DNA of 63,958 nucleotides, filler included, from Octopus bimaculoides (taxonomy: Eukaryota): the NCBI RefSeq assembly GCF_001194135.2. It is 5 parts of 5 records of this genome, joined end to end, with 100 filler letters (N's around TTAATTAATTAA, not from the genome) between each part and the next. Parts side by side here need not be neighbours in the genome. Positions count along the whole stretch, not along the records: positions 15,153 to 43,481 come from NC_068989.1; 4 more parts are not named here. The stretch is one strand, 5' to 3'. This document shows positions 1-63,958 of the stretch, piece by piece (position 1 is the stretch's first letter; each line of letters opens with the position of its first letter). The notes below the pieces were generated by a model. It saw only the letters and a list, made by a program, of their open reading frames with translations. It did not search any database and was not told the origin of the DNA. The translations under genes and the position numbers were made by a program.

Positions 1-38
1 ATGTATAAGATTCTGAAAATTACTGCTACATTACAAAT

Positions 39-97
39 CAGGCTGATGAGGAATAGACAAACGGTAAGAATTTGTTAAATCCGAAACCTGGTTCCTG
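39..97 (+). ncRNA. Minimal type I hammerhead ribozyme, PLE-associated type
   Basis: Stem I CAGG(39-42)/CCTG(94-97); core CTGATGA(43-49); stem II GGA/TCC plus ACAAA/TTTGT with the canonical G10.1-C11.1 pair; GAAA(83-86); short quasi-palindromic stem III ACC-T-GGT; cleavage triplet GTT(91-93). Confidence 0.65.
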
Positions 98-264
98 TTT
101 AATAATGATTTTTTTAGGTGATTTTAAATGTCTTGCCCGATCACGTTTTTGGTATGCTGCTATATTTCATGTTGAGAACTTTTTAGGTCTTAATAGACAC
201 AAAATGTGATCTATTTCTAGCGCATTAATTGTCCACGTTAGTGGTCGACGTTATTTTTAAAATA

Positions 265-440
265 TATATATATACATACGTATATATAGATATATATATG
301 TATATATGCATATACATACATATCTATGTCTGTATATACATACATATATACATGTATGTATATTTGTACATATATATATATATATGTATATACATACCTA
401 TATACATACAGACACACACACACACATATATATATTTATG
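265..440. repeat. Compound (TA)n/(CA)n microsatellite
   Basis: Directly visible; explains the YI/CV-rich ORFs here. Confidence 0.9.
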
Positions 441-997
441 TTTATGCAATTCATATGGTAAAACTTTTAATTATGTTCGTGGAGCAATACGCCGATACTT
501 TGATATATTTAACGTCAGTCTGTTATAATCAAGTGTCTCCGATAATACAGGCCAAGAAAAGAATAGAATTCAAAGTTAACTCAGATATAACCAAAGATAA
601 AGAGAATGAATGAAGATCTATTTATTTCAGTAGTTATGTAGATAAATTCTTAGAAAATCTTAGCACAGGAAAACTTCGAAAAGTTTTGAAATACAATAAC
701 GTATCTCTTTATTCCGAATACGTTCTGGTGGATTCCAACCTAGATATCTGAGCGCTGTTGTTATGTTCATAACATCCCATAAAGTTATACGTTCTTCATA
801 AAATACAAAATTCACTGATGTAAGGGGACTTCAAGGTATTCAGTGTTTTGATCTCGTAGAGCGTATCTTCTAGTGAAACTACCTCGAACCGATGAAATTC
901 ACTAGAGCTTGAGATTTCGTTTATAGGAATCTGCAAACAAACTATTTGCTGATACACCCAGAAAAAGCGATGATGCAAAGTAAAATACATATTTGTT

Positions 998-1090
998 CTT
1001 AATACGTTCTGGCAAATTCGAATGTGAGTATATCATTGCTGTTGTTATTTCCTATCAGATTCGCGTTTGAATCTGCCAGAACATATTAAG
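998..1090. repeat. 32-bp inverted repeat hairpin with 29-nt loop (MITE-like remnant)
   Basis: Arms 998-1029 and 1059-1090 have 6 mismatches, all transitions. Confidence 0.75.
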
Positions 1091-1510
1091 AGCCAATAGA
1101 TACGTTATTGCTTGGATTCTTACTGTTCCGTGTGCACTTCATGTAAATACAAACATGTCGAAATGGAGTGTTTGTCGGCACAAAGTTTATCGATAATATT
1201 CTGATGTGTTGAAAAAGAAATGAAAAACACAAAGTGATACGGGTTCTCTCAATTTGCTCATTCCAGCCTTTCTGTAGTCACTTTGACTCTATAGACTTTG
1301 TGATTAAATCTCGCTCGGAATATACTGTACAGATTTAAACGCAAGTATGCATTAGATAAAGCATGCATAGGAGCACACGCACCAAAACATACTCGATTGC
1401 TACGATAGGTCTGATCTTGGTTATAGAACACAGGAGAAATAAAATAAGGTAACACAAAATTTTATTCCGTGAAAAAAATGTATGAAATGTATGTCATATT
1501 CTGTTCTGCT

Positions 1511-1898
1511 GGGAGGCGCAATGGCCCAGTGGTTAGGGCAGTGGACTCACGGTCATAGGATCGCGGTTTCGATTCCCAGACCAGGCGTTGTGAGTGTTTA
1601 TTGAGCGAAAACACCTAAAGCTCCACGAGGCTCCGGCAGGAGATAGTGGCGAACTCTGCTGTACTCTTTCACCACAACTTTCTCTCACTCTTACTTCCTG
1701 TTTCTGTTGTGCCTGTAATTCAAAGGGTCAGCCTTGTCACACCGTATCACGCTGAATATCCCCGAGAACTACGTTAAGGGTACACGTGTCTGTAGAGTGC
1801 TCAGCCACTTGCACGTTAATTTCATGAGCAGGCTGTTCCGTTGATCGGATCAACTGAAACCCTCGACGTCGTAAGCGACAGAGTGCCAACAACAACAA
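1511..1898 (+). mobile_element. tRNA-derived SINE family A, full length
   Basis: A box TGGCCCAGTGG(1522-1532), B box GGTTTCGATTCCC(1565-), (CAA)n tail, candidate 7-bp TSD TTCTGCT(1504-1510/1899-1905). Near-identical copies at 14153, 32843 and 48442. Confidence 0.9.
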
Positions 1899-2953
1899 TT
1901 CTGCTCTGTTAAAGAACAATGGAATTAATGAATATATAAATATAATAATGAATATATAATCATTGGAGTATCAACAATGCTATCAAAAAATTAATTTAAT
2001 ATTTACTTATTAAAATAATTCTAATTCTTTCGTTTTTTTTTTATTTGTGAATGGTTAAATTCCAATCCTTCAAAACAATACTCGCTTGATGCCTTTGTCA
2101 AATCGAGGTTAATTCCTTGCTTGTCGGTGGTGACGGATATTTCCGGTGCTAAATTGCAGTGAAATTTGTAAAGAGTAGTTGACAAGATTTCAATGATAAT
2201 TATAGCGTCATGAATCTAAATTAAGTTAAAGAAAATCAAAACCGTCTACGTTGTATGATGATAGACACACATATTGAAAATATTGCATGACAAAACAGCC
2301 TTAGCACACAAGAGAATATCGAATAAGCAAATCAACTGTCAAACAAAGAATATTGTCTCAAAATATACATAGAAATTTAGTTATAAAACACCAAGTCAGC
2401 AGAAAAACGTGTAAGACAATTATACTCTTTAGTTTGACAAATATGATGAAAGTGTGAGCTAAAGGATTTACAATTTTAGTTTGTCAAGTAGATATTTTTC
2501 CAGCTTCACCAGAAATAGGTAAGATTGGCACCAGTAAAAACAAGCGATTGATTCAAATTTTAATTCGCCTACTGGAACAGTTTCGGCCTTTTGTATAGAT
2601 AAACAATAATTGTTTGATGTCTGACTCGGTAGACTATCGGGATAAACTGACTTGTGAGTGTAATAATTCTCACGGATGTTGATTTTCAATGACATTCTTC
2701 AAAGAACGTTAGAGTAACTAGTTTTCAAATATTCGACTCGGTGTCGATAATTCTTCTGACCCACAATTATGTACCTCTGTGATTATCTTATACGCCTATT
2801 GTTTTTACCTCTGCATTTAATTTTATGTAAACCCCACCCACATAAATTGTAGCCTACCTTTATAATGGTCATTTCCTCCGATGTTACTTGGTAATCAAGA
2901 ACTAGCAAAATAATATCAGTATTATCATTACCAACTTCAAAAATAAAACTTGC

Positions 2954-3535
2954 TTCTAATTTTAGTACAAAAACAATGATTTCGAGGGAAGGAGCTTAAT
3001 CGATTAAACCGACCCTGGAAATATTAAAGGTAAAGTTAACTACGGAAGGATTTGAACTCAGATTCTAAAGAGCCACAACCTATATCACGAAACAGTGCTT
3101 CTGATCGTGTCAGCTAACCTATAATAATAATACTTCTCTCCACTTTTGGCACAAGAGAAGGTTGCCAGTCAATTGCATCGACCGAATTACTCGGATTATA
3201 CTTCATCAACTACAGATTTAGAACTCAGAAAAAAACGCCAGAATACTGCTAAGCATTTTGCTCAGCGCGCGAACGATCTGCCAATTCGTAGCCTTTTTTA
3301 AATTTTGGCACAAAGCCAGGAATTTTAGAGAGAAATAGTTAACAGACGCTAGCTACGTTACTGCTTTAATCCTACTTCACTTTATCGATCTCAAAAGAAT
3401 GAAAGTTAAGGTTGGTGTGATTAAAAATCATTTCTAATATATAGGCACACGGCCTGAAATTTTGGTAGAGGGGCTAGTCGATTTCAAGACTCTAGTGATG
3501 AGCTTGTACTTATTTCATCGACCCCCAAAAGGATG
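2954..3535 (-). mobile_element. Four stacked, decayed copies of SINE family B
   Basis: Segments ~2954-3120, 3133-3293, 3300-3420 and 3430-3535 match the reverse complement of 18380-18590 (e.g. GAACTCAG, TTTATCGATCTCAAAAGAATGAAAG, GGCACACGGCCTGAAATTTT). Confidence 0.65.
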
Positions 3536-4618
3536 TTACCTCGTCCCAATTCTTATCCATCTGGAGGTTTGGTCCGAACCAAACCCCAAGCAACTTTAAC
3601 GGTCCGTCCATTCAGCGTTCAACGACGCTGTTGAACGGCGTGGACTTACCTTCCCAGGGGCTGAATTGCAAGCCCACCGACTTATCCGGGTTAAGTTTTG
3701 CTCCCGTCAACTTTTCATATTCCTATAATGATGTGCCGACTACCTAGATTTCTGAGGTGTGCGAGACCATCACGGTGATGTTGTCCGCATAAGCCAACAC
3801 AGCTCTCCTGCGTCCCGGTTCGGGCGGGATGCCTGTAGCAGCTCCAGCTTCTGCAGTAAAGGCTCAAGAGTCAATACATACAGAAGGGAGGAGAGAGGGC
3901 AAACTTGACGGACCGATCGGGAGATCTGAATCGGAGATCTGAGGTGGCTATTAATTTTGACTACCGAGCGATCCAACCTCTGAAGACGGGGCCAAAGCCA
4001 GCCGCTTTGAGGAGAGCCTCCAGATATTGAAGGTCGACCCTATCGAATGTTTTCGATTGATCTAAATTGATCAGTGCACCACCGAAGCCAGGTTTACCCC
4101 CTCTCCTTTATATGATGTATCGTACGAGGTGGAGGTTGTCTTATATGAACCTAGTCGGGATTGTGCAGGTTTGCGCCTACCCAACCCAGTCCTCGACGAC
4201 GAGCGCCAACCCTTTCGCTAATACCCTGGCCAAAATCTTGAACCCTGTGTTAAGCAGAGTTATGGGCCTTAAATTATCTTATGTGTCTCTCTTGTTTTAA
4301 ACTTTCCTTATCAGCGCCACTAGTCCCTGGATTACAGAACTGGGAATACTCCCGTTCTGCTATCAGTTGCAGTAGAGCGCTTCGAGGAGATCAGAGAACA
4401 AGTCTGGCATACTTACGTAAAGTTCATCTAAACCTGGTGACTTGCGCCTCCTGCAACCGGTAGGGCATCCTGAATTTCGACTAAAGTTATTTAACTTCCA
4501 TAGCGCTCAGCGTCGACCATCGAGAGACGCGGGAAGCCGTTTAGGTAGGGACTGAAGTCTGCTACCATCTCCGCTCCGCCCCTCCCTACGAACAACCGAG
4601 CAAAGTGCTGGCATGAGT
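3535..4618 (-). mobile_element. L1/Tx1-clade non-LTR retrotransposon RT fragment (decayed)
   Basis: GC-rich block. The minus strand encodes KSPGLD-like, RPITLLNTGFKILARVLAK, RSVRQxCPLSxLLY, YADN (3780-3791; YADD with D>N) and GAKLNPDKS...GVWFGP...KNWDEV motifs, with frameshifts. Confidence 0.85.
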
Positions 4619-4619
4619 C

Positions 4620-6198
4620 CACCCAAAATCTGACATAGAAAGGTTATATATACAACATACAGAAGGTGGGACAGGCCTTATACAGTTGGAAAACTATTAT
4701 AAAATAACCACAATAGGACTGCAAAAATACCTACTTCAGAAGCAAGGAAAACTAATACAAATAGCCACAAAACACGAGCAAAACAAAAAACTGTTTTCAG
4801 TATTTAAGGAAGCTGACAAATACAAACAAGAAATCATACTACCTAATAAAGAAGAAGAAGAAGAAGAAGAAGAAGAAGAAGAAGAAGAAGAAGAAGAAGA
4901 AGAAGAAGAAGAAGAANNNNNNNNNNNNNNNNNNNNNNNNNNNNNNNNNNNNNNNNNNNNNNNNNNNNNNNNNNNNNNNNNNNNNNNNNNNNNNNNNNNN
5001 NNNNNNNNNNNNNNNNNNNNNNNNNNNNNNNNNNNNNNNNNNNNNNNNNNNNNNNNNNNNNNNNNNNNNNNNNNNNNNNNNNNNNNNNNNNNNNNNNNNN
5101 NNNNNNNNNNNNNNNNNNNNNNNNNNNNNNNNNNNNNNNNNNNNNNNNNNNNNNNNNNNNNNNNNNNNNNNNNNNNNNNNNNNNNNNNNNNNNNNNNNNN
5201 NNNNNNNNNNNNNNNNNNNNNNNNNNNNNNNNNNNNNNNNNNNNNNNNNNNNNNNNNNNNNNNNNNNNNNNNNNNNNNNNNNNNNNNNNNNNNNNNNNNN
5301 NNNNNNNNNNNNNNNNNNNNNNNNNNNNNNNNNNNNNNNNNNNNNNNNNNNNNNNNNNNNNNNNNNNNNNNNNNNNNNNNNNNNNNNNNNNNNNNNNNNN
5401 NNNNNNNNNNNNNNNNNNNNNNNNNNNNNNNNNNNNNNNNNNNNNNNNNNNNNNNNNNNNNNNNNNNNNNNNNNNNNNNNNNNNNNNNNNNNNNNNNNNN
5501 NNNNNNNNNNNNNNNNNNNNNNNNNNNNNNNNNNNNNNNNNNNNNNNNNNNNNNNNNNNNNAAGTAACTGCAGAATATGTGGCGATGGACAAGAAATATA
5601 TTTTCTCTGGCTGCCCAGTCCTGGCTAAGAAGGAATATATTCACAGACACGACAGTGCTGGGACCTACATACACTGGAAGCTATGCCAACACTATGGAAT
5701 TACAACAGAAAAAAGATGGTATAGACACACGCCAGAAAAGGTCACAGAAAACGAGAAAGCAACCATACTCTGGGATATGCCAATACACACAGATAGAGAA
5801 ATTAAGGCCAATAGGCCAGATATAGTTGTCAGAGATCATAAAGGAAAAAAAATGCTTTCTAATTGATGTATCAATACCAGCAGATGACAACGTTTCCCTA
5901 AAAGAAATAGAGAAACTTTCAAAATACAAAGACCTGGAAATAGGTAACTCGAATGTGGAATCTAAAATAGAAACAATTCCTATCATAGAAGGCGCCTTAG
6001 GTATGATAAAACAGCAGGACGTACAAATATATATAAGATACAGAAAATTGCACTACTGGGCACTGCACACATCCTACGCAAAACACTTTCAATACAGTAA
6101 CCATAAGAGCATCACAGCAAACCACAGCACATACCCAAGGCACACAGAGCTGCGCTCGGTAGTCAAATGAAAGCACGCTATAAAAATAAAACTACTGA
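4620..6198 (+). mobile_element. 5'-truncated R4/Dong-clade RLE non-LTR retrotransposon (spans an N gap)
   Basis: HPKSDIERLYIQHTEGGTGL at 4620; CRICG..SGCPVLAKKEYIHRHD zinc knuckle remnant; ILWDMPIHTDREIKANRPDIVV..LIDVSIP..EKLSKYKDLEI RLE core; GTAHILRK then stop at 6098-6100; ~100-nt 3' UTR; (TAA)n tail. Confidence 0.9.
4851..4916 (+). repeat. (GAA)22 tract running into a gap, in frame within the R4 ORF
   Basis: Directly visible; gives poly-Glu in ORF 4686-. Confidence 0.95.
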
Positions 6199-6256
6199 AT
6201 AATAATAATGATGATAATAATAATAATATTAATAATAATAATAACAATAATAATAA
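6198..6256 (+). repeat. (TAA)n microsatellite at the R4/Dong 3' end
   Basis: Directly visible. Confidence 0.9.
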
Positions 6257-6409
6257 CTTAAAATTTTGGAACAACAACAACGCTAATAATAAATATTTTA
6301 ATGAAAATTAGTATTCATTCGTTTATATTTTATTACCTACTTACATTGTACTATCAAGCAATAACTCTGTAGTGCAGTATTTTATTTCAAAGTTTTCTAT
6401 TATATTCAA

Positions 6410-6810
6410 ATCACTGTACGTAATACCTGTACACAGTTCCAGTATGTTCAGCAATTTTAAGCGCATGGAATTTTTGTTATGTATTGTAGATATGTATTTT
6501 TTATTATTCCCATGGAACCTGTTATTATGAGGAAATTTCTGTTTTTAATCCCCAAATTCTTATTTTCTCTACCATTATTTTGGGAACGCTGCTCCATTTA
6601 CAGTCAGAAACAATTTGATTAATCGTTTGTTCCGAAACTTCACAAGCTCTTCAGTTACGTTTTGTATTCCACTTCATTATGTGCATGTTTCGGTTTTAGC
6701 TTTGAAGCATGCGCTTCTCATCCTATCTATGAAATCTTTTCTTTATCCAACTCTGCTTTGTTTAGTCTTGCAAGGTATCGGCCATGTAGCGGATCTTATT
6801 GTCATAATGT
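6410..6810 (-). mobile_element. Second R4/Dong remnant, internally deleted
   Basis: The minus strand encodes PLHGRYLARLNKAELDKEK (includes 6771-6792), KAKTE, *RACEVSEQTINQIVSDC (knuckle, 6600-6653), then almost directly IRIWGLKTE..IITGSMGIIK..YITKIP..VLR. Confidence 0.75.
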
Positions 6811-6984
6811 TGACATAGCGTGTTGCAATTGAATTTTCAGCTCAATTTGGTGTTCATTTATTTTAACTAATTTCTCTTGTTCTTTCGTTTTCCTTACAAA
6901 TATTTGTTACATAAGGGTCCCTTTTATATTTGTGAACATTTTTGCACAACGAATTGCGAATGCCATAACCAGCACCAACATCCT

Positions 6985-7050
6985 CCGCCTCCTCCCCCAC
7001 CATCACCACCATCTTTTCATCCTCCTCCTGATCATCATCGTCGTCATCAT

Positions 7051-7082
<32 letters not shown>

Positions 7083-7090
7083 GCAGTAAC
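6985..7090. repeat. Compound (CCT)/(CAT)/(CAG) trinucleotide tract
   Basis: Directly visible. Confidence 0.85.
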
Positions 7091-8814
7091 AACACTGACA
7101 CCACGCCTAGAAAGCACTATATTGATGAAATCAGCTACGGTTGTAGGAGGATTGAACGTCAGCAAATGTAACAGTAACAACTAAAAAGTTGAGTTACAGC
7201 AGCAATGAAAAAAGCCATTGTCTTAACAAAAGTAACGAATTTATTGATTCATTACAGCCTGATATCGATGGCGTAGTGCTTGGAAATGATATGTAAAAAA
7301 AAAAAAAAGAAAAAAAAAACGTCATTAATAAGCGACCTGCTGTGGTGATTTTTATGCAAAGCGAAATCAGTCGAAGTCTTAAATGGGCCATCATATACAG
7401 GTGAATCAGCCGTAAAATGAGAGCGCTAGAGAGTCTTAAACCTGCCAGGGCGAGTAGAAGATATGAAATGTGTGGGAGGATGCCAAGTCACATCAAAGAA
7501 GAAGATTGGAAAAAAAAAACAAAAAAATTCCCGAAATCATATGGGCTGCGTATGACGTCCAAATCTATCTGCTAGAAATAGTAGTAAGATCTTTTTCATA
7601 TTACACATTATCACATTGAAAAGAGACCGTCACATTGGAGGAAATACCGTGTGTCCCAGAATTAACTATTTATGAATTAACTGTAGATAGTTAATTCATA
7701 TGTAGATAATACTCGGATATACTTTATAATCCTAGATACGCAATTTCCAAGAAAAACGAAGTGACTGTGCCTAATAAGGCTTAGCCAGGGCCGACATACA
7801 CTTAGAAATAACAGTATTCAACACTAGGGAAAATTTGGGGAAAAATTTGTGAAGGTTCTGTTGCCATTCAATTAAGAGTAAAACACTCATCTTTAAGTAT
7901 TCAGTGTATTCTTTGCTTTCTTTCGTTGACGCTTGTATGTGTGCGTGTATATGTGTGCGTGAATATATAGAACTCAAGTACTGTGTGAATGTGATTAAAA
8001 TAGCGTAGAAAAGAGTCGCAAGACGCATTTTTCTATACGTGCAGCTAGGAAACATACGTGTAGACCAAAGACGCCATGTTTGAATAATATCTGTAGTGAC
8101 AGTTTGTCACACCTGGAAACCCAGCCGAAAAGTGTAATGGTGTCTGCGTCTGACAGGACCCTATGGAGGACATATTTGCAGTCTCTACTCCACGAATCTC
8201 TAAGGATCTGTAGGCAGAAAAATAGGTGTATATGAATGTATATATATATGTTTATGTATACATGTATATATATATATTACACGTATGTATGTATGTATAT
8301 ATATATATTTATATACACAAACATATATATATATATANNNNNNNNNNNNNNNNNNNNNNNNNNNNNNNNNNNNNNNNNNNNTTAATTAATTAANNNNNNN
8401 NNNNNNNNNNNNNNNNNNNNNNNNNNNNNNNNNNNNNAGAAGGAGGAAGAGCTGAGTCGTGATTATGGTGGTGGTGGTGGTGGTGGTGGTGGCGTTCAGT
8501 CGAGAGTCCGTTCGTTAGTGAAGTCAATTCATTTTGATTGGTTGTGCTGGCCGTTGGCAGCCGACATCGTTGGATCAATGCAAAGATGTTTTGATGGCTT
8601 CAAGTGGTAGGTGGCGCTGCGACTTGTCACTTTCAGCAGCCGATCAGTTTTAAGCTTGTTGAAAAACTTGAGGCTAGGGATGGTGGTGGTATTGGTGTTG
8701 GTGCCAGTGCTGGTGGTAATGGTGGTAATGACCGCGGTGGCGGGGGATGTGGATCGCTGATGAAGACGTTCGTAAATATGGCAGTTGAAAGATAACTTGG
8801 ATAGGAAAAAGAAA

Positions 8815-8831
8815 AGAGAGACGAGAGGGAG

Positions 8832-8881
<50 letters not shown>

Positions 8882-9480
8882 GAAACATGGAGAGAGAGTC
8901 AGGCAGACAGGAGAGAGACAGACAGGCAGTCAGGTGTGGAGACAAGGAAATATAGTGGATCTGTGGTATGGAGGCAGAAAAAAAGAAAGACAGGAAGGTT
9001 GTGTTATATAGAGGGTCAGTGAGAGAAGGGGGGAGACAGAAAGAGAGAGAGAAGAGAGAATTCGTGACAGAGAGAATATGTTTTGTAGAGGGACAGAAAG
9101 AAGGAAAGGAAGAAAAAATGAAGGAAGGAAGAAATGAAGGAAGAAAGAAATGAAGGAAGAAAGAAATGAAGGAAGAAAGAAAGAGAGGCATAGAGAAGGA
9201 CTTGATAAAGAATATTATACAGAGGAGTAGAAAGAGAATAGTAGAAGAGAAACTGAGAGAGGAGGTAAATAGTGAAGATTCGTAGTAGAGGGAGAATACT
9301 GTAGAGAAGGGAAGGAGAAAGAGGGAATGAGAGAGAAAGAAACGTTGGGAGAAAGGCGTAGATGCGATTCGTGAGAGAGACAGAGACAGGCAGATAGACA
9401 AGCTGGCAGACAGACAAGCTGGCTGACAGACAAGCTGGCTGACAGACAAGCTGGCAGACAGGCTCACAGACAGAGACGGA
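8815..9480. repeat. (GATA)n, AG-rich low-complexity tract and 16-bp minisatellite (GACAAGCTGGCWGACA x4, ~9398-9460)
   Basis: Directly visible. Confidence 0.8.
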
Positions 9481-9672
9481 CAGAAAGTGGAGAATATAGA
9501 TGGGGCGGCGGCACAATGCATGAGAAGTGAAATAGAACCGGATATAGTTAAATATTATGAGAGGAAATTATCAAACTGTTATTGTGATTATTTCAGGTGT
9601 AGAGATGGAGTTAATATGGCGAATATACATAACATATATACAGGTATAGATGGATACAGAAAGATACATGTA

Positions 9673-10125
9673 GGCGCAGGCGTCGCTGTGTGGTAAGGAG
9701 CTTGCTTTCCAGCCACATGTTTCCGAGTTCGGTCCCACTGCAGAATACCTTGGGCAAGTGTCTTCTACTATAGCCACGGGCGGACCGAAACCTTGTAAGT
9801 GGATCTGGAAGATGGAAACTGAAAGAAGACTGTCGTATATATTTATGCGTGTGTGTGTGTGCGCGTGTGTGTGTCTGCGTGCATGTGTGTATGTGTGTGT
9901 GTGTGTATGTGTGTGTGTGTATGTGTGTGTGTGTGTGTGTGTATTCGTATCTGTATTTGTCCCCATACACACACACACACACCACTTGATAACTGATTAT
10001 CTGTTACGTCCCGTAACTTAGCGGTTCGGTAAAAGAGAACGATAGAATAAGTACCGGGCTTTAAAAGAATCAAGTACAGGTGTCAGTTTATGGTGCCCCA
10101 GCATGGCCGCATTCTAATGACTGAA
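9673..10125 (+). mobile_element. tRNA-derived SINE family C, full length, with internal (TG)n
   Basis: Head GGCGCAGGCGTCGCTGTGTGG, B box GAGTTCGGTCCC, internal microsatellite, 3' CCAGCATGGCC motif; homologous to 40167-40572. Confidence 0.85.
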
Positions 10126-10639
10126 TGCATAAATACATACATACATACATACATACATACATACATACATACATACATGTGGCGGTGGGGATATTTAAAT
10201 ATTTAATAACAGTTTGACCTAGTCTCACATGACTTAAAGTTTCGTGAGCGCGTAGGACATGTCCTTCGCATCAGATGTTCTGAAGCAGAGTCCGAATCGA
10301 AGATGAATAGATAGCCAGTCTACGACTTTTCATTACACTAGCTTATATTTCATATTTGAATTTATTCTTACGTATGCACCGTCCGGATATTCCAGTACAT
10401 ATTTAACACAGTATATGCATACAAGTCGCGGACTGGCGGTCTACTCACCTCGATTTAGCTCGGGTACATGATGTTGATAAGCCACAAAAATGGCGAAATA
10501 TCAATAGCCATCATTTGCGAATGGAATTTGGAGTGAGTTCTCACATCTGTCTATGACTTTCAGGTGTTTAAACACCCGGCACTTTGAAAGAGTAATCTCC
10601 ACCATACCAAATCGCAACCTACCGGCAAATACACACAGG

Positions 10640-10884
10640 GCAGACGTTATGTGTGGTGGATAATGTTTATTACACAAGCGCTGTGTAATAATTTTCACAT
10701 CTTCTAATAACTCACGGATGATGATTCGACGATTGTCCCCATCACACAACTGCATGCACATCTGCGATGTCTTTCTCAGTTCTGCTGGCCGCGGGTCTCC
10801 CAGACGTTCGCCAATATCAGCATTTTTTCGGCCATCTTGGAAACGTCTGAACCACTCGTACACTTGTGTTTGGCTCATACACAC
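10640..10884 (-). mobile_element. Mariner-type transposase N-terminal (HTH) remnant
   Basis: CMSQTQVYEWFRRFQDGR..GDPRP..DNRRIIIRELLEDVKI resembles the mariner VYEWFxRFKxGR..SGRP..DRRxTIRE motif. Confidence 0.75.
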
Positions 10885-10908
10885 ACATAAATAGGGAGAG
10901 AGATAAAT

Positions 10909-10979
<71 letters not shown>

Positions 10980-11019
10980 CAGTCTATCAATCTACATATA
11001 TGTATATAATGTACACATA

Positions 11020-11420
11020 GGCGTGTGATAAGAAGCTTGCTACCCACCCACATGGTTTCCAGGTTCAGTCCTATTGCGTGGAACCTTGGGCAAGTGTCTT
11101 CTATTATAGCCTTGAGTCGACCAAAGCCTTGTGAGTAGATTCGGTAGACGGAAACTGAAAGAAGCCCNNNNNNNNNNGTGTATAGGTATGTATCTGTATG
11201 CTTGTGTGTTTGTCCTGCTACCATCGCTTGTCAACCGATGTTGGTGTGTTTACGTCCCCGTAACTTTGTGGTTTGGCAAAAGGGAACCGATAGAATAAGT
11301 ACTAGGCTTACAAAGAATAGGTCCTGGGATCGATCTGTTCATCTAGAACCCCTTAAGGTGGGTGTTCCAGCATGGCCACAGTCATTTGACTGCGACAAGG
11401 AAAGGAAGAAAAGAATAAAA
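11020..11420 (+). mobile_element. SINE family C copy
   Basis: Colinear with 40167-40572; a short N gap replaces part of the internal microsatellite. Confidence 0.85.
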
Positions 11421-11427
11421 ACACATA

Positions 11428-11502
<75 letters not shown>

Positions 11503-12139
11503 NNNNNNNNNNNNNNNNNNNNNNNNNNNNNNNNNNNNNNNNNNNNNNNNNNNNNNNNNNNNNNNNNNNNNNNNNNNNNNNNNNNNNNNNNNNNNNNNNN
11601 NNNNNNNNNNNNNNNNNNNNNNNNNNNNNNNNNNNNNNNNNNNNNNNNNNNNNNNNNNNNNNNNNNNNNNNNNNNNNNNNNNNNNNNNNNNNNNNNNNNN
11701 NNNNNNNNNNNNNNNNNNNNNNNNNNNNNNNNNNNNNNNNNNNNNNNNNNNNNNNNNNNNNNNNNNNNNNNNNNNNNNNNNNNNNNNNNNNNNNNNNNNN
11801 NNNNNNNNNNNNNNNNNNNNNNNNNNNNNNNNNNNNNNNNNNNNNNNNNNNNNNNNNNNNNNNNNNNNNNNNNNNNNNNNNNNNNNNNNNNNNNNNNNNN
11901 NNNNNNNNNNNNNNNNNNNNNNNNNNNNNNNNNNNNNNNNNNNNNNNNNNNNNNNNNNNNNNNNNNNNNNNNNNNNNNNNNNNNNNNNNNNNNNNNNNNN
12001 NNNNNNNNNNNNNNNNNNNNNNNNNNNNNNNNNNNNNNNNNNNNNNNNNNNNNNNNNNNNNNNNNNNNNNNNNNNNNNNNNNNNNNNNNNNNNNNNNNNN
12101 NNNNNNNNNNNNNNNNNNNNNNNNNNNNNNNNNNNNNNN

Positions 12140-12285
12140 GCACCACCACTAGCACTACTACCACGACCACTATCCCTACTACCACCACCACTACCATTAC
12201 TACCATCACTGCTACCACCGCCAGCACCACCATCGCCACCATTACAACCACCACCATTACCGCCGCCACCACCATCATCACTACC

Positions 12286-12331
<46 letters not shown>

Positions 12332-12410
12332 TCACCACCACTACCACTACCACCATCACTAGCACCACTACCACTGTCAGCAGCACCACCACCAATACTA
12401 CCACGGTCAC
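12140..12410. repeat. (ACC)/(ACT) degenerate trinucleotide tract
   Basis: Directly visible; source of the poly-T, poly-P and poly-V ORFs. Confidence 0.9.
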
Positions 12411-12489
12411 TGTATATTTTGCTCAAGGCCAGATTTGATCTTTTTCAAGTGTTATTGTTCTGGAAGTATGACATCTGATATTGATAACT

Positions 12490-12975
12490 GTTTGGGATTG
12501 GACAAACAGACAGACAGACACACACACACACACGCGCGCGCACACACACACGCACATACACACACGCACGCACACGCACACACACACACAAACAGACATA
12601 TACAAACATATAATACATACACACATACGTATATGTACAAACATGTACAGGGATACATAAATACATACAAACAGTACGTACAGACACACAGACACATATA
12701 TATAAACATATATAATACATACACGCTTATATGTAGATATATGTATATAGATGAATTAATACATACATACATACAACCAGATAGACATACATACATACAT
12801 ACAACCAGATAGACATACATACATACATACATACATGCATACAACCAGATAGACAGACATGCATGCGTACATACATACATACATACATACATACATAAAT
12901 GCATACAACCAGATAGACAGACATGCAGACATACATACATACATACATACATACATACATACATACATACGTATG
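12490..12975. repeat. Compound (CA)/(TACA) microsatellite with higher-order unit ACAACCAGATAGAC x4
   Basis: The motif recurs at ~12772, 12801, 12841 and 12906. Confidence 0.85.
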
Positions 12976-13059
12976 CATTCAGCCATATATATACATAAAA
13001 TTCTACCGGTCTACCTTTATAATATAAACATACATTTTATACAGTTATAGACATACATT

Positions 13060-13318
13060 GTGGAGGCGCGTGGGCTAGTGGTTAGGGTGTCAGCACCATG
13101 ATTGTAAGATTGTGGTTTCGATTCCTGGACCGGGCGACGCGTTGTGTTCTTGAGCAAAACACTTCATTTTCACGTTGCTCCAGTCCACTCAGCTGGCAAA
13201 AATGAGTAACGCTGCGGTGGACTGGCGTCCCCTCCACCTGGGGAAGACATACGCCATTAAAACCGGGAAACCGGGCCCAATAAGCCTGGCTAGCCTTTAA
13301 AAGGGCGCATTTATTATT
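13060..13318 (+). mobile_element. tRNA-derived SINE family D, full length
   Basis: A box TGGGCTAGTGG, B box GGTTTCGATTCC, AT-rich tail; 15-bp TSD TTATAGAYATACATT (13045-13059/13319-13333, one mismatch). Confidence 0.85.
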
Positions 13319-13439
13319 TTATAGATATACATTACACATAGCTCTCTCTTTCTCTCTCTCTTTCTCCCTTTCCCTTTTCCTGTCTTTCTCCTTCTCTATC
13401 ATCTTATGATTGTCTCTCTTTGTATGCGTTTTATATATA

Positions 13440-13830
13440 CAGGTTTTTCTGGATAAATTTGACGACCATTTATGTCTCCTTTTTTTCAGGAACAGCTTGA
13501 TGTATTGGTGAGCAGTCAACGGCGTTGGACAGCATAAAGATTAAAGCTGTAGTTGAGCTGAAATGGAGGACTGGAAAATCGTCGGAATACTGGCAAAGAA
13601 TTACCTGTACCATGATGATCCACGCTGGGTATCAAAATGCTGACTTCATGACTACTGCTCACTGCTCTGTGAACACTGTAAATCCTGGAAGACATGACAC
13701 GGACAGCTGCAACAGAGACTACGAAGCCGTGGCCAGCATGAAAGATGCGTGTGTCTCCAGTGAGGGTAACGTTATGCCGCCCAGAAAGAGTCAGAAGTGG
13801 TTGTCAGAGGATTTCTATAAGTTCATCTCC
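13440..13830 (+). mobile_element. Internally deleted Tc1/mariner-superfamily element
   Basis: TA|CAGG start; IHAG..CSVNTV HTH-like segment joined to KSQKWLSEDFYKFISP, which resembles the segment just before the WPPxSPD motif. Confidence 0.55.
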
Positions 13831-13902
13831 CCCCCCCACCCAATTTCTGGTTTCCTAATTCCCTCGATTGCAAGTAGGTAGGTAGGTAGGTAGGTAGGTA
13901 GG

Positions 13903-13934
<32 letters not shown>

Positions 13935-13940
13935 AAAAAC

Positions 13941-14145
13941 TTGGGGCTCTTAAACCCAGCCTACAGTTTTTCATTCGCACCCATTAGCATCGGCGCCTTG
14001 GGCTACACAGCAACGGATCTACTTAAAAACCTAGAAAGGCTGGGGTTTCTCCGAAAAAGAACACAGACTAAACTGTGTTTTCCAAGTATAATCAATCAGT
14101 GATGCAGTTAAAATTGGCAGAATGTTCCAGAGGTCTTCCATGTGA
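13941..14145 (+). mobile_element. RLE-type LINE C-terminal remnant
   Basis: LGLLNPAYSFSFAPISIGALGYTATDLLKNLERLGF, then DAVKIGRMFQ in a shifted frame; matches the PIxIGALG C-terminal motif of R4-like elements. Confidence 0.6.
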
Positions 14146-14152
14146 CTTTACC

Positions 14153-14485
14153 ATGCTTGTTTGTTGGCACTCCGTCGCTTACGACGTCGAGGGTTCCAGT
14201 TGATCCGATCAACGGAACAGCCTGCTCGTGAAATTAACGTGCAAGTGGCTGAGCACTCCACAGACACGTGTGCCCTTAACGTAGTTCTCGGGGATATTCA
14301 GCGTGACACAGAGTGTGACAAGGCTGACCCTTTTGAATTACAGGCACAACAGAAACAGGAAGTAAGAGTGAGAGAAAGTTGTGGTGAAAGAGTACAGCAG
14401 GGTTCGCCACCATCCCCTGCCGGAGCCTCGTGGAGCTTTAGGTGTTTTCGCTCAATAAACACACACAACGCCCGGTCTGGGAATC
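14153..14485 (-). mobile_element. SINE family A, 5'-truncated within the B box
   Basis: Reverse complement of the family A body and tail; homology stops at GGGAATC(14485). Confidence 0.9.
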
Positions 14486-14625
14486 AGAACAAACATATTT
14501 TTCAGAAAATATATTTGTTAAAAAGCTCACTGGCTAATCGTGACACCAGGTACGCTTGCCTGGTACTGATTTTCTGTATATCGCTAGCGAGGAGAAATGT
14601 CGCTGCTATCTTTAGCGATCGAGCG

Positions 14626-14693
14626 TCCATCACCTATCAGACCAAAGGATCCACCACTTATCAGACCAAAGGATCCATCACCTATCAGACCAC
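14626..14693. repeat. 24-bp minisatellite, ~3 copies (TCCAYCACYTATCAGACCAAAGGA)
   Basis: Units start at 14626, 14650 and 14674. Confidence 0.9.
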
Positions 14694-14791
14694 ATTATCT
14701 GTTGGTCTTGGTGCTAAAGTTGGTGGGAGAGTTACCCACTCGTGAACGATATAAACAAGCGTGCATTTTACACCAAAAGTCTATATAAGAC

Positions 14792-15047
14792 AATTGCAGC
14801 GTGGAAGGTGTTTATAAGCCATTTAAAATAACACACAAAAGCCGTCAGATTCACTTCAACATTTAAATTTAATTTGTCAAAATATTTTCGTCGCTGTGCT
14901 GAGATGCAGCACAGAATTTTGTCAGTGAACAGGTCGCGGTCTCAAAGCGACGAAAATATTTTGACAAATTAAATTTAAGTGTTGAAGTGAATCTGACGGC
15001 TTTTGTGTTATTTTAAATGGCTTATAAACACCTTCCACGCTGCAATT
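14792..15047. mobile_element. Foldback MITE with ~100-bp TIRs
   Basis: 14792-14895 is a near-perfect reverse complement of 14946-15047; inner hairpin CTGTGCTG-AGATG-CAGCACAG. Confidence 0.9.
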
Positions 15048-15265
15048 ATTTTNNNNNNNNNNNNNNNNNNNNNNNNNNNNNNNNNNNNNNNNNNNNTTAA
15101 TTAATTAANNNNNNNNNNNNNNNNNNNNNNNNNNNNNNNNNNNNNNNNNNNNACACACACACACACACAAGCACACACACGCACATACACAGAAACACAC
15201 ACATATACACATTATATATATAAATAAGCATTAATATGCATGTATGTATATATATATATACATAT

Positions 15266-15420
15266 ATACGACGGGCTTCTTTCAGTTTCCGTCTACCAAA
15301 TCCACTCACAAGGCTTTGGTCGGCCCGAGGCTATAGTAGAAAACACTTGCCCAAGGTGCCACGCAGTGGGACTGAACCCGGAACCATGTGGTTTGTAAGC
15401 AAGCTACTTACCACACAGCC
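15266..15420 (-). mobile_element. SINE family C, 5' half
   Basis: Reverse complement of the family C head; abuts the microsatellite and gap. Confidence 0.9.
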
Positions 15421-16767
15421 CAGTTTATAATTAATATATAGTTAGCATGTTCTATAGCGTCCTCTAGTAAACACTGAGTATCAGTCTTTATAGATACCAC
15501 CTAATAACTAATAAGTAATAAATAAATAATTTAGTTTAAATGATTGAATTATTAAGCAAATTCTATATAATCTTCTCTTTTGATGATAATAAGGTATATA
15601 TACTTCATCATGTACTGATTAAACTATTTATTCCTTTCTATGGTGTTCTACCCTGCTGATCATATGACTTTTATAATAGCCTTTTTGTAAGTAATCCTAA
15701 TGTTTGAAACCCTAGAAATTTATATTAGCTTATATATGACAGCACCGGTAACTTCACAACTTATAATATACCTCCTAGATTATAATTATTATATAGTTAG
15801 CATGTTTTATCGCCCCAGTATTCCTTTATTAAATTGCCAGTAAATCAAGGGATCAATCTTCAATGATACCACCAAATAAGTAAATATTTAAGTATAATGA
15901 ATAAATATTAAACTAAATCTACGTAATTTTCTCTCTCTCTATTGTTGTAAATTGTGATATATACTCAAAATTATTCAAATATCTATCATTTTGGTCATAA
16001 AATTTTCTTAATTTTTTTTGATAAGCCTAAATTTTCTCTTTATACAATATCACAATATTGTGTAAATCATTGAACTATAGTATCCCATGATAAAATTTCT
16101 CCTGTATTATCATCATTGGTTGTATTAGAGTCTTGCCCCTTGAACTGGTAATTAACATCTTGATTTAAGATCTTCCTTTACCAAACCTCATTATAGCCAG
16201 TTACTTTATACTACTTCAAAATAATCTCGACAAGTTTTATGACTATACCCACTTTTATTCTGTCATTTCCCTCATGCCCTTTCCTAACAGACACTGCTCT
16301 ATTGTCCTAGATATTGATATACAAAAATTTTATAAACTAGGACTGTAAATCAAAACCGATCCCAAAAATCAGTGACAAGCTAGAACCCTCACAAGTTTCT
16401 GTTTTCTCTGATGTCTTAGTAGCTTCTAAGTGAGAATAGTATGGAATTTGTCTGCCTTCTTACTCTCTTAGAGGATTTAAGTAAAATTATACGTTTCCGA
16501 CAGTTTAAATTAATTCTGTTTATTTACTTATTTATTTATTTATGCAGCTGAGGATAGCTCTGCATTTAAATTGACGTAATGACTGCATTGTTCAATTAAA
16601 TAGAGCCGCAAGAAACGGTCGTGCTGCGTCACCTCTGGATATCCTGTTTTAATTTTATTCACCTTATTTTGAAATTGTACGGATAATACCGCACTAATTT
16701 TTAGTGACTCAACATAAGTACCTAATTCATCTGAATCTCACTTATTTTGCTTAACTCGTCAACCAAA

Positions 16768-16838
<71 letters not shown>

Positions 16839-17029
16839 TTATCTACTTCAGAGAGACAACAGGGGACGCTAAACTAAGAGAAGTTAAGCGAAGTTAGGAC
16901 GGGTATGAGTTAAGGCACTTGTGAACTTGATAAGAGGAATGAAGGGAGTACCGTAACTCATACCCATACTGACTACTCTTAGGTTCACTCTTAGGTTCAC
17001 AGTTTACACTGATTTTCAGATTGCTGAAA

Positions 17030-17690
17030 TAGAAAGATGTTGCATATGTCGTAACTGCCTTGCTTCTGACTAGTGTCTGAAGCTTGTCCTATTTTTTATA
17101 GGGAGTTCGTGGCTCAAATTAGTCTGTTTTGCATAGGACTTGATTCGTTTATAATAATCACATGACTGGACTTAGTAATTTTTGTAGGTTCCCTTCTACG
17201 TCAGTGTGTTAGAATTCTGTGACAATGTTTGTCGTCGTGAGTTAAGGCTGATACGGTTGAGTGAACATGTCTAGTGACAGTTCCAAGCGATCAATATTCT
17301 GAATGTTTTCTGTCAAGTGTTTGTAGAGAATGAACTCCTGATTCAGTATGGAATATCGTATATTTCCCCCTGCGTCCGTGCGTTAGACTCACGTGACAGT
17401 ATATTTTGCGCCTATGTTCAGTGAACCCACAGATGAAACACGGATAAACAAAGAAAATACTTTCTTACAAAAGTGAAAACCTAGATATAACAAACTTTAA
17501 CAGAGTACATACACAAATAACTATTCACAAACAAAACTCCTTCTGCCACTTAACATGAGGAACTTACACTGCTAACAACCTAAACTTTAGCCACTTGACT
17601 ACATGCAAACGATTCCTGTTACTCTCCCACCGAGCAGATTAAATTTAGAGTGCCTTGATTGTAACTGAACATGTTCACACAACCGTGTCG
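17030..17690 (-). mobile_element. Possible LTR-retrotransposon 5' remnant (LTR, PBS, gag)
   Basis: The minus strand reads ..GAACA|TAGGCGC (LTR end plus PBS-like) and has a weak gag-like QLRHMQH segment. Highly decayed. Confidence 0.25.
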
Positions 17691-17695
17691 GCGTA

Positions 17696-17747
<52 letters not shown>

Positions 17748-17751
<4 letters not shown>

Positions 17752-17962
17752 CTTTATGTGTGTGTCTGTATGTGCCTGCCTACCATTGTTTGACAGCTGA
17801 TGCCGGTGTGTTTACGTCCCCATAACTTAGCAGTTTGGCAAAAAACTACGCTTAGAACTACGCTTACAAATAATAGGTCCTGAGGACGATTTGTTCTGCT
17901 AAAACCCTTTAAGGTGATGCTCCAGCTTGGCCGCTGTGAAATGATTAAAAAAAGTAAAAGTG
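17748..17962 (+). mobile_element. SINE family C, 3' half
   Basis: GGTGTGTTTACGTCCCCATAACTTAGCAG..CTCCAGCTTGGCC..AAGTAAAAG. Confidence 0.8.
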
Positions 17963-18379
17963 TATATATATATATATATATATAGATATACATAAATATA
18001 CAATCACACATACTTTCATATATGTGTGTGTGTTTATTCCGGAAGCAAGATTATTTTTGACAAGAACGCACCAACAAACTAATCAGGTCTTTACCACCAT
18101 CAGTTGGAACAGGAAGCAGGCGAAGTAAAAGCAGATATTGACGGAAACTAAAACATCAATACTTGGATATCTATTAAACGTTATAATAAAAAAGGAAGAC
18201 ATTTGAAAAGTGTTTTAATACTCGAAAATTACTTTAAAGAATAAATTTTTTGGTAGGTTGCTTCATTATAAATTTATATGACGCTCAGAGTTGATTTTCA
18301 AAGAAAAGCACAGTTATTGGATTCTGAAAATTTCTAAATCTTCGTTGCTTGATATATAATAGAATAAGAGCTATACGAA

Positions 18380-18590
18380 GGCGGCGAGCTGGCAAAACCA
18401 TTAGTACGCCGGGTGAAATACTTACCAGCATTTCGTCTGACTTTACGTTCTGAGTTCAAATTCCGCCAAGGTCGACTTTGCTTTTCTTCCTTTCGGGTCT
18501 ATAAATTAAGTACCAGCTGCGTACTAAGGTCGACCTAATAGACTGGTCACCTCCCTCAAACGTTCGGGCCTTGTGCCTTGAGTAGAAAAG
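18380..18590 (+). mobile_element. SINE family B, full length
   Basis: GGCGGCGAGCTGGC head, B box GAGTTCAAATTCC(18452-18464), 3' GGCCTTGTGCC..AGTAGAAAAG; imperfect TSD GAATAAG..CTA. Confidence 0.8.
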
Positions 18591-19878
18591 GAATAAGGAA
18601 CTAATGTATGTATAGCAGATATTCTCAAACTATTTTTAACTAACTCAAACGCTTTTCTTTTACCAACAATTTTTGAATGAATCCATGTTGCACTTCATCA
18701 TAATTATGCACGTCACTGAAATAACTATTCTCTTGGTAGTCGTCTTTAAATGGTTCCTTCTATTTAAGGTATTACAAAGCATTTCGATCACCAATATTAC
18801 CAGATGATATCCACAAAAAACTTTGACAATATTATTGTAAATTGAAGCAATCTATCGCCCACGCACTACCATGCAATTTGTATCCTGTTGTTATGTAAAA
18901 ATATTCCACCTGCTCATAGTGTGTTATCAACAATTTGTGAAGAGTGGATGTAGACAATATTTCAGAAATCACTTCATCATTTGAACAATATATAACATCA
19001 AAATGTGCTTTTTTTCTCTAATGCATAATAGACAAACATGGACACACAGACACAGACACAAACACAGACACACACACGCGCACAAAAAACGCTCACAAAC
19101 ACACACGTTCATGTATATATATATATGAACATACATACACCATTATAATAATACATGATGTACATATACTCATAGACATATATGTATATATATACATATA
19201 TACATATACACATAGACATATATGTATATATATACATATACAAATAGACATATATGTATACATATATATACATATACACATAGACATATATGTATACATA
19301 CATATACATATATACATATACATATACACATAGACATATATGTATATATATACACATATATATATACATACATATCATTTTGTAACACATAATCTACACA
19401 CACTCACACTCACACACATACATACATACATACTTGTTCACAATCAACATGTTCTAATAAAAACATATAAATAAATATGTTTATGTCCATTAACTGCTAA
19501 TATTGGCAAAGGATACAGAATTTGTACAACACATATGCATACCATATAATTGGATGCATGCAGCTATTTAGCGCACTCAGAGCTAAAGAGCGTCGAATAA
19601 TTCTATATGCTCTACTCAAACCCCAAGAAACCCGGCTATTTCAATATTCCAAATTGATATTGCTCAGTTTAGTATTGAATGCATTTATGTTTCTGTAAAT
19701 AAATGCGATTTATATGTGCATATACTCCAGCACATAGCGCACGCACACACACATTCACACACGTACACACACACGCACACACATATTAATTTTCAGAATA
19801 ATTTACGTAACACGACGCTAAGAGTTTTGTGTGTGGCCTTTATCTTATATCCTTTTAACAGGTATAATACCCGATACG

Positions 19879-19923
<45 letters not shown>

Positions 19924-20689
19924 AATATATATATATATATATANNNNNNNNNNNNNNNNNNNNNNNNNNNNNNNNNNNNNNNNNNNNNNNNNNNNNNNNN
20001 NNNNNNNNNNNNNNNNNNNNNNNNNNNNNNNNNNNNNNNNNNNNNNNNNNNNNNNNNNNNNNNNNNNNNNNNNNNNNNNNNNNNNNNNNNNNNNNNNNNN
20101 NNNNNNNNNNNNNNNNNNNNNNNNNNNNNNNNNNNNNNNNNNNNNNNNNNNNNNNNNNNNNNNNNNNNNNNNNNNNNNNNNNNNNNNNNNNNNNNNNNNN
20201 NNNNNNNNNNNNNNNNNNNNNNNNNNNNNNNNNNNNNNNNNNNNNNNNNNNNNNNNNNNNNNNNNNNNNNNNNNNNNNNNNNNNNNNNNNNNNNNNNNNN
20301 NNNNNNNNNNNNNNNNNNNNNNNNNNNNNNNNNNNNNNNNNNNNNNNNNNNNNNNNNNNNNNNNNNNNNNNNNNNNNNNNNNNNNNNNNNNNNNNNNNNN
20401 NNNNNNNNNNNNNNNNNNNNNNNNNNNNNNNNNNNNNNNNNNNNNNNNNNNNNNNNNNNNNNNNNNNNNNNNNNNNNNNNNNNNNNNNNNNNNNNNNNNN
20501 NNNNNNNNNNNNNNNNNNNNNNNNNNNNNNNNNNNNNNNNNNNNNNNNNNNNNNNNNNNNNNNNNNNNNNNNNNNNNNNNNNNNNNNNNNNNNNNNNNNN
20601 NNNNNNNNNNNNNNNNNNNNNNNNNNNNNNNNNNNNNNNNNNNNNNNNNNNNNNNNNNNNNNNNNNNNNNNNNNNNNNNNNNNNNNNNT

Positions 20690-21870
20690 GAACAGTATGG
20701 GAAGCTTCAGATGTGAGCTTTACTGCCCTTTCAACACTCTGAGAATGTGAAGGCAAATGAAGCAGTTCCAGCTTGTTGCCAATCAGTAATGCTTCTTGAA
20801 GTTCCTGGTCAGGAAAGTCTTCTGTGAGAGCAGGTTCACAGATCCCACTTTGAGAAACGTTGAATAATGCTGACCAGTGTGTGGCGTAAATATTGATGTT
20901 TGTGATCCTCTTTAGCCATTTCTTGACTGGCTTCCCACTTCTGAAAGAATAACAATAAATTTAGTTTTTATATTAATATAAAATTGGAGCTCTCATGGCC
21001 GAGTGGATAAGGTACTGGATCCCCACGCCTTGGTCTAGTGTTCGATGCCCAACGAAAACGGACACAAAATTTTTTCAGTGCAGGTAGAGAGAACTCGTCC
21101 ACGGGGCGGGAGACCGAGAATTGCCCGTGCACAAGGCTCTCTGTACTGAACACACAGAACACAGCCACTTACAACATTACTATCTTCCTTCCCTCATCTG
21201 TCTTTACACTCACAACATATTAAGCTTCCATCTCTCGGAGCCCGCCTAAGGGGTTTCAATCCACTACTCCCGCAACGCAGACAAGTAGTTCTCCCTTGAT
21301 CTGCAGAGGGGCTTCCTTGGTTGGTGGCAAAGACATATTTACACGATTTCTTCCACCTGAGGTTAAGTAAAAACTTGATTGAACATTAAGGGTGAAAAGT
21401 AGCTCTAAACCCTTAACCTAACCCCTTAATCCCTATTAGTGTCAAAATTTCTCATTTTAAATTAAAATTTAATTATAATAACAGTTCGATAAATCCCCAT
21501 AATCGAATTATTTTACATTTGAAAATTTATAAATGTACACCTGATGCAGATAATTTTATTGAGAGCAGCTACTTTCACTTCCAAGTATTCAGACTTCATC
21601 ATCGAGTACAGCACAGTAATAGAATTTTCAATAGAATCTTCTAACATGCTGCTAGAACACTTTTGTATTTCCAGCGTTCATGTTTTGAATAACCAGCATC
21701 TTATTAGGTGGTAGTAAAATCTGTTGGATAGACGTCTAAAATCATTATGTGTTAATGTATGTTTAATTCGGTAGGTTTACCTGATGAAACGTAACCATGT
21801 TCTACAGTCGAAATATGTCATCCCTAGCTTCTGCTAAGTTTGCCTACGAGGAAAATTTCTCTTCTGTGAT
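20690..21870 (-). mobile_element. hATm-like DNA transposase remnant split by a GT-AG intron (20941-21540)
   Basis: The downstream segment 20940->20690 is stop-free for 83 codons: NINIYATHWSAL..EPALTE..LPSHSQSVERAVKLTSEASHTV. The upstream segment ends ENSITVLYSMMKSEYLEVKVAALNKIICI, and splicing joins the two in frame. Further upstream motifs are frameshifted. The family name comes from motif recall. Confidence 0.65.
20989..21056 (+). mobile_element. tRNA-derived SINE head inside the putative intron
   Basis: A box TGGCCGAGTGG(20996-21006), B box GTGTTCGATGCCC(21038-21050). Confidence 0.6.
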
Positions 21871-22791
21871 AGTAAATTAGGACATTATACGAAGGTGTAT
21901 TTGCACCTGGTCATTTGTAAGTGTATCTACACACTCACAGAAATCACAAATATGTATATTTGTACGCACACGCACACACACACACACACACAGATATATG
22001 CATTTATGCACACACACACATACACACACGCATATATAATTATCAAAGTTTGGAGATAAAGTCCAGGTAGATATAATGTAAGTCTCAGATGAGGACCGAA
22101 CAACATATAATATATCCAACAATTAGATTTGACTTAATACATGATGTACATAGGTCCAGAGAATATAAAACAAAGTTAACAATAGAAAAAAGGTGTGCCC
22201 CAGCATGGGCACAGCTCATGAGCTGAAGCTAGATAAAATGAAAAAAATTGAAAAATGAAATTAATTATTTATTTTTATATCTATAAAATCCATAAAGTAT
22301 AGACATTAATAAATAAATAAAATGTCTTACATATGTTTCAGTTGATTTACCAAGAGCATATCTACTTAAAATTATATAATTAATTAATTAAATAATTAAT
22401 CAATACAATCTATTTAGTAAAACAACTTCATCAGGGAATTTAAGAGAAACGTCTTAGTTACACCATTTAAAATTGTCATATAGGTAAATATAAATAACGC
22501 AAATCACTATTAACCGTTAAGAGTATTTTCGCTTTTAGGAACGTTAAATAAAATTTGCGTGTATATAGTAGATAGATAGAATAAGCTTCAAACAAAACGA
22601 CTATTCTAAATTATTACGCTTAGCAATAATATACTAAGAAAAATATGAATGACGTTATTAAGTTCAATAAACCAAATCTTCTTTACTAATTTTGTCCATT
22701 ACTTTAACTATATTATATTGTAAGTTAACATTTCTAAATTCTATTTTATATGATATAATATATTTGTCTATACAAATATGATTTACACATA

Positions 22792-22838
<47 letters not shown>

Positions 22839-22861
22839 GTTTGGAGGTGATGTACAGGAAT

Positions 22862-23100
22862 TATATATTAGAAAAATAATAAGGTACTCAGATATCTGGA
22901 TGGTTGTACATTTACATATTTTTATTAATATGTCACATGTTTTTATAAATTAGGGCTTGCATCCATTGTAGTAGATTCTCCAGATTCGACTAGAATAGAT
23001 GCAAGCGCTAATTGATAAAAACATGTGACATATTAATAAATATCTGTAAATGCACAACCATCCAGATATCTGAGTACCTTATTAGTTTTTGTAATATATA
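22862..23100. mobile_element. Foldback MITE with ~100-bp TIRs among (TA)n tracts
   Basis: Arms 22862-22963 and 22998-23100 with a 34-nt loop; a second single arm lies at 36953-37052. Confidence 0.9.
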
Positions 23101-23511
23101 TATNNNNNNNNNNNNNNNNNNNNNNNNNNNNNNNNNNNNNNNNNNNNNNNNNNNNNNNNNNNNNNNNNNNNNNNNNNNNNNNNNNNNNNNNNNNNNNNNN
23201 NNNNNNNNNNNNNNNNNNNNNNNNNNNNNNNNNNNNNNNNNNNNNNNNNNNNNNNNNNNNNNNNNNNNNNNNNNNNNNNNNNNNNNNNNNNNNNNNNNNN
23301 NNNNNNNNNNNNNNNNNNNNNNNNNNNNNNNNNNNNNNNNNNNNNNNNNNNNNNNNNNNNNNNNNNNNNNNNNNNNNNNNNNNNNNNNNNNNNNNNNNNN
23401 NNNNNNNNNNNNNNNNNNNNNNNNNNNNNNNNNNNNNNNNNNNNNNNNNNNNNNNNNNNNNNNNNNNNNNNNNNNNNNNNNNNNNNNNNNNNNNNNNNNN
23501 NNNNNNNNNNN

Positions 23512-23562
<51 letters not shown>

Positions 23563-23959
23563 ATTCAGAACACAAAATGTATTTGTAAATAAGTACAAAA
23601 ATGGATCCAAAATACAGACTATTATAAAGTCTAATTAAATATTAATGTAAATATTAACCTCACAATATAACAATTTTTGATACATTTTTTACCTGGCAAT
23701 CAAGAACGGTCAACATAATTCTTACATGTCTAGTCAAACAACAGAAACGTATAAGACGCTTGACTAGTGCAAAGACAGTACGTCAACCACACATACTGCC
23801 ACGTCAACAACACATATGGCCACACATACACAAAAACATGTACACAGACTCACACACACATATACAAAAATATAACCATACATATATACAGACACACACC
23901 CTCATCCTTAGAGATGGAGACAGATAGAGACAGAGACAGAGTTATACATACACACCAAT

Positions 23960-23995
<36 letters not shown>

Positions 23996-24670
23996 TTATA
24001 AAACATGCAGNNNNNNNNNNNNNNNNNNNNNNNNNNNNNNNNNNNNNNNNNNNNNNNNNNNNNNNNNNNNNNNNNNNNNNNNNNNNNNNNNNNNNNNNNN
24101 NNNNNNNNNNNNNNNNNNNNNNNNNNNNNNNNNNNNNNNNNNNNNNNNNNNNNNNNNNNNNNNNNNNNNNNNNNNNNNNNNNNNNNNNNNNNNNNNNNNN
24201 NNNNNNNNNNNNNNNNNNNNNNNNNNNNNNNNNNNNNNNNNNNNNNNNNNNNNNNNNNNNNNNNNNNNNNNNNNNNNNNNNNNNNNNNNNNNNNNNNNNN
24301 NNNNNNNNNNNNNNNNNNNNNNNNNNNNNNNNNNNNNNNNNNNNNNNNNNNNNNNNNNNNNNNNNNNNNNNNNNNNNNNNNNNNNNNNNNNNNNNNNNNN
24401 NNNNNNNNNNNNNNNNNNNNNNNNNNNNNNNNNNNNNNNNNNNNNNNNNNNNNNNNNNNNNNNNNNNNNNNNNNNNNNNNNNNNNNNNNNNNNNNNNNNN
24501 NNNNNNNNNNNNNNNNNNNNNNNNNNNNNNNNNNNNNNNNNNNNNNNNNNNNNNNNNNNNNNNNNNNNNNNNNNNNNNNNNNNNNNNNNNNNNNNNNNNN
24601 NNNNNNNNNNNNNNNNNNNNNNNNNNNNNNNNNNNNNNNNNNNNNNNNNNNNNNNNNNNNNNNNNNNNNN

Positions 24671-25270
24671 ATGAGGAATTCCCATCACGTTTCGTAGTTT
24701 GCGATTTCAACAGCTCCTTTATAGGATTCAGTGGCTAAAGACATCCTCAAGAGGAACCATGCCCGGTTTCGGCCCCTAATCCTCTACCGTTTGCGACGTG
24801 GCATGGCTCCCCCTTTTAGAGATGTCTTCAGCTCTGGTATTGGGTACGTTTCTTCTTTCTCCTTATTTTCTTCTGTTCTTTGGTTTCTTCGATGCAGCGT
24901 CAACATATGTCAGCGGGCGACTGACAATCCTGCCAAATTTCTCTTAGAATACTCGCCAGCACCAGCTAACTGTCACGTGACACTGTCTAAGTTTCAACTG
25001 ACCAATGGAGGAGAAGGGCACGTAGTTTTAGCCCACGCCCTCTCCTAACCTGCCTTCCAACAGTGTCGTGTTTGTTTCAGTTCCAGCAGCCAGAGCCGAC
25101 CAGCTGTTTGGTGGTATAAGCCTTCGAACCGGGAGTAGGGCGCGCTACCTTCGCCCACTTGTCAATCAACAATGCTGTTTAAATGTCAGTCAGGCTAACC
25201 AAGCGACGCTATTTCCTTGTCAGCATCTTATGTTTTTCAAGCCATTTTGGGTCTTCACGTTTGTTTTTGT
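24671..25270. promoter_or_regulatory. GC/CpG-rich island with palindromic E-box and CCAAT box
   Basis: TGTCACGTGACA(24971-24982) and GACCAATGG (CCAAT 25002-25006); many CpGs against an AT-rich background. Could equally be a retroelement 5' region. Confidence 0.3.
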
Positions 25271-25273
25271 CGC

Positions 25274-25325
<52 letters not shown>

Positions 25326-25329
25326 GTTA

Positions 25330-26915
25330 AATAGGTTTGGTTAAAATTATCAGGTAAAATATTAATATTATTCATATTACTGTCGTACTGTCACATGGGC
25401 ATCTATCATAAAACGATTACCTAGATTAGCATCAATACTATTATAAAATTCATTTAACTTAGTTTTATTATTTGCTGTAATAATCTGGGCTAAATTCCTG
25501 CATGTTGAAAAAGAAATTCTAATTGTTTTGCTATTAAATATATTGTGATATTTTTGGCCATTCTTAGAATGTTTCCTAAAAACGTGTAAAATCTTATTAA
25601 GTTTACAATCAATATTATATGTTAGCATAGATTGCACCATATGATATCATTACTAATAACGTTATCTTCTTTATTCTGTAAGTTACGATAAGTTAATATT
25701 TTATTCCGTATATGTTGGTTGCTACGGGGATACTGTTGTGCATTGATATCGTTTTTGTTAAGCGTGTAGTTGTCTCATTCTTAGTTAGGCCTTTTTTTAG
25801 ATTTATTTCCTTTATTATTGAAATTTATTTCCTTTATTATTGAAATTTTGACCAAACCAATATTTGTTATTATTCTTATCATTTTTAGAATTAATTGTTA
25901 CATATATAATGTTCACAACTGAAGATGTTTTAGTATTAGCAACAGTAAGTATAAATATAAATTTCTCTTTATATCCAGCTCTTTTGAGAGCAGTTATAAT
26001 AATCACAATTATTAAGGAAAACAGTCTCATTTGATGATAATCTAGATATCCTTATAGTGATATTCCTAACAACAGATGCAATGTTACTCCTGGGATGACT
26101 TGAGTCATAGCTTACATATATTAAACTTTCATTTTGCTTATGGTAAAGGACATTAATCCCTGTGCTGAAATCAAAGGTTATATCAAGAAAATTAACGACA
26201 ATAAACTCATTTTCAATACTAGGTCATATCTCGCGTAAAAGGCACGAAGATCTTTTTTATATTTAGCAAACTCCCTTAGGTTACAGTCACCCACAATGAA
26301 TAATCCATCATCCCAATATAGATCACCGTCAATGTCAACAAATTCCTGATGTAGTTGACTTAGAAGATAGTTACCAACAAGATCAGTAACTTGAGCTGAG
26401 TCACTTGATCCCATAGTGATATCAAAATGGTTATATCTGTCTTTCCTTAACAAATAGCCACCCTCAAACTCAAATATGCATTTACGAGCAGCTAAGATGA
26501 TACCAGTTTCTTTTCTTGAAAGATCAGAACGATGCCTTCCGACAATTAAGGCCTCATTCAGTATAATGGGGCTAATGGAAGAGTAGTACTTATCTATGTC
26601 GAACTGTATAAATTTGGTCCTATCTCTTTCTTTATTTGGTTTAAACCAATCAATTATCCTAGAAGAATAATCCAAAAGTTCCAGCGTAACACCTGCGATA
26701 ATAGCAATTCTACCAATGTCATAACTAGATGGAGATATAAGACGAACTGTAGGTGAAGTTATGAAGATGAGCTTATGATCCTTTCAAGTAATCTTGTGTG
26801 TTCTTGGGTGGTAAGGTTCCGTTCGGTCATCCAGATTCAGATCTTCTACAATTCTTTTCGTTTGTCGGTTAATCTTCCTAACAGTTTGAATGTCAGTTTT
26901 CTTATATTTGGGAGA
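25330..26915 (-). mobile_element. Penelope-like element (Naiad-type) RT and thumb, decayed, lacking the endonuclease
   Basis: LDDR..KDHK..RLISP; IDWFK..FIQFDIDKYYSSI; FDITMGSSDSAQVTDLVG; LYWDDGL; VNFLDIT; SHP; KRAGY; IFNSKTIRISFSTCRNLAQII. Confidence 0.85.
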
Positions 26916-26941
26916 ATATACAAATAATAACAACATGTATG

Positions 26942-26972
<31 letters not shown>

Positions 26973-27274
26973 GTATATGCAATGTTATTACCAGTTCAAG
27001 TATGTCAAGTAGCTCGTTCGAACTTGTAAACAAGTAATTCACTGTGTGTTATCATGGAGAAAATTTCTCGCTGTAGACAAATGATGTAAATACACCTAAA
27101 TCAGCTCGCAGTGCCACCTATCCATACTGTGATATGCAAGCATTTCGGAGTGGTTATCTCCTCTTCAGCTACAGAAAATAGACATTGGCGGTGCGAGAGG
27201 GACACGAGCATATCCGAACTGGTAGTAACATTGCATTAATACACATCACTTTTAGCACGTCCACACGTAATATA

Positions 27275-27379
<105 letters not shown>

Positions 27380-30300
27380 TTATTTATTCGAGGTTTCGAT
27401 GAAACTATAAGGTGTTACTCAGGTATACAACAATAAGACCACTGCATCTTTTGTCGGAAACAGCCGTAATGAAGTTCAATGATAATCGCTTATTCCTTTG
27501 TCAGCTCTTTTTCTTATATGTATGTATATATATATGTACATATATATGTATATATATATGTGTGTGTGTGTGTATACATATATATACATACATATATATA
27601 TACATACATATATATATGTATACGTAGCTGTGTCTTACAGAAGGTATGCACTTGTATTTTTAGCTGAGTGTATATCTATGTGTGTGTGTTTGATTGAGTT
27701 TATGACTCTCTGTGTATATCTCTGAGTATGTGTGCATACATATACGTACGCTTCTCTATATGCGTGTCTATATGTATGGACACATTTGTACATGTATTTG
27801 AATATGTGTGTAGCGGTGAATATGTATATGCCTGCATCTTCTTTTGTATTAATAGGAAAAAGAAATGTTAGTATAATTCATGTTATAAGTTGAAAACTTG
27901 TGTTTAATTAAAATTACAAATTTTGTGATGTGAGCAACCATTATTTTAATGAGTAATTCTGTTTTAAAAAAGTAAAAACAGATGCGAGGCATGTTAATTA
28001 ATTAATTGAAACTAATTAAACATGGAATTCAAAGGGAAATACTATGATCTTTAGCTGTACGGTGACAACTTCGGAGAGGTACTGGTCGTATTAAATCTCA
28101 GCAGTAAAGAATAGTTTTAATCACACACGTTTACAATGTTGAGTATTTTCCACAAGCTCTGCACATTCTGATACTATTTGAACTACGAAGTATGCTTCTG
28201 TGTTTTCCATTGCTCGCAAATTGTTCTGCTTTCCAAACTGCAGTTCTAACAATATGGAATACGTTGCAGAAGACGAAAATAAAGTCAAATAAGGAGAAAT
28301 ATATTGAGGCTGATGGCTTAAAGGAATACTGATGGAAACTAAAAGATAAACACTGCCACCAAATTAAAAGATTTGATATTTGGGATCACATATTAAAAAA
28401 ATTCTTGCAGCTTCTTGCAAAATAACTTTTTACAAGCCCGTTTTGTTTTACCTTCCTGAACCATCATTGTTCTGTAAGCATCAAATTATTCCATTGAGAA
28501 ATCCTCACATTTTACAGTCTTCTTAGATTCCATTTACGTAGAAAAAACTATTTTTCAAAATTATTCCTTCGCACATCACTAAGATCATTTTCGTCTATGT
28601 AACTAGAATGTAAACTCCTGCAGTTGCTTCAAACCAGCGAGGTTATCCATCCAGACAACTCCACTTCTATTAACCTCAAACTGTGTTCGTTACCGCAAGT
28701 CTCGTCTCCTCACAAAACGCCAAACAAGGGAGCGCCTTCTGCCGTTTCACTTAATGCCCATTCACTTAACTTCAAATTCTGTGCCTCTCAGTGAGCCCCC
28801 ATCACCATTCTCATTTTCTGCCCATCTCTCTGTCTCTCTGTCTCTGACCGTCTGTCCGTTTGTCTGTCTGTCTGTCTGTCTGTCTCTGTCTCTCTCTGTC
28901 TCTCTCTATCTCTCTCTCTCTTTCCCTCTCCCTCTCTCTTTCTCTGAATTCATCCTGAGTATTGCAAATATGCTAAGGTGTGCTTATTTCCCACGATTAG
29001 CAACTACTAACTGTCAACCAGCTATCGACCAAACAGACTTACTGATTTGGACAGCTATTAGCAGCAAGCACCTCTTTCAATCTTTTCCCCACATTAATAG
29101 CGACCAATACAATTTTTGTGAAGTCATGTCAACTTGATACTCTCTTGTCTTGATATTGACTTAACCATTCAGTCACTCACTAAAGTGTCCTCGCATTCGA
29201 GAAAACTATTATAGCTCTCGATCATCTCCAGCGCTCGATATTTTGCCACGCTCTTTCAATGTAGGTTTCTCACAGCTTTTGGCTTTCTCTAATCCACTTT
29301 GCTTCCTATATTACAACCACCCACTTGCTGTCATCATTTGTATGAAAGGCCATTTATACGCAATTTTTACGCGCCCATTTGGATTTTCGCTAAGCTAACC
29401 TTACACTGAATTTGTAGACCGAGACATTTAAAAACGTCACCAATAGGATCATACAAATTCTGCTCCCTTCAACAACAAAAATCAGAATAACTATATATAT
29501 ATATATATATATCTTCAGAAATAAACACCATAATGCACCATAATGTAACCAATCACTCGCAAGAACTGCACCTCTGAGACTGGCTCCAAATCAGAGTCAG
29601 AAAATACTTCGGGTCACAGCAACGACTACGCACCTAGACAAGTCACTTGAGACTCACGTCAAAGTACTTCAGCAAAATCGGGGCGATCCAATTGCTACAT
29701 ACAGTGATATGTTGTAGGGCATGGGCTTTTTACTATTGACTAAATAACACTTCCTCGTTCGGCAAAGAAACTGAACTGCAGATTTATTTCCTATACAGTG
29801 TTCCATATATTTTGATTTGTTCTGTTATGAAATGACATGTCTGCGTGTTTGTTTACTTCGGACAGCACTACGGAAAGCTGTCTTTATCAGTAAAAACATT
29901 GATATTTCTGTTTGTCAAATTTTATAAATAATTAGTTTTGAAGCGACGTGTAATATTGACATTCCTGTACACTGCCGATAACCTATGTAATCATTGATAG
30001 CTACTTAATTTGGACGACTTGAATCTCTTCTATATTGCTCCAAATGATTATATTTGTAACCGTTTTGGTTTTATTCTTTAACTCCACTAATTAAGACTCT
30101 AAGAATCGTGTACTTGCATATGTGCGTGTATGTGTGTGTGCATGTGTACATGTGTGTGTGTGTGTGTGTGTGTAAGTATAGACAATTATAGGGATATCAC
30201 ACGTCTTATAACTGTAATTCTTGATGTTTTAAAATTATATCCGCTTCTAGAGGATGTCATAATTACCAACAAACAATTGAGAACATATTCGTATCAGAAA

Positions 30301-30392
30301 AGAAGTTATCACAAGAATTAAGAATTCTGCCAAGCTGGCATACCATTAAGGAAAAGAACAGACTTTTTTTTTTCTAGATATAAGATGAAAAT

Positions 30393-30433
30393 CGTGTACT
30401 CGTGTTTCTGCCTCTATAGCGGTCATCAGCACA
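30393..30433 (-). ncRNA. Degenerate minimal hammerhead ribozyme
   Basis: Minus strand TGTG-CTGATGA-(imperfect stem II)-GAAA-C..G-TA-CACG: stems I and III and the GTA triplet fit, but stem II is out of register. Confidence 0.4.
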
Positions 30434-30439
30434 GCAGTT

Positions 30440-30480
<41 letters not shown>

Positions 30481-30486
30481 CACACA

Positions 30487-30760
30487 CACACGGCTAAAAT
30501 GACCCAAGATTTGTTGAGTGAGAATGGCATTAAAAAGCTTCCATAGCCAAGCAAGTCACCAGATTTGAACCCTATTGAACACCTCTGGGACATAATGGAC
30601 AGGACAGCTCATAAAAAGAACAAGAAAGCCAGATCGTTTGAGATTACTGCATGAAACTTGACTAGAAAATTCCGTAAGAAAATATTCGTGATCTGATGAG
30701 TAACATGCCTAATAGGGTCCTTATATTGAAAAATGCAAAGAGCACGCCTACTAAATATTC
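30487..30760 (+). mobile_element. Tc1 (DD34E) transposase C-terminal remnant
   Basis: HTAK..P*PSKSPDLNPIEHLWD (30556-30588)..SNMPNRV..TKY. Confidence 0.85.
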
Positions 30761-30915
30761 ACATTTTAACAATTAATGAATAATACAGTTCTATAGTTAA
30801 AAGATGAGGAATTATGTACACTTTTACATTATTTACATTTGACAGATATTTGCCCTCATCTTTGTTGTTAAGACAATGTTGTTGTTGTTATTATTATTAT
30901 TATTGTTGTTGTTCA

Positions 30916-30988
30916 GGTCACTGCGGGGAATCAAATTCGGAAACTTGAGGTTAGTAGCCCGCGCTCTTATCCACTACGCCATATGCCC
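30916..30988 (-). pseudogene. tRNA-like module (D and anticodon arms resemble tRNA-Ile AAT; loop reads CT-ACT-AA)
   Basis: A box TGGCGTAGTGG(30981->30971), decayed B box, 7-nt anticodon loop (30957->30951), poor acceptor stem; followed by an (AAC)/(AAT)n tail. Confidence 0.65.
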
Positions 30989-31017
30989 GTGGGCAGTTAT
31001 GGAGTGAATTTCAGGGC

Positions 31018-31359
31018 TTATAAATCTAATATTTTCCTATCCTTCCTTAATACCGGTTCCCACATGCTGTTCATATCTGGACTCGGTCTGCTTAGGAGAT
31101 TGTTGTGTCCTAGCATATGTGCTGCTTCGTGGTGCTCTCTGTCTATTATTTTAACTTCATCCCACAGGGGGAGGTGGTCTCCATTTTTCCATATATGATC
31201 AGCTATACCCGATTTATCAATATCTCCTCGTGTCACAGCTTTGCGATGTTCCTCTGTTTCGCCTTTGTATAACCTATCACAGCTACATGGGATGGAGTAC
31301 ACGCAGTCTTTGGTCATATTCTCTTCTATTGGTGGTTTTACTCGAAGGAGATATTTGCA
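31018..31359 (-). mobile_element. Penelope-type GIY-YIG endonuclease 3' fragment with internal in-frame deletions
   Basis: KDCVYSIPCSCDRLYKGET|EEH..SGIADHIW..PLWDEVKIIDREH|HEAAHM. Confidence 0.85.
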
Positions 31360-31972
31360 TCTGTATGTATGTCTCCGTGGGTGTGTGGGTGTGTGTGTGT
31401 GTACATACATAGATATACATCATCAGATTTTCTTCTGTTTGTTTTATTTGCGATAATTAGATGAGACATCTTTCTATATTCAGCTACACTTACCTTCATG
31501 TATACATATACTATGTCATTAAATTTATGTTATTCATAATAGAACCAGTTCTTCTATTCTATTTTTGCCTTCTGTGAATGATTCCTTATAGTTTATGATT
31601 TACGTCCTCGATTGACAAGGATTCTTCTACTTTGGGTTACTTTCTTTTTTCACCTTTAAGACTGAAGCAGTAATCCCATACTTTACGTGGTATAATTCTA
31701 TCATCAGTAGAATAAGTCACGTACCACCATCCCTTTAATATGTGTAGCCTTGTATTAATGTAACAAATTATAACAGACATCAGTATTTGCAAAATAGATT
31801 ATAATAGATGTTATTTTTTAAAATAAAAACACTTAACTATAACGAAATAAAATGTAACAGTTTTTATAAAAATACTTTAGTATAACGAACTATAATAAAC
31901 ATTACGTTTTTAATATAAATTTTTTAATTATAACGAATTATAACTTATAAGACATATAAGCGTAACGAACTA

Positions 31973-32488
31973 TCTATAATAAGAGATGCGAAATTCAGTC
32001 TGTTCGTCTGGGACTCCTGTCTGTCTACATTTTCTCAGTCTACACTTTCTCAGTTTACATTTTCTCTACCTAGACACATACATTTTTGGAATCAGGTTGA
32101 TTCCTGGATTGAAAATCTGCCCTTCATTTGGCTCTTGAACGTCCAGAATTGCCATCTGATTTCAAAGAATTTGGCTGTTATTTCTTGCAGGTAAAGCTTA
32201 GATGATTCACCCCACCTTGGTTGGCGTTTGTCAGGTAACGTCAGAAATGAAAGGGGAGATAAATGACATTCGCTTCGTTAATTTTACGTCGTGATAAGAA
32301 CTTTAGGACAAGTTATCCAACATATGGAATTCAAATTGGGACTGGAACAATAGAATGATTGTATTACAGCATTAATTCTCATCCGTCTTGATCAAACACC
32401 CCCGGGGCATATAGACGTATTATAGTCATGCTATTTAGGCCGCTTTGGTTTTGGGCCTCAAGCCCAATTAGGCCCCCGCAGGAGCTAG
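31973..32488 (+). mobile_element. Non-autonomous Helitron-like element
   Basis: A|TC 5' end followed by a GTCT-rich segment; 3' hairpin GGGC-CTCAA-GCCC and terminal CTAG(32485-32488). The next base is C rather than the canonical T. Internal 15-bp x3 repeat. Confidence 0.55.
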
Positions 32489-32842
32489 CTTAAAAGTCTG
32501 CACGGAGTGCGGCTTTTAGCCTTGTAATAAATGATGAGGTAGAATATGGTACAAAAGGAAATCACATGGCAAAGCATAGTTGATAGAGAGTGGGGCTGAA
32601 ATAATTATACGATTCAAATCTGTATGTGATGTGACACGAGGCTAATGAACCAAGAGACGAGAGACAGACTGTGTTGATAAGTGGGCGTCCTTTATGGGAA
32701 ATTTGCATACCATAAACGGCGGATGGTTTTATTCGTGTCTAATATTACTTACACTTAATTAGTCTAGGCATTAGCTATATGGGAAGTATTTATATGTAAA
32801 CATTGCTACATTAATGTTATTGCTAGTATTATCGGTGTCATA

Positions 32843-33234
32843 GTGGAGGCGCAATGGCCCAGTGGTTAGGGCAGCGGACTCGCGGTCATAGGATCGCGGT
32901 TTCGATTCCCAGACCGGGCATTGTGAGTGTTTATTGAGCGAAAACACCTAAAGCTTCACGAGGCTCCAGCAGGGAATGGTGGCGAACCCTGCTGTACTCT
33001 TTCACCACGACTTTTTCTCACTCTTACTTCCTGTTTCTGTTGTGCCTGTAATTCAAAGGGTCAGCCTTGTTACACTGTGTCACGCTGAATATCCCCGAGA
33101 ACTACGTTAAGGGTATACGTGTCTGTGGTGTGCTCAGCCACTACTTGCACGTTAATTTCACGAGCAGGCTGTTTCGTTGATCAGATCAACTGGAACCCTC
33201 GACGTCGTCAGCGACGGAGTGCCAACAACAACAA
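32843..33234 (+). mobile_element. SINE family A, full length
   Basis: A and B boxes, (CAA)n tail, 12-bp TSD TATCGGTGTCAT (32830-32841/33237-33248). Confidence 0.95.
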
Positions 33235-33389
33235 AATATCGGTGTCATGTTTTGGTTTCAGAAATACAACAAAACTGACTTTTTAAAGTACAGGATTCGT
33301 TACATTTTCGAAAACAATCGGGAAAGACATTTAAATTTAGCAAAAAATATTCCAGAGTATAGCTGACAAAATTGTTATTGCATCAAACA

Positions 33390-33480
33390 AATTGAGTTCA
33401 AATACCACCGAAGACAACATTACATTTCATCGTTTCAAGATCGATGAATTAAAGTGTCAGTCAATTACTGGGGTCCATGG
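33390..33480 (+). mobile_element. SINE family B fragment
   Basis: GAGTTCAAATACCACC..TTTCATCGTTTC..TACTGGGGTC. Confidence 0.5.
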
Positions 33481-33610
33481 CATTAACTATCACCATCTCT
33501 TCAACCTTCAGACCTTGTACCAATATTTGAAATCATCTCATAATACTTCTGCTTGTCATTGCGTTACTTAATCCATCGGTGGTGGAGGTGGTGACGATGA
33601 TGGAGCTGGC

Positions 33611-33740
33611 GGTGCTGATTGGATAGCAAAAACTGTATTTTTAAAATTGGACTAAGATTTTTATATCACCTATCATTAACGCATGCGCATAAAGGCAATT
33701 TCTTGAATTTATGTGGCAGATACATGTAAAGTAATTAAAG
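33611..33740 (+). repeat. Dispersed repeat shared with 54933-55078
   Basis: Both copies carry GGTG.TGATTGGATAG..TTTTATATCAC.TATCA.TTAACGCATGCGCATAA..GGCAGATA. Confidence 0.75.
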
Positions 33741-34039
33741 GTTTATCATATGTACGGTTTATCATATTATTTGTGTCCTTATATCTTCGATCCGAGAGTT
33801 CAGCATCCCCGCCCATTACAAAACAACATCTGTTGACTAGTTTCAGGGTTATTGTTCTTCACCAACACGGTTAGAATATTTAGATTTCAAAGTGACACAC
33901 AGCCGCTGATCTATAAATAGAAATAATATTATTTCTAAATCTCTCAGAGAGGGACATACAGTAATATTTCATTAAAGTAAAATTTAATTAATATTATTAT
34001 TGTTCTTGTAGTTTTGCTGTTATTATTGTCATCTTCAGC

Positions 34040-34670
34040 TTTTTAAGTAAGAGTTCGGACGTTGGACTGAGTGGGCCACTTAACACAAAGACAATTCTTA
34101 GTTTTGTGTTCTACAATCTTTTCATCACTTTGGTTAGATTCCCGTATTTTCCACTTATTTGAGTTTCCTTGTTATCTACTTTACTATCCGATGGAGTAAA
34201 AACTGTGTGACCTCATACAGTTTGACTTGTCTCCACAGGTTCATATCTGATCTCACCACGCACCCTATGGTAAAATCCTATAGAATCTTATACTTATCAT
34301 TCACCATCGAATTCCCTGCACATTCATGTTCTTTCAAGTTTATAAACATGCATACTATTTTTACCGACAAATCATTGCACTCATGTCTTCATTTACTCTA
34401 TTTTATTCTAGGTCGCTGCATTTATTTAAAAGATAGTTAACACTTTCGTCCTATTTTCTACACATTCTGTTTTTGCCGTCGGAGGTTTTTCAGTTTTCGT
34501 CTGTACCAAATTCGTTCTAATGATTTGTTCTTGAGCAACTGTTTCTAATTGTCCATTTTCTCTGTTCAGTTCCCATTGCTCAGAGACAACCAGTACTTTT
34601 CACTTGTAAATTTTTCGGTTTGGTGTATAAATTAGCCATATAAGTCCTTTCTCCATAAAGTTATTTGCTC
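34040..34670 (-). mobile_element. Old, diverged R4/Dong remnant
   Basis: W*SK*LYG; VAQEQIIRTN (34498-34539); RMCRK*DESVNYLLNKC knuckle; KYKIL*DFTI; GKYGNL..RL*NTKLRIVFVLSGPL. Confidence 0.7.
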
Positions 34671-34869
34671 TACCATTCTTCTTTCCATTCGCGAAAGCTG
34701 TAACTTTATCAATGACTACTTTTGATATTTCTGGCTGAATATAAAAATCCGGGCAAAGTACAATTTTTCAAACCCGGAATCTCAACAATAGTGATAACTT
34801 CTGTACCTAAGAAATCTCTTGTTCTTTCGATCGTTACACCCGGCGCTACAACTCGTCCGTTGGCGTGCG

Positions 34870-35005
34870 TTGTTGTTGTTGTTGTTGCCGCTGCTGCTGC
34901 TGTTTTAGTTATCATTGCTGCTCCTGCTGCTGCTGTTTCCCGTTGGTGTTACTTCTGCTGCTGTTTTTGTTGTAGTTGCTGTTGCCGTCGTCGTCGTCAT
35001 CGTCG

Positions 35006-35037
<32 letters not shown>

Positions 35038-35610
35038 CTTCTTCTTCTTCTTCTTCTTCTTCTTCTTCTTCTTCTTCTTCTTCTTCTTCTTCTTCTTCTT
35101 CTTCTTCTTCTGTCTTCTGTCTTCTCGTTAGGATTTGATACCTTTTGTATCTTACTTTATTTTGAAAATTTCCAAAGAATTCATAATGATCTCACTAAAC
35201 ACGTTTTCTACAATGCACTCAGTCCCAGATTAGGATTAAGTTTCTTAAGATCTTCTCTGAAATTCAAGGCCCACCATAAATACTGGAAGCATCATTACCA
35301 AGTTCACATTTCTATTTGAGAGCTTAAGGATCTCATACCTTTATTCAATATAATACCTTATATAATATTTTTCCTCTCTTTTTATCCTGGTACCAAATGG
35401 ATATACTACCTAAACTGCCGTCGATTCTTCTTCTTCTTCTTCTTCTTCTTCTTCTTCTTCTTCTTCTTCTTCTTCTTCTTCTTCTTCTTCTTCTTCTTCT
35501 TCTTCTTCTTCTTCTTCTCCTTCTTCTTCTTCTTCTTCTTCTTCTTCTTCTTCTTCTTCTTCTCCTCCTCCTCCTCCTTCTCCTCCTCCTCCTTCTCCTC
35601 CTCCTCCTTG
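34870..35610. repeat. (GTT)n, (CTT)~24 and (CTT)~45/(CTC) tracts
   Basis: Directly visible; source of the poly-R, poly-L, poly-K and poly-S ORFs. Confidence 0.95.
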
Positions 35611-36476
35611 ATAACAACAGTAATATGTTCATTTATCATCACAAAAGTTAATAATATCTACGTAACGCAGGTGTCGGTCTACCTAGTTGTGACCAACGTG
35701 TAAAATATTTACATTGTATGATGCAGATATTCATCTTTTCAGAATTTATATGTTTCCTGCTACACGTTCATACATTCACCTCAGATGTAGAGCAAAATAT
35801 CGTTTTCTGGTTAATGTGTGAACTATTTACATTGTTTAATGCAAATACTCAACTTTAGATTCGTATGGCTCCTGCAATCCGGGCTCTAAGTACATTCGTT
35901 CACCTTAGTTATCATACTGAAATATCACTTTCAATTTCTACGCTTCTATGTCGTACACGTCATTTATTTTGTTTCATAGACTTGTGAATTATACACAAAG
36001 ATAAAGAATCTATAAAGAATTGTATTTGTTGATTTCTGTAAAATATAATAAAAAAGAATCCAGTCTGTTAAAAAGTAAACGATAATATGTTTATCATAGT
36101 TTTCTGTGCTTTTTTTCTGTTGTTTGTTTATTTATTTCATTTTTCATTTATTCATTGCGCCATTTTTATCAAAGATGTCACTAAGTGCTCACAGTTATGC
36201 AAGTATGAAAATATTAAACGTTTCAGAATTATTTATTTACTTTCCCCGCTGTATAAGACACCCGTCCATTACTAGCTTCTCCAGTGTTAGGATTTCATAC
36301 TACGGTCTGTTATTGAAATCTAAAGAAACATTTATTATATTAACACATATGTACGGATGCTGTGCTCTCCTCTATTTTCTCTCGTGTTTTTCTCTCTCAT
36401 CCTTGCTCTCTTACACTTTGTTTCGTTTTCAATTTCCCACTTTCTATCCATATCCTTTTTCACTCTCCTTTTCGCT

Positions 36477-36790
36477 GTCTGACTGTCTGACTGCCTGACT
36501 GTCTGTCTGTCTGACTGTCTGTCTGTCTGACTGTCTGCCTGTCTGACTGTCTGCCTGTCTGACTGTCTGTCTGTCTGACTGTCTGTCTGTCTGACTGTCT
36601 GTCTGACTGTCTGTCTGACTGTCTGTCTGTCTCACTGTCTGCCTGTCTGACTGTCTGTCTGTCTGACTGTCTGTCTGTCTGACTGTCTGTCTGTCTGACT
36701 GTCTGTCTGACTGTCTGTCTGACTGTCTGTCTGTCTGTCTGTCTGACTGTCTGTCTGCCTGCCTGAACGTCTGTCTGTCTGTCTGTCTGT
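36477..36790. repeat. (CTGT)/(CTGA) tetranucleotide tract with 12-16-bp higher-order period
   Basis: Directly visible. Confidence 0.9.
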
Positions 36791-36952
36791 GTCTGTCTCT
36801 CATTCTCTTCCGTTTATTCTCCCCCCTCCATATATCCTTTTCCATCTCCCCGCATCTCATCTCTCTCACTCTTTACCGGTCTCTCCTGTCTTTCTTCTGC
36901 CACTTCTTTCTAAAACTCTTCATGCCTAATATGCTTCGAGCTNNNNNNNNNN

Positions 36953-37052
36953 CGCTAATTTATAAAAACATTTGACATATTAATAAAAATCTGTAAATGT
37001 ACAACCATCCAGATATCTGAGTACCTTATTATTTTTTCTAATATATATATAT
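36953..37052. mobile_element. Single arm of the 22862-23100 MITE family
   Basis: Near-identical to 23006-23100; starts at a short gap. Confidence 0.85.
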
Positions 37053-37549
37053 AAAATACAAAATGGGACGAGAACGCAAAACATCCGGACAGTTAGGTAA
37101 TACAAAAACGGGACAACAAAAGATCCACATAGACGATACAAAGAAAACAATGCCGTTTCATTCGAAGTTTTCTTTCCTCAATCGAGTACCAGATCATCTT
37201 CGCAATTTCGTCTGATTATACTCGAGGTTGCTCCAATCTAGCCAGCCCCAAGGAAAAACTAAGCTAAGAGCATTAGATTCGTTGGAAGAAAGCAGCTAAT
37301 GTATACAAAAACAACGACGGAAAAAAACGGACAATGTTACACAAATACAATAAAAATAATAACAGGACATAACAACAGGTGTCTTTCGACTGAGGACGAA
37401 TTAAATTAAGCTGGCGTGTCTTGAAATAAAGCCTTACGGCAGGGATACTAGTTTTCACAGGAACAGGGAGGAATATCGATGTTGCACGCACAACGGCAGG
37501 CGAAGAAGGAAAGATCAGGCTTGGCCGAACGCCAAACACGTGGGAAGAG

Positions 37550-37561
37550 AGAGAGGGGGGG

Positions 37562-37604
<43 letters not shown>

Positions 37605-37713
37605 AGAGAGAGAGAGAAAGATAGAAAGAAGGAAAGAAAGAAAGAAAGAGAGAGAGAGAAAGAAAGAAAGAAAGAAAAAGAAAGAAAGAAAGAAATAAAG
37701 AAAGAAAGAGGTA

Positions 37714-37753
<40 letters not shown>

Positions 37754-37785
37754 AGAGAGAGAAAGAAAGACAGAAAGACGGAGAG

Positions 37786-37858
<73 letters not shown>
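37550..37858. repeat. ~300-bp polypurine (AAAG)n/(AG)n tract
   Basis: Directly visible. Confidence 0.95.
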
Positions 37859-37860
<2 letters not shown>

Positions 37861-37949
37861 TACCTTAATGATTATTGTCAGAGCGCGAAGTACACATAAT
37901 TGAAGGTAAGGCGTAGCCCCGCTATCCACTGTTGCCATTAGGTAGATAT

Positions 37950-38477
37950 GGGATCAGAGGAAAACTTTCAAACTTCGTATACTTATCTATTTTGTGTTAT
38001 AGAACAGAAAAATATTTTTATATTCGAATTTATTTCATGTAAAAAATTGTCTTATTTCGATAATTTCAACCAATCACTGACAAGTATTCAGTTGTTTACA
38101 TTTACTCCTTTAGCTGATTAAGCGATGTAAAGCGTATTTAATCTCCATACCTTCGTTTTATTTGCTTTTTTCATTTTAAATTTGCTTTAACCCTAACCCT
38201 AGGGTTAGGGTTTTGGTTAGGGTTAGGGCTAGGGTTAATTGTTTCAGAATCGTTTGTTTATGTAGTCGGCACTTAATGTATATCGGCTGAATGGACGTCA
38301 GTGATTGGTTGAAATTACAGAAATACGACAACTTTCACATGGAATAACTTATGGATTTCTTTTTTTTTTAAGAAGACTAAGAGAAAAAAGATGTTTTATA
38401 TGACACATTCTACCAGTGTTCCAAGTTTCAAAGTGTTTCGTTAATGAAAAATGTGGCCCCCGTTTTAAAAAAGATCC
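37950..38477. mobile_element. Non-autonomous DNA element with internal inverted repeats and a telomere-like core
   Basis: Exact 21-bp IR at 38061-38081/38297-38317; GGATC/GATCC ends; core AACCCTAACCCTAGGGTTAGGGTT(38189-38212) plus further TTAGGG units. Confidence 0.65.
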
Positions 38478-39260
38478 GAAAACTATCTCTGATTGACGGG
38501 ATAAAACAGATGCTAGTGAAATGAATCATACATTCTCAAAATGAGGAACAATGCAAGGTGTAAGCAGTGTAAATCTTCTTATATGTGTCCCTGTATCCTG
38601 GAATATCAGCTAAGTTGCTACTCCGTAGACAAAATAATAGATATACCCTATACAGACAAACTAAGAAAACGTTAAAACGAGAAGAGACCCACAGAAAATT
38701 TATTACTAAGATGGTGTTGGTGTGGGGAAACAAATATGACGTAACAGAATGGATATTGTGTGCGTAGACAAAGTGCTTAACTGAAAAACTGTAACAATGA
38801 AACAATAAAACAAAGCAATGAAAAAGTCCGATAGATTTACTCGCTGGTCATTTGAAGATTGACCAGTAACTTGCCAAGTTGTGAATGGGATTGAAGTGGC
38901 CGAGGTCCAGGTTCGTCAAAACCAATAGTCATTCATTGTAACAAAAGAACGTCGAGCAGCTGCGCATGTGACCTTCTTGATTTATGCCTCACTGCATTAG
39001 CTTATCGAAACATTATTAATAAAAAGACATGGAACAATGCCGTCATACAGAAATACTATGGACAAGAAAGAAAAGTATTCTATGTGATACATACTGAGAA
39101 ACTAACGTTCTTATACTTTCTGGAGGAAAAGCAAATGCATCTCAGTGTACATATCAATCCATGAAATGAACAGTGTGGCATAAAACATTACATATCTCTT
39201 TTACTCTTNNNNNNNNNNTCAATTCATGAAATGAACAGTGTGGCATAAAACATTACATAT

Positions 39261-39490
39261 CTCTTTTACTCTTTTACTCTTTTACTTGTTTCAGTCATTT
39301 GACTGTGGCCATGTTGGATCACCGACTTAAGTCGAGCAAATCGACCCCAGGACTTTTTCTTTGTAAGCCAAGTACTTATTCTATCAGTCTCTTTTGCCGA
39401 ACTGCTAAGTTACGGGGACATAAACACTTCAGCATCGGTTGTCAAACGATGTTGGTGGGACAAACATAGACACACACAAATAAATATATA
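39261..39490 (-). mobile_element. SINE family C, 3' half with (GAGTAAAA)n tail
   Basis: Reverse complement of 40350-40572. Confidence 0.85.
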
Positions 39491-39599
39491 TCATATATGA
39501 GTATGCTTATGAGTAGTGCAGATTATAGGCGGTGTTTCAGCATGGCCTCAGTCATGTGGCTGCAACAAGTAAAAGAATAAAAGAATACACACAAACACA

Positions 39600-39667
<68 letters not shown>

Positions 39668-39957
39668 TATGTTTATAGAATGAAGTAGTTTCTGTGAAGC
39701 ATTGTGAGGTATAACTTTAAAGAATGTCGTTGTGTAATGATGGAACAATGCGAGAAGGTACAAAGTAAACTACAAAATGAAAAAAAAAAAAAAAAAAAAA
39801 ACTGAATAATGTTGCAGTTTTACCCTGTGTTTCTATATTTCGTACTGAAGATCTCTTCTTCAAGACTTTCAGGAAAGGGGTAGTTGGAAAAGATTGTTGC
39901 TCAGATGTGGTGGTGGTGGTAGGGAAGGAGGAAGATGACATGCGCCGACTATTGTTG

Positions 39958-40100
39958 CTATAACAACCAGTCTGCTTCGTGTAGTTCATTCCTGTTATTA
40001 ATAGGTGGATTCAATTTGTGTATAAGGGTGGCTTCCATAATTCTGAGATTGCCTCTGAAGCGTTGGGTTGCCTTGATGGAAACTTTGAAAGTTTCTGTCT
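39958..40100 (-). mobile_element. PLE GIY-YIG C-terminal tip
   Basis: FKVSI..LRIMEATLIHKLNPPINNRNE resembles the LxIxEAxxIxxxxPxIN motif. Confidence 0.55.
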
Positions 40101-40166
40101 GTCTGTCTGTCTGATTGTCTGCATATACTCCTTTATTTATATATTTATTATTATTATCATTATATA

Positions 40167-40572
40167 GGCGTAGGAGTGGCTGTGTGGTATGTAGCTTGCT
40201 TACCAACCACACGATCCCGGGTTCAGTCCCACTGCGTGGCATCTTGGGCTAGTGTCTTCTACTATAGCCTCGGGCCGACCAATGCCTTGTGAGTGGATTT
40301 GGTAGATGGAAACTGAAAGAAGCCTGTCGTATATATGTATATATATATGTATGTGTGTATGTGTTTGTATGTCTGTGTTTGTCCCCCCAACATCGCTTGA
40401 CAACCGATGCTGGTGTGTTTATGTTCCCGTAACTTAGCGGTTCGGCAAAGAGACCGATAGTATAAGTACGAGGCTACCAAAGAATAAGTCGTGGGGTCGA
40501 TTTGCTCGACTAAAGGCGGTGCTCCAGCATGGCCACAGTCAAAAGACTGAAACAAGTAAAAGAGTAAAAGAG
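40167..40572 (+). mobile_element. SINE family C, best-preserved full-length copy
   Basis: A box TGGCTGTGTGG, B box GGGTTCAGTCCC, internal (TA)/(TG), GAGTAAAAGAG tail; candidate TSD ATTATCATTAT (40153-40163/40573-40583, low complexity). Confidence 0.9.
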
Positions 40573-40607
40573 ATTATCATTATCATTATTATTATTANNN
40601 NNNNNNN

Positions 40608-40664
<57 letters not shown>

Positions 40665-40669
40665 CATCA

Positions 40670-40722
<53 letters not shown>

Positions 40723-41258
40723 CATCTATCTCTAATATACAATGTTGCGTATTCAGGCAGTACTTGTGTGTGCATGCCTAACTGGAAGGAAAAATTCATA
40801 TTCACTTTAGTAAGTACGTGTATATCAGTACATTTTATTAGTATACAGGTGCACTATCCCTGATTCTACCTTGGCGTTGTTACTATTTAAATATCTGATT
40901 CGTTCGGATCCTGAAAATTTTATTACACACACACACAGATATGCTTACATACATACATATATACATACATACATAGGGATATGTATATATATATATATTT
41001 TATAATATATTATTATATATATAATCGCTCGTACTAAATACATAAATACTTTAATAGAATTAATACTCTGATACAGCAGAGCACTCAATATAAATTCAGT
41101 ATATGATATTCTCATTGAATATATTTAACTAAAGATTTATATATATATATGTATATNNNNNNNNNNATATAAATAAGGATAAGATCGTTATTTAAATTAC
41201 CGATCCTATCAGGTGGCCAGCATGGGAATAAAAACCTCAAAAGGTAATAATTATTATT

Positions 41259-41410
41259 AAAATTATAATTAAGGGTATCTAAGAGAAAGCAACATGCTTG
41301 AAATAGCAGCCAAAACTTGACTCTAAAACATTTAATGTGGTTTTAGAGTCAAGTTTTGGCTGCTATTTCAAGCATGCTGGTATCTCTTAGATACCCTTAA
41401 TTATAATTTT
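41259..41410. mobile_element. ~150-bp hairpin MITE
   Basis: ~70-bp arms, 10-nt loop (41330-41339), few mismatches. Confidence 0.9.
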
Positions 41411-41547
41411 ACATATATGGATAGATAGACAGACAGACAGACACAGAGGTGGATGGATGCACTTTTACGCACACATTCATATACATGCATAGACACAGAG
41501 ACATATAAACGCACACACGCACACAGACACACACATACACACACATA

Positions 41548-41594
<47 letters not shown>

Positions 41595-42632
41595 GTTTAC
41601 ATGCGTGGCTGAAAGACTTCTTTCTTGTAGATAAGCATTATAGTACCCTTGAAGATATCAAGTCAAGATTTCAGTAATGAATGATTATATAAAAACGTAC
41701 CTTTTATTTGATAGATGGTTTATTACTTCATGTCAATGTTACCCCATTAATTTTCAGTGGTTCATGCATGGACAGCATTGTTGTGTGACGATACTTTCCT
41801 TATACGAACATATATATATTTTTCTATTTCATTTTTCTTTTAAAGGCAGACTATCATTTTCGGAACACCGGTGAAAAACGGCTCAAGATACAGGCAAATA
41901 TGCATAAAATATAAATGTAATATTATAAAATAGTTAGGAAATATCTGTTGATATCCATCATCCCATCTTCCAACATGTCACATATCCACCAATCAAAATA
42001 ATAATTTATATATTTCGCAATATAAACGGGTATAATACACGCATAAACACAAGAGCGTACGCACACACACATGCGCGCGTATGTAATAATGCACACGAAA
42101 TCCAAATATTCAAGTCTATTCACACTGGATCTCCCAATTTATTACTGTATAAAGTTTCCATTAAGTTTCGCTCCCTTTCGCTCTCTTTCTCTCTGTCTCT
42201 CCTTCCCTATGCATATATATTTTCCATACTTATGTATATATATATACATGTATGTGTGTGTGCATATGTGAATGTCTATTTATATGTAGACGTATATATA
42301 TATATATAAATATAAATATATATATATATGTATATATATGTATATATGTGTGTATATATGTATATATGTGTATGTATATATATATGTGTATATATATGTA
42401 TATATATAGTTTTTGACTTATTTAGTCCCTCTAAGCGTGAGGCATTACTATATAGTTAATGTCCTTATATANNNNNNNNNNNNNNNNNNNNNNNNNNNNN
42501 NNNNNNNNNNNNNNNNNNNNNNNNNNNNNNNNNNNNNNNNNNNNNNNNNNNNNNNNNNNNNNNNNNNNNNTATATATGTATATATATATGTATGTATATA
42601 TATACATACATATATATATATACATACATATA

Positions 42633-42679
<47 letters not shown>

Positions 42680-42689
42680 GTATATATAT

Positions 42690-43257
42690 ATAACAAGGAG
42701 AAACTCGTCGTTTTCGGTAGTACGTCTTTAATTAATTAACAAAAAAAAAAGGGTAGCATTTACGATCGTTTCAATTTACTAGTTTTAGTAAATATCTTTA
42801 AAATGCGAAAAATAGATTGATACGTCGAACAGAATGCGAAAAATAAACTGATACAATGGTAATGGTAATAGAGTCAAAATTTGTTAGTCTTACGTTATAT
42901 TATGTTCTTAAGTTGATTATTCCGCTGGGGAGTGGATTTCATTGTAGTAGTTTGGTTAGTTTCGCCCTAATTGCCCAACGGAACCATAAACTAACCAAAC
43001 TACTACAATGAAATCCACTGCCCAGTGGAATAATCAACTTAAGAACATAATATAATGTAAGACTAACAAATTTTGACTCCTACCATTACCATTGTATCAA
43101 TTTATTTTTCGCATTCTGATCGATGTATCAATCTATTTTTCGCATTTTAAAGATATTTACTAAAACTAGTAAATTGAAACGATCGTAAATGATACCTTCT
43201 TCTTTGTTAATTAAATTAAAGACATACCAGCGAAAACGACGAGTTTCCCCTTGTTAT
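42690..43257. mobile_element. Large foldback element with ~270-bp TIRs
   Basis: Arms 42690-42962 and 42988-43257, 25-nt loop; TA at both termini; left end in (TA)n. Confidence 0.92.
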
Positions 43258-43446
43258 TTACAGCCATTTTCTTCTCGAAGATAACCTAAACTATGGTCTG
43301 CCTACCGAACTACTTGATACCGTACAACTTTACTAAGGACTGCACCTACTCAGGTAATAACCAGGAGCGCCTTTGTATTTAATTATCTCTTAGAGGTTTT
43401 AAACTCCTCTAACTGATATGCATATTATACATACATACATACATAG

Positions 43447-43481
<35 letters not shown>

Positions 43482-43581
43482 NNNNNNNNNNNNNNNNNNN
43501 NNNNNNNNNNNNNNNNNNNNNNNNNTTAATTAATTAANNNNNNNNNNNNNNNNNNNNNNNNNNNNNNNNNNNNNNNNNNNN

Positions 43582-43615
<34 letters not shown>

Positions 43616-43894
43616 TATATATATATAAACACATATGTACGTGCACATATGGCATATAGAGATAGATCGATAGCTTTATGTATATACATATATATTTATA
43701 CATGAGTAGGAACACAGACGCAGACACAAGCACACACACAAGTACACACACACACATACATACATACATACATACATACATACGCACACACTCACTCATA
43801 CATACATATATACATACATACATACATGCATACATGCATACACACACATACATACATACATTCATACATACATACATAGATGAATGTATTTTGT

Positions 43895-44055
43895 TTAATC
43901 TTTTACTTGCTTTAGTCTTTAAACTGCAGCCATGAAGGAGCACCGCGTTGAACTTCTATCGCCCGGATAGATCCCAATGCTTATTTTTCTAAAAATCTGG
44001 TACTCATTCAATTGCTCTCTTTTTTCTGAACCACTAAGTTAGAGGGGCGTAGATA
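43895..44055 (-). mobile_element. SINE family C, decayed 3' part
   Basis: CTTTTACTTGCTTTAGTC..GCCATGAAGGAGCACCGC..CCACTAAGTT. Confidence 0.6.
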
Positions 44056-45046
44056 TGAGGGGTTCTATCACTTTTCGTCTGCCAGATCCACTGGTTAGGT
44101 TTTTCTCGGCTTCAGTTTATAGTAGACTAGCAGCTAAGCCCAGTTTCCCCTGATCGGTTTGGATGATGTGGCTGTAAAACCTGCTCTGTGTAAGCATTCG
44201 ACTTGTTTGGTCACGCTTACGTTAAGAAACAATTTCAGAATGACATTTTCTCTCAAAACGCTAAAAATAACTGACCAACAAAAAAAAACTGACCAAGATT
44301 CAACCAAGTCGAAAAATAAACTCAAATACTAAGCGAACAAAGATGAACCCTCCCACTTCCATTGCGCAAGTGCAACCGCGCACACGCACACACACACGCA
44401 AACACACACAGACATTCACATACCCCCCTTTTACATACACACACATATATTCACACAGAGTTGAAACGCTGTTTGATTTATTTTTTCAGCGTACAATTTT
44501 CTTCATCCCACTATCAAGTATGACATCACCCCTTCCTTCCTTATTCATCTATCACCACTTCCTTTCTCATTCATAAACACAAGAGTATTATTATGGTAGA
44601 TTATCTCGGTAACTATGGGAGCTATGGAAAAATACAAAGCCCAGCAACACCACCCGATCATTCTACACATCTGTGTAATTTTTTACGCAATTCCACCCAC
44701 CCAGCCGTTTGACTGTGAATCCCAAGACAAGAAAGAATCGCCTATGCCAAATTTATATGTACAGAAGATACTTNNNNNNNNNNNNNNNNNNNNNNNNNNN
44801 NNNNNNNNNNNNNNNNNNNNNNNNNNNNNNNNNNNNNNNNNNNNNNNNNNNNNNNNNNNNNNNNNNNNNNNNNNNNNNNNNNNNNNNNNNNNNNNNNNNN
44901 NNNNNNNNNNNNNNNNNNNNNNNNNNNNNNNNNNNNNNNNNNNNNNNNNNNNNNNATATATATATATATAAGGAAAAATAGACGGAAATTAATTTCCTAT
45001 ACAGAACAATAAGTTAGCGCTCAGTAAATAGGCCTAAGAGAATATA

Positions 45047-46360
45047 GAGTAATGTATGATTCAATGAAAAGGAAACCTTCGAGATATTGACAACCAAAAA
45101 ATAGATTATTTTCCTCAATATATTTTTCAAAAGATACAATTCATCATATAAAATATATAATATATAAATACAAAAAATATATATATATATAAAATATATA
45201 GATATATAAATATAAAATATATATCCGTATGAAAGCGCCTGAAATTGTAAATCCATTCTAAATTGTAAATCCGTTCTAAAACAAAAAGGTTGCAGGTTAA
45301 ATGTACGCAGTCAATGCATTGCAAAACCGAAAATATTTAAATGATGCATGGGTAACTAAAAAAAGGGAAATGGAATCCATGGAATGTAATCAGGAGTGTA
45401 GTAATCTGAATTCCATAAAAAAAAAATTGTAATTACTGATCTCCAGAATTTTGCCCGTTAAGAGTTTCTTGTTTAAAATATAAAAAAGAAATTTACAGAT
45501 GTGAAGTAAGTAGCTCAAAAGAACTCAAGAAAATCTACATAGGGAGCACAATAGACTTTAAAACTAGATATAGGAGGTATAAAACTTCATTTGCAAATCC
45601 GAGCACGAAAAATTCGACAGCACTAGCCAGACACATAGATAATTTAAAAGCGGAAAATAAACAATTTAAACTAGATTGATCAATAATTGCTCAAAGTACT
45701 CCATATAACCCACACACACACAAGAATGTGTAGATTATGTACTAAAGAATCCATTAATATACTTCGTACGAGTAGAAAAATATTATTAAATAAGATTTCG
45801 GATGCTTTAATATTTTGTAAACAGGTATTTTTCAACTTTGATTTTTTTTTTTTTTTTACTCATTAACGTATAGCCAACCTATTTTAATAATTGAAACCAA
45901 CATTCTGACGTTTCATCCCCAATGTGTTTTAGAAAATCCGTAAATGCATCATCTTCCTGTAAGGTTTGTAGTATATCTAACTCTCATTTTAGGATTTATT
46001 TTAGTTATCTGAACAAATTTTTATGGCAACAAAGGTTACCTGGTCGAGGTATGAAGTCTTTTAAAATCTCTGGACTTAAGAATTCGCTTCTTTTCGATTT
46101 TGGCATGCATTGACCGTGTACATTTAACCTTCAACCTTTTTAAGTTTTAGAACGGATTTACAATTTCAGGCTATTTTATACGGATATATATTCTATATTT
46201 ATATATATATTTATACATGTATTTTTTGTATTTATATATTATATATCTTACATGGTGAGTTGTCTCTTTTTCGAAAAATATATTGAGGAAGATAATCTGC
46301 TTTTTTCTTTTGGCTGTCAGTACCTCAAAGGTTGCCTTTTCATTGAAACCTATATTACTC
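45047..46360. repeat. ~280-bp imperfect inverted repeats (45047-45333 and 46091-46360)
   Basis: Colinear reverse complements from GAGTAAT..TTCAATGAAAAGG to GTCAATGCAT..AAAA; the left arm has an extra 18-bp duplication. Confidence 0.85.
45428..45824 (+). mobile_element. Naiad-type PLE GIY-YIG endonuclease remnant
   Basis: CNY*SPEFCPLRVSCL..IYRCEV..IYIGST.DFKTRY..KTSF..NSTALARHI..*SII; then CRLCTKE..LLNKISD..C after a frameshift. Confidence 0.85.
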
Positions 46361-46394
46361 ATATATATATATATATAGCTTTACCTGATATAAC

Positions 46395-46428
<34 letters not shown>

Positions 46429-46525
46429 TTTATTATTAATAAAGCAGCAGAAACATCACTAAAATATCACAAGCTGCTACAGTGTTTCATATTCTTGTTC
46501 GTCAGACAGCTTATACATACATACG

Positions 46526-46565
<40 letters not shown>

Positions 46566-47004
46566 CGTACATATATACAGAGGGAGAAAAGCTTTATATA
46601 GTGAGTGTGCAGGGATATATTATCCAGGCGGACACCCTGTTTGCTCTCAGTTTGCTTCCAGATGCCTGTTAACACAACGGTCCGTATTTGCTGACCGCGC
46701 TTACAATAAGTTGATAGACATTAGTAAATTTTCTCGTTGTGTAATTCATTTGGTCTTTTACCGGGTATTTTACTGCGGCTAATACTGGGCTCGATTACTC
46801 GCTGTACAAAAGAACCGCCTTGGACACATAAAGGACGACCAATTTTAAGTAACATAAACGTAAGCACGCGCATACACGCAAACTGACGCATTTATCAGAA
46901 TCATATAACATGCATGCATACATACATACATACATACATACATACATACATACATACATACATACATACATACATAAATACATACATACATTTATGAACG
47001 CATG

Positions 47005-47170
47005 CATACGACGAACTTCTATACTGCTTCTGCCTACTAAATTTCCCACAAGGCCTCAAAGAGCACGAGATTATAGTAGAAGGCACTTGCCTAAGGTGTT
47101 ATACAGTGGGATAGAACCCAGAACCATATGGTTACAAGAAATCTGTTAAACCACATAATCATGCCAGCAC
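47005..47170 (-). mobile_element. SINE family C, decayed 5' half
   Basis: TATAGTAGAAGGCACTTGCCTAAGGTG..CAGTGGGATAGAACCCAGAACCATATGG. Confidence 0.7.
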
Positions 47171-47954
47171 CTAAATTATTGACATGGTTGTTGCTTGTTT
47201 GTTTTGATTTTGCATCTTATTGGACTTTACAACTTAGTGGAGTAACTTATGTATGTCATTAATAGGGACTGTGAGTTATTGTCCCGACAAACGAACTTTT
47301 CCCTGACAAGAACATACAGAATTACAGATACAAGGCCAATTTTCTGGAACCAAATAATTCAATGAAATACAGATACCAGTACATTAGTATAAATGATACA
47401 TGTTTATTAATACTGTACTGTGAAAAGTACTACTCTGTACAGCGTATCACTAAAGTAGTCTGGCGACCGCGGAAGTTCCGTGTTCCTCCTCGTAAACTAT
47501 GCGAATTATAATACATTCTGGATCATCAGCGTTTGGAAATCAGTATTGTATCTATAATACAGCAAGTTTAAACTTGTGAAATTTTCATCCCCGTAGTCAT
47601 ATTGTAGTAGAATGATATTGTATATAGAATATATCTTCGATTCTATTCCACTTTCAAGATTATTTACTTCTTGAGGAAAGACATAAATAATGAATAACGA
47701 TTCTCAAGGTAAAAGTTTCATACATATATACCGAGTAATATAACTTTCATATATTTTGTTTCCCAAGAGACAAGGATCAATTGCTTTCTTTTTTTATTTA
47801 ATATAATTTCAAAACAAATTATTTATATTGAGATTCTCTACAAATTTTTTGATATATTGCAATTTTCAAAATAACATTGGAATGTCCACAGACGCTACTA
47901 GTGTTTATAATGGATTCCTGTTTAAAAATAATAATAATAATAATAATAATGATT

Positions 47955-48320
47955 GACGCAGTTAAGAAGCTCGCTTTGCAAACACGTGGTTTGCACGGCA
48001 CCTTGGCAAAGTGTCTTCTGCTATAGTACCGTGCCAACCAATGCCTTGTGTGAAGCCTGTTGTAAAAAGCCTGTCTGTGTTGAAGCCCAAATGTGTGTAT
48101 GTATGTATGTATCTGTTTGTGCTAGTTTTCCACATTGCTTGATAGTCGATGTTAGTTTGCTTACGTCCCCGTAGCTTATCAGCTCGACAAATGATATCGC
48201 TAGAATAAATAATTAACTTGAAAATAGTATCCTGGGATCGATTTGTTCGAATGAATCCAGCAAAGCGGTGCCCCAGCATGGCCTCAATCCAATAATTAAA
48301 ACCACTAAAACAGAAAGGAT
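47955..48320 (+). mobile_element. SINE family C, old full-length copy
   Basis: Colinear head, internal microsatellite and GCGGTGCCCCAGCATGGCC end. Confidence 0.7.
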
Positions 48321-48441
48321 ATAACGGGAAATATTGTATATACTAATAACCAGTAGGGACACCGTATTTCGTTAATGAACCGTAATATATTTCAAAATAT
48401 ATTACATAATATATTGCATAATACAAAATATATAACATAAT

Positions 48442-48829
48442 ATGCTTGTTGGCACTCCGTCGCTTACGACGTCGAGGGTTCCTGTTGATCCGATCAACGG
48501 AACAGCCTGCTCATGAAATGAACGTGCAAGTGGCTGAGCACTCCACAGACACGTGTACCCTTAACGTAGTTCTAGGGGATATTCAGCGTGACACAGTGTG
48601 ACAAGGCTGGCCCTTTGAAATACAGGCACAACAGAAACAGGAAGTAAGAGCGAGAGAAAGTTGTGGTGAAAGAGTACAGCAGGGTTCGCCACCATCCCCT
48701 GCCGGAGCCTCGTGGAGCTTTAGATGTTTTTCGCTCAATAAACACTCACAACGCCCGGTCTGGGAATCGAAACCGCGATCCTATGACCGCGAGTCCACTG
48801 CCCTAACCACTGGGCCATTGCGCCTCCAC
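48442..48829 (-). mobile_element. SINE family A, full length
   Basis: Reverse complement of the 1511 and 32843 copies; tail variant CAACAAGCAT, shared with the 14153 copy. Confidence 0.95.
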
Positions 48830-50681
48830 ATTACAAAATATATGATGTAACAAAATCATTGTTGGTTATGATTTCTTTAGAAGATCTGTTGAGATAACCT
48901 TAACAAGTGAAAAAGTATATAATACTCCTCTCATTTCATTTCCAAATGTAGTTTTGATTTGCAATACTAATGTCTCGAAAGCGTTTTACTATAACTTCGA
49001 CCAAAAAAGGTAAACCTCTCAGTCATGGGCAATCTGCGGCCTGCCGGACTTTCTGAATGACACGTCTACATTGAATTTACCTTGAATCTTGTTTTTGTTT
49101 TTGTTTTTTTGTGTTTTTTTTTGGGGGGGGGGTGCTTTTTTTTTCGTAGTGCGGTTCGCCTACAGGATGGTGAGCAGGATCTCATTCTGATCGCTTCTCG
49201 AAAAAAGGTTGCCACGCCTGGACGATCGAATCATTCTGCTAGTAATAACAGTCAAATCTCTCTCGGATCAAACATTAGCTTGATTGAAAAATGCAACGTC
49301 ACATTGCATATTGTCGTCCAGTATAGATATTCTGAATGTAAGACACCATGGCTACGGCAAGAACAGCATTATTTATGGGTCTAGTTAATAAGAGATGAAT
49401 TTGACAAGAGCAAAAATAGAAATAAGAACAAAGAAAAAAACAGCAAAATCAACATCGAAAGCAAATACCGGCATGAGATCAAAAATAAATATATTTTTAA
49501 TAGATAAGATATTCTGAGTTACAAATGCAGTCCTCTCTTGAGCTTTCATATGTTTTATTTATTGTTTTTTTTTTCTTTTAATTCCTTGATGTATTCTGCC
49601 ATTTCTGACCGATTCTCGTGCCTAAAAAATAAAAATAAAAAACGAGTTTAAAATATAAAGAAAAAGAAAGCAGAAAATTATAGCATTATTTAATGAGTTA
49701 TTTTTTTCTTTTTTCTTATTCCTGTATATCTCGTGTATTATTAATTCCTTACCAAAATAGCGTACAGTAAAAATATATCAGCAGAGTTCTCTCCCTTGGA
49801 TGATATTGCTGCCTGTAGATTTTCTTTCAGTAGGAAGTTTTGTTCTCACCGGCATCTATAAAACAAGGAAAAATATCTTAGAAGCGGCACAATCTTTCTA
49901 TGACGTTATGACGTGCATATATATNNNNNNNNNNNNNNNNNNNNNNNNNNNNNNNNNNNNNNNNNNNNNNNNNNNNNNNNNNNNNNNNNNNNNNNNNNNN
50001 NNNNNNNNNNNNNNNNNNNNNNNNNNNNNNNNNNNNNNNNNNNNNNNNNNNNNNNNNNNNNNNNNNNNNNNNNNNNNNNNNNNNNNNNNNNNNNNNNNNN
50101 NNNNNNNNNNNNNNNNNNNNNNNNNNNNNNNNNNNNNNNNNNNNNNNNNNNNNNNNNNNNNNNNNNNNNNNNNNNNNNNNNNNNNNNNNNNNNNNNNNNN
50201 NNNNNNNNNNNNNNNNNNNNNNNNNNNNNNNNNNNNNNNNNNNNNNNNNNNNNNNNNNNNNNNNNNNNNNNNNNNNNNNNNNNNNNNNNNNNNNNNNNNN
50301 NNNNNNNNNNNNNNNNNNNNNNNNNNNNNNNNNNNNNNNNNNNNNNNNNNNNNNNNNNNNNNNNNNNNNNNNNNNNNNNNNNNNNNNNNNNNNNNNNNNN
50401 NNNNNNNNNNNNNNNNNNNNNNNNNNNNNNNNNNNNNNNNNNNNNNNNNNNNNNNNNNNNNNNNNNNNNNNNNNNNNNNNNNNNNNNNNNNNNNNNNNNN
50501 NNNNNNNNNNNNNNNNNNNNNNNNNNNNNNNNNNNNNNNNNNNNNNNNNNNNNNNNNNNNNNNNNNNNNNNNNNNNNNNNNNNNNNNNNNNNNNNNNNNN
50601 NNNNNNNNNNNNNNNNNNNNNNNNNNNNNNNNNNNNNNNNNNNNNNNNNNNNNNNNNNNNNNNNNNNNNNNNNNNNNNNNN

Positions 50682-50729
<48 letters not shown>

Positions 50730-51139
50730 GTAGAGCGAAAGAGGGAGGGATAGAGTTTTAAGAAAGGGCATTCATTCCGCGTTTCTGTAGAGGATTATCG
50801 CTCGAAGGTGGATTACGCTATCTCAGAGTAAAAGTGAGCTGTAATCAAAGGCACAAATTAAATGTCATACGTTGCCTGAATTTGAAATATAACTCACACA
50901 ATCTAGCAACAAACACACATTTCAATACTCATACAGGCATGCATACATATTAACCATAAATGTGTGTATATGTGTACATGTCTGCCTGTCTGTGTATTTC
51001 TGTCTGTTTGCGTGTGCGTCTGCGCCTGTGTTTGGTATGTGTCTACGTAAATACTCAGATGTTCCTACTAAATAGATTTAAGCCTTTATATTCAGAATGC
51101 AGTCTGCGTGTGTCGGTGTGAGTGTGCGTGAGTGTGTGT

Positions 51140-51224
<85 letters not shown>

Positions 51225-51417
51225 TTGGAGCGTAAGGAATTTACAAATGAATTCTCTTACACATTATTACAGAATACAATCAATGTATTATTAGTCACGA
51301 GATCAAGTACAGAAAATAGGTTCTGCTAAATTAATTTGCCATATATTTGTGGTTAGAATTATGTATATTGATAAATTGCAATATCTTATATATGTGTGTG
51401 TCAGTGTGTTTGTGTGT

Positions 51418-51455
<38 letters not shown>

Positions 51456-51648
51456 NNNNNNNNNNNNNNNNNNNNNNNNNNNNNNNNNNNNNNNNNNNNN
51501 NNNNNNNNNNNNNNNNNNNNNNNNNNNNNNNNNNNNNNNNNNNNNNNNNNNNNNNNNNNNNNNNNNNNNNNNNNNNNNNNNNNNNNNNNNNNNNNNNNNN
51601 NNNNNNNNNNNNNNNNNNNNNNNNNNNNNNNNNNNNNNNNNNNNNNNN

Positions 51649-51752
<104 letters not shown>

Positions 51753-51789
51753 GTTATTATTATTGCTATGATTATTATTATTATTTAGC

Positions 51790-52325
51790 AAGAACATTAT
51801 TGACAGTTACTCTGAATTTCAGCTGTTTAGGCTATCGTTGGACTGCGATGCATTGAAATTAATCTTGGCTTGGTACAATGTCTATTGAGTTAAATTATCT
51901 GTTGTATGTGTGGGTTTAAGTGAAGTGATAATTAGGTTTTAAGGTGGATTGTTCTGGAGAGGTGCTTTGGAGAAATTTTTATTGATTAAATTGGGGTTAT
52001 GTTATTGTTTAGAATTTATTCATATATGTAGCACTTTTGTACGCAAGTGTGCAAATTTAGGTGTCTGTTTTGGAAGGTAGTTACAGAAAGTATTGGTTTT
52101 AGCTATTTTTGGTTTTATTGGGTTTAATCCTTAGTTTTGTGTTGGTCAAGCGTACAATGTCCAGTAGTTAATAATAACTTAGTAATTGGGTGTGTAAACT
52201 ATTTATAATAGAATTTTTTAGCATTTCACAAAAGAATGTAAGTAGTTTGTATGTCTTGGTTGATCACTTTCTGTACTTGTTGTAGTTATTTGGTGTTGTT
52301 GTAGTTATTTGAAGTGTTTTCGTTT
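51790..52325 (-). mobile_element. Possible I-clade-like LINE 3' remnant with (AAT)n tail
   Basis: Strong strand skew; KLLLTTGHCTLDQH (52155-52182) resembles RLRTGHxxLxxH; (ATT)n at 51699-51784 lies at its 3' end. Confidence 0.35.
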
Positions 52326-52699
52326 GGAAGGTGGATGTATTAATTATTTTACGATATAGCTACACTTCAGAATCTGCTCGGGTTATGTTATCTTCGGTAT
52401 CGTGTACTAGGAAAGGCTACAGAGTCACAAACGCATCTAGGAGTTCGCTAGAGAGGGATACTGAATAGATATGGTGTTTTAAACCTTTTACCATAGGCGA
52501 GAATTTTCTTTTTCTACTGTAACTTCAGTGAATTTGCCGTTAGAAGTTTAAATGTTACAACCATATTTTAACTAACATAAATCTCGTTTATCCCTCATTA
52601 ATACTTAGCGCTGATACTATTGTGTATATATACCATTGTATCTATCTATCTAGTTAGCTAGCTAGCTAGCTATCTATCTGTGTGTGTGTGTGTGTGTTT

Positions 52700-52939
52700 T
52701 ATTGTGTCTGTGGAGAGCCATTCTCTTTCAGTGCCTTATTATTTAATACACTCACCGGTTCGATTTCCACCCATTTACTTATTTATTTCTTCTAAAATTT
52801 TTCTTGCGTCTTGAAACCTTTTGGATGGTCATTGACGAAAATGTTAGAAAAAATAAATAAGTAAATGAGTGGAAATCGAAGCAGTGAGTGTGTTAAATAA
52901 TAAAGCACTAAAATAGAATGACTCTCACCAGACACAATA
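52700..52939. mobile_element. Foldback MITE with ~100-bp imperfect TIRs
   Basis: TATTGTGTCTG..GAGAG..CAGTGCCTTATTATTTAATACACTCAC pairs with GTGAGTGTGTTAAATAATAAAGCACT..CTCTC..CAGACACAATA. Confidence 0.85.
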
Positions 52940-53030
52940 GAATATGCTTTAACACACAAATTCACATAAAGAATCTTGCAAACCAAATACAAAAACGAAA
53001 TATATATATACATCCATAGACACACATACA

Positions 53031-53087
<57 letters not shown>

Positions 53088-54357
53088 AAGAGAGGAGGTA
53101 CTTTCTCCGAAGTGATATTCCAGGTAACGTATCATTCTTTTCGTTCTATACGAATTACCAAAGTGCATACAGGAAGTTTCACTACTACCCCTTGAAAGAG
53201 CTAATGTTACCAACAGCAATATTATTTTTTTTAAATCCGTAGAGCTTACAATCAACATTACGTTTAAATTGGAAGAAGAGAGAAATTTACTCGATAGGTT
53301 TTACAAACTAGCGATTGCCTCTACGCAGAAAAATTTCTGTTAACAAAGATAAATGCACTATAGAAACAGCCTAAAAGAATACATAATTTATCGCAGACCT
53401 GTCAAAATTGAAGTACTGCTGAATTTTGCTAAATACGTGCTGAACGGAGGTTAGCGAAATATATAGTATGTGAGAGTTCATACTGATTATTTGTAAGCTG
53501 TGAATTCTGCAACATCAAGATGCGGTGAAGCGGACATTTTTGTGCAGCAAACTGTTATGTTCAACGTTATTTGCATTGTGAAAATTCAATATCTTTTATG
53601 TCTTGATAACGCTTTTAGCTTTAGATACGAAAACTCTATGTTTCAGCGTGAAATATGTTGATTACGTCTTGCTGATTCTAATGTTTCTGGCTACGTCTGC
53701 TTTCACTGAATATTTTATTGTCATTAAATTTTGTGTAGACATTTTAACTAATTATATAGCAATACTTATCAGAAGTAAGACTTCTTCGAGTCTTACCTCT
53801 TCGAGGTGTCTTTTTATCTCTGTTTTTCATTTTTTTTTTTTTTTCACTCTTGTAATAGAGAATATGACCGTCATGGTAGTGATGGTTTCGTAGATGTCGG
53901 ACAAAGGTACGTTAAATTCTGAGTTTACGACAGGTCAGAAAAACTTCGTTTTGGTTATTACATTTATTTTCGTGAATTTGACGTACTAAAACTTGGGTTT
54001 GATTTATGTACAGAAAATTATTGCAGCTAATGAAATCAGCACCTTTATACTGTGATTTCTTCTGTTTTGCATTGAGTCTGCTTATTATAAGACAAGCTTC
54101 GTGGATACCGTTGATGTAACAACAACTCCAGAAACTCGAGTTCACTTCTTAAATACAGATAGATCACTACCTATACGTGTACATGTAAGGGTGTGAATGT
54201 GTGTTCGTGTCCCTATTTACCTTTTTGGTGATATTGGGCCTATTTATGTCTCGTAGCATTCCAGTTCAATAAAGGAAAATCGATAAAATATACATCAGAC
54301 TAATACTAATTACTTGTGTCATAAGCAACATCCATGCATTGACTAAAAACACTAAAA

Positions 54358-54400
<43 letters not shown>

Positions 54401-55345
54401 CTTGCTAATTATTACACTTCTAATGTAGAGTATTTATGTTCTTTAAAATTCTGATAACCCTTCTTTCTTAGAGTTATTGAATGCAAAATATAATAAAGAG
54501 AAGGGAGGAGAATGATGATGATGATGACCGTAGTTCAAAAACTATATCCAAAGAGATGGCTGTCGTAACCTGTTGTAGAGTTCATTTCTATTAATTGAAC
54601 ACATATCTGTCCCTATTGCTTAAATCATACAATACCAAGAAAGATTACATATTTATATTCACAGCATTATTAAATAACATACTAACGTGCATTAATGCAA
54701 TGCTGGTCCATATTTTTTTAACGTTGTATATTTGAAAATCTCCATGTGTCTAATGTTATCTTATTCTGTCATTGCATTACTTAGCCCGTCGGTAACGCTT
54801 TCACGTGATTAGAGAAAAAGAGGAAGAAAGTAAACAGAGAGAGACAGAAAAAGAGGGAGTGAGAAAAAGCGGGAGACAGAGAGAAGCGTCCATGACGTGA
54901 GGAGGAGGGAATGTAATTATCACGCTTTTGGTGGTGGTGATTGGATAGTGCAAAGTGTATTTTTTTAAAATCAAATTATGTCTTTTATATCACATATCAC
55001 TTAACGCATGCGCATAAGTGCAATTCCGTGAAATATTCACACATATTTACGCGGCAGATATATGCAATTTAACTAAACGTTGGTTGTATCGGCAAAAAAT
55101 ATGAAAATAGGAGTGAATGTTTATTTTATGAGTGCTGTGTAATTAAGTCTATAAAATTGTGCATAAAGTATATAAAGTGTATATATAAAGTACATTAAGT
55201 AATCATCGTATTCCACTTCCTTTCACTTTTCAATAAGTAGCAAATGAGCGATTATTTTTCCATATATACAGACACAACACAGGCTACTCTATCAGGCTTT
55301 TTGCATAACGTTTTCAGAAATAACCAAATAGGTTTACCATGAATT

Positions 55346-55373
55346 CCGTGAAATATTCACGGGTCTCTGCTAG
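55346..55373 (+). mobile_element. Helitron 3' terminus
   Basis: Hairpin CCGTGAA-ATA-TTCACGG(55346-55362), 7-nt spacer, then CTAG(55370-55373)|T. The 5' end is uncertain (weak candidate ~54545). Confidence 0.65.
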
Positions 55374-55571
55374 TATATATGAATATAAGAGACACTGAAG
55401 TAAAAATACAATAACACATTTTGAATAACCTTAAAGAGAAACCACGTTGTGGGTTAATTCTGGTTGGAGTCTCAGGTATATATCACCTTCAGAAACTCAT
55501 CTCTACTAAGCTTCATGAATCCATTGCTGATCATTACCGCTCCAAGAATTTTACCGGAGCTCATACCAGTT

Positions 55572-55665
<94 letters not shown>

Positions 55666-55975
55666 CAATTTTATCAGTTAGTTTGTTAACTCCTTAAAAT
55701 AATTGCAAATGTGTCTGTTTAGATACTGAAGTGGTCTAGACTCTAGACTATTAGTTTATCTGTATTGAGAAATATGTATTAATTTGTATACACAAACAAG
55801 CATACACACACACTCACACAGGTATATTACATATGTATACACATATATACATATTGCATATGTATGCATATCCATACATGTACGATGCAATATATGTGTT
55901 ATTTGTTATATAAATATCTATATATAAATGAACGTTTTCTGTTTCAATACACTTGTATCACTAGATATATTCACT

Positions 55976-56063
<88 letters not shown>

Positions 56064-56589
56064 ACACATACACGCGCGCACATACACATGATGTGTGTAC
56101 GTATGTGTGTTTTTACCAGTCAGTGATCCGCGTTACCACTCTATACATTGAATTTATTGTTATATTATATCCAGCAAAACCAAAATTTGCATTTCATCGA
56201 TTTGAAGTAGAACAGAATATTAAATATTTGTTATGATTCAATAGGACCCTCTGAATACATGCAAAAATGTTCAATGAATATTTTATATTCAATAGAACGA
56301 CATGTTTCGATTTGCGGTAATGCATCATGCAGAAATTTCACCTTCTCTCTGTACATTATGATCGTTCAATGCAGGAATAATGATATTTACAGAGAACTAT
56401 GAATGTATTAAAAATCAGAACTGACTCGAAAGTAGTGCTGTAAATACGTGAAATATTACAACAGATTTGTGTATTTTTTTCTGCTGTTCGTAATAAAACA
56501 AAGATTGGAAACTGATGTGCTTACATTTGTTTCATGCAAAGAGGTTTCCTTTTATTTTCTGGGTATGGCAGTATTGTCTTCACCCATTG

Positions 56590-57110
56590 TCTCCTAAGAC
56601 CTTCTTAAACCGGTGAGATCGATGCCCGTCAATGTCGTCCTGAAACCTTTAAAAGCCAACAACTGCAGAAAAGACGTAAACAAGATTGAAATACCAGAAG
56701 GCCGACATTCTGGCACGCAAAGAATAATGCGGAATCTGGAAATATGAACACAAGAAACGTGATGAGAGGAGCAACGACAAGTGGGATAGGAATGCATTAG
56801 AGGAGATGGCATATGCTCAACCAGAGCTGAGGCTATTAGAGCTCCGCTAGAAACGGCACGGAGAGAAGACAGCGCATCTTTGGGCCAGAAGCCGGGACTG
56901 TGTGGTACATTATGCATATCACTATTCCAGATGGGGTCAAGGATGTCTCTGTGTTGCAACAGCATTGCTCCAATTATGAAACCAATACTCCATTGTGGTC
57001 TTCTCCTGATCTTTGTACAATATCAATAATTGTAAAGAGAAGGACTAATCATTGAGATGCAATCCTAGCTGTGTTAAATGATGCTCTTGATATCAAACAG
57101 CAGCGGTTTC
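56590..57110 (+). mobile_element. Possible RTE/CR1-type AP-endonuclease remnant
   Basis: GNMNTR and LEEM..LLELR*KRHGE weakly resemble GTWNVR and EM..LSExRWxGxGE; many stops. Confidence 0.3.
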
Positions 57111-57257
57111 TGTTTTTTTCCTACTAAAAGAGGCAATAATGAAAGATTCTTTCGAGGTCAGTGTTCATACAGCCAATGCTGCTTTGCTATGTAGTACCTG
57201 AGATACGAGTGGATGATGCATGGCTGGAGAATCTTAGGGATATATATATATATATAT

Positions 57258-57412
57258 ATAATATAGTTTTAGGGAAAATAACCAAGTTTCAAAAACTCAT
57301 CGATGAAAATCCACTATATTTTATCTATAAAGCTCAATTTAATTTTGATTTTTTATAAATTGATTTTAATTGAGTTTTTACCTGTAATTTTGGATTTTGT
57401 CCCTAATATATA
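57258..57412. mobile_element. Small MITE-like insertion in (TA)n
   Basis: TAGGGAAAATAACCAAG..AAAAACTCA versus TGAGTTTTT..TTGGATTTTGTCCCTA. Confidence 0.4.
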
Positions 57413-58562
57413 TATATATATGAAGACGCTTTGGTTATAGAACAAACATTAAATTTGGGTCAACGACTTTACATACAACATATTTCTTGTTGTGTATATA
57501 TATATATATATATATATATNNNNNNNNNNNNNNNNNNNNNNNNNNNNNNNNNNNNNNNNNNNNNNNNNNNNNNNNNNNNNNNNNNNNNNNNNNNNNNNNN
57601 NNNNNNNNNNNNNNNNNNNNNNNNNNNNNNNNNNNNNNNNNNNNNNNNNNNNNNNNNNNNNNNNNNNNNNNNNNNNNNNNNNNNNNNNNNNNNNNNNNNN
57701 NNNNNNNNNNNNNNNNNNNNNNNNNNNNNNNNNNNNNNNNNNNNNNNNNNNNNNNNNNNNNNNNNNNNNNNNNNNNNNNNNNNNNNNNNNNNNNNNNNNN
57801 NNNNNNNNNNNNNNNNNNNNNNNNNNNNNNNNNNNNNNNNNNNNNNNNNNNNNNNNNNNNNNNNNNNNNNNNNNNNNNNNNNNNNNNNNNNNNNNNNNNN
57901 NNNNNNNNNNNNNNNNNNNNNNNNNNNNNNNNNNNNNNNNNNNNNNNNNNNNNNNNNNNNNNNNNNNNNNNNNNNNNNNNNNNNNNNNNNNNNNNNNNNN
58001 NNNNNNNNNNNNNNNNNNNNNNNNNNNNNNNNNNNNNNNNNNNNNNNNNNNNNNNNNNNNNNNNNNNNNNNNNNNNNNNNNNNNNNNNNNNNNNNNNNNN
58101 NNNNNNNNNNNNNNNNNNNNNNNNNNNNNNNNNNNNNNNNNNNNNNNNNNNNNNNNNNNNNNNNNNNNNNNNNNNNNNNNNNNNNNNNNNNNNNNNNNNN
58201 NNNNNNNNNNNNNNNNNNNNNNNNNNNNNNNNNNNNNNNNNNNNNNNNNNNNNNNNNNNNNNNNNNNNNNNNNNNNNNNNNNNNNNNNNNNNNNNNNNNN
58301 NNNNNNNNNNNNNNNNNNNNNNNNNNNNNNNNNNNNNNNNNNNNNNNNNNNNNNNNNNNNNNNNNNNNNNNNNNNNNNNNNNNNNNNNNTATATATATAT
58401 ATATATCATATCATATCACGTTAAGCCCCATGCTTTCGATAACACAAAAGGGGATATATCGAACTGAAAGTTGATGTGCCTTGTTAGATATTGATTTACA
58501 TTTATGTGTGCGTAGTTGTGTGTGCGTGTGTTTTTTTGTGTGTGTGTGTCTGTGTGTGGGTA

Positions 58563-58613
<51 letters not shown>

Positions 58614-59774
58614 TGAGTGTGATAAGATTACATATTTCACGTCATTTGCTGTCAGATGCTGTGAAATCCTTACAAATCTCCTGATCAATAAAGATACTAA
58701 AAATAAGAACATTCTGTAGTGGAAATGAATCGTCTTCAAGAGCTGTAATTGTATACGAACATTATTATTTCTATTAATCATTACGGCATGAGGAAAAATC
58801 ACCAACGATTGCAAAATGGGTTATCGATATGCTGTAACACGTACCCCTAATTAACGATCGTTAAGCGAAACTCTAAATTAAATCTTTCCTTCAGTGATCT
58901 ATCCACTTATTGTAAATTCCTCAATCGGATTAGCATTTTCAGAATCTGGCTCTCTTGCATAGAAAAATGTCACGAAGTTCAATGTATATGGGCCGGAAGG
59001 ATTGCACAGCAAATATATCTGAGTGGAGATGTATTTAAGTATTTGCCTCGAATGGATATTTGTACGTAATATATATATANNNNNNNNNNNNNNNNNNNNN
59101 NNNNNNNNNNNNNNNNNNNNNNNTTAATTAATTAANNNNNNNNNNNNNNNNNNNNNNNNNNNNNNNNNNNNNNNNNNNNTATATATAGATATGAATGATA
59201 TATTTATAATTATATATACATAGATATAAGTATATATTTATATATACATATACTTATTCATGTATACATAGTCATATGTATGTATGTATCTATTCACTAA
59301 ACACACACACACACATTCTGGTTTTCAGTCCTTGACTTTCTTCAATCACTCTAATTCCTCATTTTATTATCATCATCACCGTCGTGACATTACAATTTCT
59401 TTCCCTTCCCGGTGTTCTGAGGAATGTCAAGTACATTGTGCTATTGGCTACGTGTGTGCTTGTGTGTGTGTGTGTGTGTGTTTGTGTGTGTATGTGTATG
59501 CGTGTATGTCTGTCTTTCTGTCTGGTTTTCCTGTATATTTGAATGTATATATTTTTTTCGTATTCTATATACTCATAAGTATATAGGCAATGGTGTACAT
59601 AAGTATATGTGGTTGTTTGCCAGCCATTTATGTTAATGCATATGAGCGTGGGCCTACGCTTGAGTGTGAATGAACGTGTAACATCGTAACAGCTATTTGC
59701 ACGTCTGTGATTTTTTATTTCCTCATTCTTAAATAGTATATATATATAAATGCATCAGTTATTTCACAGTACGT

Positions 59775-59885
59775 ATTCTTTGGAAGCCTAGTGCTTATTC
59801 AATCAATTTATTTTACCGAACCGCTAAGTCACGGGCACTTAAACAGACCAGTATCTCTTGTGAAGCGATGGTGGGTGGACAATCA
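59775..59885 (-). mobile_element. SINE family C internal fragment
   Basis: GCCTAGTGCTTATTC..CCGAACCGCTAAGTCACGGG..GCGATGGTGG..GACAA. Confidence 0.7.
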
Positions 59886-60933
59886 CACACACACACACAC
59901 ACNNNNNNNNNNNNNNNNNNNNNNNNNNNNNNNNNNNNNNNNNNNNNNNNNNNNNNNNNNNNNNNNNNNNNNNNNNNNNNNNNNNNNNNNNNNNNNNNNN
60001 NNNNNNNNNNNNNNNNNNNNNNNNNNNNNNNNNNNNNNNNNNNNNNNNNNNNNNNNNNNNNNNNNNNNNNNNNNNNNNNNNNNNNNNNNNNNNNNNNNNN
60101 NNNNNNNNNNNNNNNNNNNNNNNNNNNNNNNNNNNNNNNNNNNNNNNNNNNNNNNNNNNNNNNNNNNNNNNNNNNNNNNNNNNNNNNNNNNNNNNNNNNN
60201 NNNNNNNNNNNNNNNNNNNNNNNNNNNNNNNNNNNNNNNNNNNNNNNNNNNNNNNNNNNNNNNNNNNNNNNNNNNNNNNNNNNNNNNNNNNNNNNNNNNN
60301 NNNNNNNNTATATATATATATATATATATTTCTACTAAAGTATACCCACTCTGTAAATCTGTAAGTATGTAGATTTTCAAAACAAACACTTTGAAACGGA
60401 GTAACATTCTTTATAAATCTGACGTAATCTAGAAAACATTCGGACATTGTTCTAAAATGGTAAACTACTTCTTTCTCAGACTTGTGGAAATTTCTGGACA
60501 GGGTATTGGCTGAGCTCTATTTGTTTCCCCCACCTTACTCTCGCTCTCTCATGTATTTTTTCTCATCAAACAAGCTCTTATTCTGTTTCTGGTCCTTTAA
60601 ATATACTTTCATTCCATTCACTGTTTCAAATATCACACATACACGCGCGCGTGCGCAGAAACAAATACATACATTCACAGACAGGCAATCGTAAATACAC
60701 ATACGCGATGATACACACTCAGAGCACGAACAGGCGCGTACACATATACACGCATGTATATACACGTGTATGTGTTTTCGTGTATAAGTATAGATAAACA
60801 AACGTCCATATATTTACATTAGGATGTATTAACACATAGACGCATAATACATACATATACACATATATCTATGTATACCCACAGAAAAACATACGTATAT
60901 GTGCATATATGCATACATACTAACAACAGCACA

Positions 60934-60984
<51 letters not shown>

Positions 60985-61513
60985 TCTCTCTCTCTCTCAC
61001 ACACACTCATGTAGTATGAATGTATGTGGATGTATGTATGCATGACAATTAAGCGCTTTAATTAGCCTCGTTTTCAATGCTGATCTAACTCTCACATTCT
61101 AACTAAATATTCTATTCTAAACGAAATCGTTGATTATAATGTGAATATTTACTTATTGCTATATAATTCCGGCTGCTGTTTAATTCACTACTGCTTTTGA
61201 TAAACAACCGGATTTGCTACATAGATTCTTTGAAAAATTTAACATCATTCCATCAAACACGGACTACCGATTCTTTTTCAAGACAAACATATATATATAT
61301 ACATATATGTGTGTGCATGCGTGTGTGTGGGTGAGTATGTGTGTTCATGTGTGTGTGCATGTGTGTGTGTCTCTGTGTGTACATGTGTGTGTATAGACAT
61401 ACAAACATACTACACTATACTTTATAGGACATTCTACAGTCAAAGACCTTTTCCAAGTCTCCTGATACCCTCTCTTTTGTCTTCACTTAATCACTCAAAA
61501 TCTCTCGCTTTAT

Positions 61514-61583
<70 letters not shown>

Positions 61584-61666
61584 CTTAAAGTTAAACATAT
61601 ATGTACGTACGTATGTATGTATTTATGTATGTCACATATCTACCTACATATCTATCGATCCATCCC

Positions 61667-61697
<31 letters not shown>

Positions 61698-63097
61698 GTC
61701 TATCTATCTATCTATCTGTTTGTCTATCTAACTACCTCTCTGCATATATATCGTTGTAAGCATATGTGTGTGTATTGTAATCCTTTCAAATTAGTGTAGA
61801 ATATTTTAAAGTTGGAACCGTCGATCTCCAAGTAACTTTTCACCAGTTTATTAACATAAAGCCTAATTTTTATAATATGTATTTTAAACTTCTTTACCCC
61901 GGTCTGTAAATATTATAACACACACACATACACACATATCTGTGTGTATGCCACTGACCCACTCAAGATTAGACACAAATATCTAAGAATTAACCAAGCC
62001 TATTTAGGTGGCCTATGACGAAAAACAAGCAATATAATGTTAGTGCTTCTCAAAAACTCAGAATCTTTAAATATTTTCCACTTTACAAGAGTGAAGGAAA
62101 ACCGAGAATAATAAGAATGCGACACAAGAAATTCACAATAAAGCATCACAAATGTGTATTTCCATTATACAAAAATGTGTGTTTGTATATGTGCGTGTGT
62201 CTATTTGTACATGTATATACCTATATTTACATGTACATATCTGTTTNNNNNNNNNNNNNNNNNNNNNNNNNNNNNNNNNNNNNNNNNNNNNNNNNNNNNN
62301 NNNNNNNNNNNNNNNNNNNNNNNNNNNNNNNNNNNNNNNNNNNNNNNNNNNNNNNNNNNNNNNNNNNNNNNNNNNNNNNNNNNNNNNNNNNNNNNNNNNN
62401 NNNNNNNNNNNNNNNNNNNNNNNNNNNNNNNNNNNNNNNNNNNNNNNNNNNNNNNNNNNNNNNNNNNNNNNNNNNNNNNNNNNNNNNNNNNNNNNNNNNN
62501 NNNNNNNNNNNNNNNNNNNNNNNNNNNNNNNNNNNNNNNNNNNNNNNNNNNNNNNNNNNNNNNNNNNNNNNNNNNNNNNNNNNNNNNNNNNNNNNNNNNN
62601 NNNNNNNNNNNNNNNNNNNNNNNNNNNNNNNNNNNNNNNNNNNNNNNNNNNNNNNNNNNNNNNNNNNNNNNNNNNNNNNNNNNNNNNNNNNNNNNNNNNN
62701 NNNNNNNNNNNNNNNNNNNNNNNNNNNNNNNNNNNNNNNNNNNNNNNNNNNNNNNNNNNNNNNNNNNNNNNNNNNNNNNNNNNNNNNNNNNNNNNNNNNN
62801 NNNNNNNNNNNNNNNNNNNNNNNNNNNNNNNNNNNNNNNNNNNNNNNNNNNNNNNNNNNNNNNNNNNNNNNNNNNNNNNNNNNNNNNNNNNNNNNNNNNN
62901 NNNNNNNNNNNNNNNNNNNNNNNNNNNNNNNNNNNNNNNNNNNNNNNNNNNNNNNNNNNNNNNNNNNNNNNNNNNNNNNNNNNNNNNNNNNNNNNNNNNN
63001 NNNNNNNNNNNNNNNNNNNNNNNNNNNNNNNNNNNNNNNNNNNNNNNNNNNNNNNNNNNNNNNNNNNNNNNNNNNNNNNNNNNNNNNNNNNNNNNNN

Positions 63098-63153
<56 letters not shown>

Positions 63154-63919
63154 ATATATATATATATATATATATCTTCCGGAAATTATTCCAAGTACCA
63201 GAATATGAACATTCAATACCTTGTGTAAAGCGGTTATTCTTATAGTAATGATATACAATATAAATATGTATTATTACTTTTTTCCGGGACTTAAAATGTT
63301 ATGCTCCATGGAACATTCAGCAGATGGTATGAGACCGAAGTGAGGCTCTCTGCATATCACTTTGTGAGTGTATATGTGTGTGTGTGTATGTGTGTGTATG
63401 TATTTGCATGTGTGTATGTGTACGCTTGTATGTATATATATAGTTAGTTAGATAGGCAGATAAATAGAAAGGAAGAGACACAGAGACATGGATACATACA
63501 AGCATGCTTACATAATTTATATGCATTTTTTGACCAGTTATGTATACAGGTAGCTGCCTATCCCTCTATCCACCCATCGATCCACCTGTCTGTCAATCTA
63601 CCTGTCTAACTACCTATCTCTCTATCCTTTTATCTCTTTATCCACCCATCTTCCTATGTATCTGTCTATACCATGTATCTATCTATCTGTGGCTAATAAA
63701 AGAAAGTTATCTATCTATCTATCTATCTCATTTCTTACGTTCGTTCTTGTTTTCTCTCTGTTGTTGTTTTTTTCTTTTACATCCAAAATACTTCATTGTC
63801 TTTCTTCTTGCCCTGACTTCCTGTCTCTCTAGCACCCTCTCTCCCTGTCTCTCCCTGTCTCTCTCATTCTTTCTCATCCTTGCTTTCTTTTCTACTTCTT
63901 GTCTATATACACACCGACG

Positions 63920-63958
<39 letters not shown>

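What the first reader, a model, noticed from the sequence alone, without database searches (positions are those of the whole stretch)
20690..21870. Spliced DNA-transposase gene: a 600-nt GT-AG intron restores the frame
Seen: on the minus strand ATC AG|GTGTAC (21541/21540) and TTATTGTTATTCTTTCAG|A (20941/20940) bound a 600-nt segment. Removing it gives ..LYSMMKSEYLEVKVAALNKIICI-R-SGKPVKKWLKRITNINIYATHW..EPALT..PSHSQSVERAVKLTSEAS, the expected colinear motif order of this transposase family (recalled as hATm-like). The downstream exon is stop-free for 83 codons, while the upstream part is frameshifted. Inference: either an intron-bearing transposon, or an exapted exon still spliced to something else. 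The intron has also acquired a SINE head.
Basis: partly seen in the sequence, partly recalled or inferred. Interest (0 to 1): 0.7.

Follow-up and report, generated by a model that had tools for sequence, protein, structure and literature searches.

The report
Decayed intron-bearing hAT-like transposon fragment
This is the broken 3' end of an old hAT-like "cut-and-paste" transposon whose transposase gene carries a real, conserved intron, here swollen from 160 to 600 bases by a SINE-like insertion; it is an ordinary piece of dead mobile DNA.

Summary
On the minus strand ...ATCAG|GTGTAC (21541/21540) and ...TTTCAG|A (20941/20940) bound exactly 600 nt. Joining the flanks gives a peptide that matches homologues without a break across the junction (best E 5e-36).

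Five other copies carry a GT..AG intron at the same codon (phase 2, 92-160 nt, or cut off by a contig end). These are L002 and L005 (unidentified assembly), L003, L004 and L007. Fourteen database proteins end exactly at ..IR. Four DNA copies (L001, L008, L010, L006) lack the intron precisely.

Three points need correction:
- The native intron is 160 nt. The other 440 nt (20986-21425) are a SINE-like insertion with Pol III A/B boxes. An Octopus vulgaris copy (L009) has it at the same site.
- The window holds only a 5'-truncated remnant (21617..20691, then an assembly gap). No homology is detectable upstream, so that part is missing rather than frameshifted.
- Nothing indicates selection. dN/dS is 0.6-0.9, the donor has decayed to GTGTAC, and a stop-free exon 2 is expected 39% of the time under neutrality.

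The family is large (12,245 clusters) and has no Pfam model. It is hAT-like by 8-bp TSDs, TAGGG termini and a Hermes-like predicted fold. Introns in DNA transposons are well known, so interest is low.

The parts
21541..21617 (-). Last 25 codons plus 2 nt of transposase exon 1 (TVLYSMMKSEYLEVKVAALNKIICI-R). Homology to the family begins here, and the roughly 565 codons that should lie upstream are missing.
   Evidence: blastn to L005 and L002 starts at 21615. tblastn with P0025 covers 21617..21540. No other fragment was found anywhere in 15153-43481.
21426..21540 (-). 5' part (115 nt) of the ancestral intron. The donor is GTGTAC, decayed from the GTAAGC seen in L005.
   Evidence: Colinear with the L005 intron (84% identity) and the L002 intron.
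20986..21425 (+). 440-nt SINE-like insertion inside the intron, antisense to the transposase. It has an A box at 20996-21006, a B box at 21038-21049 and a degenerate CCCTAA-like 3' tail.
   Evidence: Absent from the otherwise colinear introns of L002 and L005. The window intron without it is exactly 160 nt, the L005 length. The A/B-box pattern occurs once in the window against 0 expected. The same element abuts the same intron position in O. vulgaris copy L009.
20941..20985 (-). 3' part (45 nt) of the ancestral intron, with the pyrimidine tract and acceptor ...TTATTGTTATTCTTTCAG.
   Evidence: Aligns to L002, L005 and L009.
20691..20940 (-). Transposase exon 2: 83 open codons (SGKPVKKW...SHSQSVERAVKLTSEASHTV), including the predicted catalytic glutamate codon GAA at 20732-20730. 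It is cut off by the assembly gap.
   Evidence: 89-91% nt identity to exon 2 of L005 and L002. tblastn to P0021 gives E 2e-26. The E of SVER is present in every sequence that covers that column.
19944..20688 (.). Assembly gap (745 N). It should hide the last ~38 codons of exon 2, the ~275-nt 3' UTR and the 3' terminal inverted repeat.
   Evidence: In L005 the distance from ..SHTV to the 3' terminus is about 390 nt. No TIR-like sequence occurs anywhere in the window.

Best explanation
The region is a dead, 5'-truncated remnant of a roughly 3.75-kb hAT-like DNA transposon. In intact relatives the transposase (about 720 aa) is encoded in two exons.

Exon 1 (about 592 codons) encodes:
- a Cys-rich N-terminus;
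- the RNase-H-like core with D264, D348 and the CxxH motif;
- the alpha-helical insertion domain with W479.

A short AT-rich phase-2 GT-AG intron (92-160 nt) follows. Exon 2 (about 121 codons) carries the third catalytic residue (E662, in SQSVERAVK) and the C-terminal tail. Splicing is therefore needed to make an active enzyme. An unspliced message stops immediately (AGG TAA or AGG TGA) and lacks the catalytic glutamate.

In the octopus subfamily, a 440-nt SINE-like retroposon inserted antisense into the 160-nt intron of a source copy, making it 600 nt. At least two descendants carry it: this window and an O. vulgaris copy.

The window copy later lost everything upstream of codon ~567 and its donor mutated. 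It has drifted about 10% from its relatives without detectable constraint.

Shown: the anatomy, positional conservation of the intron, its precise absence in some relatives, the insertion, the truncation, the TSDs and TIRs, and the fold similarity.

Inferred: that the intron is actually spliced in active copies, the catalytic roles of D/D/E, and the SINE nature of the insertion.
For: Colinearity across the junction.

The same-position intron with GT..AG, a pyrimidine tract and 70-79% AT, in copies whose intron sequences differ, so these are different lineages:
- L005: 160 nt, GTAAGC..TTTCAG
- L002: 143 nt
- L003: 98 nt, GTGAGC..TTTTTCAG
- L004: 92 nt, GTGAGT..TTTTAAG
- L007: GTAAAT.., cut off by the contig end

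Open exons on both sides of the intron: L003 has 687 aa followed by 125 aa, L004 has 669 aa followed by 130 aa, and L005 exon 2 is intact to its stop. L004 carries a 5' TIR with flanking DNA, so it is genomic. Fourteen proteins end at ..IR.

Precise absence of the intron with the frame kept: L001, L008, L006 and L010.

The 440-nt insertion and the 160-nt remainder. It is shared with L009 at the identical head junction.

Truncation.

No sign of constraint:
- exons are 88-91% and the intron 84% identical to L005;
- dN/dS is 0.60-0.93, with 22 nonsynonymous against 8 synonymous codon changes;
- 39% of neutral 23-substitution mutants of the intact L005 exon 2 stay stop-free.

hAT-like nature:
- 17-bp TIRs TAGGGTAGGTCGATTTT / AAAATCGACCTGCCCTA;
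- perfect 8-bp TSDs in L002 (CTGAACAC) and L001 (ACCCAGGG);
- AlphaFold model of P0021 with pLDDT 81, whose only significant PDB match is Hermes transposase 8sjd_B (E 2.6e-5, probability 1.00, 559 columns);
- D264, D348, C377, H380, W479 and E662 invariant in 41 full-length members.
Against: There is no RNA evidence of splicing; every locus examined is, or may be, DNA.

The family matches no Pfam model, including the hAT dimerisation domain PF05699. It has no sequence-level PDB match. Foldseek TM-scores to Hermes are modest (0.30/0.41).

The SINE call is weak:
- ARAGORN and the Rfam tRNA model do not detect a tRNA;
- the TSD is at most 1 nt;
- no independent dispersed copy was found in the window, in 10 loci or in a metagenome scan.

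The site pattern among the window, L009, L005 and L002 is star-like (2/1/2 informative sites). A single SINE insertion ancestral to the window and L009 is therefore inferred from the shared junction, not from the tree.
Confidence: 0.85

Rival explanations
1. The 600 nt is a one-off insertion into a continuous coding sequence, with TCAG as its target-site duplication. On this view it is not an intron.
For: Some family copies are continuous across the junction (L001, L008, L006, L010). 440 of the 600 nt really are a secondary insertion. TCAG does occur at both junctions.
Against: The remaining 160 nt lie at the same codon with GT..AG in at least five other copies from different sources, with unrelated intron sequences and lengths. 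L004's intron ends in TAAG, so TCAG is not a duplication. Fourteen proteins stop exactly at ..IR.
Confidence: 0.03
2. The fragment has been exapted. Exon 2, perhaps with the stub of exon 1, is still spliced into a host transcript and is kept open by selection.
For: Exon 2 is open for 83 codons, and acceptor signals are intact (pyrimidine tract plus CAG). O. vulgaris annotation contains a 'hypothetical protein' (P0020) built partly from another copy of this family.
Against: dN/dS is 0.6-0.9 against L005, and exon and intron divergence are similar. An open 83-codon exon is expected 39% of the time under neutrality. The donor has decayed to GTGTAC. No other coding exon or Pfam domain was seen nearby. 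The copy is one of several roughly equidistant paralogues. P0020 itself reads a frameshifted copy.
Confidence: 0.04
3. The conserved intervening sequence is an ancient insertion inherited by a non-functional lineage and is never spliced. On this view the intron-less copies are the only functional form.
For: There is no transcript evidence. In the midpoint-rooted NJ tree most deeper relatives are continuous across this position. Intron-less DNA copies with TIRs and TSDs exist (L001).
Against: Canonical donor, acceptor and pyrimidine tract are retained in five copies even though the intervening sequence has diverged beyond alignment. Long intact ORFs lie on both sides in L003, L004 and L005. The excision in L001, L008, L010 and L006 is exact to the base, as expected for loss of a spliced intron.
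Confidence: 0.07

Closest known systems
hAT superfamily DNA transposons (Hermes, Ac, hobo, Tol2)
   Same: Shared features: 8-bp target-site duplications; short TIRs starting TAGGG (the YARNG type); a DDE RNase-H-like core interrupted by a large alpha-helical insertion domain; a CxxH motif and a conserved Trp; and the third catalytic residue in a C-terminal S..ER motif. Hermes is the only significant structural match. From general knowledge, Ac and Tol2 also have intron-containing transposase genes.
   Different: There is no hit to the Pfam hAT C-terminal dimerisation domain PF05699 or to any BED finger model. There is no sequence-level similarity to Hermes in PDB profile searches. The C-terminal motif reads SQSVERAVKL rather than the usual S..ERxFS.
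hATm family of hAT transposons (Repbase group; described in PMC6004678)
   Same: The paper reports 8-9-bp TSDs and conserved termini 5'-TAGGGTG...CACCCTA-3'. This family has 8-bp TSDs and 5'-TAGGGTA...TGCCCTA-3'. Hydra is among the hosts.
   Different: The paper states that hATm-6 carries PF05699, and this family does not. No Repbase hATm sequence was available for direct comparison, so membership is untested.
P element of Drosophila (intron-regulated transposase)
   Same: An intron lies near the 3' end of the transposase gene, and retaining it would give a truncated protein without full catalytic capacity. The TSD is also 8 bp.
   Different: This is a resemblance of layout only. P transposase has a THAP domain, a GTP-binding insertion and 31-bp TIRs, none of which was seen here. 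No evidence of regulated splicing exists for this family. The in-frame stop after the donor follows automatically from a phase-2 GTRA donor.
tRNA-derived SINEs of cephalopods and other molluscs (OR1/OR2/OK of octopus, Ceph-SINEs, MetaSINEs; PMC4824008)
   Same: The 440-nt insertion starts with Pol III A and B boxes at tRNA-like spacing and ends in a short degenerate repeat tail.
   Different: No tRNA model matches, there is no clear TSD, and no independent copy was found. No consensus of the published families was available for comparison.

Membership tests
hAT superfamily | 8-bp target-site duplication | tested here: met
   L002 has CTGAACAC on both sides and L001 has ACCCAGGG on both sides. 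L009 has a degenerate 6/8 match. In L005 the matching 8-mer is displaced by 4 nt. The window copy itself has no termini to test.
hAT superfamily | Short TIRs with 5'-YARNG termini | tested here: met
   17-bp TIR TAGGGTAGGTCGATTTT / AAAATCGACCTGCCCTA, 94% complementary. It is also present in L004 and L009.
hAT superfamily | DDE RNase-H-like catalytic domain split by an alpha-helical insertion domain, with CxxH and a conserved Trp | tested here: met
   The AF2 model (pLDDT 81) has the order b1-b2-b3-a1-b4-..-b5-a4-[helical 406-645]-a5. The top and only significant PDB match is Hermes 8sjd_B, E 2.6e-5. D264, D348, C377, H380, W479 and E662 are invariant. This rests on a predicted structure, and the catalytic roles are inferred.
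hAT superfamily | C-terminal hAT dimerisation domain (Pfam PF05699) | tested here: not met
   No Pfam hit for the window peptide at E<=10, for the L002 conceptual protein, for 7 long members at E<=1 or for 41 full-length members at E<=0.01. The S..ER motif is present but divergent.
hATm family | Termini 5'-TAGGGTG / CACCCTA-3' and 8-9-bp TSD (PMC6004678) | tested here: inconclusive
   The termini here are TAGGGTA / TGCCCTA, which match 6 of 7 bases at each end. The TSD is 8 bp.
hATm family | Transposase clusters with Repbase hATm transposases | not testable with these tools
No Repbase or Dfam library was available.
Spliceosomal GT-AG intron | GT donor, AG acceptor, pyrimidine tract, AT-rich | tested here: met
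   Window, L002, L005, L003 and L004, and the donor in L007. The window donor is weak (GTGTAC).
Spliceosomal GT-AG intron | Same position and phase in diverged homologues, and precise absence in others | tested here: met
   Phase 2 after ..ATCAG in all intron-bearing copies. Base-exact absence in L001, L008, L006 and L010. Fourteen proteins end at ..IR.
Spliceosomal GT-AG intron | Spliced junction observed in RNA | not testable with these tools
   No transcriptome search by DNA was available. The continuous contigs that could be judged carry UTR or terminal DNA, and are therefore DNA copies.
tRNA-derived SINE | Pol III A and B boxes at the 5' end | tested here: met
   TGGCCGAGTGG at 20996-21006 and GTGTTCGATGCC at 21038-21049. 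The pattern occurs once in the window against 0 expected in 100 shuffles.
tRNA-derived SINE | Recognisable tRNA-like head | tested here: not met
   ARAGORN finds none. There is no Rfam tRNA match even at E<=10 on the 600 nt alone.
tRNA-derived SINE | Many dispersed copies flanked by target-site duplications | tested here: not met
   The TSD is at most 1 nt. The only other copy (L009) sits at the same position in a paralogous transposon copy. None was found elsewhere in the window, the loci, a protein-word search or a metagenome scan. The sampling of octopus DNA was very small.

The most novel reading that the evidence does not exclude
Two readings are not excluded.

First, the conserved phase-2 intron separates the catalytic glutamate from the rest of the transposase. 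Intron retention would therefore yield a DD-only protein ending ..SIR*. That protein could act as a splicing-controlled repressor of transposition, as in the P element.

Second, the intron is absent base-exactly in several closely related DNA copies (L001, L008, L010). This could mean that a cut-and-paste transposon family repeatedly passed through, or recombined with, reverse-transcribed spliced mRNA.
Probability: 0.1. Interest if true: 0.45.

Novelty: new member of a known kind. Interest (0 to 1): 0.15.

Why it matters
For this window it matters little. It is a dead transposon fragment, useful only for repeat annotation: mask 20691-21617 as hAT-like DNA transposon, with a nested SINE-like element at 20986-21425.

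Three side results have modest value:
- The transposase family is very large (12,245 clusters at 50% identity with E<=0.001) yet has no Pfam model. Gene predictors therefore turn its fragments into 'hypothetical proteins', such as P0020 and P0099 in Octopus vulgaris.
- The family offers a clean case of one intron position that is present or exactly absent among close relatives of a DNA transposon.
- The SINE-like element rode inside the intron of a transposon copy that gave rise to at least two descendant copies. This shows that introns are safe landing sites within mobile elements.

Tried and rejected
- Pfam on the joined peptide, on exon 2 alone, on the L002 conceptual protein, on seven long homologues and on 41 full-length members gave no meaningful family.
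- PDB sequence-profile searches with A2 and A3 gave nothing relevant.
- ARAGORN and Rfam on the piece and on the 600 nt alone found no tRNA or other real RNA. The many miRNA-family hits are microsatellite artefacts below the gathering scores.
- The search for the missing 5' part of the gene, or for a TIR, in the window found none.
- The search for further SINE copies found none. It covered blastn in the window and loci, a protein-word search with the ORF lying on the SINE and an exact 22-mer scan of metagenome contigs.
- The orthology test between the window and the O. vulgaris locus L009 failed. Only dispersed repeats are shared and they are not colinear, so the two are paralogous copies.
- Site patterns could not show whether the window and L009 form a clade (2/1/2).
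- Literature searches for hATm gave one useful description (PMC6004678). Searches on cephalopods gave nothing.
- One look-up (P0001) failed for technical reasons.
- I read the ORFs at 26181-26783 and 31021-31419 from memory as a Penelope-like RT and GIY-YIG domain. Pfam gave no hit even at E<=10, so this is left as an unverified impression.

Full report
**Observation.**
On the minus strand the sequence reads ...AAAATTATCTGCATCAG|GTGTACATTTATAAATTT... and ...TTTATTGTTATTCTTTCAG|AAGTGGGAAGCCAGTC.... The segment between 21540 and 20941 is exactly 600 nt. Read in the exon frame it has 15 stops.

Joining 21541 to 20940 gives TVLYSMMKSEYLEVKVAALNKIICIRSGKPVKKWLKRITNINIYATHW...SHSQSVERAVKLTSEASHTV. 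The downstream part is open for 83 codons until the N gap at 19944-20688.

Because 600 is divisible by 3, both exons are already in the same frame. Removal eliminates stops and does not restore a frame.

**Is the join real?**
The joined 121-aa peptide finds 20 proteins (best E 5e-36). In the alignment they run straight across the junction, for example ..ALKKILSIRSGKPAKKRLKKITxINxEATHWS... The two flanks are thus adjacent parts of one protein family, and something has been interposed.

**Intron or insertion?**
I fetched contigs that encode relatives.

The closest are L002 and L005, both from ENA assembly ERZ25072293 (source organism not identified), at 88-92% nt identity. They carry an intervening segment at exactly the same place. 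L005 has 160 nt, CATCAG|GTAAGC...CTATTCTTTCAG|AAGTGGG. L002 has the same with a 17-nt deletion, 143 nt.

The window's segment aligns with these at both ends: 115 nt at the 5' end and 45 nt at the 3' end, 84-87% identity. It contains 440 extra bases at 20986-21425. With these removed it is exactly 160 nt.

More distant copies from other sources have unrelated, AT-rich GT..AG segments at the same codon and phase:
- L003 (Logan SRR28400121): 98 nt, GTGAGC..TTTTTCAG.
- L004 (a marine metagenome scaffold that also contains the 5' TIR and flank, hence DNA): 92 nt, GTGAGT..TTTTAAG.
- L007: donor GTAAAT, then the contig ends.

In L003 and L004 the exon-1 ORFs are intact (687 and 669 aa), and they are followed by open exon-2 ORFs. 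In L005 exon 2 is intact to its stop codon.

Fourteen database proteins, called as plain ORFs, end exactly at ..IR. This is what a phase-2 donor AG|GTAA or AG|GTGA produces.

Conversely, L001, L008, L010 and L006 lack the segment to the base and keep the frame. L001 is a DNA copy with both TIRs and a perfect TSD. L008 comes from a soil metagenome. L010 extends past the 3' terminus.

The evidence for a genuine spliceosomal intron is therefore:
- a conserved position;
- canonical signals kept despite complete sequence turnover;
- intact exons on both sides;
- base-exact loss in relatives.

TCAG is simply the exon-end and intron-end consensus, and L004 has TAAG.

In a midpoint-rooted NJ tree the intron-bearing sequences concentrate in one large clade. 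Intron-less members are nested inside it, and most deeper relatives are continuous across this position. That pattern suggests a gain at the base of the clade followed by repeated precise losses. This is only a rough tree of fragments.

No RNA evidence was obtainable, so actual splicing remains inferred.

**The extra 440 nt.**
On the plus strand the insert begins GGAGCTCTCATGGCCGAGTGGATAAGG...GTGTTCGATGCC. This gives a Pol III A box (20996-21006) and B box (21038-21049) at tRNA-like spacing. The pattern occurs once in the window against none in 100 shuffles. The insert ends in a degenerate CCCTAA-like tail.

Several things do not fit a clean SINE call:
- It is not recognised as a tRNA by ARAGORN or Rfam.
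- It has at most a 1-nt TSD.
- I found no independent copy.

An Octopus vulgaris copy of the transposon (L009, chromosome OX597814.1) carries the same element abutting the same intron base..GAGAGCTCC|AATTTTATAG... The rest of that copy is differently deleted and its flanks are not colinear with the window. The two are therefore paralogues, not orthologues.

The window, L009, L005 and L002 are about equally distant from each other (87-93% identity; informative sites 2/1/2). The simplest reading is that the element landed in the intron of a source copy, which then gave rise to further copies. I call it SINE-like with moderate confidence.

**State of the window copy.**
Homology to the family starts at about 21617. 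Neither tblastn with six homologues at E<=10 nor blastn with the whole L005 element finds anything else in 15153-43481. No TIR is present. The 'frameshifted upstream part' is therefore simply missing.

The donor is GTGTAC, against GTAAGC in L005.

Against L005, exons are 88-91% identical and the intron 84%. dN/dS is 0.60-0.93, with 22 nonsynonymous and 8 synonymous codon differences.

Simulating 23 random substitutions in the intact L005 exon 2 leaves it stop-free 39% of the time. The open 83 codons are therefore not evidence of selection. Exaptation is unsupported.

**What the family is.**
Full-length relatives are about 720 aa (P0021 is 713 aa). A profile search finds 12,245 cluster representatives at E<=0.001 and 1,571 at E<=1e-30. 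Named examples come from Hydra, Patella and Octopus.

No Pfam family matches, and no PDB sequence matches.

The elements have 17-bp TIRs, TAGGGTAGGTCGATTTT / AAAATCGACCTGCCCTA, and 8-bp TSDs. The TSDs are perfect in L002 and L001 and degenerate in L009.

An AlphaFold model of P0021 (pLDDT 81, pTM 0.69) shows an RNase-H-like b1-b2-b3-a1-b4..b5-a4 core, a large helical insertion (residues 406-645) and a final helix. Its only significant PDB match is the Hermes hAT transposase (8sjd_B, E 2.6e-5, probability 1.00, 559 columns). Mos1 mariner and Transib transposases follow with weak, non-significant matches.

D264, D348, C377xxH380, W479 and E662 are invariant among 41 full-length members.

The intron falls after residue 592. 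It therefore separates E662 (window codon 20732-20730) from the rest of the catalytic domain.

These features fit the hAT superfamily in TSD, termini and fold. The Pfam hAT dimerisation domain is not detected.

The published hATm family has termini TAGGGTG/CACCCTA, 8-9-bp TSDs and PF05699 (PMC6004678). The termini here are 6/7 identical and PF05699 is absent. Without Repbase the 'hATm' label cannot be tested.

**How it works (inferred).**
An autonomous copy is transcribed. The short intron is spliced to join the DD-CxxH-W part to the E-bearing C-terminus, and the enzyme cuts and pastes elements bounded by the TAGGG termini, making 8-bp TSDs. Unspliced RNA would terminate at AGG-TAA or AGG-TGA and give a protein without the catalytic glutamate. 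That stop is an automatic consequence of a phase-2 GTRA donor, so any regulatory use (P-element-like) is speculation.

**Verdict.**
The interpretation as an intron-bearing transposon is supported for the family, but not as a live spliced gene at this locus.

The 600-nt size results from a nested SINE-like insertion. Introns in DNA-transposase genes are well known (Ac, Tol2, P from general knowledge). This is an ordinary decayed repeat, a new member of a known kind, and of low interest.

Noticed in passing
window 15262-15420, 39275-39482, 40164-40566: These three stretches are copies of one dispersed repeat. They are 85-97% identical to L009 22159-22579, where that repeat is nested inside the O. 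vulgaris transposon copy. This suggests the window comes from an octopus close to O. vulgaris.
   Followed up: partly
window 26181-26783 (-) and 31021-31419 (-): Two long ORFs (201 and 133 aa). From memory their motifs (FIQFDIDKYYSSI; VYSIPCSCDRLYKGET..) resemble a reverse transcriptase and a GIY-YIG endonuclease of a Penelope-like retroelement. Pfam gave no hit even at E<=10.
   Followed up: partly
whole piece 15153-43481: The piece has 35% GC, five long N gaps and dense microsatellites such as (TG)n and (TA)n. The microsatellites produce dozens of sub-threshold Rfam 'miRNA' hits (mir-297, mir-466, MIR5512 and others), which are low-complexity artefacts.
   Followed up: yes
L005 3828-7581; L001; L010; L008: Closely related DNA copies of the same transposon family differ by base-exact presence or absence of the single intron. 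L005 against L010 is 80% nt identical. This implies repeated precise intron loss in a DNA transposon.
   Followed up: partly
protein family of P0021 (alignments A2, A3): This is a very large transposase family (12,245 clusters at E<=0.001) with no Pfam model. Fragments of it are annotated as hypothetical proteins in Octopus vulgaris, Patella caerulea and Hydra vulgaris.
   Followed up: partly
L005 1838-2590: The neighbouring ORF on the L005 contig has a weak MADF DNA-binding domain hit in the precomputed table. It lies outside the transposon (element 3828-7581) and is unrelated to the finding.
   Followed up: no
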